Below are positions 1 to 64,000 of a DNA stretch of 64,000 bases, in pieces. A program made the position numbers and the translations under genes. Positions within the stretch are counted from its first letter, which is position 1, and each line of letters starts with the position of its first letter. The DNA lies in the NCBI GenBank assembly GCA_045105115.1, contig JBGCDE010000065.1, positions 33,464 to 97,463 of the forward strand, in the 5' to 3' direction. The DNA is from Pseudomonadales bacterium. GTDB taxonomy: Bacteria > Pseudomonadota > Gammaproteobacteria > Pseudomonadales > JAUIET01. The notes beneath the pieces were generated by a model. That model had not been told where the DNA came from and made no database searches. It saw only the letters and a program-made list of their open reading frames with translations.

Positions 1-671
1 TTGGCGCTGCGGTCGTACCAGCGTTCAGCAGCTTGCTGGTTGAGCGCCCACATTTCAGTGGCGCGTTGCAAGCAACGGTCACCATTCTTGCCGCACAGTA
101 TTTCAGGTCTGCCGCGTTGCAAACCTATCAGTGCGAGCATGCGAACAATTCCATCTAACGACGGGTCAACAGGCAAAGTCCATTCGCCGCGAAGTACTTT
201 GCAGATAAGTCCGTTACTGCCTTCAAAACTTGGGTCCAGACACAGAGCTTGTTCGCCCATATTACCGGCGTGATCTGTAACGGCTGCGAAATCCAAAGGT
301 TTATCAAGCCGTAGGCTGGGTACAGGCCCTGTTTCATTTTGCAGGCGCAGTTCAATCTCACCGCCTCGAGCAAAATTGTAGAAGTCATCTGGCAGCTTGC
401 TTACACCAAACCCATACGCATCTGACGATACAGCCGTATGCACGTGCAGTGCGCCAAAGTAGGCATTGTTGAGTGGGTTGGTGTCGGCGCAATCTTCCCG
501 CTCGACAGCAACGAAGTCGGGTCGCACGGCGTCTTTTTCGAACCAGGTTTCCAGCAAGGCTTCAGTGACTGGAATTTGTTCTGTCTGATGGGTGAACCAC
601 CAGTACAAGCCACCAGCCAGTATTACGACGGTGAGAATTAATAGCAGTACGATTTTGAGGAAGGTTCGCAT
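1..671 (-). CDS. DUF3604 / PHP-like metallohydrolase with N-terminal membrane anchor (runs off the window edge)
   Basis: Hand translation from ATG at 671 (not in ORF track): MRTFLKIVLLLILTVVILAGGLYWWF...NAYFGALHVHTAVSSDAYGFG...PLDFAAVTDHA. The HxH and TDH motifs are typical of DUF3604/PHP; the frame is open to position 1. Confidence 0.8.
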   Translation of the reverse strand, partial: MRTFLKIVLLLILTVVILAGGLYWWFTHQTEQIPVTEALLETWFEKDAVRPDFVAVEREDCADTNPLNNAYFGALHVHTAVSSDAYGFGVSKLPDDFYNFARGGEIELRLQNETGPVPSLRLDKPLDFAAVTDHAGNMGEQALCLDPSFEGSNGLICKVLRGEWTLPVDPSLDGIVRMLALIGLQRGRPEILCGKNGDRCLQRATEMWALNQQAAERWYDRSA

Positions 672-712
672 GAAGCCACGCTGATTTTTTTATTAACAGC
701 TGCCAGTGTATA

Positions 713-1273
713 TCAAAGGCTTAGTAGTGCCTGCTCTATACTAAACACATGTTCATCTACATAACGCAACTCACGCAATGCAGTGGCTAGTTTCAGAACA
801 TATTCGTCATTTCGACCACTTGGGCCGATGCTTTTTTTTATCTGGCTGGCAATCTGTGCTGTGGATGCCTCCCCAGCCCACGCCGCGTTGGTTCTATCGG
901 CAACATAGAGCAAGCCCTGTTGTTGTCGCCCGTCTTCAAAGTTCAAAGTGACGAGTTGGCGAAGATAGCCATTCTTTTCTCGATGATCCAGGTGTTCGAA
1001 TACCTGAGGCTCAACCCGAAAAGCCAGGCCCTGACAAATACTGCCAGCTTGTTCTATCAGCGTTAGCACTCTGCCGGGTGCGTCAGGTGTGCCACGGTGA
1101 TCATGCGACCCTTGCCAGAAGCGTCTAGCCCAATCCTGAATACTTGCTTTGCGTTGCTCTAGAATGGGAAAGTCAATCTTGTACAGTAAAGACCCATAAC
1201 CAAACAGCCAGATCTCATCCATGGCTTGCAGGTTGTGGCGATCACGATTGTCTTCAATAGTATTGGCGCTCAA
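713..1273 (-). CDS. chaC: Gamma-glutamylcyclotransferase, ChaC family
   Basis: IWLFGYGSL, RRFWQGSHDHRGTPDAPGRVLTL, LDHREKNGY, GPSGRNDEY motifs. Start taken at TTG 1273; ORF track extends to 1300. Confidence 0.9.
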   Translation of the reverse strand: MSANTIEDNRDRHNLQAMDEIWLFGYGSLLYKIDFPILEQRKASIQDWARRFWQGSHDHRGTPDAPGRVLTLIEQAGSICQGLAFRVEPQVFEHLDHREKNGYLRQLVTLNFEDGRQQQGLLYVADRTNAAWAGEASTAQIASQIKKSIGPSGRNDEYVLKLATALRELRYVDEHVFSIEQALLSL

Positions 1274-1306
1274 AGTGTTTCCCGGTTGTATTAGGACCAA
1301 TGCAAA

Positions 1307-1498
1307 TTAGTGCGGAAAGTAAAAAATTGCGATGAGCCCCCACAAGCAAAACCCGCAGGCCACAACGCTGAACATTACGTCTGCCAGTGCGCCCGGTTCT
1401 TTGCTTTGATAATTACGCCATTTCGCTGGAAACGGTTGTGCGCACTTGTACAACAGTATCGCAAACAAGATGAAACCCAAACCCTGCAAAATACTCAT
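1307..1498 (-). CDS. Small two-TM membrane protein, hypothetical
   Basis: 63 aa, two hydrophobic segments, ATGA overlap with the upstream gene stop. Confidence 0.6.
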   Translation of the reverse strand: MSILQGLGFILFAILLYKCAQPFPAKWRNYQSKEPGALADVMFSVVACGFCLWGLIAIFYFPH

Positions 1499-2283
1499 TG
1501 CTTATTGTCTCTTGCTTGCGGCTCACTGATGTCTGCCTGAATGCTTTGGCTGGCAAGCATGGCTAAGGCCTGTTGCAAAGAATCGGGTAAACCGCAGTGA
1601 CACTCGCGACGCAAGGTTTCATATTCTTCGTTGCGCTTGTCATTCTGACTCGGTTTTGTGTGGATCAGTGAGGGTGAATCTGCTTCTGCTGCATATAGTT
1701 CAACCTTCTTTGCTGGCTGGATCGTCGAGCGACTGGTTTTGCCGTTAGCCAAACCGGCCGCAAAAGTCTTAGTGAAACCTTCTTGATCAGTCAATGCCAC
1801 TAGCTGCTCAAAAAATTCGGGTGGCAATAGCAAAGTGGTGCTCATTTTTTTTGCGGCCAAGTCAGTTGCTGGCGCTTTGGCTGCAGCGAGACTAATCGTC
1901 GGCGCGCTTACAGCGGCTTCTGATTCTTCGAACATCAATTCATCCGCCAGGATTGCGTCTGCTGCGTTGCTCTGCGCGGCCAATTCCCGGGTCGCTCCGC
2001 GACTTTTAGTCACCTGCATATCTATGTCCATGCTTTTAGTTCGCTCGGCTTGTTGTTCTGGTAAAAGTGAAAGTGTTAGTACACCAACAAGACAGCAGGC
2101 CGCAGCGGCAGGCATCCAGGTCTTCCATCGGGCAGATTGCGTAACGGGCGCGTGTTGCACAGCAAATTGCAGAATTCGCTGATCTGTCGCAGCAGATGGC
2201 GCTTCGTTGTCGGCGGCCAGTACTCGACTGACCTGCTTGGGCAGTTGCTCATCCTTTTCTTGTGCATGGTCTGGTTTATTCAT
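1495..2283 (-). CDS. Putative membrane anti-sigma factor (SbrR-like)
   Basis: ATG at 2283 overlaps the sigma stop (ATGAATAA). EAPSAATDQRILQFA motif, one TM (WMPAAAACCLVGVLTLSLL), Ala-rich periplasmic part. Confidence 0.7.
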   Translation of the reverse strand: MNKPDHAQEKDEQLPKQVSRVLAADNEAPSAATDQRILQFAVQHAPVTQSARWKTWMPAAAACCLVGVLTLSLLPEQQAERTKSMDIDMQVTKSRGATRELAAQSNAADAILADELMFEESEAAVSAPTISLAAAKAPATDLAAKKMSTTLLLPPEFFEQLVALTDQEGFTKTFAAGLANGKTSRSTIQPAKKVELYAAEADSPSLIHTKPSQNDKRNEEYETLRRECHCGLPDSLQQALAMLASQSIQADISEPQARDNKQ

Positions 2284-2836
2284 GTTGAACTCCCGCCAGC
2301 GCGGTGCGCAAAGATCTGGTGGCATACCGGAGGCGGCTCTTAACGGTTTCAGTACCGACTTTAGTAATATCAGCGATTTCGCGTTGTGAAAAGCCTTGTT
2401 GGCGCAATACCACAGTACATCTTTGTTCATCGGGCAGCTGTTGTATAACGCGCGACACTTGCGCGTTCAAAAGCTCGACTTCCGGATTTCCCAGGGCGCT
2501 GTTGTGCTCGGGTAAAGTGTCCACCACGTTGTCATCCAGAGACACCTCTTCCTTATGTTTTCGCCAGTAATCAATCAGTTTTCTGTGCGCAACCTGATAT
2601 AGGTAGGTTTTGAAACTGGCGCTTGGCTGATAGCTGTCTATATTGCGAATAATCGCCATCCAGGCTTCCTGAAACAAAGCTTCTACGTTGTCGGCCGGTG
2701 CACCACTTCGTCGCAGAAACGCAAACACAGCTAATCTATGCCTGGCATACAACACTTCGAAAGCTGACGCGTCACCGCGCTGATAAGCCATCATCAATGA
2801 CTCGTCAGCGCGCAAGCGATGCAGATAATTGGTCAA
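2276..2836 (-). CDS. ECF RNA polymerase sigma-70 factor (SbrI-like)
   Basis: DESLMMAYQRGDASAFEVLYARH, FKTYLYQVAHRKLIDYWRK (region 2), LPDEQR...EIADITKVGTETVKSRLRYA (region 4). Confidence 0.92.
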   Translation of the reverse strand: MTNYLHRLRADESLMMAYQRGDASAFEVLYARHRLAVFAFLRRSGAPADNVEALFQEAWMAIIRNIDSYQPSASFKTYLYQVAHRKLIDYWRKHKEEVSLDDNVVDTLPEHNSALGNPEVELLNAQVSRVIQQLPDEQRCTVVLRQQGFSQREIADITKVGTETVKSRLRYATRSLRTALAGVQHE

Positions 2837-4515
2837 CCAGAGTCCTTGGGGTGCTCAGAGAAACTTTGCGCTAACTCTACCAGACGAATGAGCTCACCAC
2901 GATAGCCGTGTGGGTCTTTGCCGCGAGCGCCGCGGGCCAACTCTAGCGCGTCATCGAATGTCCAGTTGTTGCTGTAGCGACCACCGCTCAGTAAACCCCC
3001 GAAGCCGGCAACACTGGCTGCAAAGCGAAGATTGTCGCTGGCATCTGCCAAAGCAGGCTCATTATCCAGGGGATTCACGACTTGCTGAAGTTCAATGCTG
3101 CGAGATTTACCCGGGCGCTTATAGCGAAGCTTCACGTAGGCTAATTCACCGTTTACGTCGGTTTCAGAGTGCTTGGTGGTATTTTTCTCATATCTCAAAT
3201 CAGCGATTTGTCTGTGCGATGCACTGCTGGGCGTAATTTCGTACAAGGCCGTCACTGTATGGCCAGCACCAATATCTCCAGCATCTACTTGGTCGTTACT
3301 AAAGTCTTCGCGTTGCAACAGGCGATTTTCGTAACCGATCAAACGGTATTCTGCGACTTGTTTGGGGTTAAACTCAATCTGAACTTTGACGTCACTGGCT
3401 ACTGTCAGAAGCGTTGCATTCATCTGTTGTACAAGCACTTTCTGGGCTTCGCTGAGGTTGTCGATGTAAGCGGCATTTCCATTGCCGGTATCGGCCAGCT
3501 GTTCCATGAGTGCGTAGTTGTAATTACCGGTGCCAAAACCAAGCGTGGTGAGACTAATACCCGATTTGCGCTTTTCAGCGATCAAGTCTTTCAGGGCGTC
3601 GAGATCAACAGTCCCTACGTTCATGTCGCCGTCGCTGGCAATGATGACGCGATTAATGCCATCTTCTATATAGTGCTGCTTGGCTTGCTCATAAGCGAGC
3701 AAAATACCGGCACTGCCATTGGTGCTACCGCCTGCCGTCAGACTATCTATGGCTTGAAAAATACGGCTGCGCTCATGGGCACTTGTGGAAGGCAGTGCCA
3801 GCCCGGCGGCACCCGCGTATGCAACCAGCGCTATACGGTCGTTCTTATTCATCTGCCGGGTCAGCATGCGCAAGGACTTTTTCACCAGCCCTAATTTGTT
3901 GGGCGCTTGCATACTGCCTGATACGTCTACTAGAAACACCAGATTGGCGGCTGGCCGAGTCTCGGACTCCTGTTCAAACGCCTTGATGCCTATCTGCAAC
4001 AATTGTCGCTGAGCATGCCATGGAGACGGCGCAAGTTCGGTGCTCACGCTAAAAGGATGAGCGTTCCCGGGCTGCGGGTAGTTGTAATCAAAGTAGTTGA
4101 TCATTTCCTCAATGCGCACAGCATGACTTGGTGGCAAGCGGCCTTCTTGTTGCAGCATGCGACGAACATTGCTGTAAGCGGCGGTATCCACATCAATACT
4201 GAATGTGGAAACAGGCTGCTCTGCGCTGCGCTGAACCCCATTTTGCTCAAATGCCAGGTAATGCTCTCGATCGGCAAAAGCAGAGGGAGCTGTCGGATAA
4301 AGCGCGAACTTTTGACTTACACTCTTTCGAAATGAAGCGGGGCCAGAGCTCATGGCCAAGTCGCTAGCGGCTTCATGCTCAAGCTCAGCGCGTGCGCTGC
4401 CGACAGTGACGGCACTTGAATCATGATGTTTGTGGGCTTGCTTGTGGGGCGCTTTGTCAGCGCAGGCCATAACTAACAAGCTAAGGCTGGCTACGAAAAG
4501 AGTGTATCTGTTCAT
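2833..4515 (-). CDS. VWA-domain lipoprotein, YfbK family (vWF_A + VWA + DUF3520)
   Basis: Lipobox LVMAC; PVSTFSIDVDTAAYSNVRR; MIDAS DVSGSM; YRLIGYENR...DAGDIGAGHTVTALYEI. Confidence 0.9.
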   Translation of the reverse strand: MNRYTLFVASLSLLVMACADKAPHKQAHKHHDSSAVTVGSARAELEHEAASDLAMSSGPASFRKSVSQKFALYPTAPSAFADREHYLAFEQNGVQRSAEQPVSTFSIDVDTAAYSNVRRMLQQEGRLPPSHAVRIEEMINYFDYNYPQPGNAHPFSVSTELAPSPWHAQRQLLQIGIKAFEQESETRPAANLVFLVDVSGSMQAPNKLGLVKKSLRMLTRQMNKNDRIALVAYAGAAGLALPSTSAHERSRIFQAIDSLTAGGSTNGSAGILLAYEQAKQHYIEDGINRVIIASDGDMNVGTVDLDALKDLIAEKRKSGISLTTLGFGTGNYNYALMEQLADTGNGNAAYIDNLSEAQKVLVQQMNATLLTVASDVKVQIEFNPKQVAEYRLIGYENRLLQREDFSNDQVDAGDIGAGHTVTALYEITPSSASHRQIADLRYEKNTTKHSETDVNGELAYVKLRYKRPGKSRSIELQQVVNPLDNEPALADASDNLRFAASVAGFGGLLSGGRYSNNWTFDDALELARGARGKDPHGYRGELIRLVELAQSFSEHPKDSG

Positions 4516-4550
4516 GTCTAAAATCTCGCGTTTTCAATGGTGTCGGCTGC

Positions 4551-4580
4551 TTAAACGCGATATTCGGGAAAAAGGGGTTA
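4551..4580 (-). promoter_or_regulatory. Putative ECF-sigma (SbrI-type) autoregulatory promoter
   Basis: Minus strand TAACCCC-N16-CGTTTAA, about 35 nt upstream of the VWA start codon. Confidence 0.6.
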
Positions 4581-4696
4581 CATGAGCCAAAAGGTAACTA
4601 ATTGAAACCGAAAAGCAGTCAGAGATGACTTTTTACCGCAGGTCCATTATGGTGCAGGGACAGTTGGTAACTAATAAGTACATTACGAGTTAAGCG

Positions 4697-5335
4697 ATGT
4701 CAGATTCGGCCACATCCCCACGTCAGCGCATTCTGTCTGCTGCTAATGAGTTGTTCTATCACTTGGGCTATCACGCCAGCAGTATCAGCGAAATCATCGC
4801 AAAAGCTGATGTGGCGAAAGCTACCTTTTACTCGCACTTTTCCTCAAAAGAAGCACTTTGCATAGAATATCTCGAACAGCAGAATCAGGCAGAGCTGGAT
4901 CTAATCCGGCAAGCTGTCAGCGAAGCAGGCGGCGCATTCGAGCGCTATATGGCCCCCGCCGTTTTAATGGAAGCCTACAGCGCGAATTCCGAACTGCGGG
5001 GCTGCAGATTTATCAATATGGCAGCAGAAGTGCCTGCAGTAGACAGTGTTTTGCGCAAGCCCGGTCTTGATCATTACGAACGTTTACGCACATACCTTGG
5101 TGAGCTGGTTCGTGATTTGAAGGAATCAGACCCACAGGCTTACACCCATATTCACGTGGCTGCGGTGACTGACACCTATTTGCTTCTGATCGGCGGTGGT
5201 CTGGCTATGGCTGAATTGTTCAATGAGCTCTGGCCTGCTCGTCATATTGCCTACGCTGTTGAAATGCTGGCGCGCCCAGCGTATTCAATTACTGATGCGG
5301 TTAACGAGTTGAAGGCGGTCAATCCGAATAAATGA
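4697..5335 (+). CDS. TetR/AcrR family transcriptional regulator
   Basis: RQRILSAANELFYHLGYHASSISEIIAKADVAKATFYSHFSSKEAL HTH; RGCRFIN C-terminal motif. Confidence 0.92.
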   Translation: MSDSATSPRQRILSAANELFYHLGYHASSISEIIAKADVAKATFYSHFSSKEALCIEYLEQQNQAELDLIRQAVSEAGGAFERYMAPAVLMEAYSANSELRGCRFINMAAEVPAVDSVLRKPGLDHYERLRTYLGELVRDLKESDPQAYTHIHVAAVTDTYLLLIGGGLAMAELFNELWPARHIAYAVEMLARPAYSITDAVNELKAVNPNK

Positions 5336-5378
5336 ACGCTGCGTAAGTATTTCTGATCAAATATCGACCAAAGGTATT

Positions 5379-5393
5379 TGATAATCATTCTCA
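5379..5393 (+). promoter_or_regulatory. Fur box upstream of bfd
   Basis: TGATAAT-C-ATTCTCA, one mismatch to the 7-1-7 TGATAATnATTATCA consensus, directly upstream of bfd. Confidence 0.8.
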
Positions 5394-5434
5394 TTCCTAT
5401 TATCATTAGAGCTGGTAAAGAATGGTTAGCCCCA

Positions 5435-5638
5435 ATGATTATCTGTGTTTGCAACAATATTTCTGACCGTCAGATTCGCGACGTGATTGATCGCGGTGCT
5501 TGCAGCATGGCTGACATTCAGGCGCAGCTGCCGGTGTCGTCGCAATGCGGCACCTGTTTCGAAAGTGCAGAGCAGGTATTGTTTGAATGCCTTCGCAGCG
5601 CAAAACGCAATCCAGGCTTGTTCTATAACGCCGCCTGA
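5435..5638 (+). CDS. bfd: Bacterioferritin-associated ferredoxin
   Basis: MIICVCNNISDRQI...SQCGTC [2Fe-2S] motif; upstream of bfr. Start at ATG 5435. Confidence 0.93.
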   Translation: MIICVCNNISDRQIRDVIDRGACSMADIQAQLPVSSQCGTCFESAEQVLFECLRSAKRNPGLFYNAA

Positions 5639-5781
5639 TTTTTCTATGTTGTCGTCAGCCAGAGGCTGATGATTGACCCTTTCTTCCCTTAATCTAAATC
5701 AATCTCATTATTGCCTTTAGTCGCTGTACTTCTTTGTTGTTTGAATCCTGCAGCTGAGCATAATAGTTATAAATATTTCGT

Positions 5782-5810
5782 TTGACAGTTTGAAGCTTCC
5801 TGCTCAAACT
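5782..5810 (+). promoter_or_regulatory. Putative sigma70 promoter of bfr
   Basis: TTGACA-N17-CAAACT, 31 nt before the bfr ATG, after an AT-rich stretch. Confidence 0.45.
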
Positions 5811-5841
5811 CCCGTTCCATCAATATAGTGGAGTAAGTAAT

Positions 5842-6306
5842 ATGAAAGGCGACAAAAAAGTTATTGAGCACTTAAATAAAGTGTTAGCCAATGAATTGGT
5901 CGCTATCAATCAGTATTTTTTGCATGCCAAGATGTACAAGGATTGGGGATTGGGCAAATTGCATGATCACGAACATCATGAGTCAATTGATGAGATGAAG
6001 CATGCGGATGAGCTGATTGAGAGAATTCTGTTTCTGGAAGGCTTGCCAAATCTTCAGGATCTTGGCAAGTTGATGATTGGCGAAGACACCAAAGAGATTC
6101 TGCAGTGTGATTTAAAGCTGGAGATGATCGCCATTCCCGATTTGCGGGACGCAATCGAGTATTGTGAAAGCAAGGCTGACTACGTGAGTCGTGATTTATT
6201 TGCGAGCATACTCGACTCTGAAGAAGATCATGTGGACTGGTTGGAAACCCAGCTGAGCTTGATCGGAAAAGTGGGTCTGGAAAATTACCAGCAGTCTATG
6301 ATGTAA
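5842..6306 (+). CDS. bfr: Bacterioferritin
   Basis: [28 protein letters not shown]...[10 protein letters not shown]...[11 protein letters not shown]; haem Met and ferroxidase residues; GGAG RBS. Confidence 0.97.
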
Positions 6307-6346
6307 GCGTCCTGAAAAGCACGCTGGACATTGCTATCATCCGCTG

Positions 6347-6598
6347 ATGTGGACGGTTTACATAATTGAAGCATCAGACAACTCCTTGTACACCGGTATT
6401 AGCACCGATGTAGAACGGCGCTGGCAAGAGCATATGAGTGGCAAGACTGGCGCAAAGTTTTTTCGCGGTCGAAAGCCCAGGCGACTGGTGTACCAGCAAT
6501 CAGTCGGCGATCGAAGTCAGGCAAGCCAATTGGAAGCCGAAATCAAAAAGCTGAGTAGGGCTAAAAAGCTGGAATTGATTGCCGCCAATGTCAGTTAA
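6347..6598 (+). CDS. GIY-YIG nuclease family protein (YhbQ/UPF0213-like)
   Basis: WTVYII...SLYTGISTDVERRWQEH...GAKFFRGRKP...EAEIKKLSRAKK. Confidence 0.9.
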   Translation: MWTVYIIEASDNSLYTGISTDVERRWQEHMSGKTGAKFFRGRKPRRLVYQQSVGDRSQASQLEAEIKKLSRAKKLELIAANVS

Positions 6599-7190
6599 CA
6601 CAAGACCCTTCTCTCAGGCGTGCGAAAACAATAAAGAACCGATTCTCAAAGTGCTTGAAAAAGCCTTTGCGCACGCGAATCATGTTCTGGAGATTGGCAG
6701 CGGTACCGGGCAACATGCCGCCTTTTTTTCCTCCAGGCTACCGCATTTGATGTGGCAACCCAGCGACGTTTTAGAAAACCTATCCGGTATACAACAGTGG
6801 GTGAACAGCGCCGGCTGCCCCAATTTGAAACAGGCACAAATATTTGATGTTCGAGATGCTGATTTGCCATCGGGCAAATTCGACGCAGTGTTTAGCGCCA
6901 ATACTCTGCACATTATGGCGTGGGAAAATGTTGAAAAAACGTTTGCGCATTTGAGCGCGCTGGGCGCCGGAACCGAACTATGTGTTTATGGCCCTTTCAA
7001 TTACCAGGGGCAATTTACAAGTGCCAGCAATGCCCGATTTAACGACTGGCTAAATCAACGCGACCCAAGCAGCGCAATTCGTGATTTCGAAGCAGTGAAT
7101 TCACTGGCCAACCGTTCAGGCTTCGTTCTGGAAAGCGATTACGAAATGCCGGCGAATAATCGACTGCTGCATTGGGTTAAAGTTGGCTAG
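6588..7190 (+). CDS. DUF938 SAM-dependent methyltransferase
   Basis: PFSQACENNKEPIL, VLEIGSGTGQHA, WQPSD, YGPF, MPANN motifs. Confidence 0.9.
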   Translation: MSVNTRPFSQACENNKEPILKVLEKAFAHANHVLEIGSGTGQHAAFFSSRLPHLMWQPSDVLENLSGIQQWVNSAGCPNLKQAQIFDVRDADLPSGKFDAVFSANTLHIMAWENVEKTFAHLSALGAGTELCVYGPFNYQGQFTSASNARFNDWLNQRDPSSAIRDFEAVNSLANRSGFVLESDYEMPANNRLLHWVKVG

Positions 7191-7225
7191 GTTTTGTTCG
7201 AATAGTGTTTGCTTAAGTATTGTCA

Positions 7226-7347
7226 GTGGCACCGAGGCTTTGGGTTGAGTGTCGGCCAGCGAGACTGTGTGAGGGAGGGCCCCCGAACACAAGCCCCCAT
7301 GGATGGGTTCACGGCGTGTCTCGCTGGCCGACACTCAATTCAAAGCC
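7226..7347 (+). repeat. Structured intergenic element, copy A (30-bp stem, A(N)GGAT hairpin loop; TwoAYGGAY-like)
   Basis: Arms 7236-7265 and 7318-7347 pair over 30 bp (2 G-U). The 52-nt interior includes CAAGCCCCCATGGATGGGTTCACGGCGT. Homologous copy at 58070-58227. Confidence 0.85.
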
Positions 7348-7414
7348 GGTCTTGATGCTCAACTAAGTGCCAGTAAGTTCCTATCTGTCGTTTGAATCTC
7401 CGAAGCAAAGCCAC

Positions 7415-8026
7415 TTAGCCTTTCTTGGTTTCATTATAAGGTCGAGTAGCGCGGTCGCCTACGGATAAGCGTGGCTCAACAGACTCTATTTCGTGCAGTG
7501 GTGTTGTAGGTTTCAATGAGGCATTAGAGCGTCTTGCCAGTTCCTGATATTCCAATGGCGCGTTTTGCATCCATTTGATTTGCGTGTCGTCCATTTCGCG
7601 CACAATTTTCGCTGGCATACCAGCTGCCATGCAACGATCGGGTAATTCAAATTCAGCCTTGATGAACGCCATCGCAGCAACCATCGCGCTTTCGCCTATA
7701 ACGGCGCCGTCCATAACCACTGCGCGAATGCCAACGAAACCATGGCGTTTAACGTGACAGCCGTGCAGCACAGCACCGTGTGCGATATGGCCGTTCTCAT
7801 CAACCCGGCATTGCTTATTAGGGAAGCTGTGTAGCACGCAACCCTCTTGTATATTGCAGCCGTCTGCGACAAAAATCTGACCAAAGTCACCGCGCAGGCT
7901 GGCGCAGGGGCCGATGTAACAATTCGCACCAATGATAACGTCACCAATAATGACCGCATCCGGGTGTACAAAACTGCTTGGGTCGATAACAGGCGCTACG
8001 CCATCAATCTCATAGATCTTTGCCAA
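7415..8026 (-). CDS. Gamma-carbonic-anhydrase-like hexapeptide protein, PaaY/CaiE family
   Basis: YEIDGVAPVIDPSSFVHPDAVIIGDV...SLRGDFG...NIQEGCVLH...HIAHGAVLHGC; TTG start at 8026 with GGAG RBS. Confidence 0.88.
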   Translation of the reverse strand: MAKIYEIDGVAPVIDPSSFVHPDAVIIGDVIIGANCYIGPCASLRGDFGQIFVADGCNIQEGCVLHSFPNKQCRVDENGHIAHGAVLHGCHVKRHGFVGIRAVVMDGAVIGESAMVAAMAFIKAEFELPDRCMAAGMPAKIVREMDDTQIKWMQNAPLEYQELARRSNASLKPTTPLHEIESVEPRLSVGDRATRPYNETKKG

Positions 8027-9299
8027 CTTTCGTCTCCAGTCCGGAATACATTGCGCCACTGCCAAGTCGTTTGGCAATGCTAGGGTTTTCAACATAGTCA
8101 CTATTAAAAGGCAACATATCGCATGCCTGTACGCGATAGTCGCGAATGTTCTCGGTCTCCTCGCGAAGGAATCGATCTACGGCGAGCTCGAAATCTTCAT
8201 CAGCCAGCCAGTGACAAGAATGAGTAAAGACCGGCACAAACCCGCGTTGAATTTTGTGTTGACCCTGCGCACCTGGGTCAAAGTGCTGAAGCTTATGCTT
8301 GATGCAATAATCAATGCCCTGGTAGTAGCAGGCCTCAAAATGCAGATATTCAAATTCTTCAGCGCAGCCCCAATAGCGACCGTACAGTGTGTGTTCGTCC
8401 TTAAAACATAGCGCCGCGCCAACCGCTTGCTGGTCGCGGCTTGCCATAACCATCACCAGTTGGTCGGGCATACTCTTTGCGATCAGTTCGAAAAACTCGC
8501 GATTCAAATACCCGGCTCCACCACGCTTGTAATAAGTCATGTGGTAAAACTGATAAAAGTCTTCCCAATGCCTTTGCTGAATATCAAAGCCGCTAAGTTG
8601 CTGTAGCTCTATGCCTTGCTCGGCCACACGCTTACGTTCTTTGCGTAAGTTCTTGCGCTTGCGTGATGCAAAGCTTGCAAGAAACTCGTCAAAATCTTCG
8701 AAATCATCATTGAACCAGTGATACTGACAATCAAGCCTTCGCAGCAAACCTTGATCGCCTAATTGGGTGGCTTGCTTGTCATCAGGGAACAAAACATGCC
8801 AGGACGATGCGTTGATGCTGCTTGCCAGCTGCTTAAATTTCTCAAAAATAAGAGTTGGCAGTTCGGTATTTTCTTGTTCCGATGCACAGCATAGAAAACG
8901 CTTGCCGGTGACAGGAGAGAATGGAACAGCGGTTAAAATTTTCGGGTAGTAGTCACGGCCCGCGCGTTGATATGCGTTTGCCCAGCTCCAGTCGAAAACA
9001 TACTCGCCATAACTGTGCGACTTCACGTACGCTGGCATTGCGGCCACTAAAGTTTGTTGATCGTCAAAGACAGCGGCATGGCAGGCTTGCCAGCCAGTGT
9101 CTGTGCACACCGAGCCGCTGGCTTCCATAGCATGCAGAAATTCGTGCCGCGTGAATGGAGAGTTCTCGCTATTCAGTGCATTCCATTGCTCAGCGGAAAC
9201 CTGATCAATGCTGCCCAGCAGTTCTACGGTGTACTTAATTGAGGCGCTGATAGTGCTTGTCTTCTTACCTGTTTTTCTTGCCTGTTCGTCGCTGACTAT
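8010..9299 (-). CDS. GNAT / FemAB-like N-acetyltransferase (DUF482); start codon non-canonical or uncertain
   Basis: KSHSYGEYVFDWSWA, YYPKILTAVPFSPVTG, LYGRYWG, LHFEACYYQGIDYCI motifs. Family-like sequence continues upstream of the first ATG (9128) in an open frame. Confidence 0.85.
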   Translation of the reverse strand: MVSDEQARKTGKKTSTISASIKYTVELLGSIDQVSAEQWNALNSENSPFTRHEFLHAMEASGSVCTDTGWQACHAAVFDDQQTLVAAMPAYVKSHSYGEYVFDWSWANAYQRAGRDYYPKILTAVPFSPVTGKRFLCCASEQENTELPTLIFEKFKQLASSINASSWHVLFPDDKQATQLGDQGLLRRLDCQYHWFNDDFEDFDEFLASFASRKRKNLRKERKRVAEQGIELQQLSGFDIQQRHWEDFYQFYHMTYYKRGGAGYLNREFFELIAKSMPDQLVMVMASRDQQAVGAALCFKDEHTLYGRYWGCAEEFEYLHFEACYYQGIDYCIKHKLQHFDPGAQGQHKIQRGFVPVFTHSCHWLADEDFELAVDRFLREETENIRDYRVQACDMLPFNSDYVENPSIAKRLGSGAMYSGLETKVGKDL

Positions 9300-9754
9300 T
9301 CTGACGTTCCACCAGCGGGGGGTTCACCATCAAAGCGCCCACCGTATAACGTAGGTGAAGAAGTCTGTTGCGGATGAATTGTGATAATCACTCGCTCTGC
9401 TTCGGGCGGGTCCATGTCTGCGGGAGGTGGCTCGCCATAGGCGTGCATAAATTGTTTGTGTACCAGTGTTGCGTCCGGGTCGTCTTCTACACTGGCAACA
9501 CCGCGGACCTCGAGATAATCCATGACGTCACTGGTGGACAGCACGCAAAAAGATACCCGGGGGTCAGCAACAATGTTCTTGTACTTCATCCGGCTTTTCA
9601 GCGTTGTAATTTTCAGGTAGCCATCTTCCCAGGTGTAGCTGACCGGGTTACTCGATAACAAACCATCTTTTTGTCGGATTGTACTCAACACCCCGAACAT
9701 ATGGTTTTCCAGCAACTCGTGTTTGTGTTTCGGGATGCTAATTTCATCATTCAC
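9296..9754 (-). CDS. Pyridoxamine 5'-phosphate oxidase-like split-barrel protein (PPOX class, possibly F420-dependent)
   Basis: GVLSTIRQKDG..SNPVSY, SRMKYKNIVADPRVSFCV, YLEVRGVA, ERVIITIHP; GTG start with AGGAAGGAG RBS. Confidence 0.8.
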   Translation of the reverse strand: MNDEISIPKHKHELLENHMFGVLSTIRQKDGLLSSNPVSYTWEDGYLKITTLKSRMKYKNIVADPRVSFCVLSTSDVMDYLEVRGVASVEDDPDATLVHKQFMHAYGEPPPADMDPPEAERVIITIHPQQTSSPTLYGGRFDGEPPAGGTSE

Positions 9755-9784
9755 TGTGTGTCTCCTTCCTAACGGTAAGACGAA

Positions 9785-10681
9785 TTAGAACAATGCCAGA
9801 TCAATTGCCAGCCCTGCGAACCAACAGGCGCCTATCCAATGATTGTTCAAAAACGCCTGAAAGCACTTTTCGGGCTTTCTATCCTCGGTGATTTGATACT
9901 GTCTTGCAAATAACACTATGGACAGCAATAGACCTAGATAGAATGGCCAATGCAATTGGGCGAGTTGCGCAAACACTACTAGCAACAACAAAGTACTGGC
10001 CTGCAATACTGCAATCGCGAAGCGATCGTAGCGTCCAAGCAGGACCGCGGTGGATTTGATACCCACTTTCAAATCGTCTTTTCGGTCAACCATGGCGTAG
10101 TAGGTGTCATACGCGGTAGTCCAAAGTACGTTAGCGCAAAACAAAACCCAAGCCAGAGTCGGCAGGTTCTGCGCCTCAGCGGTGAACGCCATCGGAATGC
10201 CGAACGAAAATGCGACACCAAGCACCAGCTGCGGTAGCTGGGTGATGCGCTTCATCAAGGGGTAGCAGCAGGCTACTGCCAGTGCGCCAAAAGACAGCAT
10301 AATGGTTGGCTGATTGGTCTGCAGTACCAACAAGAAGGCCAGCGTGACCAGTGCTGCGAACAGGCCTAGGGCCTCTTCAGGGCTTGCTTCACCCGTGGCG
10401 AGCGGGCGTGCGGTCGTTCTTTCCACCGCACCGTCCCAATGCCGATCAAAGTAATCATTGATGACACAGCCAGCTGAGCGCATAAGAAAGGTACCGCAGC
10501 CGAAAATCAGCAAATTCTTCACGCTGGGAAAGCCGCCAGCAGCTACCCAAAGTGCCATCATGGTGGGCCATAGCAGCAGCCAGGTGCCTATTGGTCGGTC
10601 GGCACGCATTAATCGCCAGTAGATATTTAGCTTGCTGCGCGGCGCTGGGTCCATTGCAGATGGTGAATTGATTGCTGACAC
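9785..10681 (-). CDS. ubiA: 4-hydroxybenzoate octaprenyltransferase
   Basis: [52 protein letters not shown]. Confidence 0.96.
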
Positions 10682-10749
10682 TCCCTTACCGGTCTAAAAT
10701 AGCGGGTTAACATGCGCAATAGTAACGGTATGCGCCGCAAAGAGGTAGG

Positions 10750-12123
10750 ATGATGAAAAAGTGGGAATGTATTGTCTGTGGCTGGGTTTATGACGAAGCC
10801 AAAGGGTGGCCTGAAGACGGCATAGAGCCGGGTACACCTTGGGAAGATGTTCCAGAGGACTGGTTGTGTCCGGATTGTGGGGTTGGTAAGGAAGACTTCG
10901 AAATGATCGAAGTCACCGAAACCGCAGAGGTTCCCCATCATGACGACGACGAACCAGCTGATATAGCCCGCCCCGTGGTCATTATTGGTACTGGTTTGGC
11001 AGGCTATAACCTCGCCAGAGAGTTTCGAAAACATGACCAGGACACTCAGCTGATATTGATTACAGCGGACGATGGCCGCTCGTATTCAAAGCCAATGCTG
11101 TCCACGGGCTTCACTAAAGACACCACTGCTGACGACCTTGCAATGGCCGATGCGGGCAAAATGGCACAGCAGCTGAAGGCCAGTGTGTGGACGTTTGCCA
11201 ATGTAACGCACATTGATACGGCCAATCAGCAACTCAGCGTCGGTGAGTCCACCACGGTCAATTACAGCAAGCTGGTGCTGGCCTGGGGCGCTGATGTTAT
11301 CCGTCCGCCGCTAGAAGGTGATGGGCTGGATATGGTCTATTCAGTGAATGATCTGTTGGACTACGACGACTTCAGAACCGCGGTTAAGAAGAGTGAGGCC
11401 AAGAAATTACTGATTATTGGCAGTGGCTTGATTGGCAGTGAATTTACCAATGATCTGGCCAATGGTGGCTTTCAGATAGAAGCCGTAGACCCGTTGGGCT
11501 ACAGCCTGCCAACCTTGCTGCCAGAAGTGGCTGGCAAAGCGGTGCAAAACGCATTGGAAAGCATGGGTGCTACGTTCCATTTTGGTCGATTGGTTAAGGC
11601 CATCAATAAACACCCTGACGGTGGAGTGGTTGGCATTCTGGATGATGGCTCTGAAATCCGAGCGGATCTAGCTGTGTCGGCTGTTGGCGTGCGACCGCGA
11701 ATCGACCTTGCAAGTGCCGCTGGAATCAAATGTAACCGCGGTATTGTTGCCAACAAATTGTTGGAGACCAGTGCGGCGAATGTCTATACGCTGGGCGATT
11801 GCGCCGAGGTGGAAGGCCATGTGTTGTTTTATGTGGCGCCACTGATGGCATCGGCCCGAGCCTTGGGCAAAACCTTGGCCGGCGAGGCCACCGAAGTGGC
11901 GTATCCAGCTATGCCGGTGACCATAAAAACACCAGCGTGCCCCGTGGTTGTATCCCCGCCAGAGCGAGATGCAGAAGGTGAATGGACTATTGATGCGGAC
12001 GGCGAAGATGTCGTTGCTCAATTCAAAGACCCTGCAGGAAATTTGCTGGGCTTTGCGCTGACAGGGCCAAAAGGCACCAAAGAGAAATTGCGCCTACAGA
12101 AGATGTTACCCGCAATTTTTTAA
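10750..12123 (+). CDS. Rubredoxin::rubredoxin-NAD(+) reductase fusion
   Basis: N-terminal CIVCG...WLCPDCG rubredoxin, acidic linker, then IIGTGLAG / YSKPMLS / [10 protein letters not shown] / LGDCAEV / [11 protein letters not shown] reductase motifs in one frame. Confidence 0.93.
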
Positions 12124-12138
12124 GCGCTGGCACTGGCT

Positions 12139-12166
12139 GGGTTAATCAGATGATTGGCCCGCTTTT
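12139..12166 (+). terminator. Possible intrinsic terminator
   Basis: GGGTTAATC-AGAT-GATTGGCCC (2 G-U) followed by GCTTTT. Confidence 0.35.
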
Positions 12167-12185
12167 CTAACACAGAGGCGAAAGC

Positions 12186-13481
12186 ATGAGTCTGACAGCA
12201 CGAATTCTGATCGCCATGCTGGCGGGGCTGGTGGTTGGTATCACCCTACACTTCGCAATGGCCGGCTTGGGCCCAGAGAGTGCGAGCGCCCAATTTATTG
12301 CTACTTACATCACTGGCGGTTTGTTTGATGTGATCGGCAAAGTATTCATTGCCGCGCTGAAAGTGTTAGTAGTGCCTATGGTGTTCGTATCCTTGGTTTG
12401 TGGCAGCAGCGGGCTTGGTTCAGAAAATTCGCGTATGGGTGCTATTGCAGGCAAATCGCTGGGTCTGTATATGTTCACCACGGCAATTGCTATTACTCTG
12501 GCACTGACTGCCGCGTTGCTGATTCAGCCTGGCGAAGGCATTGCACTGCAAACAGATAGCAACTATGTAGCCAAAGAAGCACCGTCATTAAAACAGGTGC
12601 TGATCAACATATTCCCAAGCAATCCTGTGCAAGCGATGGCGGACGGCAATATGCTGCAGATCATAGTGTTTGCTTTGTTGTTCGGTATTGCCGTTAGTAA
12701 AGCGGGCGAGCAAGGCGCGCGCATTCGGTCTTTCTTCGATGATATGAATGAAGTAATTATGAGCATGGTCGATATTCTGATGACCATGGCTCCGTACGGT
12801 GTGTTCTGTCTGCTGGCGGCTTTGTTTGCTGATATTGGCATAGATATTCTGGGCACGCTGGCCTGGTACTTCATGACCGTAGCCGGTGTGTTAATTCTGC
12901 ACGCGGCACTTGTGTATGGCGGCCTGGTAACAGTGTTAGCACGGTTGAACCCCGTGACTTTCTTGCTGAAAATGCGCCCAGTGCAACTGTTTGCATTCAG
13001 TACTGCGTCAAGTAATGCGACCATGCCAATCACCATGAGTGTGGCAGAGCACCGCTTGGGGGCGAACAATTCGGTAGCCTCGTTTACGATTCCTTTGGGT
13101 GCGACGATTAATATGGACGGCACCGCGATTATGCAAGGCGTGGCAACGGTGTTTATTTCGCAAGCCTACGGCATTGATATCGGCATGAGTGGCTATCTTG
13201 CGGTGATTGCCACCGCAACACTGGCTTCCATTGGAACGGCGGGTGTGCCGGGTGTGGGTCTCATTATGCTGGCCATGGTGCTGCAACAAGTTAATCTGCC
13301 TGTCGAAGGCATTGCGCTCATTATTGGTGTTGACCGATTGTTGGATATGTTACGCACAGCGGTGAATGTCACGGGTGACGCGGCAGTGACCTGCGTGGTG
13401 GCGCAGTCGGAAGGTGCATTGGACACCGATATCTTCAATACGCCTACGGATGAGTTGCTAGCCGCAGAGCAAGCTCGCTAG
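12186..13481 (+). CDS. Dicarboxylate/amino acid:cation symporter (GltP/DctA family)
   Basis: AFSTASSNATMP, PLGATINMDGTA, ASIGTAGVPG, GVDRLLDMLRTAVNVTGD. Confidence 0.95.
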   Translation: MSLTARILIAMLAGLVVGITLHFAMAGLGPESASAQFIATYITGGLFDVIGKVFIAALKVLVVPMVFVSLVCGSSGLGSENSRMGAIAGKSLGLYMFTTAIAITLALTAALLIQPGEGIALQTDSNYVAKEAPSLKQVLINIFPSNPVQAMADGNMLQIIVFALLFGIAVSKAGEQGARIRSFFDDMNEVIMSMVDILMTMAPYGVFCLLAALFADIGIDILGTLAWYFMTVAGVLILHAALVYGGLVTVLARLNPVTFLLKMRPVQLFAFSTASSNATMPITMSVAEHRLGANNSVASFTIPLGATINMDGTAIMQGVATVFISQAYGIDIGMSGYLAVIATATLASIGTAGVPGVGLIMLAMVLQQVNLPVEGIALIIGVDRLLDMLRTAVNVTGDAAVTCVVAQSEGALDTDIFNTPTDELLAAEQAR

Positions 13482-13489
13482 TCAATATA

Positions 13490-14287
13490 ATGCTGCGTAT
13501 TCTTGCTTTCTTCGCATTGCTGCTACCGGCAAGCGCTCAAGCAGCAACACTTGAAGACGTTCAGTTATTGCTGCTACGTTCAGGGCTTGATGCGGCGGTC
13601 AGACAGTTAGACTTGGCGTATGACATCAATCTTCGTAGACAATCGAATACTTACGAACTCAGTGTTGGGCAGCGCGATCAACTTGAATCAGCGATGTTTG
13701 TTTATCGCGGTGAACAATTACTTGAAGAACTTGCGCAAACGCTTGTCGGTGAATTCGAGCAGCAAGCTGTGCAACCAATCAAGTCCGCGATGGAGCACGA
13801 ACTGCTTGAGAAATTTCGCCGCTTTGAGCGTATAGGCAATTCAGCTGGCCAGCGACAAAAGCTTGAAGACTATGTTGCTGAAGCTACGCTAGAGCCGCTG
13901 CGAATTGATTTGCTACGCGCTTGTCATGAAGCAGATTACGGACCGATCGTGGCCGCTATAATCCAATCGTTCGCCGAAGTGGATTCAGCGGTCGCACTAG
14001 ACCGTATCAGTGGTGAGCGATTTACGGCGAATGACTATGAGGGCATAAAACTGTGGCGTAGTGAGCTTGAAGGCTTGTACGCAGAACATTATTTAACGGG
14101 TGCAGATCCATACCTGGCGTATACCTACCGTTTTGTTCGTGACGAACAATTGCAACAGTACGCCGAAATTTGGCAAGACCGTAACGTAAAGTGGTTCATG
14201 GATACCTCGCTTTTGCAGCTTAGGGTACTGTTACAAGCTAAAAGGCAGAGTATGATTGCCTCTCTGGATATTGAACAACAAGAATAA
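13490..14287 (+). CDS. Exported hypothetical protein (DUF2059-like helical protein)
   Basis: Signal peptide MLRILAFFALLLPASAQA; C-terminal YTYRFVRDEQLQQYAE; operonic spacing. Confidence 0.65.
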   Translation: MLRILAFFALLLPASAQAATLEDVQLLLLRSGLDAAVRQLDLAYDINLRRQSNTYELSVGQRDQLESAMFVYRGEQLLEELAQTLVGEFEQQAVQPIKSAMEHELLEKFRRFERIGNSAGQRQKLEDYVAEATLEPLRIDLLRACHEADYGPIVAAIIQSFAEVDSAVALDRISGERFTANDYEGIKLWRSELEGLYAEHYLTGADPYLAYTYRFVRDEQLQQYAEIWQDRNVKWFMDTSLLQLRVLLQAKRQSMIASLDIEQQE

Positions 14288-14314
14288 TATCCAACTCAGC
14301 TGAAGGAGCAGCTT

Positions 14315-16573
14315 ATGAAAAACGCTATTCAAAGTAAGTATCGCCAAGTAAAGATTGGGCCTGATGCTCTGGGCTGGTCTTCCTGGGTCAAGGCATTGTT
14401 GTTGCTGGGCTTCTTTTCCCTCGTTCTGGCGCTGTTGCCAACCACATTGGTCTTGTTGGCAGGAAAAATATACCAACACGCTGATCGTGATGAACATCGC
14501 GGTGCAATGGCTGTTATGAATGCAGCGCTGGATGATGATCATGATGTTCCACGCTATTTGGAGCAAGGTTGGGGTCGAGCAGATAGCTTGTGGTTTTATA
14601 ACGTTACCCAGGGATCTAACGTAATACCTTACGACTTTTTTCTGGAACTGGAACAAGTAGACTCTACGGCAAAGGCGGTCAGCCTGTTTCGTGATAATCA
14701 AAACATGGACAAGTTTCGCTATCTATTGCAGAAGCCAACTCTGTTCAATCCAAATGGGCTGCCAGTGGGTTTTGTTAAAGACAAATACCAGAGCAAAGAC
14801 TACCTTGGGTTTAATTGTGCAACCTGCCATACCGGGCAAATAAACTTTGAAGGTATGTCGGTGCGCATTGATGGCGGTCCAGCAATGGCTGACCTGGATG
14901 GTTTTCTTGAAAGTCTATACAAAGCGATGCAAAGCACTCTGTCTGATCCTGCGAAGAAGCAGCGATTTCTAAACGCTGTGCTTGAGCGGAATGGTTTTTG
15001 GCGTGCTGTCAGTGGCGGCCGTAGCTACACAAGCGAGGAAGAAATAGAACAGGACTTGCGTATCTGGACGGAGCGAACACGTCAGTACAACCAAATCAAT
15101 CAGTCAACGCACGCTTATGGCTACGCTCGCCTAGACGCTTTTGGAAGAATTTATAATCGCGTACTGCAACACGTAATCAACAAGCGCCAGGCCAGTGAAT
15201 TATTGGCCCTTGCCGTTAATAAAGCCGAGCAGCGTTTGCTCACAGACGAACAAATTGAGTATGTTCTAAGCGAACATAACGAAACAATTTTTGGGAGGGT
15301 CGGTTTTGAGAGCATGGTTAGTAATCTCAGGCGTGCTGATTCAGACTATCCAGGTCTAACTGAAGCGGAAGTTGAATCGGCAATGCGGCATTTTTTCAAT
15401 GAAGCTAATGCGCCAGTTAGTTACCCATATTTATGGGATGTGGCGCAAACAGATTACGTGCAATGGAACGGGCTGCAGTCTAATGCAGGTGTTGGTGCTT
15501 TGGGTCGCAATACCGGACAGGTTATCGGCGTTTTTGCGAGTCTTGACTGGACAGAGGAAAAATCCTGGTTCAGAGGCTGGAGCTTATCGGCACTAATCAG
15601 TGGTCAAAAAGTGAAACGTCACCGCATTGATTTTCAGTCTTCGGTTGATGGCGTAAATCTGTCACGCATGGAAGGTACGCTTAAGAGCCTGAAGTCGCCG
15701 TTGTGGCGAGAAGCGTTTCCAGAAGATGTTGTAGCTATTAATGCGAGTTATGCGATTGATGAAGAGAAGGTGTCACGCGGTAAAGTTCACTATTTGAAAT
15801 ACTGTGTGTCGTGCCATGAACTGATTGATCGTGATGCCTGGGATCGCAAAATTACCTCAAAAATGCTGCGCCTTGACAAGCTGGGCACCGATCAAACCAT
15901 GGCCATGAATGCTACCCGATACCTTGGTCGTTCAGGCAATATTGGTCAAACCTATCAGGGTACCGATGTGGGTCAGGTGGTCATTGGAAACACCGCACCT
16001 GTGCGACAAATTCTCACTGCGGTTACAGCCGGCGTGATTGGTACCCCTGATCGCGACAAAGGAGTAGTTCGCCGAGTTGCAGATCAGGCGTATATGCTTG
16101 GCGCGTCGTTTTTTAACAATGATCTGGAGGCAAGCGTTAAAACCGGTGAATACGAGCCGGATACTACCGCAGATACTTACGCGTCTCTGCGAGCCTATAA
16201 AGCGCGGCCACTGAATGGCGTCTGGGCTACTGCGCCTTATTTACACAACGGATCAGTGCCCAGCTTATACGACTTGCTATTGCCGGAGCATCTCGAAGGT
16301 GAGCGCGCCAATGGTGAAGTGTGTGATGGTAAAGTACGCCCCGAATCTTTTTTGGTCGGTAGTCGCGAGTTTGATCCGTTGAAGGTTGGATTCAAGCAGG
16401 ATGACTATCAAGCCGATACAGGGTTCATTTTTGATACTGGATTGCCAGGCAATAGCAATAGTGGGCATGAGTACGCTGCCGGCTTTACTCCCGGGATGGG
16501 TACCGACCAGCCACTCACGATGCTCTGTGAAAACGAGCGCCTGGAGCTGCTGGAGTTTTTGAAAACGCTGTAG
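14315..16573 (+). CDS. Large dihaem c-type cytochrome, RoxA/RoxB / di-haem peroxidase-like
   Basis: Two CxxCH motifs (CATCH, CVSCH), MauG-like YKARPLNGVWATAPYLHNGSVP, GNSNSGHEY, N-terminal TM/signal; AAGGAG RBS. Confidence 0.85.
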   Translation: MKNAIQSKYRQVKIGPDALGWSSWVKALLLLGFFSLVLALLPTTLVLLAGKIYQHADRDEHRGAMAVMNAALDDDHDVPRYLEQGWGRADSLWFYNVTQGSNVIPYDFFLELEQVDSTAKAVSLFRDNQNMDKFRYLLQKPTLFNPNGLPVGFVKDKYQSKDYLGFNCATCHTGQINFEGMSVRIDGGPAMADLDGFLESLYKAMQSTLSDPAKKQRFLNAVLERNGFWRAVSGGRSYTSEEEIEQDLRIWTERTRQYNQINQSTHAYGYARLDAFGRIYNRVLQHVINKRQASELLALAVNKAEQRLLTDEQIEYVLSEHNETIFGRVGFESMVSNLRRADSDYPGLTEAEVESAMRHFFNEANAPVSYPYLWDVAQTDYVQWNGLQSNAGVGALGRNTGQVIGVFASLDWTEEKSWFRGWSLSALISGQKVKRHRIDFQSSVDGVNLSRMEGTLKSLKSPLWREAFPEDVVAINASYAIDEEKVSRGKVHYLKYCVSCHELIDRDAWDRKITSKMLRLDKLGTDQTMAMNATRYLGRSGNIGQTYQGTDVGQVVIGNTAPVRQILTAVTAGVIGTPDRDKGVVRRVADQAYMLGASFFNNDLEASVKTGEYEPDTTADTYASLRAYKARPLNGVWATAPYLHNGSVPSLYDLLLPEHLEGERANGEVCDGKVRPESFLVGSREFDPLKVGFKQDDYQADTGFIFDTGLPGNSNSGHEYAAGFTPGMGTDQPLTMLCENERLELLEFLKTL

Positions 16574-16603
16574 TTAGTCGATCTCGATCGTTGGGCCGCT
16601 GAG

Positions 16604-17605
16604 CTAACGGTCGCGCAACATTTTCCAGTACTCGCTTAGCCGAGACTCCGGGTCATCGCGATGTGTTCGGTACTTTGCGAACTCGGAAGCCCCAGCATTC
16701 TGGTCAAGCTCTATCCCCCATAAGGGTTCAACTTCATTTGGTAACATCGAATAACGGATATCAATTACTTCATTGGGGTTGTTCGGGTGCAATGCTACAT
16801 AGCCGTCAGAAAACCAAGTGAAGCGTTGTAAATCCTTTCGCTGCTGGGAATCCTGTTGAAGCCAGGGCAAGTCTCTGTCAGGGTTTAACTTAGCGATAGA
16901 ATCACCGGTAATCCATTGGGTATCGACACCTACTCGAACTGCATCGACATAAAAGCGATCACCAGTGCTGTAAATGGATTTGAACAATAGCAGGTTTGCA
17001 AAACCCGGTTTTACTTCCAGGCGCACTGGTTTATGGCCACGACTTTCCGCTAGCGCTGTGGCTGTGTTTAAAGCGCGCTCATGCTGCCACCAGCCAATGC
17101 ACAAATAAGCGATAGACCAACTCAGCGCAGCACGAGCTGGCCAGGGACTTTGTTTGCGAAGCGACACAAAAAGTAATACAAGAACCGGCACGGTAAGCAG
17201 TGGGTCTATGATTGAAATAGTATCCCAGGCGTAGCGTTTGTCTGAAAATGGCCACAGCAATAAGGTGCCATACGAAGTGCAGCTATCCAGTAAGCCATGC
17301 GTCGCATAGCCCAGCGTGCAGTACAGAAGTAAATTCCTGAATGGCCATTGTCGTCGCTTACCAAATGCGAAGAAGACAAACGCGGCGACAATAAGACCTC
17401 CGACCGGAATAAAAATTAGCGAGTGAGTAAAATGCCGATGATATTCAAGAAACATCAAAGGGTCAGCGCTAGAGCGAATCAGCACGTCCAGGTCGGCGGC
17501 CATTCCCGCTAGCCAACCGGCAAGCATTGCAATACCGACTCGGCCTGGTTGTGCGCTGCTTTGTGCGGCAGCGGCACCGAATGCGCCCTGAGTAATTGGG
17601 TCCAT
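16604..17605 (-). CDS. Inner-membrane metal-dependent hydrolase (YdjM/YbcI family)
   Basis: MDPITQG, ADLDV, HRHFTHS, THGLLDSCTSYGT, SIIDP motifs. Confidence 0.88.
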   Translation of the reverse strand: MDPITQGAFGAAAAQSSAQPGRVGIAMLAGWLAGMAADLDVLIRSSADPLMFLEYHRHFTHSLIFIPVGGLIVAAFVFFAFGKRRQWPFRNLLLYCTLGYATHGLLDSCTSYGTLLLWPFSDKRYAWDTISIIDPLLTVPVLVLLFVSLRKQSPWPARAALSWSIAYLCIGWWQHERALNTATALAESRGHKPVRLEVKPGFANLLLFKSIYSTGDRFYVDAVRVGVDTQWITGDSIAKLNPDRDLPWLQQDSQQRKDLQRFTWFSDGYVALHPNNPNEVIDIRYSMLPNEVEPLWGIELDQNAGASEFAKYRTHRDDPESRLSEYWKMLRDR

Positions 17606-17678
17606 CTTGATACGAAACTCTGTATACGACAATTGCTTATGTTACATTCGCCGTGCCGCACAACGTAGCGAAAAAAGT

Positions 17679-18674
17679 ATGCAATCGACACGCTCAGTTT
17701 TCTATTTGGCAGCCATTCTGGTTTTTGCCCAAGTGTACTCAATCCGGCTTGCTGCCGATGACTCGCCGTTTGCAACCGCGAATAGAACGGTTTTCGTGCG
17801 CTCGCTTGGCTTGCCCAATATTGAAGATGCCCGCGAATTAGCTGCGCGGCAAAGCACCGCTGCATTTACTATCGAACAAACCAGTCAGTTTGCAATAGAT
17901 GACCAGGGGCTTGAGCAAGCTTTCCTTGATGGTGAATCCAGCACGGCAACACTTAAGCTTCGCCATGCGTTCACTAAGCGCTTTGTCATAGGCATGGATA
18001 TTCCATTTGTCTCGCATGATGGCGGGTTTATGGACAGCTTTGTGGAAGGCTGGCATAGAACCTTTGGCTTGCCAAATGCACGTCGCGAAGAGTTTTCTCG
18101 CGATCAATTGTTATTTACCGTAAACACACCGGAGGCTTCTGCGCGACTGGACAGCAGTGGCTCGGGCGTGGGTGATGTAGCACTGCTCGCCCAATATCAA
18201 TTATTGGCCTCTCAGCATGCGAATCTTAGCGCCCAACTTCGATTGGAAGCGCCCACTGGTAATGCCGAGAAATTGATAGGCTCCGAATCCTGGGACGTGG
18301 CATTGGGGCTGAATGCTTATCGAGGTCAATTAGCGGGCGACTGGCGAATGTCGTTTCATGGCAGCCTCGGCGTAGTTCTGCCGGGTAATTCTGATTTGCT
18401 TCCACAGCTGCAAAATGACAGTGTGGTGTATGGTTCGGCTGCTTTAGCGCTGCCTGTGTTTTACGAATGGTTAACACTCAAGGCGCAATTGGAAGCACAC
18501 TCCGCGTTTTACGACACCGACATCAAGTCATTGGGTTCAACGTCGGTGCAATTAACCTTTGGTGTCGGAATGCAGCTGGATAAACGCTGGAATCTGAACA
18601 TCGGCTTGAGCGAAGATATAGCGGTTCGCACGGCACCGGATTTTACTGTGGTCATGTCTCTGGAGTATCGCTAG
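17679..18674 (+). CDS. DUF3187 family putative outer-membrane beta-barrel protein
   Basis: Signal peptide, DGESS, HDGGFMDSFVEGWHRTFGLPN, C-terminal SEDIAVRTAPDF...EYR. Confidence 0.75.
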   Translation: MQSTRSVFYLAAILVFAQVYSIRLAADDSPFATANRTVFVRSLGLPNIEDARELAARQSTAAFTIEQTSQFAIDDQGLEQAFLDGESSTATLKLRHAFTKRFVIGMDIPFVSHDGGFMDSFVEGWHRTFGLPNARREEFSRDQLLFTVNTPEASARLDSSGSGVGDVALLAQYQLLASQHANLSAQLRLEAPTGNAEKLIGSESWDVALGLNAYRGQLAGDWRMSFHGSLGVVLPGNSDLLPQLQNDSVVYGSAALALPVFYEWLTLKAQLEAHSAFYDTDIKSLGSTSVQLTFGVGMQLDKRWNLNIGLSEDIAVRTAPDFTVVMSLEYR

Positions 18675-18685
18675 CTCAGCCACAA

Positions 18686-20788
18686 TCACGCGTTTCCATA
18701 AGACTCAGAGTCACCAATCCAGCGATCAATAAGCGCCTGAACACCATCAGGATACCGGTGCATATACGATTCGCCAGTGTGTTGCACCAGCTCGAGTAGC
18801 TCAGCATCTCTTTCCAAATCGGCAATTCGAAATTGCAGCATACCGGTCTGCCGTGTTCCTAACACCTCACCAGGACCGCGAATTTCGAGATCTTGCTCAG
18901 CAATATAAAACCCGTCTGTGCTGTTTCGCAGCGTGTCCAGTCTGCGCTTGCCGTTGACCGACAGTGGCTTTTGGTAAAGTAACAAGCAGTGGCTAGCTTC
19001 GCGCCCACGACCTACTCGACCGCGCAATTGATGAATCTGTGAGAGACCCAGTCGCTCTGCGTTTTCAATAATCATCAGGCTGGCATTCGGTACGTCTACA
19101 CCCACTTCAATGACGGTAGTGGCCACCAGAAGCTGGGTAGCGCCAGATTTGAAGCTATTCATTACCTCGGCTTTCTCTGCAGCTTTCATTCGGCCATGCA
19201 CTAATCCAACCTGTAAGTCAGGCAATGCCGTGCGCAGCTCTTCAGCTGTGCTTTCGGCGGCTTGCGATTGAATGGCCTCGGATTCTTCCACCAGCGTGCA
19301 TACCCAATACGCTTGTCTGCCCTGCTGGCAGGCTTTGTAAACACGTTCAACAACGCGGTCACGTGCGCCATTATCCAGAACACTGGTATGTACCGGCGTT
19401 CGCCCCGGCGGTAATTCATCAATAATGCTAACGTCCAGATCAGCGTAGGCGGCCATTGCCAATGTTCGCGGAATAGGTGTGGCGGTCATAATAATCTGGT
19501 GCGGGCAGACACCGGATTCCATGGCTTTTTTACGCAAGCTAAGTCGTTGATCAACGCCGAAGCGGTGCTGTTCGTCAATGATAATCAAACCAAGTCGCTC
19601 GTAACTCACAGCATCTTGAATAACCGCATGGGTACCTACGATAAAGTGAACGTCACCATTTGCAATGGCAGCCAAGGTTTCGCGTTTCTGCTTTGCTGTT
19701 TGTTGTCCGGACAACATGCCAACCGTGATACCCAGTGGACCAAACCAGTCGCTGAACGCGCGAAAATGCTGCTCAGTTAATATCTCGGTCGGCGCCATCA
19801 GCACCGCTTGGTAGTCGCTGCCTATGGCTTGTAATGCCGCAAGTGCTGCGACAACGGTTTTGCCGCAACCTACATCACCTTGCACGAGTCTAAGCATCGG
19901 TGTTTTCTCGCTGAGTTGCGCGCGCAGCTGGTCAGAGACTCGTGCTTGTGCCGCGGTTAGCGTAAATCCGAGTGCGCTCAGAAACTGTTGATGCAGTGCA
20001 TCATCGCCTGCAAGCCTGGGCGCCACCATTTGCTGAACTCGTTGGCGAACTTTGAGTAAGCTGAGGTGATGCGCCAACAGTTCCTCAAATGCCAGCCGTT
20101 GTTGACAGATTGACAGTAACTTTTGTTCGGATTTTTGTGGGGCGTGCAATATTCGCAAGGTTTTGGCCAAAGGAAATCGTGCAAACATCGCCAATGTTTC
20201 TTCGCCTTCTGGCAGATCTGCAATGAAATCAGCCGGTATCAATTCATCAATTGAATGCGATCCGAGTAATGGCAATACCTGATCCAGTAATTTTCTGAAA
20301 CTTGCCTGGTGCAAACCTTCAGTGCTTGGGTATACCGGTGTTAAAGCCTGTGGCAAGGGTGGGTCTGAAGCGTCGTCGTCAAGAATCGAATATTCCGGGT
20401 GAAAGCACTCAAGACTGTTACGCCCGAACCGGATTTCGCCAAAACAACGCAAACGTGTACCAACGGTCAGTCCGCGAGTCTGTGCGGCCGAGAAATGGAA
20501 CAAACGCATGCTGATGGCGGAATAATCCTGCTGCAACTTAATCACGAAGCTGCGCCGCCTGCCCGGCACAATGCCAGCTGCTTTGATAACGCCCTCAAAC
20601 AGACAGTGGGAGTTCGGCTTCAGTTGGCTTATGGGAGTGAGTTGCGTTCTGTCTTCATAGCGAAGCGGTAAATGAAACAGCAGTTGTTGGGGCGACTCGA
20701 TACCTATACGCGCGAGCCGTTCGCGGGTTTTGGGGCCGACACCTTTTAGATCGCTAAGCGATTTCTGGTTAAGAATTTCTTGCGTCAA
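18686..20788 (-). CDS. recG: ATP-dependent DNA helicase RecG
   Basis: LKGVGPK, QGDVGCGKT, IIDEQHRFG, MTATPIPRTL, QLRGRVGRG; probable TTG start at 20788. Confidence 0.97.
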   Translation of the reverse strand: MTQEILNQKSLSDLKGVGPKTRERLARIGIESPQQLLFHLPLRYEDRTQLTPISQLKPNSHCLFEGVIKAAGIVPGRRRSFVIKLQQDYSAISMRLFHFSAAQTRGLTVGTRLRCFGEIRFGRNSLECFHPEYSILDDDASDPPLPQALTPVYPSTEGLHQASFRKLLDQVLPLLGSHSIDELIPADFIADLPEGEETLAMFARFPLAKTLRILHAPQKSEQKLLSICQQRLAFEELLAHHLSLLKVRQRVQQMVAPRLAGDDALHQQFLSALGFTLTAAQARVSDQLRAQLSEKTPMLRLVQGDVGCGKTVVAALAALQAIGSDYQAVLMAPTEILTEQHFRAFSDWFGPLGITVGMLSGQQTAKQKRETLAAIANGDVHFIVGTHAVIQDAVSYERLGLIIIDEQHRFGVDQRLSLRKKAMESGVCPHQIIMTATPIPRTLAMAAYADLDVSIIDELPPGRTPVHTSVLDNGARDRVVERVYKACQQGRQAYWVCTLVEESEAIQSQAAESTAEELRTALPDLQVGLVHGRMKAAEKAEVMNSFKSGATQLLVATTVIEVGVDVPNASLMIIENAERLGLSQIHQLRGRVGRGREASHCLLLYQKPLSVNGKRRLDTLRNSTDGFYIAEQDLEIRGPGEVLGTRQTGMLQFRIADLERDAELLELVQHTGESYMHRYPDGVQALIDRWIGDSESYGNA

Positions 20789-20850
20789 GTCGCAACCTGT
20801 ACCCAATTCAAATGCAGTGCAAGCATAGCGCATTGACGTACAATAGCACT

Positions 20851-21723
20851 GTGAAAAAACCTTCTCTGCTCATCATAGGCTGTGGTGCGATCGGCAATGC
20901 GATTGCTGCCCAGAATTCCACCAGGTCTGTGTGGCAGCTGCACGGCGCGCGACGCAATGTTGATAAATTGGCGCCAGAGATTTCTGGCCACCGTGTCGAC
21001 TACACGGATGCAGCTGCTGTTAGCCAATTGTTATCAGACTGCGTAGCCGATTACTTGTTGCTGACGTTTACGCCTTTTTCATACAGTGATGAGGGGTATC
21101 AGCAAGCGTATGTGGTTGGCGTGCGTAATGTGCTGGCGGCACTTCGCCAGCCACCGAAGCGGATAGTATTTGTTTCGAGTACCAGCGTGTATGGTCAGCA
21201 CAACGGCGAGTGGGTTGATGAAGAGTCTGATGCAGTACCGACCGGTTTTAGTGGCCGAGTAATGCTGCAGTGCGAGCAGATGTTAGCAGACAGTGCAGTA
21301 CCCTCTACCAGTATTCGCTGTGGGGGTATTTATAACTCGACAAGTACCCGGCTTGTAGACGCGGTGCGCGAAGGTCGGTTCAGCGCAAGCAATCACTTTA
21401 CTAACCGCATTCATCGTTACGATTGTGCCGCAGCGATTTTGCATTTGTTGAATCTGGATGTGCTTGGTCAGGCAGTACAGGCGTGCTACCTGGGTGTGGA
21501 CAGCGAGCCCGCGCGCAAGCTTGAGGTAGAGCGTTGGCTGGCTGCACGATTGGGTATTGCTTATCCTGAGAGTGTTCAAGCCCACAATGACAATGAGGTT
21601 TCGCAGCGCAAAGTAGGTAGTAAGCGTTGTAACAACCAGCGCTTACTGGATAGCGGTTTTCAATTTCGCTACCCGGATTTTCGTGATGGTTATGGAGAGG
21701 TGATCCAATTGGTCAGCCGCTAA
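20851..21723 (+). CDS. NAD(P)-dependent epimerase/dehydratase (atypical SDR)
   Basis: IIGCGAIG, FVSSTSVYG, WVDEES, TNRIH motifs; GTG start at 20851. Confidence 0.9.
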   Translation: MKKPSLLIIGCGAIGNAIAAQNSTRSVWQLHGARRNVDKLAPEISGHRVDYTDAAAVSQLLSDCVADYLLLTFTPFSYSDEGYQQAYVVGVRNVLAALRQPPKRIVFVSSTSVYGQHNGEWVDEESDAVPTGFSGRVMLQCEQMLADSAVPSTSIRCGGIYNSTSTRLVDAVREGRFSASNHFTNRIHRYDCAAAILHLLNLDVLGQAVQACYLGVDSEPARKLEVERWLAARLGIAYPESVQAHNDNEVSQRKVGSKRCNNQRLLDSGFQFRYPDFRDGYGEVIQLVSR

Positions 21724-21748
21724 GCAAGCCGCTTGACTGCTGTCTCAA

Positions 21749-22132
21749 CTACAAAGCTAAAATAGCCTCTACCTCCAGATCACAGTCCTTGGGCAAGGCG
21801 GCAACGCCAACGCAAGCTCTGGCCGGATAAGGTTCGTTAAAGTACTCTTTCATCACTTCGTTCACCGCCGCAAAATTGCCAAGATCCGGAAGAGATATAT
21901 TCACTTTTACCGCGTTATCTAAGGTGCCGCCTGCCGCAACTGCTACTGCGCGCATGTTTTGGAAAACGCGATGCGCTTGTGCAGTGATGTCGCCTTCGAC
22001 CAGTTCCATGGTGTCTGGATCAAGCGGAATCTGACCGGATACATAAACGGTCGATCCTACTTTAATAGCTTGAGAGTATGGCCCAATCGCAGCAGGGGAT
22101 TGATCGGTATGAATAACTTCTTTTGTGCTCAT
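21749..22132 (-). CDS. ridA: RidA/YjgF family reactive intermediate deaminase
   Basis: PAAIGPYSQA, VSGQIP, YPARACVGVAALPK. Confidence 0.93.
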   Translation of the reverse strand: MSTKEVIHTDQSPAAIGPYSQAIKVGSTVYVSGQIPLDPDTMELVEGDITAQAHRVFQNMRAVAVAAGGTLDNAVKVNISLPDLGNFAAVNEVMKEYFNEPYPARACVGVAALPKDCDLEVEAILAL

Positions 22133-22163
22133 TGCTTAGTCTACTCAGTGCTCAGCTTAGTAC

Positions 22164-24290
22164 TCAGGATTTCATTCGGGATACGGACGCAACGGATTTC
22201 ATCGCTCTAATGCGCTTCATGATACGGGCCAGATGTACCCGATCATGAACCCCTATCTCCAGCCGGACCACAGCTGTTTTTGCGTCCCGGTCTTCAGTGT
22301 TTATCTTTTCAATAGGCGCGTCAAGACTGCTCACCTTATTGGCAAGTTCCGCGATCGCACCACGTTGTTGCGCCAACTCAACACGCAGCTCTACCTGGAA
22401 CTCGCCTTTGGCTTTGTCGTGCCAGGTCAGCTCAATGCAACGTTCGGGATTATCACGAAACTCGGCAATGTTTCTACAATTGGCGACATGCACCACGATG
22501 CCGCGACCAGCGCTGATGTGGCCTGCAATCGGGTCACCCGGAATGGCGTGGCAGCACTTGGCAAAACTAACCATCATTCCTTCTGCACCATTGATAACGA
22601 AAGAGTCGTCACTGGTACTGCTGGGCTTGGCGCTGGCCTTGCTCACAATTTTTTCCGGCACCAGCCGTCGTGCAGTCAAATAAGCCACTCGATTGCCAAG
22701 ACCAATGTCTTCCAGAATCAAATCGAAATTGTCGTAGCCTGTTTCGTCCAGCAGCGTCTGAATACGCTTCTTATCCATTTTCTTATAACTGGTATTGAGA
22801 TTTTCCAAGGCTTTATCAAGTAGCCTGCGCCCGAGTTCGATGGCTTCTGTGTGGCGCTGATTTTTAAGAAAATGACGAATATTGCTGCGTGCTTTGCCGC
22901 TCACAACGAAGTTCAACCAGGAAGGGTTGGGTTGCGATCCGGGTGCGGTAATAATTTCCACTGTTTCCCCGCTTTGCAATTGCTCACTCAATGGCGCGAA
23001 ACGCCGGTTAATACGACAGGCGACGCAGCTGTTGCCAACATCGGTATGCACTTCATAGGCGAAATCAACAGCGGTAGAGCCGCTGGGCAGCGCGCGAATT
23101 TCACCTTTGGGCGTGAATACGTAAACTTCTTCCGGAAATAAATCGGTTTTAACGTGTTCAATAAATTCTTGAGAATTACCAGCACTTTGCTGCAATTCGA
23201 GCAAGCTTTGCACCCATTGCCGTGCACGGGTATGAGAGTTGACGTCTGTATTGTCATCCCCACTTTTGTATAGCCAGTGCGCGGCAATACCTTTGTTAGC
23301 CAGCTCTTCCATTCCTTCAGTTCGAATCTGAATTTCGATCGGCACGCCGTGCATGCCAAACAAAACGGTATGCAGGCTTTGATAGCCATTTGCTTTAGGA
23401 ATAGCGATATAGTCTTTGAAATGACCAGCCACCGGTTTATACAAATTGTGCACGGCACCCAGCACGCGATAACAAGTATCTACATCTTCAACAACAATGC
23501 GAAAAGCATACACGTCCATAATTTCTGAAAAGGACTTTCGCTTGGTACGCATCTTCTCGTAAATGCTGAACAGATGCTTTTCTCGGCCCAGTACTCTGGC
23601 GCTTAGGTCCTCATTCCCCAAGCGGTCTTCCAGGGCCGCTTTGATCTGCTGCAATACTTCTTTGCGATTGCCTCTGGCGGAGCGAACCGCCGCTTCAATC
23701 CGCCGTGCCCGCATTGGGTACATTGCGGTAAATCCCAGGTCTTCCAATTCAACCCGGGTCGTATTCATGCCCAGGCGGTTGGCAATCGGCGCATAGATTT
23801 CGAGAGTCTCGACCGCGATTCGGCGCCTTTTATCCACACTGAGCACACCCAGCGTGCGCATGTTGTGCAATCTGTCAGCCAGTTTGATCAAAATTACGCG
23901 GATGTCGCGCGACATGGCCAGTGCCATTTTCTGAAAATTCTCAGCCGCCGCTTCGGCACGTGAGCTGAAGCCTATTTTCGCAAGCTTTGACAAACCGTCC
24001 ACCAGTTCGGCCACGGTTTCTCCGAACTGCTCAGCGATCGCGTCTTTATCAACGCCGGTATCTTCGATTACATCGTGCAGCATGGCGGCCATCAGACTTT
24101 GGTCGTCCATGTGCATGTCGGCAAGAATGTAGGCAACGGCCAGGGGGTGGGTAACGTAGGGTTCACCGCTGCGTCTGGTTTGGCCGTCGTGCGCTTGCTC
24201 GGCGAAATAGTAAGCGCGCTTTACTTGCTGAATCTGAGCAGCAGGCAGGTACTCACAAAGTGAGTTCGCTAGGGTATCGATTGTTTGCAA
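22164..24290 (-). CDS. spoT: Bifunctional (p)ppGpp synthetase/hydrolase
   Basis: HDGQTRRSGEPYVTHP, LHDVIED, KLADRLHNMRTL, KANGYQSLH; TGS and ACT domains. Confidence 0.97.
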   Translation of the reverse strand: MQTIDTLANSLCEYLPAAQIQQVKRAYYFAEQAHDGQTRRSGEPYVTHPLAVAYILADMHMDDQSLMAAMLHDVIEDTGVDKDAIAEQFGETVAELVDGLSKLAKIGFSSRAEAAAENFQKMALAMSRDIRVILIKLADRLHNMRTLGVLSVDKRRRIAVETLEIYAPIANRLGMNTTRVELEDLGFTAMYPMRARRIEAAVRSARGNRKEVLQQIKAALEDRLGNEDLSARVLGREKHLFSIYEKMRTKRKSFSEIMDVYAFRIVVEDVDTCYRVLGAVHNLYKPVAGHFKDYIAIPKANGYQSLHTVLFGMHGVPIEIQIRTEGMEELANKGIAAHWLYKSGDDNTDVNSHTRARQWVQSLLELQQSAGNSQEFIEHVKTDLFPEEVYVFTPKGEIRALPSGSTAVDFAYEVHTDVGNSCVACRINRRFAPLSEQLQSGETVEIITAPGSQPNPSWLNFVVSGKARSNIRHFLKNQRHTEAIELGRRLLDKALENLNTSYKKMDKKRIQTLLDETGYDNFDLILEDIGLGNRVAYLTARRLVPEKIVSKASAKPSSTSDDSFVINGAEGMMVSFAKCCHAIPGDPIAGHISAGRGIVVHVANCRNIAEFRDNPERCIELTWHDKAKGEFQVELRVELAQQRGAIAELANKVSSLDAPIEKINTEDRDAKTAVVRLEIGVHDRVHLARIMKRIRAMKSVASVSRMKS

Positions 24291-24378
24291 CGGTCGCTAA
24301 TCCGTTAGTGGCAGGCGGCGCAAGAGGGAAACTGGCTGCATTACTTTGTGTAAGCAGGCCAGTTCCGCTTGCTGGTAA

Positions 24379-24858
24379 CTATTCGCTGGCAGGGGCGTCT
24401 GGCTCTGCATTGCTCGCAGCTTGCAGTGCGCGAATCAGTGCGTCGGTATCCAGATCGTCAGCAGGTGCTGCTGCGGCTGGTTCGCTGGGCTGCTCTTCGC
24501 TAGCTGCTGGCGGCGGTGCAATGGCTTCTGCGTCGTTTTGGTAAGACTCAGAGCGACGGAATGCGCCAAGCCCCTGATGCTGAGTCATGCCGCCTGTTTC
24601 AGTTTCACCGGACACGACTAGATCCATTTCATGCTCGAAGTTCTCTTCGGCTTCCTCGGTCTCGCGCAGAATGTCGTCGTTGATCAGGTTTTCCTTGATC
24701 TCACGAAGAGCGATAACCGTGGGCTTGTCGCCGTCTTCTTTCACCAATGGCTCTTTGCCGCCAGTGGCTATTTGTCTGGCTCTTTTGCTTGCGATCATCA
24801 CTAGATCAAAGCGATTGCCTACATTTTCGAGACAATCTTCAACTGTAACGCGTGCCAT
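24379..24858 (-). CDS. rpoZ: RNA polymerase omega subunit with long acidic C-terminal extension
   Basis: [30 protein letters not shown]...[11 protein letters not shown]; between gmk and spoT; 159 aa. Confidence 0.95.
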
Positions 24859-25082
24859 TTCCGGTACCTTAAATGTGCTGCCGTTAGACTCTTTGCCTGA
24901 ACACGCTGCTAATCGAGCTATATCCAGCAAAATACGGCGAAGTATAGTGAGTGTAAAGCGAGGCAAATCGCCTCGATCGAACCCGATATTGTAGCGTAGA
25001 TGCCCCCCACAAACAATTCGTAGAGAGCATGTGTGCACAAAGTTGACTATTTAGAAGCGGCCACCTTCTTTTGACGGTTTGC

Positions 25083-25721
25083 CTAGGCTAGCAGTTCAGC
25101 TAATAAATGGGCGTGTTGTTGCTGCTGGCGGGCCAAGGAAAGGCGCTGGCCCTGCACAATATGCTCGAGCTCAGCCAACGCAGTCTCAAAGACCTCGTTA
25201 ACCACCAAATAATCGGCAGCGCCGTAGTGGCTGATCTCATTTACAGCCGCTTGCATGCGCCCGGCTATAACGGCTGCATCATCCTGGCCACGACCCGTCA
25301 GGCGCTCTTCCAGCGCCTGCAATGACGGTGGCAGTATGAAAATCGACATTGTCTCTGGCAGCTGTTGCTTGATCTGCTCAGCACCCTGCCAATCAATTTC
25401 CAGAATTACATCATTGCCACTGGCTAGTATGGCTTCAACTTCCGCTCTTGAGGTGCCATAGCTGTTGCTAAATACTGTGGCGTGCTCAAGAAAGTCGCCC
25501 GCTACACGCATTGCAGAGAATTGAGCTTGATCAACGAAATGATAGTTAACGCCGTCATGCTCACCGGCGCGTCGCAATCGAGTGGTGTGTGACACCGACA
25601 CGCTGATGTTAGGTACTGCTGCAATCAGTGCTTGCACCAGGCTTGTTTTGCCGGCACCGGATGGCGCGGAAACCGTAAACAGTTGTCCGCCGGCTTTGTT
25701 CTGTTGTTCAGTGCTATTCAA
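25083..25721 (-). CDS. gmk: Guanylate kinase
   Basis: SAPSGAGKTSL, SVSHTTR, YGTS, LEIDWQGA; start taken at TTG 25721 (uncertain). Confidence 0.95.
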   Translation of the reverse strand: MNSTEQQNKAGGQLFTVSAPSGAGKTSLVQALIAAVPNISVSVSHTTRLRRAGEHDGVNYHFVDQAQFSAMRVAGDFLEHATVFSNSYGTSRAEVEAILASGNDVILEIDWQGAEQIKQQLPETMSIFILPPSLQALEERLTGRGQDDAAVIAGRMQAAVNEISHYGAADYLVVNEVFETALAELEHIVQGQRLSLARQQQQHAHLLAELLA

Positions 25722-25833
25722 AAGGCTGTCATACTGTAAGTAGTGCGCTGTGCCTATCACGTTGCGCACGCTGTAGACGCGTATTGTACTCATCTCTAGC
25801 CCAAGAACGACAACCCGAAAAACAGGAATATTC

Positions 25834-26553
25834 ATGCAACGACCCAGTGGCCGCCGCGCAGATCAACTGCGCAGTTTGAAATTTACCCGTAACTACACCA
25901 GCCACGCTGCCGGATCAGTATTAGTTGAAGTTGGAAATACGCGCGTGCTGTGCACCGCCAGTGTTGAAAAAGGGGTTCCCAGATGGCTGCGCGGGGGCGG
26001 TTCTGGCTGGCTTACAGCCGAATACGGCATGTTGCCTAGTGCCACCAACGAACGTGTGGCCCGTGAGGCCGCGCGCGGCAAGCAATCGGGAAGAACGGTA
26101 GAGATTCAACGTTTGATCGGTCGTTCACTGCGAGCTGCTCTGGATATGCAAAAGCTTGGCGAGAACACCATCACCATCGATTGTGATGTGTTGCAGGCCG
26201 ATGGTGGAACGCGCTGCGCCTCGATTTCCGGTGCGGCGGTTGCTTTGAGCGACGCCGTGGCGCATCTGATCGACATTAAGCGTGTGAAAGAGAATCCGAT
26301 CATTGGAATGGTGTCTGCAGTCTCCGTGGGCGTGTATGAAGGCGAAGCGGTGCTTGATCTGGACTACGCGGAAGATTCACGCGCTGAGACCGATATGAAC
26401 GTTGTAATGCGTGACGCAAAAGGTTTTATTGAGGTGCAGGGTACGGCTGAGGGTGAACCCTATTCACCGGAGCAGCTGCAAGCCATGTTGGATCTTGCTC
26501 AGCACGGCCTACGCCAAATTATGCAAGTGCAGAAAATGGCGTTGTCGCAGTAG
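25834..26553 (+). CDS. rph: Ribonuclease PH
   Basis: [42 protein letters not shown]. Confidence 0.97.
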
Positions 26554-26602
26554 CATCGCTCTAGCAGTTAGTAGCACTCTGGCAGTGGCTTTCACGCCGC
26601 TG

Positions 26603-27361
26603 CTAGAGGTCCATCTCATAATCGATAATGACCGGAGCGTGGTTTGAAAATAGTTCGCCGCGATAGACAGCGGCGTGTTCCACTGTTCCGCGCAAACCTT
26701 CAGACACTACCTGAGTATCAACCCGCCAACCGTTAAGGTCTCGCTCGCCTTCTGGCCACCAGGTGTATTCGTCGTCATCTGTTTCGGCCAGGCGAAACGC
26801 GTCTGCATAGCCTAGATCGTCGTACAGCTGACCGAGCAAATCGCGCTCTTCTTCAAGAAAACCAGTCACTTCACGCGGGTTTTGCATATCCGTATTTTCA
26901 AAGGCAATGTTCCAGTTGCCAGTCAGAATATATTCGCGGCGTTTATTTCGTACTTTAGAGAAATGCGCTAGAAACTGATCGAAGAAGCGCATTTTGCGTT
27001 CTTGCGATTCCGGTTCGCCTTCTATTGCGATGGGTGCTAGAAAAGAACCAACGCTATAACGCTCAAAGTCTGCTTGAACGTATAAGCCGTCTACGTCAAA
27101 TTCTGCGAAGCCAAGCCCCGTCATGATGGCCTTGGGCAATTCACGAGTGTAGATGGCGACACCATTCGTATTTGATTCAACGGCGTCAAAAAAGTAGGCG
27201 TTGTATTGCGAAGGGAAGCAGGCGTCGTTCTTGATGTCGTATTCACCAACGCGCAAATCCTGCACGCAAATAAAGTCAGCGTCTTGTTTCGTCGCCCACT
27301 CGAAAAACCCTTTTTGCGCGGCTTCCTCCAAACCTTCCGCGCAGAAGTTAATGACTCTCAT
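26603..27361 (-). CDS. crc: Catabolite repression control protein Crc (ExoIII fold, degenerate active site)
   Basis: ExoIII fold with QDLR, GNWN and FSNHAP in place of QE, GDxN and SDH; PKAIMTGLGF, KRREYI; rph-crc-pyrE synteny. Confidence 0.8.
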   Translation of the reverse strand: MRVINFCAEGLEEAAQKGFFEWATKQDADFICVQDLRVGEYDIKNDACFPSQYNAYFFDAVESNTNGVAIYTRELPKAIMTGLGFAEFDVDGLYVQADFERYSVGSFLAPIAIEGEPESQERKMRFFDQFLAHFSKVRNKRREYILTGNWNIAFENTDMQNPREVTGFLEEERDLLGQLYDDLGYADAFRLAETDDDEYTWWPEGERDLNGWRVDTQVVSEGLRGTVEHAAVYRGELFSNHAPVIIDYEMDL

Positions 27362-27400
27362 GATCGCCCCTGGAACTTTAAGCGTGTATCATAATTGCAA

Positions 27401-28045
27401 ATGAATGACTATCAAACAGATTTTATTCAGTTGGCGCTGGAAAACGATGTACTCCGCTTTGGTGAGTTCACACTCAAGTCGGGTAGATGCAGTCCGTATT
27501 TTTTTAACGCCGGTTTAATTCGCTCAGGCACAGCGCTTAGACGCACGGGAAATGCGTACATGCAGGCGGTTGAAGCGGCCGGGTTTGAATTCGATATGTT
27601 GTTTGGGCCGGCGTACAAGGGAATACCGCTGGCCAGTGCGGCTGCTATTGCATGGAGTGAGAGCAGTGGCAGAGATATTCCAGTTGCCTACAACCGGAAG
27701 GAAGCGAAAACGCACGGCGAAGGCGGCACAATAGTTGGTGGGCCGTTGGCCGGTCGCGTGCTGATTGTGGATGACGTGATTACGGCGGGTACCGCGGTTC
27801 GTGAAGTAATTGACATGATTGATGCGGCGGGTGCGACGCCAGCTGGCATAGTAGTGGGGCTTGATCGGCAAGAACGCGGCAAAGCGGACCAGTCTGCGAT
27901 TCAGGAGCTGCAGGCTGAATATGGTATACCCGTCACCAGCATTGTCAGTTTTGCGAACCTGATCACATTTCTGGAGGCAGCAGGTGCCAGTAGCAGTGCA
28001 CAACTGCAGCAAATGCACTTATACCGTGAAGAATTCGGTATTTAG
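27401..28045 (+). CDS. pyrE: Orotate phosphoribosyltransferase
   Basis: FTLKSGRCSPYFFNAG, FGPAYKGIP, NRKEAKTHGEGG, VDDVITAGTA. Confidence 0.97.
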   Translation: MNDYQTDFIQLALENDVLRFGEFTLKSGRCSPYFFNAGLIRSGTALRRTGNAYMQAVEAAGFEFDMLFGPAYKGIPLASAAAIAWSESSGRDIPVAYNRKEAKTHGEGGTIVGGPLAGRVLIVDDVITAGTAVREVIDMIDAAGATPAGIVVGLDRQERGKADQSAIQELQAEYGIPVTSIVSFANLITFLEAAGASSSAQLQQMHLYREEFGI

Positions 28046-28146
28046 CAGTACTTTTTCTCTATTAGGCGATCTATATTGCCCCGTTCAGTGATTGTTCAAC
28101 GTTTTTTGGCTAAAATCATGATTACGGTTATCTATAGCGTTAAGCG

Positions 28147-28827
28147 ATGCATAGCAATACATATAGTAACGACAGGCTCTTGAGCCCCGGACTTCAGGTA
28201 ATGACCTTGTTGACGGTGCTTTTGTGCAGCGCTTTTAGCCATGCTGGTATGGAATATTTCCGTTACAAAACAGCCAAGGGAACGTTGGTGATCGACAGTC
28301 GATTGCCGCCAGAATACGTCAAATATGGCTACGAAGTGATCAATGCCAGTGGCGATGTATTGCGCACTGTTCTTCCTCAGGCCACGGCTGAACAAATTGC
28401 AGCAAAGCGTGAAGCGCTAACACAACAGCAGCTAAAGGTAGAGCAACGAAAAAAAGATGAAATGCTGATGCGTCGCTACAGCAGTGTGGCTGACATCGAA
28501 GCATCCCAAAATCGCGTCATTGATGAAATTAATATTCGACTATCAATCTTGCGCGGTAATCTGCGCTCTTTGAAAGGTCAGATTGAACGTCAGCAAGAAG
28601 TGGCAGCCAATTCCGAACGTGCGGGACGAGATGTTCCCCAGGCGTTGATTGAGAATATCGGTACGATGGAAGTGGAAGTGGATGATACTCGCAAGAAAAT
28701 CCGAGCGAGGAAGAAAGAAATTACAGCAGTTAAGCGCAATTACGCCAGCGATATGGAGCGGTTTGAGCATCTGCAAGAATTGCGATATGGTCATCGCCGC
28801 TCGTCTCAGGCCAGCTCTGGCAGCTAA
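28147..28827 (+). CDS. Exported DUF4124-like protein with coiled-coil C-terminus
   Basis: Signal-like segment, YFRYKTAKG...LPPEYVKYGYEVIN..G, then LMRRYSSVADIE and heptad-rich helices; start may be 28201. Confidence 0.7.
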   Translation: MHSNTYSNDRLLSPGLQVMTLLTVLLCSAFSHAGMEYFRYKTAKGTLVIDSRLPPEYVKYGYEVINASGDVLRTVLPQATAEQIAAKREALTQQQLKVEQRKKDEMLMRRYSSVADIEASQNRVIDEINIRLSILRGNLRSLKGQIERQQEVAANSERAGRDVPQALIENIGTMEVEVDDTRKKIRARKKEITAVKRNYASDMERFEHLQELRYGHRRSSQASSGS

Positions 28828-28864
28828 TCAATCGCGGCGCCAAATACAGCCGCAATGCAATCAT

Positions 28865-29485
28865 TCAGGCAGGTTGGGCCAAGCGTTGTTCTTGAGCAAA
28901 CACTTGGGTGTGAATTAACGCCCACTGTTTTGGCCAATGTTCCATTGGGCTGCGTTTGAAATCGCTGCGCACAAACTGAGCTATTCGGCCCTCTGCGGTG
29001 GCAAGAATCATATTCGCCGTGATAGAAACAGGGGCGATCGGGCGCAAACCTTCACGCAATTCACCTTCACGCAAAATTTGCTTCAGTTGAGTTTCCATTC
29101 GTTCATAGAATTGACTCACTCGATGTCTAAGAGTGCGTGTTTCGCCCGCCAATACGTCGCCAGTTAAAAGTCTCACAATACCTGGGTTGCGTTCGGCAAA
29201 CTGCAATAGCAGCGTGATTGTTGCCTCGCATCGTCGTGATGCAGCGGCTTCTTCTGCGAGTACACGATGGACGCGGCTAAAAATAGTTTCCTCAATGAAC
29301 GCGATCAGGCCTTCGAACATTTTGGCTTTGCTGGGGAAGTGTCGGTAAAGAGCGGCCTCAGAGATTCCAACGCGTCGTGCGATGCCTGCCGTGGTAATAC
29401 GCTCGCCTGGCGTTTCTTCAAGCATCAGCGCTAGAGCCTGCAATATTTGCTGACGTCTGGGTTCTTTCCTTGCGCTGTTTAACAT
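28865..29485 (-). CDS. slmA: Nucleoid occlusion factor SlmA
   Basis: RRQQILQALALMLE...RITTA...SEAALYRHFPSKAKMFEGLI. Confidence 0.93.
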   Translation of the reverse strand: MLNSARKEPRRQQILQALALMLEETPGERITTAGIARRVGISEAALYRHFPSKAKMFEGLIAFIEETIFSRVHRVLAEEAAASRRCEATITLLLQFAERNPGIVRLLTGDVLAGETRTLRHRVSQFYERMETQLKQILREGELREGLRPIAPVSITANMILATAEGRIAQFVRSDFKRSPMEHWPKQWALIHTQVFAQEQRLAQPA

Positions 29486-29630
29486 GGCCGTAACCTAAGG
29501 TTATAAGCTTCCAATGCTATCGATTTCGCTAAGGGTACACAATGCACAGCTACATTATGCACACATTAATCTGCTGCTTGCCGCTCTAGACGGCGTGTGT
29601 GGTGTTCGGTTTCATGTCGCTGGGTTTGAA

Positions 29631-30539
<909 letters not shown>

Positions 30540-30582
30540 TCACTAAAGATGTTGCGCATCATAATCGGATTTCGGACGTTTG

Positions 30583-33159
30583 TCAGAATGCAGAGGCTAC
30601 GTTGGGGTTTACCAGTCCGATTTGCTCTCGAAACACGGTTTGTATGCGTTGCAGCGCTTCATCATTATCAGCTTCAAAGCGCAAAGTGATGGCAGGTACC
30701 GTATTTGAAGGTCGAATTAGTCCCCAGCCGTCTGGGTAGTCAACCCTGATACCATCCAGCGTGGTTATTTTGCCACTGCCAAATTGCGCATTGTCTGTGA
30801 GAGCTTCGACTATATCAAATTTCTGTTGCTCACCGGTATCAACGATGATCTCAGGTGTGCTTTTGCTGGCCGGATATTCTTCTACTAATTCCTCAAGCTT
30901 AAGCCCTGAAGTGCTAACAATTTCAATCAATCTGGCGGCGCTATAAATTCCGTCATCGAAACCAAACCAGCGCTCTTTAAAGCAAATATGACCTGTAAAT
31001 TCGCCGCCCAGCAAGGCTCCTGTCTGCAACATTTTCTCTTTGATGCACGAATGCCCTGATTTCCACATGATTGGTCTACCGCCATAACTGCTGATAACCG
31101 TACTTAGGTGGCGTGTGCATTTAACGTCATAGATTATGTCGGCTCCTGGATTGCGAGAAACAATATCTTGGGCAAACAGCATGAGTAGAATATCCGGTGC
31201 AATCGCGTTGCCATTTGAATCGACAACACAAACGCGATCAGCATCACCATCAAACGCTATGCCAAAGTCTGCTTCGTGTTCCTTGACCATGAATGCGAGG
31301 TCATCAAGATTTTTCGCAATCGTAGGGTCAGGGGCGTGGTTGGGGAAGTTGCCATCTACCTCACAATGCAAAGCAATCACTTCACAGCCCAGCTCTTCGA
31401 GTACGCGTGGTCCGATCACGCCACCAATACCATTAGCGGCATCAACAACTATTTTCAGGGTTTGCGCTACAGCGATATCTCCAGCGATCGTTTCAATGTA
31501 GGCGTCAGCAACATTGGCTTCCTGCATACTACCCTGGCCTTCGTGGTAACGTCCTTCATCTATTCGCTGCCTGATGTTCTGTATGTGCTCGCCAGCCAAA
31601 GGACGACCTTCCAGCACCAGTTTAAGTCCATTACATTCGGCACCATTGTGGCTGCCGGTGATCATTACTCCAGCGCCTGTTTCCAAATGGTGAGTAGCGA
31701 AGTAAAGCAGCGGTGTTGGTTGTTCACCGATGTCAATAATGTTCTGCCCGCTAGCAAGCAAGCCTTCGCACAGGGCTTTTTTGATGCGTGGGCTGGATAA
31801 GCGACCATCACAGGCCACTACGATTTCATTTTGTGAGCGGTCCAGAGCTTCACTACCGATTGCTCTGCCGATGGCTTTTACAACGTCGTCGGTCAAATAC
31901 TTGTCCGCTTCACCTCGAATATCGTAGGCGCGAAAAATATGCTCAGGTATTGCAAGCTTTGGGGCCGGCGCTGCTTTTGTGGCTGTGCTCGATGAAGCCG
32001 CAGGCGTTTTAACTTTTGCTTTTTTGGGCGCGCTTGCGGCCGATGTGCTTGCCCCAGGCGCTGCTGTATCCCGAGAGACATCGTCAGAAGCCGCTGGCGT
32101 TCTGAAACTCGCAATAAGATTAGCCAATTGATTCAATTTCGAATTTGGAAAAACGGGTGGCATGCGTTTGTTGCCTGACATCAGACTCTGCGTATAGCTA
32201 ATCACATTATCCAAGTCGTCTTGCATGTGATTACCGAGCTTTCGAAGTGACAAAAAATGCCAAATAGGAACGCCGAGCGCCGGAATACCCAACAAAGCGA
32301 GCAAACTCCAAAGAGGAATGCTCAGCTCGGTGGCGACTACTTTTGACGGCGTAAATCGTAACCACCAGTTGCTTTCACCAATTTGTTTGTTCTGCGGGGC
32401 CAAGTTACTGTCGCCTGTACCACTGCTGCTGAGCAAGACTTGCTCGTTACCGCTAAAGATTTGAATTAACTCGGTTCGTCCGCGATCTTCCACTTGGCTG
32501 TCAATCGCACTTTGTAAAAACGCCATAGACATACGTAATAAAATGGCTCCGTTTACTTCCATTTCATCAGCTTCGAGTATTGGTGCGACCAAGGTGAATT
32601 GAGTCTCGCCTTGATACTTGTAGGCTTCTGGAAATGTCTTATCGCCATCTTCGGCACGATTTACCATGCTCGATTCAATATTGTTCCGCAGTTTCAAGCC
32701 GTGCTTGCGCAAGCCCGTGATGCCTTTGGAGTCAAGCGGAATCACCATGGCACCGCTTGCCTCAGGAAACGCAGCGCTCAAGCGTTGACTCATCTGGTGC
32801 ATTGCGTCGGTGCTTTTATCGCTAACAGTTTTACGCACTTCAGGTGCGGCGGCCATCATCTCCAGCCGATTCTGTAGTTGTTCAATGCTTTGCTTGACGA
32901 TAACTGCCTGACTGCTTGCATACAATTCGGTATGACGCTGAAGATCAGTTGCCTGACGTTGCGGAATCAGGATTATCAGAACTAGACCTACGATCGCTGC
33001 AATCGACAGAAAAGATATAGCAGGCGGCAACCAATGCTGGTCAGGCGTGCTAGAAGCATTATTGTGCTTAGGCTTGGCTTTTGCGGCCTTTTCACTATCG
33101 TTCGGCGCGTCGGCTATTTCAATATCGTTAGCTGCGTCTGCTTTTTTGGCTTTAGCCAT
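30583..33159 (-). CDS. algC: Phosphomannomutase/phosphoglucomutase, long membrane-anchored form
   Basis: IFRAYDIRG, ITGSHN, FDGDADR, GEFTGH; ~400-aa N-terminal part with two TMs flanking a periplasmic domain. Confidence 0.93.
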   Translation of the reverse strand: MAKAKKADAANDIEIADAPNDSEKAAKAKPKHNNASSTPDQHWLPPAISFLSIAAIVGLVLIILIPQRQATDLQRHTELYASSQAVIVKQSIEQLQNRLEMMAAAPEVRKTVSDKSTDAMHQMSQRLSAAFPEASGAMVIPLDSKGITGLRKHGLKLRNNIESSMVNRAEDGDKTFPEAYKYQGETQFTLVAPILEADEMEVNGAILLRMSMAFLQSAIDSQVEDRGRTELIQIFSGNEQVLLSSSGTGDSNLAPQNKQIGESNWWLRFTPSKVVATELSIPLWSLLALLGIPALGVPIWHFLSLRKLGNHMQDDLDNVISYTQSLMSGNKRMPPVFPNSKLNQLANLIASFRTPAASDDVSRDTAAPGASTSAASAPKKAKVKTPAASSSTATKAAPAPKLAIPEHIFRAYDIRGEADKYLTDDVVKAIGRAIGSEALDRSQNEIVVACDGRLSSPRIKKALCEGLLASGQNIIDIGEQPTPLLYFATHHLETGAGVMITGSHNGAECNGLKLVLEGRPLAGEHIQNIRQRIDEGRYHEGQGSMQEANVADAYIETIAGDIAVAQTLKIVVDAANGIGGVIGPRVLEELGCEVIALHCEVDGNFPNHAPDPTIAKNLDDLAFMVKEHEADFGIAFDGDADRVCVVDSNGNAIAPDILLMLFAQDIVSRNPGADIIYDVKCTRHLSTVISSYGGRPIMWKSGHSCIKEKMLQTGALLGGEFTGHICFKERWFGFDDGIYSAARLIEIVSTSGLKLEELVEEYPASKSTPEIIVDTGEQQKFDIVEALTDNAQFGSGKITTLDGIRVDYPDGWGLIRPSNTVPAITLRFEADNDEALQRIQTVFREQIGLVNPNVASAF

Positions 33160-33229
33160 TGTGATTTAGCCCCACTTGCGTCTTCGTTCATCTGATGTCG
33201 AGCGGTATTGTGCTCGTTCACCAACTGCG

Positions 33230-34429
33230 TTAAGTGTTTTTGTATCGTTTGCCGATTTCTTCAACTAACGCGGCAGCCAAGCTGAGTTTGCTCATCTGCG
33301 GCAAATCAAGTTCCTGCTCTTTGCTCACCAAAGTGACCTTGTTCTGGTCGCTCTGAAAGCCAATTTCCGCATTTGATACGTCATTGGCAACAATCAGATC
33401 GAGATTTTTCCGTTCCAGCTTGCCTCTGGCGTAGCTGATCACCTGGTCGGTTTCAGCGGCAAACCCTACACAAAACGGCCGAGTAGAGAGTGCGCTGACT
33501 GTCGCAAGAATGTCTTCTGTGCGAGTCAGTTTGAGTTCCATCTCAGACGAATTTTTCTTAATCTTGTTGTTGGCAACATTCAACGGTGTGTAGTCGGCAA
33601 CCGCGGCTGTGGCGATAAAAATATCGCACCCGGCCATGTGTTCAAGTGTAGCAGCCAACATTTCTTTCGCACTTTTTACATTTACGCGCTGTATGTTTTC
33701 TGAGCAGCTCAAGGTAACCGGACCCGCAATCAGTGTGACTTTGGCGCCCGCTTCGCTGGCGGCTCTGGCCAGCGCAAAGCCCATTTTTCCTGAACTGTGA
33801 TTGCTCAAAAAACGAACAGGATCAATTGCTTCTTGAGTGGGTCCAGCAGTGACCACAACATCCAGGCCGGCCAAAGCGCCGGTACTGAAGTGCGCGGATA
33901 CCTGTGAGACTATTTGGTCGATATCCAAAAGGCGACCCGCGCCGACGTCGCCGCAGGCTTGTATACCGCTATCTGGCCCAAGCAAACTAACTCCGTCTTT
34001 GTGCAATGCTTCAATATTATTTTGTGTGCTGGTTTGCGCCCACATACCCTGATTCATCGCCGGGGCGATGAATTTTGGCGCCGAGCACGCAAGATACAGG
34101 GTGCTTAATAGATCATCTGCCTGGCCGTGCACTATGCGCGCAATAAAATCCGCACTGGCTGGCGCAACCAACAGAGCATCGGCCCAACGCGCTAATTCAA
34201 TATGGCCCATAGCGGCCTCTGCTTCCGGATTCAGCAAATCCAGATGCACGGGTTCACCCGACAGCGCCTGCATGGTCAGTGGCGTGATAAATTCAGTTGC
34301 GGCCGGCGTCATCACTACTCGAACGTTGGCGTTTTGGTCTTGTAGGCGACGCAGCAGTTCCGCGGCCTTATAAGCAGCAATGCCGCCAGTGACACCAAGT
34401 AAGACATTTCTGTTGCTTAATTCGTACAT
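33230..34429 (-). CDS. coaBC: Phosphopantothenoylcysteine decarboxylase/ligase
   Basis: [43 protein letters not shown]. Confidence 0.97.
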
Positions 34430-34516
34430 TGCCTAAGGATAGTCGCTGGAGTGTGGTGGTACGATACAGCAAGCCTAAAAAAAGGTATATCACACGCTTT
34501 AAGACAAGGAGGTCTG

Positions 34517-35191
34517 ATGAGCATTCTCGATTGGCAGGTGGCTGAGCGGCCGCGTGAAAAGTTATTAAATCATGGTTGCAGCACGCTTAGTGACGCAGAG
34601 TTGCTGGCGATATTCGTGCGTACTGGCACCCCGGGTAAGTCTGCAGTAGACGTTGCTCGTAGCATACTGGCCGACTGTGGCGGGCTGCGCAGCCTGTTTG
34701 AATACGATGCGAAACAATTGACTGGCGTGTCTGGTCTGGGCCCTGCCAAGGCCGCGCAATTGCTGGCCATCATGGAAATGGCACGTCGCTATCTTAGTAG
34801 TGAGTTGCAGCAACGCCCGGTTCTGGGTTCACCGAAAGCTACCCGCGACTTTCTGCAACTTCAATTGGCCGGTCGGCACAGCGAAGTATTTTGTGGCCTG
34901 TTTCTGGACGCGCAAAATAGAATGCTGGCGTTTGATGAACTGTTTCAGGGCACGATAGATGGCGCCGCAGTTTACCCACGTGAGGTGGTACGAAAAGTAT
35001 TGCACTATAACGCCGCCTCTGTGATTTTTGCGCACAACCATCCCAGCGGTGTGGCAGAGCCAAGTCAGGCGGATCATCGTATTACAGAGCGCTTGCAGAA
35101 AGCGTTGGCGCTTATTGACGTGAGAGTGCTGGATCATCTGGTGGTTGGCAGCGGGCGATCGGTATCATTCGCAGAGAACGGCTGGTTGTGA
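34517..35191 (+). CDS. radC: RadC/JAB-domain protein
   Basis: [26 protein letters not shown]; AGGAGG RBS before ATG 34517. Confidence 0.95.
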
Positions 35192-35275
35192 CCCGCACAG
35201 GAACGTGCGCTTAGAAAATATTTACAAACACTGATACCTATTTGTTGGGCGGTTGCTTAGACTGGCGAATTAATT

Positions 35276-37501
35276 GTGAGCCGGGGCAGTATCGTGGGTA
35301 TCAGGATCGTTAAATGGGTTGTTTACTTGCTTTTGATTTTGGTGGTCTTGTTGCTGAGCGTGTTTGCTTTTGTAGTGTTGGCTCCAGATCGCGCTGTGGG
35401 TCTGCTGGAATATGGTACCGGCTACACACTTAGCGCAGACAGTCTCGAGATTGATGCCTCTACCTCGGCATTGAACGCCACCGGCTTGCTAGTGCTTGCG
35501 CCGGATGGCGGTGAGTTACTGCGTGCCGAGGAATTTCACTCCGGCGTTGATCCGCTAGGCGCCTGGCGAGGTACGGCACCATTCTGGGATATTCAAATTC
35601 GCAACGCTCATCTTTATCTATCCTCTTCAGCTGACGAGGCGACACCTGCTGCGCAATACGCGCCTGAACTGGATTTTGCTCGGATACTGGGTGCCAGGTT
35701 TGTGGACGTTGATTCCCTGACCGTCCACGCTGGAGAGCGTGAAACAAAGTACTCTCTTTCACTGCAGCGTTCCGATGAGCACACAATGGATTTGCGCCTT
35801 GCCATGGGTGAGGTCTTAATGCTTGCCGGAACACTTGATTACAAGCTTGGCGCACGAACAACGCTAGCGCTGCTTGTACCTGATCTTGACTTACGTAAAT
35901 TGTTAGGCCAGAAAGTGGAAGACGCAGACGTCGATGAGTCAGTGACGCTGACCGCCGATGAAGCAGCTATTGATTGGTCATGGTTGGGCATGCTGCGCAA
36001 GACTGATTTGTCGCTTCAGATAGGCAAGCTGTTGCTGCCGGAGCAAACGCTTAATGGTGTTTTAGCCAAGCTTGAGTTTGCCAAAAACGGACTGGTACTT
36101 GATCTGCAGCTTAACTCTTTGCTGTTGAGTGAAGATTCAGACGTGACGCTGGATGATATGAATCTACGAGCGGAGTTGACAGCACTGGCGCTCGCTACAC
36201 AGGGCAAAGATCTAAAAGGTAGCATCGCCCTTGACAGTGAAGGGCTGGAGTTGAGTAGCGATGGTGAATTTAATGTTAACGGTCTTAACGGCAACAGCTT
36301 GGCGTTGCTGCTAAAACTTGCGCCGCAGTCAAATATTTCTGCCGCACTGCCAGATGCCGCCACACCGTATCTGCCTTTACAGTTGAAAAGTGAAATAAAC
36401 ATCGACGCATCGACCTATAAGCTTGCGGCTATTCAAGCCAGTTTTGGCGAGTCTGATATTGCCGGCACGTTTTCTCTGGCATTCGACAATGGCGCAGCCA
36501 CTGTCAATGCTCGTTTGCACAGCAAAGCGTTGGTGCTTTCCAAGGCACAGACGCAAGCGCAAGCACCCGAAGTACCTGAGCAACCGACTAATTCCGCTGC
36601 TGCCAAAAACAAAATTTTCAGCGACGAAGCCATTAGCTGGAGATGGCTAGAACAAGGTGATGTCGATGTGAAGCTAACAGCCGATATATTGCAATTGTAT
36701 GACGCTCGCTTCACTGATTTCGCGTTACTGGCAAAAGGTGAGCAAGGTTCACTGCTTATCGAACCTTTAAGCGCTAAGTTTGGTGGCGGTGGTTTTTCCG
36801 GTTCAAGCAATATTGAGAAAGTTGAATCCGGCGCTGCTGTAAAACTGAACTTTGAAATGAATGGCGTCGATCTGGAAGCGTTTGGTCTGGTGCCACAAGA
36901 GCAGCTTGCTGGGGGCAAAACCGAGCTTGAGCTTGGCTTAAGTACCAAGGGCAATAGTTCGGCTGAAATGGCCGGCGCTCTGCAGGGCGTTGTTCATTTG
37001 CTGGTGCATGATGCAGTGGTTCAGAATGACAGTTTTGAGCTTATTGGTTCTGACATCCTGCTGGAAACTTTGAACAAGCTTAACCCGTTCGCAAAAACAG
37101 ACCCCACGACCAAGCTGCATTGCGCGCTTGTTCATTTCGACATAGAGGATGGTCTGATGAATACAAGCAAAGCGTTGGTGGTTGAAACCGAGAAGATGGA
37201 AATCATTGGTGACGGCAGTGTTAACCTGGATGATGAAACTCTGAACATTCTGATTACCCCAAATGCAAAGCAAACAGTTGGGCTGAACGTGGGCAGTGTG
37301 GTTAAGTTCATGAAGCTGGGTGGCACCCTGGCTAATCCAAGCCCGGCCGTTGATGCTGGTGGTTTACTCAAAAGCGGAGCAAGTATAGGTGCCGCGGTGT
37401 CAACCGGCGGTGTATCCCTATTGGCCGAAAATCTGGTCAAGAAAGTGGCACAAGAAAACGCGTGCCGAAAGGCACTGGCAACCAGTGGGACGAGCAATTA
37501 G
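35276..37501 (+). CDS. AsmA family protein
   Basis: N-terminal TM, beta-rich repeats, C-terminal TKLHCA...F...DG...GDGSVNLDDETL...GTLANP. Confidence 0.82.
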   Translation: MSRGSIVGIRIVKWVVYLLLILVVLLLSVFAFVVLAPDRAVGLLEYGTGYTLSADSLEIDASTSALNATGLLVLAPDGGELLRAEEFHSGVDPLGAWRGTAPFWDIQIRNAHLYLSSSADEATPAAQYAPELDFARILGARFVDVDSLTVHAGERETKYSLSLQRSDEHTMDLRLAMGEVLMLAGTLDYKLGARTTLALLVPDLDLRKLLGQKVEDADVDESVTLTADEAAIDWSWLGMLRKTDLSLQIGKLLLPEQTLNGVLAKLEFAKNGLVLDLQLNSLLLSEDSDVTLDDMNLRAELTALALATQGKDLKGSIALDSEGLELSSDGEFNVNGLNGNSLALLLKLAPQSNISAALPDAATPYLPLQLKSEINIDASTYKLAAIQASFGESDIAGTFSLAFDNGAATVNARLHSKALVLSKAQTQAQAPEVPEQPTNSAAAKNKIFSDEAISWRWLEQGDVDVKLTADILQLYDARFTDFALLAKGEQGSLLIEPLSAKFGGGGFSGSSNIEKVESGAAVKLNFEMNGVDLEAFGLVPQEQLAGGKTELELGLSTKGNSSAEMAGALQGVVHLLVHDAVVQNDSFELIGSDILLETLNKLNPFAKTDPTTKLHCALVHFDIEDGLMNTSKALVVETEKMEIIGDGSVNLDDETLNILITPNAKQTVGLNVGSVVKFMKLGGTLANPSPAVDAGGLLKSGASIGAAVSTGGVSLLAENLVKKVAQENACRKALATSGTSN

Positions 37502-37537
37502 TTGACATGACTTATCGAGCCAGGTTTTTAAATTGCT

Positions 37538-39301
37538 ATGTTGAGTAACGCCTTAATTTATTTGGCGGCGGCCGTGCTGGCCGTCCCTTTGTTTCGAAAG
37601 CTTGGCTTGGGCGCTGTGCTGGGTTATGTGGCCGCCGGCGTAGCCATCGGCCCATGGGGTGTGCGCCTGATTACCGATGTCGACGACATTCTGCACTTCT
37701 CTGAGTTGGGTGTTGTACTGCTGTTATTTATTATAGGTCTTGAATTAAGACCTTCTAGACTATGGGCGCTGCGCAATTCAATCTTTGGTTTCGGCGGTGC
37801 TCAAATGGGGCTTACAGCGGCGGCATTGGCCGTATTGCTGATGCTGGATGGCTATTCACTCAAAATTGCGGCGCTATTAGCATCTGTTTTAGCCTTGTCT
37901 TCCACCGCCTTTGCGCTGCAGTTACTGGCTGAACGCAATGAGCTTAATACTCGCATGGGGCGCACGGCCTTTGGCAATCTGCTATTTCAGGATTTGGCTG
38001 TTATACCAATACTCGCACTCATTCCCCTGCTCTCAAGCAGCGGAAGTGATGCGCCATTTACCGCGAAAGAACTGTTGCCGCCAATCGCCGTATTAGTTGT
38101 GCTGCTGGTGTTTGGTCGAATGCTGCTCAGTCTTGCCATGCGAGTGGTTGCCCACAGCAATGTGCGTGAAGTTGTCACTGCCATGGCGCTTTTTATTGTG
38201 CTTGGAATGGCTACTTTGTTAGAGCACGCCGGTTTGTCGATGGCACTGGGCGCTTTTATTGCCGGTGTGTTGCTTGCCGATTCTGAATTCAGGCATCAGC
38301 TTGAAGCCGACATTGAGCCCTTCAAAGGCTTGTTACTCGGTCTGTTTTTTATTGCCGTTGGTATGTCGCTGAATATCGGACTGATGGGCGATAAACCTCT
38401 GGATATTTTAATTGCAGTGCTGGCCCTGGTTGCCGTGAAAGCAACGGTATTGTTTGCTCTGGGCAAATGGCAGGGTTTAAGTAGCGCTGATGCTCGTCAA
38501 TTGGGCATTGTTTTGTCTCAAGGTGGTGAGTTTGCATTTGTCATTTTTGGGATTGCTGTTGCCGAGCAGGTCTTGCCGACTGGCGTGGCAGAGCATTTTA
38601 TTGTGGTCGTTACGCTGTCAATGATGACAACACCGCTTTTGTTATGGTTTGTGGAACGTCTGCAACAAGATGGCGGCGAAGATAAAGCGTTCGACGAGAT
38701 GCCAGAAGAGGCACCGCCGGTATTGATAGCGGGCTTTGGACGCTTCGGCCAAATTATCGCCCGTGTGTTGCGAGCCAAGGGTATTCATTTTACCGCTTTG
38801 GAAATTGACCAAACCCAAATCGACTTTGTTCGGGCTTATGGCAACGAGATTTACTACGGCGATGCTTCGCGTCTGGAGCTACTGCATGCCGCAGGTGCGG
38901 CAGAGGCCGAAATTTTCGTACTGGCCGTGGATGACCCGGATACCTCAATGCGCATCGCGCAGGTGGTGAAGGAGAGTTTTCCAAACTTGAAGGTCTACGC
39001 CAGGGCGCGGAATCGAAAACACGCCTACCAGCTGATGGATGAGCAGGTGCATTTGGTGCGCCGGGAAACGTTTTTGTCCGCTGTCGATATGACTCGCGAG
39101 GTGTTGCTGGGTACCGGAATGCCTGAGGCTGAAGCGCGTGATCTGGTCGAGCGGTTCAGGCAGCATGATCTGGAACGATTGCACGCTCACGCACATTTGC
39201 ATGATAACGAAGAAAAAATGCGCGATCTCGCTAAATCAGCGGCCGAAGAGCTGGAAGAAATGTTTGCCGGCGACATTACCAGCACGACCGATCAACGTTG
39301 A
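37538..39301 (+). CDS. KefB/KefC-type K+/H+ antiporter (CPA2) with TrkA-N domain
   Basis: SELGVVLLLFIIGLEL, LLFQDLA, DIEPFKGLLLGLFF, IAGFGRFGQ, YGDASR. Confidence 0.93.
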   Translation: MLSNALIYLAAAVLAVPLFRKLGLGAVLGYVAAGVAIGPWGVRLITDVDDILHFSELGVVLLLFIIGLELRPSRLWALRNSIFGFGGAQMGLTAAALAVLLMLDGYSLKIAALLASVLALSSTAFALQLLAERNELNTRMGRTAFGNLLFQDLAVIPILALIPLLSSSGSDAPFTAKELLPPIAVLVVLLVFGRMLLSLAMRVVAHSNVREVVTAMALFIVLGMATLLEHAGLSMALGAFIAGVLLADSEFRHQLEADIEPFKGLLLGLFFIAVGMSLNIGLMGDKPLDILIAVLALVAVKATVLFALGKWQGLSSADARQLGIVLSQGGEFAFVIFGIAVAEQVLPTGVAEHFIVVVTLSMMTTPLLLWFVERLQQDGGEDKAFDEMPEEAPPVLIAGFGRFGQIIARVLRAKGIHFTALEIDQTQIDFVRAYGNEIYYGDASRLELLHAAGAAEAEIFVLAVDDPDTSMRIAQVVKESFPNLKVYARARNRKHAYQLMDEQVHLVRRETFLSAVDMTREVLLGTGMPEAEARDLVERFRQHDLERLHAHAHLHDNEEKMRDLAKSAAEELEEMFAGDITSTTDQR

Positions 39302-39365
39302 TCGCCGCTACCCTTGCTTGGCTTGTGAAGCTATCCAGTCCGGGCAAAGCAGTTCCATCCGGCTA

Positions 39366-39394
39366 TTGTATTACTGGCGGCAGTCTGGTTTAAT
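39366..39394 (+). promoter_or_regulatory. Putative sigma70 promoter of rpmBG
   Basis: TTGTAT-N17-TTTAAT followed by a GC-rich discriminator-like GTCGCGC. Confidence 0.45.
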
Positions 39395-39421
39395 GTCGCG
39401 CTCGATTTTTGGGGGGAAACC

Positions 39422-39658
39422 ATGTCCAGAGTATGCCAAGTGACCGGCAAAAAGCCGCAAACAGGTAACAACGTATCGCATGCGAAAAATCGCACGCGTC
39501 GCCGTTTTCTACCAAATCTTCATACCCATCGTTTTTGGGTAGAGTCAGAGAAACGCTTTGTTAAGCTGCGTGTATCGACTAAAGGTATGCGAATTATTGA
39601 TAAGCACGGTATCGAGAAAGTGCTTGCTGATATGCGCACGCGCGGCCAAGCGGTCTAA
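39422..39658 (+). CDS. rpmB: 50S ribosomal protein L28
   Basis: [33 protein letters not shown]. Confidence 0.98.
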
Positions 39659-39693
39659 GCCGCTCGTTAACCCTCTAAATAGGTATACAGACC

Positions 39694-39849
39694 ATGAGAG
39701 AAAAAATTCGACTGATTTCGTCCGCTGGCACTGGCCATTTCTACACTACGGACAAAAATAAGCGCACCATGCCCGAAAAAATGGAAATCAAGAAATACGA
39801 TCCCGTTGTTCGCAAGCATGTGATGTATAAGGAAGGCAAAATCAAGTAG
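39694..39849 (+). CDS. rpmG: 50S ribosomal protein L33
   Basis: Hand translation (below ORF-track cutoff): [51 protein letters not shown]. Confidence 0.98.
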
Positions 39850-39873
39850 CCAGCCCTTAACCAGTACATGACT

Positions 39874-39897
39874 GAAACCCGGCTTTTGCCGGGTTTC
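39874..39897 (+). terminator. Terminator-like hairpin after rpmG
   Basis: Perfect 10-bp stem GAAACCCGGC-TTTT-GCCGGGTTTC. Confidence 0.65.
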
Positions 39898-39920
39898 GTG
39901 TAAATGGAGCATGGAAAACA

Positions 39921-40733
39921 GTGCCCGAACTGCCCGAAGTTGAAACCACCCGGCGAGGTCTCGCACCTCATGTAGTGGGCGCACGGGTTGAATACGCCAT
40001 TGTGCGCGACCGACGTATGCGTTGGCCGGTTGAAACCGATCTTGAGCAACGCTTGTTTGGTTTAACCCTGCGTCAATTGGATCGCCGCGCGAAATACCTG
40101 CTGTTTGACTTCGAAACCGGGCAATTGATGATTCATCTCGGCATGTCGGGCAGCTTGCGACTGGTTGAACGAAACGAGGAGCCAGGTAAGCACGACCACT
40201 TTGATCTTCGCTTTGATAATGGCTTGACCATGCGTTTTCGCGATCCGCGCCGCTTTGGTTCGATTCATTGGCTACCAGACCATGGTTCGCACAGTTTGTT
40301 GGAAAAGCTGGGTCCAGAGCCATTGTCTGACGATTTAACGGCCAGGTACTTATTCAATCGCTCCAGGGGGCGATCGGTCGCTATCAAGAACTTTATTATG
40401 GATAACCACGTGGTAGTGGGTGTGGGTAACATCTACGCGACAGAGGCCTTGTTTCGTGCAGGCATATCGCCCAAGCGGGCAGCTGGCAAGGTAGCATTGC
40501 CGCGCTATGAACGCCTTGAGCAGGCAATTCGAGCCGTACTGGCTGAGGCTATTGACCAGGGCGGCACCACACTCAGGGACTTTGTTGGTGGCACCGGTGA
40601 CGCGGGCTACTTCAGCTTATCGTTGCAGGCCTACGGCCGCGAAGGCGAACCATGCGACGTTTGTGGAACTCAGATGAAAGGGCTAAGGCTTGGGCAGCGG
40701 GCTACTGTTTATTGTCCCAAGTGCCAACGTTGA
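39921..40733 (+). CDS. mutM: Formamidopyrimidine-DNA glycosylase
   Basis: PELPEVET, HLGMSG, DPRRFG, GVGNIYA, C-terminal zinc finger. Confidence 0.97.
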   Translation: MPELPEVETTRRGLAPHVVGARVEYAIVRDRRMRWPVETDLEQRLFGLTLRQLDRRAKYLLFDFETGQLMIHLGMSGSLRLVERNEEPGKHDHFDLRFDNGLTMRFRDPRRFGSIHWLPDHGSHSLLEKLGPEPLSDDLTARYLFNRSRGRSVAIKNFIMDNHVVVGVGNIYATEALFRAGISPKRAAGKVALPRYERLEQAIRAVLAEAIDQGGTTLRDFVGGTGDAGYFSLSLQAYGREGEPCDVCGTQMKGLRLGQRATVYCPKCQR

Positions 40734-40762
40734 AGGAAAAGGTGCCTAAGCGAAGTCGACAC

Positions 40763-41302
<540 letters not shown>

Positions 41303-41341
41303 CTAACACCAACGCGGTTACGACAATTACTTACCTGGGGC

Positions 41342-41950
41342 TCAGGCGCAGCTCTGATTGTGACTCTCGGGGAGCAGCTGCGCGAGCAAATAACGGTTGT
41401 TTCCGGCAGTCAGAGTCTTGGTAATCGACAGTTGGTCTGGTAGTGAGGGCTCACTACCAATCTGAAACTCTGTATACAAGAGACCGTTTGCCGCGAGCAG
41501 CTTGGATGCTAATAAAGCCTCAATACTGGGCTGCTGTAGGCGTGAGTCGTAGGGTGGGTCAATGAATACAATGTCAAACCTGCTGCTTTGTTTGGCAGCG
41601 TGCTCAATCCATCGTAAAAATGCTTGTTGGTGAACGGCGGCGTTTTCGGCCTCTAGCGTGTCTAAATGCTGCTTGAGTTGCCGGCAAACCTGTGACGAGC
41701 TATCGACGAAAGTGGCATCCGCGGCTCCGCGTGACAGGCTTTCCAAACCCAAAACACCGCTGCCACAGTAGGCGTCCAGCACCCTTGCACGCGATAATTC
41801 CGCCTGCAGCCAATTGAAAACTGTCTCTCGAACCCGATCTGGCGTTGGCCGCAAGCCCTCTATTGGGGGAAATTCCAGTTTACGGCGCCGCCAACGACCA
41901 CCGATAATGCGCACGGTGTTGTTTGCATTGTTGCCTGCTTTACGGTTCAT
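41342..41950 (-). CDS. rsmD: 16S rRNA m2G966 methyltransferase
   Basis: VRIIGGRWR, LRPTPDRVRETVFNWL, DPPY. Confidence 0.95.
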   Translation of the reverse strand: MNRKAGNNANNTVRIIGGRWRRRKLEFPPIEGLRPTPDRVRETVFNWLQAELSRARVLDAYCGSGVLGLESLSRGAADATFVDSSSQVCRQLKQHLDTLEAENAAVHQQAFLRWIEHAAKQSSRFDIVFIDPPYDSRLQQPSIEALLASKLLAANGLLYTEFQIGSEPSLPDQLSITKTLTAGNNRYLLAQLLPESHNQSCA

Positions 41951-42033
41951 GCGGCCTGCTGTTAGTAGGGTGCTGCCAAAGTGGTTACGCAGTGTAAACA
42001 GTCGCTTCCATGAATTCAAAATCGGCAGTGTCA

Positions 42034-43125
42034 ATGGGATGGTTTAGTAAAAAGTCTAAGGACGGCGATGAAGCAGACGCACAGGCAGGTGCGGATGCCG
42101 AGCTGGAAAGTCAGTCAGTGGCAGAGCCTGAGAAAGTGGCAGAAGTCGAAGCGCCTGAGGTCGCAGCAAGTGAGGAGATAGAGAGCAGCAAGCCAGGCTT
42201 GTTTGCGCGCCTGTCACGAGGTTTGAGAAAAACCGGTTCCACCTTCACTGATGGTGTGGGCGAGCTGCTGCTCGGTAAGAAGGAAATCGACGACGATTTG
42301 TTGGAAGAGCTTGAAACCTTGCTGATCACCGCCGACCTAGGCATGGAGGCTACCGCCGAGATTGTCGAAAACCTGACCCGCAGCGTGCGCCGTAAAGAAG
42401 TCGATGACCCTGAAGCCTTGTTGGAAGCGTTGCAGAGTGAACTGCGTGGCTTGCTGGCCTCGCAAGAGGCACCACTTGAGATAGACAACAGTAAATCGCC
42501 TTTCGTTATCTTGATGGTCGGTGTGAACGGTGTTGGTAAAACCACCACCATTGGCAAACTCGCAAAGCGCTTCCAAAGCGAAGGCAAGTCAGTGATGTTA
42601 GCCGCAGGGGATACCTTTAGGGCAGCAGCTGTTGAACAACTTCAAGTATGGGGTGAACGCAACGACGTGCCAGTGGTGGCGCAGCATACCGGTGCCGACA
42701 GCGCCTCTGTATTGTTTGATGCCTTGGAAGCGGCCAAAGCGCGCAATGTAGATGTGTTACTCGCTGACACAGCTGGTCGCCTGCATAACAAAAGCCAGTT
42801 AATGGATGAGCTAAAAAAAGTGGTACGTGTGCTGAAAAAAATTGATCCGGAGGCGCCACACGAAGTGATGCTGGTATTGGACGCCGGCACCGGTCAAAAC
42901 GCCTTAAGCCAGGCCAAGTATTTTCAGGAAGACGTAGGTGTCACCGGTTTGACCTTGACCAAGCTCGATGGCACCGCCAAAGGCGGCATGATTTTCGCGA
43001 TCGGCAAGCAGCTGGATCTACCGATTCGGTACATTGGCGTTGGCGAACAGGTCGATGACCTGCGCGTGTTTCATTCTGATGAGTTTGTATCTGCGCTGTT
43101 TGCCGGCCATTCGCTGGATATTTGA
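42034..43125 (+). CDS. ftsY: Signal recognition particle receptor
   Basis: GVNGVGKTTTIGKLA, DTFRAAA, DTAGR, TKLDGTAKGG. Confidence 0.97.
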   Translation: MGWFSKKSKDGDEADAQAGADAELESQSVAEPEKVAEVEAPEVAASEEIESSKPGLFARLSRGLRKTGSTFTDGVGELLLGKKEIDDDLLEELETLLITADLGMEATAEIVENLTRSVRRKEVDDPEALLEALQSELRGLLASQEAPLEIDNSKSPFVILMVGVNGVGKTTTIGKLAKRFQSEGKSVMLAAGDTFRAAAVEQLQVWGERNDVPVVAQHTGADSASVLFDALEAAKARNVDVLLADTAGRLHNKSQLMDELKKVVRVLKKIDPEAPHEVMLVLDAGTGQNALSQAKYFQEDVGVTGLTLTKLDGTAKGGMIFAIGKQLDLPIRYIGVGEQVDDLRVFHSDEFVSALFAGHSLDI

Positions 43126-43134
43126 TACAAGCCG

Positions 43135-43860
43135 ATGATTATTTTTGACCGTGTCAGCAAGCAGTACCCGAATGGGCATCAAGCGCTGGCCGACGTGAGT
43201 GTCGAAATTGATCGTGGTGAAATGGTGTTTCTTACCGGGCGCTCCGGCGCTGGTAAAAGTACGTTACTTAAATTGATCATGCTGATGGAGCGAGCCAGCT
43301 CGGGTGAAGTGTCGGTTGCGGGACAAAATCTGAATACCTTTTCGCGCAGCGGCATTCCTTATCTTCGGCGCCAGATTGGGGTGGTTTTTCAGAACCATCA
43401 GCTGCTTCTGGATCGTTCGGTGTTTGATAACGTGGCATTGCCGTTGGAAATAGCTGGTTTTGAGCGGCGCGATATTGAACGTCGCGTTAGAGCGGCTCTG
43501 GCGAAAGTGGGGCTTGAAAACACCATGAAGCATTCTCCGCAGAATTTATCGGGTGGCGAACAGCAGCGTGTTGGTATAGCAAGGGCCGTGGTTAATAGGC
43601 CGAAAATACTGTTAGCTGACGAGCCAACAGGAAACCTGGATCCGGCGCTATCAGCCGATGTGATGGATATTTTTCAGCAATTTAGCCAAGTGGGTGTGAC
43701 TACCTTGATTGCCTCGCATGATCTCGCGTTGATAGCCAGATTGCAGCATCGCACCGTTACCCTGCAGCAAGGCCGCTTGTTTGAAAACACTGAAGTTAGT
43801 CGGCTTGCTGATGAACAGTCTAGTGAGGCAGCACAAGCACAGGGTGACACTTTTGGTTGA
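43135..43860 (+). CDS. ftsE: Cell division ATP-binding protein
   Basis: GRSGAGKST, LSGGEQQRV, LADEPTGNLD; ftsY-ftsE-ftsX order. Confidence 0.95.
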   Translation: MIIFDRVSKQYPNGHQALADVSVEIDRGEMVFLTGRSGAGKSTLLKLIMLMERASSGEVSVAGQNLNTFSRSGIPYLRRQIGVVFQNHQLLLDRSVFDNVALPLEIAGFERRDIERRVRAALAKVGLENTMKHSPQNLSGGEQQRVGIARAVVNRPKILLADEPTGNLDPALSADVMDIFQQFSQVGVTTLIASHDLALIARLQHRTVTLQQGRLFENTEVSRLADEQSSEAAQAQGDTFG

Positions 43861-44824
43861 TACCGCGCGTCGTGGCGCGAGCCAGAGCAGTGTTGGGTTT
43901 CGTGAGCAGCTGCGATCTTACTATTCGCACCACTGGCTAACGTTTACCGAAAGCTGGCGACGTTTGTGGTCAACGCCAATGAGTACTTTGCTTACCTGGC
44001 TGTTGGTCGGTGTTGCCTTGTCCCTACCTAGCGGTTTGTATGTGCTATTGAGTAATGCCGAGAGCTTACGCGAAGACTGGCAAGGGTCTGCGCAAATATC
44101 ACTGTATCTGTCTTCTTCCGCGTCAATTGATGCCGGTGAAGCGCTCGCCAGCGAGCTAGGTAAACGCGAGGCTGTGCAGTCGGCCGAATACCTGTCGAGC
44201 GAGCGGGCGTTGCAGGAATTCGAATTGCGCTCAGGCATGGTCGGGATCACTGCAGGCTTCGACGAGAATCCCATACCTGCCTCTATCGCGCTTATTCTCG
44301 CGCCGTCAGATAACTTGCCAGCCGAGAGCCAGACGCTGCAGAAAGAACTGTCTCAGCTTGACTTAGTTGACGAGGCGCAACTTGATCAGCAATGGCTGGA
44401 ACGTCTGTACCAGTTGATGCAGCTGATGGAACGAATGGCCTGGGCGCTGGCGATTTTGCTGTCGGTGGCCATTGTGTTGATTATTGGCAACACGATACGC
44501 CTCAGTATTGAGAATCGTCGCGCTGAAATTCTGATCGTTAAGCTCACTGGCGGCACCAACGCGTACGTGCAACGCCCATTTATCTACTATGGCTTATTGT
44601 TCGGCTTGGGCGGTGGAGTGAGTTGCATGCTGATATTGACCGCGGTGTACTATTGGATTCAGCCGCCCTTGCAGGCTCTGAACGCGGCCTACGGAGGTGG
44701 CTTTGGCTTGCAGGGCCCTGGCGTACTGGATGCAGTTTTGCTGATATCCATCGCGTCGATGTTGGGTGTTGTTGGTGCCTGGGTGGCTGTGTATCGACAT
44801 CTTAGGGGAATTGAGCCGGAATAG
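43853..44824 (+). CDS. ftsX: Cell division permease
   Basis: Four TMs, IGNTIRLSIENRRAEI, RPFIYYG; TTG start overlapping ftsE. Confidence 0.93.
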   Translation: MVDTARRGASQSSVGFREQLRSYYSHHWLTFTESWRRLWSTPMSTLLTWLLVGVALSLPSGLYVLLSNAESLREDWQGSAQISLYLSSSASIDAGEALASELGKREAVQSAEYLSSERALQEFELRSGMVGITAGFDENPIPASIALILAPSDNLPAESQTLQKELSQLDLVDEAQLDQQWLERLYQLMQLMERMAWALAILLSVAIVLIIGNTIRLSIENRRAEILIVKLTGGTNAYVQRPFIYYGLLFGLGGGVSCMLILTAVYYWIQPPLQALNAAYGGGFGLQGPGVLDAVLLISIASMLGVVGAWVAVYRHLRGIEPE

Positions 44825-44865
44825 AGGTCAAATAATGATCAATTAGGGTGTCGTTTACCTTGCTG

Positions 44866-44894
44866 CCCTTGAAATCCGCTAATACGCCCCAAAA
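44866..44894 (+). promoter_or_regulatory. Putative sigma32 promoter upstream of rpoH
   Basis: CCCTTGAA-N13-CCCCAAAA; consensus CTTGAA-N13-17-CCCCATNT. Confidence 0.6.
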
Positions 44895-44927
44895 TAGTGA
44901 TTAATCCGTTAAATATTAAGAGCTTAG

Positions 44928-44954
44928 GGAACTTTGCCTAAATTAGCACTCTAA
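44928..44954 (+). promoter_or_regulatory. Putative sigmaE/AlgU promoter upstream of rpoH
   Basis: GGAACTT-N15-TCTAA (spacer one shorter than the usual 16). Confidence 0.45.
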
Positions 44955-44969
44955 TTACAGGAGTGCTAG
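44943..44969 (+). promoter_or_regulatory. CIRCE operator (HrcA site)
   Basis: TTAGCACTC-TAATTACAG-GAGTGCTAG: 17/18 match to TTAGCACTC-N9-GAGTGCTAA, 24 nt before the rpoH ATG. Confidence 0.9.
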
Positions 44970-44993
44970 AATAGGACACATAGGAACACAACG

Positions 44994-45866
44994 ATGGGAC
45001 AACTGATGAAAACCTCGCAAAACAGCATGATACCTGCGCCGATGTTGGTGCCCGGTGCCAATCTGGGTGCGTACATTCAATCGATTGGTTCAATTCCTGT
45101 ATTAAGCCGTGAGCGAGAACAGGAGTTAGCTGAATCCTACTACTATCAGGAAGATCTGGAAGCGGCGCGCGAGCTGGTTATTTCTCACCTGCGCTTCGTG
45201 GTGCACATTGCAAAAAGCTACAGCGGTTATGGATTGTCACAAGCCGACCTGATTCAGGAAGGCAACGTTGGTTTGATGAAGGCCGTTAAGCGTTTCAACC
45301 CTGAGAAAGGTGTACGCCTGGTGTCGTTTGCCGTGCACTGGATAAAAGCCGAGATTCACGAGTACGTGATTCGCAACTGGCGCATCGTAAAAATCGCCAC
45401 CACCAAGGCGCAACGAAAACTGTTTTTCAATTTGCGCAGCAACAAGAAAAAACTGGCTTGGCTCAGTCATGATGAAGCCAAAGCCGTCGCTAAAGATTTA
45501 GGCGTTGAATTAAAAGACGTGCAACAAATGGAAGGCCGGCTTGCTGCCAGCGATATGACGTTTGATGCACCCACTGACGCTGATGACGAGAACGCATACG
45601 CCCCGGTTCATTATCTGGAAGACAGTAACGCAGACCCTGCGCAACGTCTTGAAGACGAAGATTGGGAGGCCAACACGCAGCAAAAACTCTATTCGGCCAT
45701 CAGTGAGCTGGATGAGCGAAGCAGTGATATTTTGCGTAAACGTTGGTTAGCCGAGAGTAAAGCTACATTGCATGAGCTTGCAGCAGAGTATGGAGTTTCC
45801 GCTGAGCGTATTCGCCAGCTGGAACAGAATGCAATGAAGAAAGTAAAAACTGCCCTAGTCGCATAA
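44994..45866 (+). CDS. rpoH: Heat-shock sigma factor sigma32
   Basis: [14 protein letters not shown], RpoH box [19 protein letters not shown]; downstream of ftsX. Confidence 0.97.
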
Positions 45867-45885
45867 CACTCGCGAGTAAGTACCC

Positions 45886-46269
45886 ATGGCAAAATTTGCA
45901 TTAATGGCCGGCAGCTTGTCAGGCCTTTTTGCTGTGGTGTTTGGCGCATTTGGCGCGCATGCCTTAAAAGCGCGTTTGTCAGCGGAATCACTGGCGGCTT
46001 TTCAAACCGGCGTTCAATATCAAATGTTCCATGCACTGGCCTTGGTGCTGACAGGGCTGCTGATGCTTCATTTTCGTGACAGCGCTTCTCTCGATTGGGC
46101 GGCGCGTCTATTTCTTACAGGCATTGTGCTGTTTTCAGGATCCATCTACCTGTTAACGCTAACGGATATGCGCTGGCCTGGTCCAATTACACCATTAGGT
46201 GGCTTATGTTTCATCGCCGCCTGGGCCATGTTGGCAAATACCGCGTATCGCCTTAACGTGTTGCCTTAA
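45886..46269 (+). CDS. DUF423 (YgdD/TMEM256) membrane protein
   Basis: GAFGAHALK, TGVQYQMFHAL, LFSGSIY, ITPLGG. Confidence 0.92.
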   Translation: MAKFALMAGSLSGLFAVVFGAFGAHALKARLSAESLAAFQTGVQYQMFHALALVLTGLLMLHFRDSASLDWAARLFLTGIVLFSGSIYLLTLTDMRWPGPITPLGGLCFIAAWAMLANTAYRLNVLP

Positions 46270-46283
46270 TTCCAGATAGAAAC

Positions 46284-46988
46284 ATGACCTCCGCTCAAGA
46301 TAAGGACGAGTCGAAAAAACACCGCGCTATTCGCAGCTTTGTGCTGCGCACCGGCCGCATGACGGCTGCTCAGTCAGATGCTCTTGACGCTAACTGGGCA
46401 CAGTTCGGACTGGAGTTAGAGCAAGGCTTGATCGCGCCTGATACGTTGTTTGGTCGACGCGCGGAACTGGTGGTAGAAATCGGCTTTGGTATGGGCGATT
46501 CCTTGTTGGAAATGGCACTAGTGGACCCTGAGCGTGATTTCATAGGCATTGAGGTACACACACCCGGTGTCGGGCGTCTTCTTGCTGGTGCCGCGGAACA
46601 CGGTCTAACAAACCTGCGTGTGTACAGAGCCGATGCAATAGCGGTGTTGAACCAGTGTCTGTCCAACCAGAGCATCGATCGTTTGCAACTGTATTTCCCC
46701 GACCCGTGGCCGAAGCAGCGTCACCATAAGCGTCGTATTGTTCAACAATCGTTTCTGGACTTACTGACGCTAAAACTAAAGCCAGGAGCCAGTCTGCATA
46801 TAGCAACCGACTGGCAGCCTTATGCAGAGTATTGTTTAACGCTGTTGGAACAACAGACCCGCTGGAAAAACAAAGCTGGGAAAGGGCAATTCACTGCAAG
46901 ACCAGACTTCCGGCCTGAGACTAAATTTGAACGGCGTGGAACGAAGCTTGGGCATGGGGTGTGGGATTTAATATTCTTGTTGGATTAA
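46284..46988 (+). CDS. trmB: tRNA (guanine-N7)-methyltransferase
   Basis: IRSFVLRTGR, EIGFGMG, FPDPWPKQRHHKRR, ATDW, TKFE. Confidence 0.96.
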   Translation: MTSAQDKDESKKHRAIRSFVLRTGRMTAAQSDALDANWAQFGLELEQGLIAPDTLFGRRAELVVEIGFGMGDSLLEMALVDPERDFIGIEVHTPGVGRLLAGAAEHGLTNLRVYRADAIAVLNQCLSNQSIDRLQLYFPDPWPKQRHHKRRIVQQSFLDLLTLKLKPGASLHIATDWQPYAEYCLTLLEQQTRWKNKAGKGQFTARPDFRPETKFERRGTKLGHGVWDLIFLLD

Positions 46989-47040
46989 CACTCATTCTAA
47001 ATCCCGCATCCAAATAGCCCCATGATTAAGGCCGCGAATT

Positions 47041-47730
47041 ATGCACAATGAAACAGAAATGCGCCTCAACGCGAACTTCGATGAACGCACCGTTATGACG
47101 CCGGAAGATTACCAGTGGGTGGCGTCACCCATGCCGGGTGTTGAACGGATGATGCTCGATCGCGTAGGCGACGAGGTGGCCAGAGCAACCAGCATAGTGC
47201 GGTACGCACCAAACAGTGAATTTTCATCTCATGCGCACACGGGTGGCGAAGAATTTCTTGTTCTGGAAGGTGTGTTCTCTGATGAGCATGCGGATTATCG
47301 CGCAGGTTCTTATGTGAGAAACCCGATTGGTACGGCGCACACGCCAAGGGTTGGACCGGAAGGCGCTACCATATTTGTTAAGCTGCAACAGTTTGAGCGG
47401 GATGATCAGGATCAGAAATGGATAGACACCAACACTACTGCGTGGCGTCCTGGTTTAGTGCCTGGTCTTGCGGTGATGCCACTTCATGAATTCGAAGGTG
47501 AGAGTGTCGCGTTGGTCAGGTGGGATCCTGACACGCAATTTAAACAGCATACCCATTGGGGCGGTGAAGAAATTTTGGTGTTGGAAGGCATGTTTCATGA
47601 TGAACACGGCGCCTACCCGAAAGGAAGCTGGCTGCGCAGCCCGCACTTAAGCAGCCATCAACCCTTTACCAAAGAAGATGGCGCGCTGATTTATGTAAAG
47701 GTCGGCCACCTTAACGCTAAGGAATCCTAG
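47041..47730 (+). CDS. ChrR-like double-cupin protein
   Basis: Two cupin repeats (HAHTGGEEFLVLEG; HTHWGGEEILVLEG); VERMMLDRVGDEVARATSIVRY; start may be 47059. Confidence 0.88.
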   Translation: MHNETEMRLNANFDERTVMTPEDYQWVASPMPGVERMMLDRVGDEVARATSIVRYAPNSEFSSHAHTGGEEFLVLEGVFSDEHADYRAGSYVRNPIGTAHTPRVGPEGATIFVKLQQFERDDQDQKWIDTNTTAWRPGLVPGLAVMPLHEFEGESVALVRWDPDTQFKQHTHWGGEEILVLEGMFHDEHGAYPKGSWLRSPHLSSHQPFTKEDGALIYVKVGHLNAKES

Positions 47731-48176
47731 GTATCTCCAACTGCGTCTTCTGCGATTGCCTTAAACTCGTTCAGTTGTTCCAATAAGGAAATAAAGGAAT
47801 CCGGCATATCGTATTCTTTTAGCAAGCCAGTGAAGGACTCAATAAGCAGGTCAGGGTCGTTACAGGTTTTACTTAATGTGTTTAGATCCTCGAAGGTTTG
47901 ACCACCTTGAAACGTGCTGATCAGCTTTACTAGATTAACCAATACGTCAACGCTACCAAGCATTGCTGCTGCGCCATCCTCGCCAGTCGTATTTTCTCCC
48001 GCTGCTTTCAGCTGAGAGAGTATGCCGTCAGCATTGCCACGAAATTCCTGCATAGCCGAGTCAACGCGGGGCTTTATCCATTCCGCTGTGCAAATTTCTT
48101 CCGGCTTTGGCTGAGTAGCGCATGCCGAGGTGGTCAGTAACAGGCCAACAAGAAGTAAGCTTTTGTTCAGTCTCAT
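47727..48176 (-). CDS. Hypothetical lipoprotein
   Basis: MRLNKSLLLVGLLLTTSAC lipobox; helical body with two further Cys. Confidence 0.7.
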   Translation of the reverse strand: MRLNKSLLLVGLLLTTSACATQPKPEEICTAEWIKPRVDSAMQEFRGNADGILSQLKAAGENTTGEDGAAAMLGSVDVLVNLVKLISTFQGGQTFEDLNTLSKTCNDPDLLIESFTGLLKEYDMPDSFISLLEQLNEFKAIAEDAVGDT

Positions 48177-48274
48177 CAGAATAATCCATGGTTCAATCCT
48201 ATAAGGTATGGAGTATCTACAAGAAATGGAAGCAGGAAGCGTAAAAACTTGTTGCACACACCCCATTCAAATCA

Positions 48275-48391
48275 TCAAGTGCTTACTGTGCATTCAGCCA
48301 CTGGCGACAATGCATGTCGGCGCCATGCGACCATCTCAGGATCGTGACTGAACTTAACCCAGCCTGATTCCGGGAATAAGGTGGCGCTCAT
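48275..48391 (-). pseudogene. 38-codon ORF, probable truncated gene remnant
   Basis: ATG 11 nt after the hemW stop; MSATLFPESGWVKFSHDPEMVAWRRHALSPVAECTVST*. Confidence 0.35.
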
Positions 48392-48402
48392 GTCAGCTTG
48401 TC

Positions 48403-49548
48403 TTACTCATCCAGAAAACGAGCGGTTACATCATTAAGAAATCGTTGCCCTAACGCGGTCGCTGAAATTCGCTGCTGATTATTTTCAAGTAAACCGTCGT
48501 GGATCAATTGCTCGATAGTCGCTGCAATGCTTGAGTAAGGAAGTCTGGTTCGAGCTTCAAATAACTCAATCTTAAAACCTTCAATCAATCGCAGCGCGTT
48601 GAGCATAAATTCAAAGGCCAGGTCTTGCCCTGTTAAATTTCGACGGCCGGCCTCTTTATCTGCTTCGCTCATGTAAGTATTCGGTTGACGCTGCTTCCAG
48701 TAACGGCCCACTGTAAATCCGTCAGATTCATCAACAGAAAATTTACCATGGGCACCCGCGCCAAGTGCAGCGTAATCTCCAAACTGCCAGTAGTTCAGAT
48801 TATGCTGGCAGCGTTCCCCTGAGGATGCATAAGCTGATACCTCGTATTGCATCAAGCCATTTGATGCTAACAAAGTGTGCCCAGCGTCCTGGATATCGGC
48901 AAGAATATCTTCATTCGGCAAGCTCGGCTGCGCGCTGTAAAATACGGTATTAGGTTCAATAGTCAGTTGATACCAGGAAAGGTGTGACGGCTTAAATGCA
49001 AGTGCCGTATGTAAATCAATGATTGCCTCAGCCTGCGTCTGGTTTGGCAAGCCGTGCATGAGATCGAGATTCCAGCGCTCAAAACCGGCATCAATAATTG
49101 ACCTGATTGCCCGTTGAGCTTCTTCAGCTGAGTGTATTCGTCCCAAAGCGCTCAGATGCTTATCGTCAAAGCTCTGAATACCTAGAGAAATTCGGTTCAC
49201 ACCGGCTGCTCGAAAAGCAGAGAATTTTTTCTGTTCGACCGTTCCCGGGTTTGCCTCCAGCGTTACTTCCGCATTAGTTGCTACGTGAAAGTTAGCAGCT
49301 ACCATTTCGAGAATTCGACCAATGCCCATAGCGCTGAACAAGCTTGGTGTGCCACCGCCAAAAAATACGCTATTGATCGTTCTATGCTTGAATCTTTGCG
49401 CTTCCTTGCTTATGTCTTGTTGCAGGGCCAGCAGGTAGCTTTCTTCCTGCAGCTGGCCGCCAAACTCATGTGAATTGAAATCACAGTAGGGGCACTTTCG
49501 CACACACCAGGGTATATGGATGTACAGACCTGCAGGAATATCACTCAC
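48403..49548 (-). CDS. hemW: Radical SAM haem chaperone
   Basis: LYIHIPWCVRKCPYCDFNSH, FFGGGTPS, HNLNYW. Confidence 0.95.
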   Translation of the reverse strand: MSDIPAGLYIHIPWCVRKCPYCDFNSHEFGGQLQEESYLLALQQDISKEAQRFKHRTINSVFFGGGTPSLFSAMGIGRILEMVAANFHVATNAEVTLEANPGTVEQKKFSAFRAAGVNRISLGIQSFDDKHLSALGRIHSAEEAQRAIRSIIDAGFERWNLDLMHGLPNQTQAEAIIDLHTALAFKPSHLSWYQLTIEPNTVFYSAQPSLPNEDILADIQDAGHTLLASNGLMQYEVSAYASSGERCQHNLNYWQFGDYAALGAGAHGKFSVDESDGFTVGRYWKQRQPNTYMSEADKEAGRRNLTGQDLAFEFMLNALRLIEGFKIELFEARTRLPYSSIAATIEQLIHDGLLENNQQRISATALGQRFLNDVTARFLDE

Positions 49549-50153
49549 TGTTCAGCAAGTTGCTGAATTAACAATTGCAGTGCGCGTCCACGATGGCTGA
49601 TCTGGTTTTTTCGATCACGCGGTAATTCAGCCGAAGTACATCCTTCCTGCTCAACATAAAACAGTGGGTCATAGCCAAAGCCTTCAGCGCCGCGTGGTTG
49701 GTCAAGAATACTTCCCCACCATGTGCCCTGACAGATCAGCGGCGTTGGGTCCAGTTCGTGACGCATTAACACCAGAACGCATTGGAAGCAGGCGCGTCGC
49801 TGCTCGCCTTTTAGTTCGCGCATGTTGTTCAGAAGTGCTGCATTGTTACTAGCATCGTTCGCATCAGCACCCGAATAACGTGCAGAATAAATACCAGGTG
49901 CGCCATTAAGTGCGGGCACTTCCAGGCCAGAATCATCCGCAAGTGCTGGCATGCCTGAGTGTTTGGCGGCGTGTCTCGCTTTGATAATGGCGTTTTCAAC
50001 AAAGCTCAAGCCATCTTCCACGGCGTCATCAATAGCAAATTCTGATTGTGGTTTACAGCGCACATCAATAGCGGAGAATATTCGCTCGAACTCGCGCAGC
50101 TTGCCCGGATTGGAGCTGGCAATCAGTATATTACTGCCGCGTTGCAAGCTCAT
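49545..50153 (-). CDS. rdgB: dITP/XTP pyrophosphatase
   Basis: ASSNPGKLRE, ADDSGL, GFGYDP, ISHRG. Confidence 0.96.
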   Translation of the reverse strand: MSLQRGSNILIASSNPGKLREFERIFSAIDVRCKPQSEFAIDDAVEDGLSFVENAIIKARHAAKHSGMPALADDSGLEVPALNGAPGIYSARYSGADANDASNNAALLNNMRELKGEQRRACFQCVLVLMRHELDPTPLICQGTWWGSILDQPRGAEGFGYDPLFYVEQEGCTSAELPRDRKNQISHRGRALQLLIQQLAEQ

Positions 50154-50599
50154 TTTTCTACGTACATTTTCTTGATGAATTCAAACTCAAACAGTGGCTG
50201 CTCAGGAACTTGCACTTTCACTTTGAAGCGAGATAGCTCTTCATTCAATGCCGGGAAATCACTGACATAGTAAATAGCGCCAGGTTCCTTGATTTCGTTA
50301 AAATCAAGATCAAACGGACGCATCAAATCGTGCCGCACTGCAGATACTGTGGCGGCTTGGGCTGCCGTTTCGTTCAAGGGGTCATCGGGTGTGAGTCGCC
50401 TGACCGAAATATTCAACAGCATTCGATTACCGGCGCGAACTATCTTATAAGCGCGCGCAGCTTCTTGCGGAATAAAGCTCGTTGGAATAATGCTGTAATG
50501 AACCTCAAAATCTCCAAACACCTCTTTTTGCTCAGCCTGGGTAAATACCGCTACACAAAACAAAGCAATAGCTAGAGTGATTTTAAGAAAAGAGTTCAT
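50150..50599 (-). CDS. DUF4426 exported protein
   Basis: Signal peptide; FGDFEVHYS...SFIPQEAARAYKIVR...EIKEPGAIYY; sits between metW and rdgB. Confidence 0.85.
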   Translation of the reverse strand: MNSFLKITLAIALFCVAVFTQAEQKEVFGDFEVHYSIIPTSFIPQEAARAYKIVRAGNRMLLNISVRRLTPDDPLNETAAQAATVSAVRHDLMRPFDLDFNEIKEPGAIYYVSDFPALNEELSRFKVKVQVPEQPLFEFEFIKKMYVEK

Positions 50600-51186
50600 A
50601 AGCTGATTCGGTAGATAGCGTGACTTGCGAACAAGTTGGGCATGCCTTGTACTAGTGGCTCAAAGCTGTTGTGTTCGCTGCGATATTCTCTGTCGAGAAT
50701 GCGTATTGATAGGACCGCACAAAGATCTTCAAAATCTTTCACTGTACAGAAATGAATATTTGGTGTGTCGTACCAGCTATAAGGCATGAATTCAGAAACA
50801 GGCATGCGGCCGTGAAAGTTCAGATGCCAACGACAGCGCCAATGCGCAAAATTAGGAAACGTAACAATGCCTTCGCGCCCAACCCTGAGCATTTCGATCA
50901 AAGCCCGGTCAGGATAACGAATAGCTTGCAGAGTTTGGGTCATTACCACAGTGTCGAAACTGTTGTCGCCGAACACGTCCAAGCCATCGTCGATATTTTT
51001 CTCGAGAACATCGACGCCATTGGCGATTGCACTGCTGATAAGCTTGGCATCAATTTCGATACCGCAGCCGTGCACAGACCGACTTTGTTTGAGGAACGCC
51101 AATAACGATCCATCGCCGCAGCCTAGATCCAATACGCGCGAATCAGCTGTTATCCATTGCTCAATGGCAGATTGTTCATAGGTCAT
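50596..51186 (-). CDS. metW: Methionine biosynthesis protein MetW
   Basis: [29 protein letters not shown]. Confidence 0.95.
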
Positions 51187-52346
51187 GAACAATCACCTTG
51201 CCGAGTTGCCTTGGACACTCTGGACATATAACTATTGAGTACATCAATGTAACGGGGTACGGGCATCAGAAATGCATCATGGCCTTCTTTGGCTTCGATC
51301 TCGGCGTAACTAACGTTTTTTCGTGCACCAAGCAATGCTTCTACAATCTCCCGAGAGCGCTCAGGGGCAAATCGCCAATCGGTTGTGAAGGAAACCACCA
51401 GAAAGTCACATTGAGCGTTTTGAAAAGCGGCGATCGGATCGTCATTGTATTCACGCGCGAGGTCAAAATAGTCCAGCGCTCGCCCCATCAGTAGATAGGT
51501 ATTGGCGTCAAAATTATCCGAAAAAACCTCTCCTTGGTGGCGGAGGTAACTCTCCACCTGGAATTCGATTTCTTCGTCGCTACCACGCATGAACGTACCA
51601 GAGCGAAGTTCACGGCCAAATTTCTTGCCCATACTCTCATCAGACAGATAGGTGATGTGCCCGATCATCCGAGCTAAGGCCAAGCCATCCTTAGGGCGCG
51701 AACCAGATTTTAGATAGTCACCATTGGCGAAACCGGGGTCTGATGATATTGCCTGGCGGGCGGTTTCATTGAAAGCAATGTTTTGTGCTGTCAGTTTCAT
51801 GGCCGAAGCAATGACTATCGCGTACTTGAGTTTGTCCGGGTATTCCAGCGCCCAACGCATGGCTTGCATGCCCCCGAGACTGCCACCAACCACGGCTGCC
51901 CAACAATCGATTCCAAGATGATTGCCAAGCAGTAGCTGAGAGTTCACCCAATCGCGCGCTCGCAGCGGTGGGAAGTCACCGCCCCAAACTTCGCCAGTGT
52001 CGGGATTGATGCTGGCCGGCCCGGTGCTGCCGTGGCAACCACCAATATTATTGCAGCTGACCACAAAGAACTTATCGGTATCAAATGGTTTGCCAGGACC
52101 TATACAGCTGTCCCACCAACCGGGTCTTCGATCATCAACACTGTGATAGCCAGCCGCATGATGATGGCCACTCAGTGCATGGCACACTAGTAGCGCGTTG
52201 GAGGCGTCGCTGTTCAGTTCGCCGTAGGTTTCAAAAACCAGCTCAAACCCAGACAAAGTGCGCCCGCAAGCCAGCTCAAAAGCTTGTTCATAACGAAACG
52301 TCTGTGGCGATACAAGCCCAACAGAGTCGGCAGGAAATTCAGACAC
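51183..52346 (-). CDS. metX: Homoserine O-succinyl/acetyltransferase
   Basis: [21 protein letters not shown]. Confidence 0.96.
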
Positions 52347-52361
52347 AGGTATTCCTAGCAG

Positions 52362-52949
52362 CTAGAAGCCGAGCACCAAAGACCGCGGTACACTGATTGC
52401 AGCTGCGCCATTGGCGAGTAAAATCTGACACACACCCAGCGCCAGAAAAAACAAAATTGGCGACAAATCCAAACCACCCATAGCAGGCAATAGTTTACGA
52501 AATGGCGCCAGCACGGGCTCGGTAAATTGGCGAATAAGCAACAGTATCGGGTGATCGTTGTGTGGTGCCACAAATGAGGCCACGATGCCCACCAGTACCA
52601 TCACCCAGTAAATATCCAGAATCAGTGCGATCAAGCCAAGGCCCGCCCAGGCAATCATGTTGGCAACCGGTGGAAAACCATAGCCATTCATACTGAACAG
52701 CAAGATGATGGCTAGAATCTGGATCAGTAATGCGAGCACAATGCCCGCCATATCCAAGCCGCCAAAGCCGGGAATGATACGTCGCAATGGCAATAAAAGT
52801 GGGTTGGTGATCTTAACAATTGCTTGCGAAATCGGATTGTAAAAATCAGCGCGTGCTACTTGCAGCAATACCCTGATCATAACCACCAGCAAAAACAGCA
52901 TCATTACGCTGCGAACCAGAAACGTACCTATATCAGACGCTACTTCCAT
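52362..52949 (-). CDS. yggT: YggT family membrane protein
   Basis: RADFYNPISQAIVKITNP, GGLDLSPI (two YGGT repeats). Confidence 0.93.
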   Translation of the reverse strand: MEVASDIGTFLVRSVMMLFLLVVMIRVLLQVARADFYNPISQAIVKITNPLLLPLRRIIPGFGGLDMAGIVLALLIQILAIILLFSMNGYGFPPVANMIAWAGLGLIALILDIYWVMVLVGIVASFVAPHNDHPILLLIRQFTEPVLAPFRKLLPAMGGLDLSPILFFLALGVCQILLANGAAAISVPRSLVLGF

Positions 52950-52977
52950 TTACCTAACCTCTTACTTTCTAGTACTT

Positions 52978-53820
52978 TCAGCCAAACTCTTTGGCCATAT
53001 CTTGCGCTCGTTGCCGCGCTGCTTCGAGTGCTGTCGCGAACAAGCCATGCAGGTTGCCCGATTCAAATCGTTCAAGTGCGGCCAATGTTGTACCGCCTGG
53101 CGAGCTGACGCGACGTCTAAGTTCTCCAACATCAACATCGCTATTGATGGCCATTTGTGCTGCCCCCAACGCTGTTTGATGAACGAAACGCTCAGCCAAC
53201 TCCGCATCAAGGCCCATATCTTGGGCGATTGATTGCATGGCCTCCATGATCGCAAAATAGTAAGCCGGTCCGCTACCAGAGATAGCGGTAACCGCATCAA
53301 GTAAAGATTCCTCTTCTACCCAGGCGGTAATCCCTATAGCCGATGCAATAGACTCGGCGTTACTGCGTTGTGCGTCACTCACTTGTGAATTGGCAAAAAG
53401 GGCCGTAGCGCCGCACTGCACCAAAGCCGGGGTGTTTGGCATGCTGCGAACGATAGCGGGCTGGCCATCAAGCCATGACTCCATGCTAGCAACGCTTATG
53501 CCAGCAACAATAGACAACAATAGCGGAGAATTTTCATGTACGCTGTCTTTGATCTCCTGAACCGCAGTTTCCAGAACCTGCGGTTTCACCGCCAAAACCA
53601 CTACATCGGCACCTGCAACAGCCGCTGTATTATCAACCGCACATGCAACGCCATGTTGTTCATGCAAACTGTCCAGACTTGGCTGATAAGGGTCGGCCGC
53701 AATAATCTGGCTTGGGTCAACGCCTTTTGCGATTAGCCCACCAATAATCGCATTGGCCATATTGCCAGCGCCAATAAATGCGATGCGAGGATTACTTGCC
53801 ACGATATTGTCAGGCTCCAA
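52978..53820 (-). CDS. proC: Pyrroline-5-carboxylate reductase
   Basis: FIGAGNMA, LAVKPQ, RSMPNTP, SGSGPAY, VSSPGGTT. Confidence 0.97.
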   Translation of the reverse strand: MEPDNIVASNPRIAFIGAGNMANAIIGGLIAKGVDPSQIIAADPYQPSLDSLHEQHGVACAVDNTAAVAGADVVVLAVKPQVLETAVQEIKDSVHENSPLLLSIVAGISVASMESWLDGQPAIVRSMPNTPALVQCGATALFANSQVSDAQRSNAESIASAIGITAWVEEESLLDAVTAISGSGPAYYFAIMEAMQSIAQDMGLDAELAERFVHQTALGAAQMAINSDVDVGELRRRVSSPGGTTLAALERFESGNLHGLFATALEAARQRAQDMAKEFG

Positions 53821-53829
53821 CGTTAATTG

Positions 53830-54513
53830 TTAATTCGGGCGTGGCCCAAACAAGGCCTCACCAACGCGCAGCATTGTAGCACCGGCTTGCACGGCAATCT
53901 CCAGATCTCTGGACATGCCCATTGATAATGTATCGAAATGCGCCGGACCCTGCAGGCTATTAAACAAGTGTTGCATTCTGAGCATCGAATCGCGTTGCTG
54001 CTCTGGGTCTGCCGCTGCACTGGGAATGGCCATCAGGCCTCGGAGCGACAAGCCGGGAAGGGAATTGATTTCTGTGAATGCAAGAGGGATTTGCTCGGGC
54101 GCAAAACCACTTTTGCTATGCTCGTTGTCAATGTTGACCTGCAAGCAGATATTCAGGTCTGGCAAGTTGCTTGGGCGTTGTGCGGACAAGCGCGTGGCAA
54201 TCTGAATTCGGTCTACACTGTGAACCCATCCAAAGTGCTCGGCCAGGGCCTTGGTTTTATTGCTTTGAATATGGCCAATGAAATGCCAGTTTATGTCCAT
54301 GTCACTGAGTACGGCCTGTTTTTCCAGAGCCTCCTGCAAATAGTTTTCAGCAAAATGCCGCTGGCCCAATGCGTGGAGCGCTTTGATCTTGTCGGCGGTG
54401 TGACGCTTGCTCACTGCGATTAATTGAACATTATTTGTGCTTATTGACGCTAAATTGCACGCATTTTCAATGCGGCTCTGCAGTTTTGCGAAATTTTCTT
54501 CCAGCGTAGGCAT
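53830..54513 (-). CDS. yggS: PLP homeostasis protein
   Basis: LIAVSK, FAENYLQE, WHFIGHIQSNK, LSMGMS; start at ATG 54513. Confidence 0.95.
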   Translation of the reverse strand: MPTLEENFAKLQSRIENACNLASISTNNVQLIAVSKRHTADKIKALHALGQRHFAENYLQEALEKQAVLSDMDINWHFIGHIQSNKTKALAEHFGWVHSVDRIQIATRLSAQRPSNLPDLNICLQVNIDNEHSKSGFAPEQIPLAFTEINSLPGLSLRGLMAIPSAAADPEQQRDSMLRMQHLFNSLQGPAHFDTLSMGMSRDLEIAVQAGATMLRVGEALFGPRPN

Positions 54514-54713
54514 AGGCAAGTGGATAATCGGATAGTCCAGGAACGAGGCGGTTGGCCCAAGCCGTGACGTAGGCAAAAGTTACGCAATGTGGCCACGGCA
54601 GAGGCCGAAATTATAGCCTAAGCTTTTAGTCGAACCACAAGATTTCCGATGGCGAATCAGCAAGCCGTTTTCAGGCGGCGTGGCTGCGCTCAATACTAAG
54701 TGATAGGACTCAT

Positions 54714-55748
54714 ATGGATATTACTGAACTGCTGGCTTTCAGCGCGAAACAAGGCGCATCTGATTTGCACTTGTCGGCGGGCTTACCGCCTATGATCCGT
54801 GTTGATGGCGACGTACGTCGAATTAACTTGCCAGCCATGGATCATTCCGAAGTTCATGCTTTGATTTATGAAATCATGAACGACAAACAGCGTAAGGATT
54901 TTGAAGAATTCCTTGAAACCGACTTTTCGTTCGAAGTACCAGGGGTTGCGCGTTTTCGTGTTAATGCCTTCAATCAAAACCGCGGTGCCGGTGCTGTATT
55001 CAGAACCATTCCGTCCAAGGTGCTGACCATGGAAGAGTTAGGCATGGGTCAGGTATTCCGTGACGTTTCCCTGGTGCCACGCGGTTTATGTTTGGTGACT
55101 GGCCCAACCGGCTCAGGTAAGTCTACAACCTTGGCCGCGATGATGGATTTTATCAACGAGAACAAGTACGAGCATATTCTTACGATTGAAGATCCCATCG
55201 AATTCGTACACGAAAGTAAAAAATGCCTGGTCAATCAGCGCGAGGTACATCGCGATACGCATGGCTTCGGAGAAGCATTGCGCTCGGCATTGCGTGAGGA
55301 TCCAGACATTATTCTTGTTGGCGAACTGCGCGACCTTGAGACTATTCGCTTGGCACTGACGGCGGCGGAAACAGGCCACTTGGTATTTGGTACCTTGCAT
55401 ACAACCTCGGCTGCAAAAACAATTGACCGTATCGTCGACGTTTTCCCGGCATCGGAGAAAGCCATGGTGCGCTCGATGTTGTCAGAATCTTTGCAGGCCG
55501 TTGTATCGCAAACCTTGTTGAAGAAAAGCGGTGGCGGGCGTGTTGCTGCGCATGAAATCATGATCGGAACGTCTGCGATTCGAAACCTGATTCGTGAAGA
55601 CAAAGTGGCGCAAATGTATTCGGCAATTCAAACCGGCGGTTCAGTTGGCATGCAGACCATGGATCAATGCTTGCAAGACATGGTGGAGAAACGACTTATC
55701 AGTCGCGATGCGGCTAGAGAAAAAGCCAAAACACCAGAGAACTTTTAG
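54714..55748 (+). CDS. pilT: Type IV pilus retraction ATPase
   Basis: MDITELLAF, GPTGSGKSTT, AIRNLIRE. Confidence 0.97.
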   Translation: MDITELLAFSAKQGASDLHLSAGLPPMIRVDGDVRRINLPAMDHSEVHALIYEIMNDKQRKDFEEFLETDFSFEVPGVARFRVNAFNQNRGAGAVFRTIPSKVLTMEELGMGQVFRDVSLVPRGLCLVTGPTGSGKSTTLAAMMDFINENKYEHILTIEDPIEFVHESKKCLVNQREVHRDTHGFGEALRSALREDPDIILVGELRDLETIRLALTAAETGHLVFGTLHTTSAAKTIDRIVDVFPASEKAMVRSMLSESLQAVVSQTLLKKSGGGRVAAHEIMIGTSAIRNLIREDKVAQMYSAIQTGGSVGMQTMDQCLQDMVEKRLISRDAAREKAKTPENF

Positions 55749-55797
55749 TGAAAAGCGGTTTCGCAAAGCTAAGCAAATATAAGCAGAGGGCACCCTA

Positions 55798-56994
55798 GTG
55801 CAAATCGATAAACTCCTGACGTTGATGGTTGAGAAAGGCGCATCCGATCTATTCATTACAGCGGGTGTGCCGCCCAGTATGAAGATCAATGGTCGAGTGA
55901 TGCCGGTGACAACCACACCACTGAGCCCTGAGAAAACACGCGAAACCGTACTTGGCGTTATGAATGAGCGACAACGACGCGACTTCGCAGAAGAGCGCGA
56001 ATGCAACTTTGCCATCAGTGCAAGAGGCACAGGTCGTTTCCGTGTCAGTGCGTTTTATCAGCGCAACTTGGTGGGCATGGTTTTGCGCCGAATTGAAACC
56101 AACATCCCAACAGTCGAAGACTTGATGTTGCCAGATGTCATAAAAGAGTTGGCAATGACCAAGCGCGGCTTGATCATATTCGTAGGTGCCACTGGTACAG
56201 GTAAATCAACATCGTTGGCTGCAATGATTGGGCATCGTAATCGCAATGCCACAGGACATATCATCTGTGTTGAAGATCCGATCGAGTATATCCACCAACA
56301 CGCCTCGTGTATTGTCACTCAGCGAGAGGTCGGTATCGATTGTGAATCTTTTGAAGTGGCGTTGAAAAATATGCTTCGCCAGGCACCCGATGTCATCATG
56401 ATCGGTGAGGTGCGTACGCAAGAAACTATGGAGCAGGCGATTACTTTCGCAGAAACCGGCCACCTTTGCTTGTGTACATTGCACGCTAACAATGCAAATC
56501 AGGCGCTTGATAGAATATTGCACTTCTTTCCGCCTGAACGACATAATCAGCTGTGGATGGATTTGTCACTTAATCTGAAAGGCATGGTTGCGCAACAACT
56601 CATCGCTACCGCTGACGGCAACGGTCGCCGTGCCGTGGTCGAAGTGCTGCTGAACTCGCCGCTTGCGCAGGATATGATTCGCAAGGGTGAAGTTCACCAG
56701 CTTAAAGAGCTGATGAAAAAATCCGGTGAGCAAGGTATGCAAACGTTCGACCAAGCCTTGTATGAGTTGTATACCGCCGGCGAAATTACTTACGAAGACG
56801 CGCTTGCGCATGCTGATTCGGCGAACGATCTGCGCTTAATGATCAAACTCGGCGATGATAAACCCGGCGGCAGAAGTGCTGCTGCTAACATTGAAGCTGA
56901 TCTCGGTATTGCCAGTAATTCCCCGTCGGGTGGTGGTGGCAGTCTAAGCATGCAAGACCAACCTTCAGGCGGTCCTCAGGTTAGGCGTCGCTAG
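55798..56994 (+). CDS. pilU: Type IV pilus retraction ATPase PilU
   Basis: ASDLFITAGVPP, GATGTGKSTS, TLHANNANQALDRI; follows pilT. Confidence 0.95.
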   Translation: MQIDKLLTLMVEKGASDLFITAGVPPSMKINGRVMPVTTTPLSPEKTRETVLGVMNERQRRDFAEERECNFAISARGTGRFRVSAFYQRNLVGMVLRRIETNIPTVEDLMLPDVIKELAMTKRGLIIFVGATGTGKSTSLAAMIGHRNRNATGHIICVEDPIEYIHQHASCIVTQREVGIDCESFEVALKNMLRQAPDVIMIGEVRTQETMEQAITFAETGHLCLCTLHANNANQALDRILHFFPPERHNQLWMDLSLNLKGMVAQQLIATADGNGRRAVVEVLLNSPLAQDMIRKGEVHQLKELMKKSGEQGMQTFDQALYELYTAGEITYEDALAHADSANDLRLMIKLGDDKPGGRSAAANIEADLGIASNSPSGGGGSLSMQDQPSGGPQVRRR

Positions 56995-57440
56995 CTTGAC
57001 TGTTGGGCTAATGCCCAGCGATCCAAGATAACTTTTGCGGCCAGGCTGTCGGCTGGGTTTTGCACGTAGTCGCGGCTACTACCTTGCTCTGACATCATTT
57101 CTTTTGCCTCATGACTGCTTAAACGCTCGTCATGAAGCGTTGTGCTAAATCCGTATTGTGTCCCGAAACGCCCTTCGAGTTGACGAGCAAAGCGTTTCAC
57201 GCGACTGTCTAACTCTCCGGCCGAGCCGTCCATATTTAATGGCAAACCAATCACACATAACTTGGGCTGCCATTCTTTGATGACAGATTCGAGCGCTTGC
57301 CAGTCGGGTTTTTCGCCGCGCGATCGCAACACACAAAGTGGTGTAGAGAAGCTCATTGGAGCGCTCAGTACTGCAACACCAATTTGACGCAGACCGAAAT
57401 CGAAGCCAAGCACAGTGCCTTGCATGCCAGTGTTACTCAC
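56991..57440 (-). CDS. yqgF: YqgF/RuvX pre-16S rRNA nuclease
   Basis: LGFDFGLRQIGVA, GLPLNMDG, DERLSS, DSLAA. Confidence 0.93.
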   Translation of the reverse strand: MSNTGMQGTVLGFDFGLRQIGVAVLSAPMSFSTPLCVLRSRGEKPDWQALESVIKEWQPKLCVIGLPLNMDGSAGELDSRVKRFARQLEGRFGTQYGFSTTLHDERLSSHEAKEMMSEQGSSRDYVQNPADSLAAKVILDRWALAQQSS

Positions 57441-57997
57441 GCGTGACCAGCTTCAACTCCGAGCATGCTTAAATCAAAGCCCAGATTTTTAGCTGCCAGT
57501 TCAGTACGCTTCTCAAGTGGTGTGTCGAACATTATTTTGGCGTCGGCTTCCAAAGTCAGCCACGCGTTTCGCGACAGTTCTTCCTCAAGCTGTCCTGGCG
57601 CCCAGCCCGCATAACCCAGCACAATCAATGCTTCATCCGGACCCTGATCGGCTGCTAAAGAGCGCAAGATATCCAGCGATGTGCTGATGCACACATCGCC
57701 AACCTGCAAGGTTTCATCCCAATCATTGTCACGGTGTAGAACAAAGCCCTGATGAGGAGAGACCGGACCGCCGGCCAAGACATCATCTGCAGCCTTACGG
57801 CCATCAGCGGGCAGCTCCAGCTGCACAAACACTTCTTCCACCGCCATGCCAATCGGCTTATTCACCACCAGGCCGGCCGCGCCTTCTTCCGAATGCTCAA
57901 ATACAAACGTCAGACTGCTGGTAAAAATAGAATCTTGCAGTGCAGGCATAGCCAATAGAAAGTGGTTGGCGAGACTGTCGAAATCAGGAATGCTCAT
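57437..57997 (-). CDS. yqgE: YqgE/AlgH family protein
   Basis: HFLLAMP, GGPV, LGYAGWAPGQLEEE, GHA C-terminus. Confidence 0.94.
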   Translation of the reverse strand: MSIPDFDSLANHFLLAMPALQDSIFTSSLTFVFEHSEEGAAGLVVNKPIGMAVEEVFVQLELPADGRKAADDVLAGGPVSPHQGFVLHRDNDWDETLQVGDVCISTSLDILRSLAADQGPDEALIVLGYAGWAPGQLEEELSRNAWLTLEADAKIMFDTPLEKRTELAAKNLGFDLSMLGVEAGHA

Positions 57998-58069
57998 AGC
58001 CCATTATTCGCTGTACGGCCGCACAAGTAAATGTAGTCTTCGGACTTGGTTGCACGCACGAGCAATTCG

Positions 58070-58227
58070 GTGGCACATAGGTGATGAGGTGAGTGTTGGC
58101 TTGAGCGACTGTTTGAGACAGGATGTCGAAAATCAAGCCCCCAGGGATGGGTTTAAAGCTGGCCCCGCGAGCGAAGCGAGTGTTTTGGGTCCGGCGTGTC
58201 GCACAAGCGAACACTCACCTCATCACC
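58070..58227 (+). repeat. Structured intergenic element, copy B (with 36-nt extra hairpin)
   Basis: Arms 58080-58109 and 58198-58227 pair at 28/30; inner hairpins GACAGGATGTC and CCAGGGATGG; homologous to 7226-7347. Confidence 0.85.
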
Positions 58228-58273
58228 AGTTTCATTTAATAGCAAGACCTTCCATGCGACTCGGTCCGTGCAG

Positions 58274-59185
58274 TTACTCAGCCTTGGAAATTTTCCGAAC
58301 ATCGGTATCAAGCTGATTTTTCTGGAAATGCCATGTACGAACAATTTCCAGCTTGTCTATCTCACGCGACATCTCCGAAGAGAATGGCTCAAATGGCGCA
58401 GATTTTTCAACAATATTAATCGCCGCGTCATCCAACACCTTGTGACCAGAAGACTGCAACAACTGAATATTGGACACCGCGCCATTGGGCAACACCGTTA
58501 CCATTAAGCTCAGGTCGCCATACAGCTCACGTGTGCGCGCTTCTTCGGGATAATACTGGTTACCCGTGCGCTCAATCTCACGCTCCCATTTAAGCAGGTA
58601 CAGAGCGTCCATGGCACGCTTGGTTGATACCGAAGTGATACGCCGAACACGAGGCCGCTTGGCCGCCTCTTCCTTGTACTGATCCAGCTTCGCCGCCAGC
58701 GACGCAATCTCACCCATCAGCTCGTCTTCGCTCAACATGTCTTGCGTTTCGACTTTCTGTTTTTCTTCGGAACGATCACTTATCTGCACTTTGGCCTTGG
58801 CTTCATTCAAAGTGTGTACCGTATTGGCATCGTTCGCTTTCGATTCTTCCATGCGCTGTTGCATGGCCATTTTGCTGACTTGGTTGACCTCTACGTCCTG
58901 AAACTCCGAAAGTTCAGGTGAGGACAGCAGCGCTTTTTCCAACTCCGTACCGCTGGCTTGCTGATTTTGATCAGCCAGGTAATCCGCTTCGTCATTGCTT
59001 TCCTCACGAAACTGAGCCAGCGTAATTTCCAGTTGCTGGGTGCGAATATTGTTGATCTCAGCAGTGAAGGTGATGCCAAGTAAAATTGCCGCGTGGGCCG
59101 CCACCGCGAACGACAGGGCAGTGCCCAGCCGGTCAAGGTTGAACGACACATAATTGATGTTATTCGCTATTTGGGCCTGAGCCAT
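58274..59185 (-). CDS. Energy transducer TonB (TonB3-like)
   Basis: TM with AHAAILLG, ADYLADQNQQASG, C-terminal SSGHKVLDDAA...APFEPF...IVRTWHF; next to gshB. Confidence 0.88.
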   Translation of the reverse strand: MAQAQIANNINYVSFNLDRLGTALSFAVAAHAAILLGITFTAEINNIRTQQLEITLAQFREESNDEADYLADQNQQASGTELEKALLSSPELSEFQDVEVNQVSKMAMQQRMEESKANDANTVHTLNEAKAKVQISDRSEEKQKVETQDMLSEDELMGEIASLAAKLDQYKEEAAKRPRVRRITSVSTKRAMDALYLLKWEREIERTGNQYYPEEARTRELYGDLSLMVTVLPNGAVSNIQLLQSSGHKVLDDAAINIVEKSAPFEPFSSEMSREIDKLEIVRTWHFQKNQLDTDVRKISKAE

Positions 59186-59269
59186 TGCCGCCTCTTAGTG
59201 GGTATTGTGCAGAGTTCTGCAAGAGTTCCATTCATTCATCGCCCGGAGCCCGTGAGCATACTGACGGTG

Positions 59270-60229
59270 TTATCGTTTCCTGGCCTGATATTTTTCAAAG
59301 ATGCAGTCCATAAATTGACCACCAATATCAGTGCCGTACGCTGCATCAATTTCTCGAATACAGGTTGGGCTGGTCACGTTTACCTCGGTCAGGTAATCGC
59401 CAATCACATCCAGGCCAACAAATAATAACTTCCTCTCTTGTAAAAATAGCTTAACTTTGTCACAAATCCAGCGATCTCGGTCTGTCAAAGGGCGAGCTTC
59501 ACCGCGCCCGCCGGCTGCAAGGTTGGCGCGGGTTTCGCCTTTCGCCGCCAAGCGAGCCAGGCAGTAATCAACAGGTTCGCCGTCAATTACTAGAATTCGC
59601 TTATCGCCGTTGCTGATTTCGGGAATAAACTTTTGAACCATAATGGTATTTTTACCAAAATCGGTTAGCGTTTCGATGATCACGCCAATATTGGGTTCGT
59701 TAACCCGGGCTCGAAATATCGACGTGCCACCCATACCGTCCAAAGGCTTTAAAATCACATCTTCATGCTCCGCATGAAACGCTCGAATGCGGGCATCATC
59801 CGCCGTCACCAAGTGCGGTGGTGCGCAATCTGGAAACCAGGTTGCCGTGATTTTCTCGTTCGAATCGCGCAAGGCTTGCGGTGGGTTAACAACGAAACTG
59901 CCAGCACGCTCAGCGGCTTCAAGTATGTAGGTTGAGTAAACAAACTCATTATCGAATGGCGGATCTTTGCGCATCAGGATAATGTCCAGATTGCCTAAAT
60001 TTTCATCTTCTATTGCGCTGAGTTCAAACCACCTTTCCGGGTCTTTAAAAACAGTGAGTTTTCGCATCGACGCGCGAGGCTCACCTCCTGTAATATACAA
60101 ATCATGTTGTTCCATGTAGTACAGGCTCCAGCCCCTGTCTTGGGCAGCCCAGAGCATGGCGAGCGTACTGTCTTTCTTGTAGTTAATATCCGCAATTGGA
60201 TCCATAACTACGCCTAGTTTTACTGACAT
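59270..60229 (-). CDS. gshB: Glutathione synthetase
   Basis: VMDPI, MRKDPPFD, KPLDGMGG, RANLAAGG, EVNVTSPTC. Confidence 0.97.
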   Translation of the reverse strand: MSVKLGVVMDPIADINYKKDSTLAMLWAAQDRGWSLYYMEQHDLYITGGEPRASMRKLTVFKDPERWFELSAIEDENLGNLDIILMRKDPPFDNEFVYSTYILEAAERAGSFVVNPPQALRDSNEKITATWFPDCAPPHLVTADDARIRAFHAEHEDVILKPLDGMGGTSIFRARVNEPNIGVIIETLTDFGKNTIMVQKFIPEISNGDKRILVIDGEPVDYCLARLAAKGETRANLAAGGRGEARPLTDRDRWICDKVKLFLQERKLLFVGLDVIGDYLTEVNVTSPTCIREIDAAYGTDIGGQFMDCIFEKYQARKR

Positions 60230-60443
60230 TGGTTTTCCTTAAATTAGTTTTTCTGAATAAAGTGTGGGCTGGGTAGCTTTTATAAGGGTTTTAACGCGAA
60301 ATAGCTTTATTTATGTACATTTGTGGGCTATTAATTTGTGGAGAAATTAGCACAATATACGCTGCCAGGCGGCAGTTATTCTGATAAAGCGTGCTAACTA
60401 GGACAACACAGCAGCACAACCCAGGTGCGATGCAGGCGAAAAT

Positions 60444-60839
60444 ATGGCAGCAAATCTAGACAAGCTAAAAATAATGGTCATTGACGACAGCAAAACTATT
60501 CGGCGAACCGCTGAAACCTTGCTGCAAAAAGAGGGCTGTACAGTGATCACCGCAATTGATGGTTTCGATGCCTTGGCGAAAATTGCAGATAACCGCCCCG
60601 ACCTGATTTTTGTCGACATCATGATGCCCAGACTGGACGGCTATCAGACCTGCGCGTTGGTAAAAAACAATAGCGAATTTAAGTCTACTCCGGTAATCAT
60701 GTTGTCGAGTAAGGATGGATTGTTCGATAAAGCGAAAGGTCGCATTGTCGGTTCTGATCAATATTTGACCAAACCATTTAGTAAAAACGAACTACTCGGC
60801 GCTATTGAAGCCCAGGTAGAACTCAAAGAAGCAAGTTAG
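60444..60839 (+). CDS. pilG: Twitching motility response regulator
   Basis: VIDDSKTIRRTAETLL, MLSSKDGLFDKAKGRIVGSDQYLTKPF. Confidence 0.96.
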   Translation: MAANLDKLKIMVIDDSKTIRRTAETLLQKEGCTVITAIDGFDALAKIADNRPDLIFVDIMMPRLDGYQTCALVKNNSEFKSTPVIMLSSKDGLFDKAKGRIVGSDQYLTKPFSKNELLGAIEAQVELKEAS

Positions 60840-60853
60840 GGAAACACGCTTAT

Positions 60854-61216
60854 ATGGCACGCGTTCTCATCGTTGATGACTCTCCCACTGAGACATTTCG
60901 CATGTCGAGTTGGTTAAACAAAGCGGGCTTTGATGTACTGACAGCAGAAAATGGTGAGAAGGGCGTGGACATTGCTCGCGCTGAGCACCCGGATCTGGTT
61001 TTGATGGATATCGTTATGCCGGGACTGAATGGCTTTCAGGCTACTCGCCAGCTGAATAAGGACAGCCGTACTACCAACATACCTGTTGTCATTGTGACAA
61101 CAAAGAACCAGGAAGCCGACCGTGTTTGGGGTGAGCGCCAAGGTGCTAGCGCATTTTTAACCAAGCCGGTTGACCAGAAAATACTACTGCGAACTATTAA
61201 TTCACTGATTGCCTGA
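60854..61216 (+). CDS. pilH: Twitching motility response regulator
   Basis: MARVLIVDDSPTE, MDIVMPGLNGFQATRQL. Confidence 0.95.
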   Translation: MARVLIVDDSPTETFRMSSWLNKAGFDVLTAENGEKGVDIARAEHPDLVLMDIVMPGLNGFQATRQLNKDSRTTNIPVVIVTTKNQEADRVWGERQGASAFLTKPVDQKILLRTINSLIA

Positions 61217-61226
61217 ATAACAATAC

Positions 61227-61775
61227 ATGGAAACGGCTGACGATCCCTATGGTGTTCTGGCAACAATTGCGGCAAGCAGTACTTCAGGACAGCGCGGTTT
61301 ACCACAGCAAGTTGATGCGAAAACCATGTGGAGTGGTATTGGCTTTAATTTGTGCGGTAAGCGCTTCGTGGTACCAATGACCGAAGTGGCCGAATTGCTT
61401 GAACGGCCCAGCGCGACACGTATTCCCGGGGTTAGGCCTTGGGTGCGTGGTGTTGCAAATGTACGTGGCCGGCTGCTTCCTCTGATTGATCTGGAAGCTT
61501 TTTTTGGTGGTCAATTAGGCAGCAACAGAAAGAAGCAGCGAGTGCTTGCTTTGGACATGGGTGATTTCTATTCTGGCGTGCTGGTGAACGAAGTGTATGG
61601 CATGCAGCATTTTGCGATCGAGAATTACAGCGCCAATGACGACGTCGAAGAAGAGTTGGCGCCGTTTGCTGCCTATCTTCGTGGTAAGTATCACAATGAC
61701 AAACAAAGCTGGACTGTGTTCAGCCTGCAAGAGTTGGTAAAAGACCCGCGATTTTTTAATGCCGCGGCACAGTAA
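61227..61775 (+). CDS. pilI: CheW-like adaptor
   Basis: WSGIGF, PGVRPWVRGVANVRGRLLPLIDL. Confidence 0.93.
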   Translation: METADDPYGVLATIAASSTSGQRGLPQQVDAKTMWSGIGFNLCGKRFVVPMTEVAELLERPSATRIPGVRPWVRGVANVRGRLLPLIDLEAFFGGQLGSNRKKQRVLALDMGDFYSGVLVNEVYGMQHFAIENYSANDDVEEELAPFAAYLRGKYHNDKQSWTVFSLQELVKDPRFFNAAAQ

Positions 61776-61819
61776 TACCTTATGATATTTTTCAAGATTA
61801 AGACCTGGGAGTCCAGCGT

Positions 61820-63940
61820 ATGAGCAGCAAAGATATGAACCGAGGCGCCGACCCCGGTAACGGCCCCATTTTTCTCATTGGCCTGATATTTATTGCAGCA
61901 GCTGCCTTTGCAGCATGGAGTATGTTTGTTGCCAATCGCGATGCCGGACACGACGCACGTTATCAGGAGATAACGGCTGAATTGAGAGTACTTGCTCAGC
62001 AAGTATCGTCCAGCGCTCGTTTGGCTATCGCTGGTGATGGCGAAGCCTTCGATATGTTGAACGACTCGGCTGGTGAATTCAGCCAAAACCTGGGTTTGCT
62101 CAATGATGGGGGTGATTCCTTACCGTCACCAAAAACGATGTTGGCAGATGAGCTCAGCGCGTTAACGTCTGAATGGTCTCCTGTTAAAGCAGCGGTTGGC
62201 ACAATGTACGCCAATCGTGATCGAATTCTGTTTTTGCATGAAGTGGCAAAAACTCTGAACGATTCGATTCCAGAACTACAGCAGGAATACAATAATGTTG
62301 TGGAGATTCTTCTGGAAAGCGGTGCGCCTTCAGACCAGGTTGCAGTGGCGCAACGTCAATCCTGGCTTGCGGAGCGTATTGCACGCAACGTAGACAAAAT
62401 GCTTGAAGGCGGCGAAGGTGCCGATCAAGCGGCCGATCAGTTCAATCTGGACGCGAGTTTATTTGGAAGTGTTTTGGACGGCATGTTGAATCGCAATGCG
62501 GCAATGCGTATCAGCCGAGTAACAGACGCCGACGCGCGAGCCAGTTTGGTGGAGATTTCCAAACTGTTTGAATTTGTGAGTGGCTCGGTTGACGAGATTT
62601 TTCAGGCTTCACCCGATTTGCTGGAGGCGCGTGAAGCAGCGGATGTGATCGCTAACGGTGCACCGGAACTGATGACCGATACCAGCACGCTTTCTGAAGC
62701 CATTGGTGGTTTGAGTTCGCGCCGGCAATTTACACCACAGTGGACGTTGGCGGCAGGTGCGGTGATGTTGCTGTCATTGGCCGCTATCGGCTACTTGTTG
62801 CTACGTAACACTCGACGTCGTTTGTCGCACACTGCTGAAACCAATGATCAAAACCAGCAAGCGATTCTGCGATTACTCGATGAAATTGGCGATCTTGCGG
62901 ATGGTGATCTGACAACCAACGCAACCGTAACTGAAGACTTTACGGGTGCAATTGCTGACTCGGTTAATTACGCTATCGGCCAATTACGTGAGTTGGTGTC
63001 GAAAATAAACGACACAGCTGTATCGGTATCGTCATCAGCTGAATTGAACCAGAAAAGTGCGCTGGGTCTTGCGCAAGCATCTGAAAAGCAGGCGGTTGAG
63101 ATTTCTGGCGCCTCTACGGCCATTAATGAAATGGCAAAAACTATTGATCAGGTGTCATCAAACGCCGGTGAGTCTGCGAATGTTGCAGAACGCTCGGTGG
63201 AAATTGCGAATTCTGGTGGGCAGTTGGTGCGAAATACGATTACCGGCATGGATAATATACGTGAGCAAATCCAGGACACCTCGAAGCGAATCAAACGTCT
63301 TGGTGAAAGTTCGCAAGAGATTGGCGACATCGTTTCGTTAATTAACGACATCGCAGACCAAACTAATATTCTGGCATTGAACGCTGCTATTCAGGCATCT
63401 ATGGCCGGTGACGCAGGCCGCGGCTTTGCGGTGGTTGCCGATGAAGTACAACGACTGGCGGAACGATCTGGTGCCGCCACCAAGCAAATTGAAGCATTGG
63501 TGAAAACCATTCAGTCAGATACCAACGAAGCGGTTATTTCGATGGAACAAACCACCACAGAGGTGGTGCGTGGGGCACGCTTGGCACAAGATGCGGGTGT
63601 TGCGCTGGAAGAAATTGAAAACGTATCAACTAATCTGGCCGAGCTGATTCAGAATATATCCAACGCAGCTCGCCAGCAGGCGATGACGGCCGGCAATATT
63701 TCCAGCACCATGGGTGTGGTGCAGGAAATTGCCAGTCAGACATCTGAGGGCACCAAGTCGAGCGCTGATTCGATTGGTGATCTTGCCAGCATGGCTTACG
63801 ACTTAAGACAATCGGTAGAGGGCTTTAAACTACCGTCTGATGAACCTGAAGTCGACCAGACAGATCAGTTGGAGGGAATGGAGTCTTTCCTTGAAATAGG
63901 TAACAAGGACGATAGTGATGATGTTGTGACTGCTGCCTAG
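61820..63940 (+). CDS. pilJ: Pil-Chp chemoreceptor
   Basis: Two TMs, QQAILRLLDEI, IADQTNILALNAAIQASMAGDAGRGFAVVADEVQRLAERS. Confidence 0.96.
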   Translation: MSSKDMNRGADPGNGPIFLIGLIFIAAAAFAAWSMFVANRDAGHDARYQEITAELRVLAQQVSSSARLAIAGDGEAFDMLNDSAGEFSQNLGLLNDGGDSLPSPKTMLADELSALTSEWSPVKAAVGTMYANRDRILFLHEVAKTLNDSIPELQQEYNNVVEILLESGAPSDQVAVAQRQSWLAERIARNVDKMLEGGEGADQAADQFNLDASLFGSVLDGMLNRNAAMRISRVTDADARASLVEISKLFEFVSGSVDEIFQASPDLLEAREAADVIANGAPELMTDTSTLSEAIGGLSSRRQFTPQWTLAAGAVMLLSLAAIGYLLLRNTRRRLSHTAETNDQNQQAILRLLDEIGDLADGDLTTNATVTEDFTGAIADSVNYAIGQLRELVSKINDTAVSVSSSAELNQKSALGLAQASEKQAVEISGASTAINEMAKTIDQVSSNAGESANVAERSVEIANSGGQLVRNTITGMDNIREQIQDTSKRIKRLGESSQEIGDIVSLINDIADQTNILALNAAIQASMAGDAGRGFAVVADEVQRLAERSGAATKQIEALVKTIQSDTNEAVISMEQTTTEVVRGARLAQDAGVALEEIENVSTNLAELIQNISNAARQQAMTAGNISSTMGVVQEIASQTSEGTKSSADSIGDLASMAYDLRQSVEGFKLPSDEPEVDQTDQLEGMESFLEIGNKDDSDDVVTAA

Positions 63941-64000
63941 AAACAGCATTCAACACACCGTAAAACTGTAAACCCTGATAAGAGGCGCCGATAGGCACAA

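Follow-up and report, generated by a model that had tools for sequence, protein, structure and literature searches.

The window analysed here, a 64,000-nt stretch of the draft genome of a Pseudomonadales bacterium (source genome G000; 4.8 Mb in 284 contigs), carries two copies of a structured element, A and B. Copy A (7226-7347) lies between a gene for a DUF938 methyltransferase-like protein and a convergent gene for a hexapeptide-repeat transferase. Copy B (58070-58227) lies between an AlgH-like (DUF179) gene and a gene for a protein with a TonB C-terminal domain, and as both flanking genes are on the minus strand, B is antisense to both of its neighbours. The two copies share one plan: a GTGGCAC-NNA leader, a 30-nt left arm, TGTnT-GA-hairpin-GA, CAAGCCCCCA(T/G)GGATGGGTT(C/T)A, CGGCGT and a 30-nt right arm. 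Once the extra 36 nt of B (58156-58191) are removed the copies are of equal length (158-36 = 122 nt). The sequence-only reading of this DNA had described the antisense position of B, the shared plan and the equal length, and the sequence at both coordinates reads as it claimed. Four DNA contig sets aligned to the region gave a high summed depth over the repeat and included pieces bridging both junctions of A, with no joints. The features are as follows.

6579..7190, plus strand: DUF938 methyltransferase-like gene, neighbour of A (gene call)
7191..7414, plus strand: inserted segment, present in the source genome and absent from the orthologous locus in three sister species, G002, G004 and G005 (locus comparison)
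7226..7235, plus strand: leader of copy A (TGGCAC at 7227-7232, then NNA), unpaired and lineage-conserved (position table over 99 copies)
7236..7265, plus strand: left arm of the 30-bp basal stem of copy A (fold, arm alignment, covariation)
7266..7291, plus strand: hairpin 1 of copy A, with a 5-bp helix, tandem GA/GA, a 3-bp helix and the loop AGGGCC (fold, alignment)
7293..7315, plus strand: hairpin 2 of copy A, a GCC/GGC helix around CCCA-UGGA-UGGG with the tip AUGGAU (fold, covariation)
7318..7347, plus strand: right arm of copy A, pairing with 7236-7265 and including two G-U pairs (fold)
7415..8101, minus strand: hexapeptide-repeat transferase gene, convergent neighbour of A (gene call)
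57437..57997, minus strand: AlgH-like (DUF179) gene, neighbour of B (gene call)
58070..58079, plus strand: leader of copy B (TGGCAC at 58071-58076) (sequence)
58080..58109, plus strand: left arm of copy B (fold)
58110..58135, plus strand: hairpin 1 of copy B, of the CAGGAU type found in 18 of 100 copies (fold, head survey)
58137..58153, plus strand: core of hairpin 2 of copy B, CCCAGGGAUGGG (sequence)
58156..58191, plus strand: optional extra 36-nt hairpin module in B, found in several other copies (7 heads of 88 nt) (fold, head survey)
58198..58227, plus strand: right arm of copy B, with two mismatches against the left arm (fold)
58274..59185, minus strand: gene with a TonB C-terminal domain, neighbour of B (gene call)

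Compared position by position, the left arms of A and B are identical at 20 of 30 bases, eight pairs are doubly compensated and two more switch between G-U and Watson-Crick pairing, exactly as had been counted before; the stem of B also holds two mismatches that the earlier count lacked, G.G at pair 19 and A.A at pair 25. Both copies fold stably (A, -77.9 kcal/mol, z -8.2; B, -80.0 kcal/mol, z -7.0), and for neither did any of 200 shuffles do as well. The reverse strands fold nearly equally well, so that energy alone cannot assign the strand. When the whole inserted segment of ~230 nt is folded, copy A shows weak outer pairing (MFE frequency 0.0011).

The signals that might drive or end transcription of the element are sparse. 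A weak promoter had been suggested at 7194-7223; the string TTGTTC-N18-TATTGT is indeed present but fails promoter criteria (0 found), and a sigma-70 promoter scan of the sense strand returned 0 sites at both A and B. Across 99 copies, no conserved -35/-10 precedes the leader. One sigma-70-like site (TTTACT-17-AATAAT) occurs at 58003-58031 on the minus strand, just upstream of the AlgH-like gene and pointing away from B. The TGGCAC of the leader was considered as a sigma-54 promoter and rejected: the -24/-12 consensus needs a conserved GC ten bases past the GG, and the position table has T/G and T/C there. The element is not an intrinsic terminator either, in agreement with the sequence-only reading, since no T-run follows the stem (the trailer reads GGTCT...) and A and B have 0 terminator-like sites.

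A and B had been presented as a family of two, which does not hold: they are two of at least 100 full-length copies. The core pattern has 101 matches in the genome, against 0 for a reversed control. A covariance model built from 26 copies gave at least 117 matches in the source genome: 100 sense copies of full length, 6 truncated by contig ends and 11 weak antisense echoes. As scoring was confined to 150 of 1062 candidates, these counts are a lower bound. Contigs C14, C15, C23, C113, C168 and C194 begin or end inside copies of the element, and such contig ends indicate that the repeat breaks assemblies, which again makes the copy counts lower bounds.

The head enclosed by the arms is far more uniform in plan. 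It is 52 nt long in 63 of 100 copies, longer heads having one or two optional hairpin modules, and consists of a hairpin with tandem G.A pairs, a linker and a second hairpin, with GGA at each tip, followed by CGGCGU. All 100 heads contain at least two GGA. The loop of hairpin 1 is AGGGAC in 68 of 100 copies (AGGGCC in copy A), CAGGAY in 18 and AUGGAU in 8. Hairpin 2 has the consensus GCC/GGC around CCCA-NGGA-UGGG, and the base preceding GGA may be T (79), G (7), A (2) or C (1), GGA itself being invariant. In the alignment, tandem GA stands on either side of the inner helix of hairpin 1 in A, in B and in copies of the TGTGT and TGTTT types, and is missing from those with a GTTGAAAAG-type hairpin. 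The helices of the head covary, hairpin 2 being built, for example, as GCCTCC..GGATT, GACCCC..cgTcg or GTCCCC..cgAcg.

Copies also occur in close pairs (<400 bp), 15 of 17 of which are divergent doublets, with spacers of 33-128 nt. For the 68 copies with both neighbours known, 21 are antisense to both, 23 lie between convergent genes and 7 between divergent genes, the neighbours being crudely defined as the longest ORFs of at least 120 aa. In two copies (C78:198-329 and C275:11401-11532) the left and right arms do not pair; these look like recombinants between copies, the left arm on C275 being nearly equal to that of a copy on C220. Elsewhere in the genome, outside the window, a second TwoAYGGAY-like subfamily was encountered (C84:172-303, C36:121295-121410, C120:753-880 and C28:19757-19879), with a head of two CCAGGGAUGG-type hairpins, copy-specific stems of ~27 bp and scores of 25-35 bits against the Rfam model RF01731; in 2 of its 4 copies GGCAC stands shortly after the stem, not before it. 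Immediately outside the leader and trailer there are recurring short palindromic words of the CTTAAG or CCTAAG-CTTAGG kind (for instance at 860-900 and 1040-1050 of locus L239), and words of the same type are found in the outer stems of the major subfamily, in which an outer inverted repeat of ~20 nt moves with the element.

The claim that structure rather than stem sequence is conserved stands in the larger alignment. A clean stem is present in 86 of 100 core matches, its length being exactly 30 bp in 66 of the 86, 29 bp in 10 and 31 bp in 5. Pairing extends to 96.9% of cells in the alignment of 26 copies, and changes on both sides have occurred in 35 of 45 pairs overall and in 26 of 30 stem pairs; none of 500 shuffles attains any of the five measures used, and sliding the partners by 1-3 columns cuts pairing to 28-43%. 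The stems also reveal the strand on which pairing matters. The 2587 stem pairs comprise 2373 Watson-Crick, 163 G-U, 6 A-C and 45 other combinations. Neutral decay of a palindrome would yield G-U and A-C in equal numbers, and the ratio of 163 to 6 thus means that the GGA-bearing strand is protected, which bears out the earlier proposal that the plus strand is the functional one. The bias holds in every gene context, including the copies that are antisense to both neighbours (n = 20; 35 G-U and 0 A-C).

The element is widespread. Its exact 28-nt core occurs at no fewer than 110 loci in many genera, including Stenotrophomonas, Xanthomonas, Microbulbifer, Marinobacter, Cellvibrio, Rheinheimera and Alteromonas, and also in Aeromonadaceae; the stems of these copies are mostly 26-32 bp long and the leader varies by lineage. 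When the class was sampled evenly, the model derived from the 26 copies matched 31 of 150 other genomes (families) at E <= 1e-6. Within the genus, core matches number 5, 27, 7, 88 and 54 per genome, and the model finds at least 94 copies in G004 and at least 56 in G005. The exact core was also met in MAGs labelled Klebsiella and in one assembly of Nocardiopsis (loci L090, L055, L091 and L106); these do not sit well with the otherwise gammaproteobacterial set of carriers and may be due to contamination, mis-binning or transfer. The plasmid and phage collections searched with the element gave no match.

The motif that these features call to mind is TwoAYGGAY, tabulated by Weinberg et al. 2010 (PMC2864571) and represented in Rfam by RF01731 (clan CL00106, gathering cut-off 43 bits). 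A scan of the window at the Rfam gathering thresholds found no match, and A and B fall below the 43-bit threshold, not being reported against RF01731 even at E <= 10. Searched against the whole source genome, the model gives 11 matches at E <= 1, A and B not among them. Six of the 11 are sibling copies that match over the full length (1-168) at 29-36 bits, and hairpin 1 carries AUGGAU in all five of the six that were inspected; one different copy, on C112, passes the cut-off, and in the sister genome G004 one family member just exceeds it (43.1 against 43 bits). The Rfam alignment of a sibling corresponds end to end: basal stem, CAUGGAUG hairpin, CAAG linker and CCAUGGAUGG hairpin. The comparison with TwoAYGGAY that the sequence-only reading had suggested is thereby rewarded in part, the link being made by sibling copies and architecture while A and B themselves remain unmatched; the novelty of the element is lost.

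The likeness extends beyond the model. As in TwoAYGGAY, a basal stem closes two sequential GGA-loop hairpins, judging from the folds of A and B and the covariation of 26 copies. Tandem G.A in hairpin 1 of A and B and the CAAG linker are likewise shared, and Gardner and Eldai 2015 (PMC4333381), who matched a CsrA motif to TwoAYGGAY and proposed CsrA binding, mention tandem GAs. There are many intergenic copies per genome, in Gammaproteobacteria; Li et al. 2026 (preprint, 10.64898/2026.09.22.753630) describe TwoAYGGAY as multicopy in Pseudomonadota, with medians of 11-23 and up to 202 copies, and with an extended basal stem. The same authors report that in Pseudomonas 68.4% of doublets are divergent, with a median spacing of 249 bp, to be compared with 15 of 17 divergent here, and propose Csr/Rsm sponging together with a mobile-element-like spread. 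There are differences as well. A, B and most copies in this genome score under the Rfam threshold, and AYGGAY is not present in both loops: A has AGGGCC in hairpin 1 and AUGGAU in hairpin 2, the loops of B are AGGGAU and CAGGAU, neither of them AYGGAY, and AUGGAU occupies hairpin 1 in only 8 of 100 copies, which are those that the Rfam model finds. Whereas most stem positions of TwoAYGGAY in SBW25 are described as highly conserved, the 30-bp stem here differs from copy to copy, and where Li et al. 2026 (10.64898/2026.09.22.753630) describe upstream arrays of 5-6-mers in Pseudomonas, the leader here is TGGCAC. Because of the sibling matches, the shared architecture, the divergent doublets and the fit with the literature, the element is, as far as its sequence and predicted structure tell, a lineage-specific form of TwoAYGGAY with a variant hairpin 1.

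Orthologous loci reveal how the element comes and goes. Site A is a 224-nt insertion (7191-7414), made up of the copy with 35 nt upstream and 67 nt downstream, between convergent genes that directly adjoin each other in G002, G004 and G005; the search for empty sites that had been recommended thus found the site empty in 3 of 3 comparable species. Site B is empty in G001 and G003, holds a copy of opposite orientation in G004 and retains only leader plus trailer in G005, where the remnant is a 7+1+7 palindrome centred on the leader. On a larger scale, 80 loci around copies in G004 and G005 were sought in the source genome, where 46 could be placed, 16 had no flank match and 18 had their flanks on different contigs. 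The source genome lacks a copy at 18 of the 46 placed loci, and 3 of 9 inspected empty sites keep a remnant there (leader and trailer with the base of the stem, a single arm, or the end of an arm); like the solo remnant at site B in G005, these look like internal deletions. The other 28 loci are filled in both genomes: 11 by single copies in the same orientation, 4 by single copies in opposite orientation, 5 by a doublet in each and 8 by a single copy in one and a doublet in the other. BLAST comparison of collinear flanks confirmed reversal in place at L187/C167, of a single copy at L239/C17 and of a whole doublet at L180/C36. The loci thus turn over by gain, by loss through internal deletion and by inversion in place. 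Solo leader-plus-trailer sites were also considered as virgin targets, and this was rejected, the loose pattern giving 14 matches against a rough chance estimate of ~25.

Shared loci allow stems to be followed base by base between species. In 16 copy pairs of G000 versus G004 or G005, a set selected for at least 44 of 60 identical arm bases, 366 pair positions are unchanged, 71 have changed on both sides with pairing kept and 30 have switched between Watson-Crick and G-U, as against 2 that became A-C and 8 other mismatches. The 71 double changes comprise 37 of the transition type and 34 of the transversion type. From one species to another the arms have diverged about as fast as the DNA beside them. 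These data show lasting selection, at individual loci, for pairing on the GGA-bearing strand, between species as well as in every gene context, and not merely when the element is copied. The heads behave differently from the arms: at a C58 locus and its counterpart in G005 the arms are identical at 27 of 30 bases and hairpin 1 is a different module, which means that heads pass from copy to copy and arms remain at their locus. New here are the compensatory changes seen at orthologous loci, the gain, deletion and inversion in place, and the exchange of head modules. Contig C58 also contains two segments, of ~4.6 kb at ~13500-18200 and ~2.5 kb at 20900-23400 (L163, 3527-8177 and 10905-13381), that G002, G004 and G005 lack in their collinear regions, and the first of them holds one copy of the element.

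Much of this turnover would be expected of a selfish, non-autonomous DNA element akin to REPs or MITEs, an ssDNA hairpin moved by an enzyme encoded elsewhere whose RNA has no role. Copy number varies widely within the genus, presence and absence are polymorphic at many loci (site A and the 18 of 46 above), copies stand at contig ends, the leader is preceded by no conserved promoter, orientation bears no relation to the adjoining genes, the outer inverted repeat travels with the major subfamily, and G.T is tolerated in DNA hairpins too. Like REP, BIME and REPIN sequences the element is a palindrome present in many intergenic copies, frequently as inverted pairs and close to the ends of genes; like the bacterial MITEs ERIC and Correia it measures 110-220 nt, would form a long hairpin if transcribed, shows insertion polymorphism and has, in its major subfamily, an outer inverted repeat. 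A mobilising enzyme is harder to find. REPs are short palindromes with conserved sequence that flank their RAYT gene, whereas here the stem sequence is free and the loop conserved. The Y1_Tnp profile has one match in the genome, to a RAYT/IS200-like Y1 (HUH) transposase gene (C2:22020-22352; L141, 1384-2183; 257-aa frame) that is flanked by a 27-nt inverted repeat unrelated to the element and probably has its own REP family; its contig holds no copy of the element, and no reverse transcriptase (RVT_1) match was found in the genome. The earlier statement that no mobilising enzyme is in the window is supported, and with these two profiles no linked enzyme was found in the genome. No protein family recurs beside ~100 copies in other genera, where the largest cluster of neighbours is the element itself read as an ORF and the remaining clusters are shared Stenotrophomonas loci. 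Unlike in MITEs, the terminal repeats differ between copies and an internal structured head is conserved, and neither site A nor any of the 9 inspected empty sites shows a target-site duplication; a parent insertion sequence did not come to light among the enzyme genes examined. The orientation of single copies is unbiased with respect to GC skew (22 versus 19, for the 41 of 60 single copies with enough contig and skew), which argues against an ssDNA stage tied to the replication strand. The 71 compensated changes at shared loci are not expected of a decaying insertion, and we regard a purely selfish element as unlikely.

The position of many copies might instead point to a cis-acting 3'-end element, an mRNA-stabilising hairpin or terminator-like barrier as proposed for REP sequences: of 80 copies whose downstream neighbour is known, 53 have that gene running towards the element, mostly within 16-100 nt, and by the same crude definition of neighbours 23 of 68 copies lie between convergent genes compared with 7 between divergent ones. 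This reading seems improbable given that A and B have neither a T-run nor a terminator-like site, and that either strand would make a long hairpin, yet one strand alone is protected from A-C whatever the orientation of the genes; it also leaves the conservation of 28 of 28 head bases across many gammaproteobacterial genera unexplained. That the variable 30-nt arms are programmable guides to the host's own genes, phages or plasmids is scarcely credible. The form alone, a conserved scaffold with a 30-nt variable part, invites the comparison, but the arms of 100 copies match only other, partly truncated copies in the genome, the plasmid and phage collections hold no match to the element, and the arms pair with each other and diverge about as the flanking DNA does.

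The strand- and locus-specific upkeep of pairing favours a working sense RNA over junk DNA, and with moderate confidence we take A and B to be copies of a lineage-specific TwoAYGGAY element, a putative sense RNA with a predicted CsrA-binding head. In the mechanism that we propose, a basal stem of ~30 bp, free to drift as long as it stays paired, would close a conserved head of ~52 nt with two GGA tips. The element would act as an RNA read in the sense direction, its stem possibly serving as a rigid stalk, and both GGA loops of a head may be bound by CsrA, the copies either titrating the protein or recruiting it locally. The host genome encodes csrA, and models of RsmY, RsmZ and CsrB have no match over their cut-offs in six genomes of the genus; together with the invariant GGA tips, this fits predicted CsrA binding. 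The resemblance to the CsrB, RsmY and RsmZ sponges (PMC4383904) lies in the paired GGA-loop hairpins and a host that encodes CsrA. Each of those sponges, however, is encoded by one gene that has a promoter and a terminator of its own and contains many GGA, whereas the element consists of ~100 dispersed units with 2-3 GGA each and has neither a promoter signal (99 copies) nor terminator-like sites (A and B).

Several observations weigh against the preferred reading of a sense RNA bound by CsrA. The 21 of 68 copies that are antisense to both neighbours and the lack of a conserved promoter leave sense transcription unexplained, and the shortest doublet spacer, of 33 nt, has no room for two promoters. 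The high share of transversion-type changes (34 of 71) might reflect mechanical copying of one arm from the other instead of selection. A and B themselves fail the Rfam model, and neither hairpin 1 of A nor either loop of B is strictly AYGGAY. A bolder variant is conceivable, though distinctly unlikely, in which the ~30-bp stalk would be a processing signal, cut by the double-strand-specific RNase III so as to free the GGA head from any transcript passing through a copy, the ~100 copies forming a distributed, transcription-coupled CsrA sponge in place of RsmY, RsmZ and CsrB. Were this so, the inverted doublets would ensure one sense head from either direction of read-through.

TwoAYGGAY is among the commonest structured repeats of Gammaproteobacteria. 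The genome is a clean natural experiment, offering ~100 unrelated stems, near-identical heads and sister species that share some of the loci. On the practical side, the element breaks assemblies, escapes the Rfam threshold and can pass as spurious ORFs in G+C-rich genomes. If its heads do bind CsrA, these repeats would constitute a large and unannotated layer of a global regulatory system.
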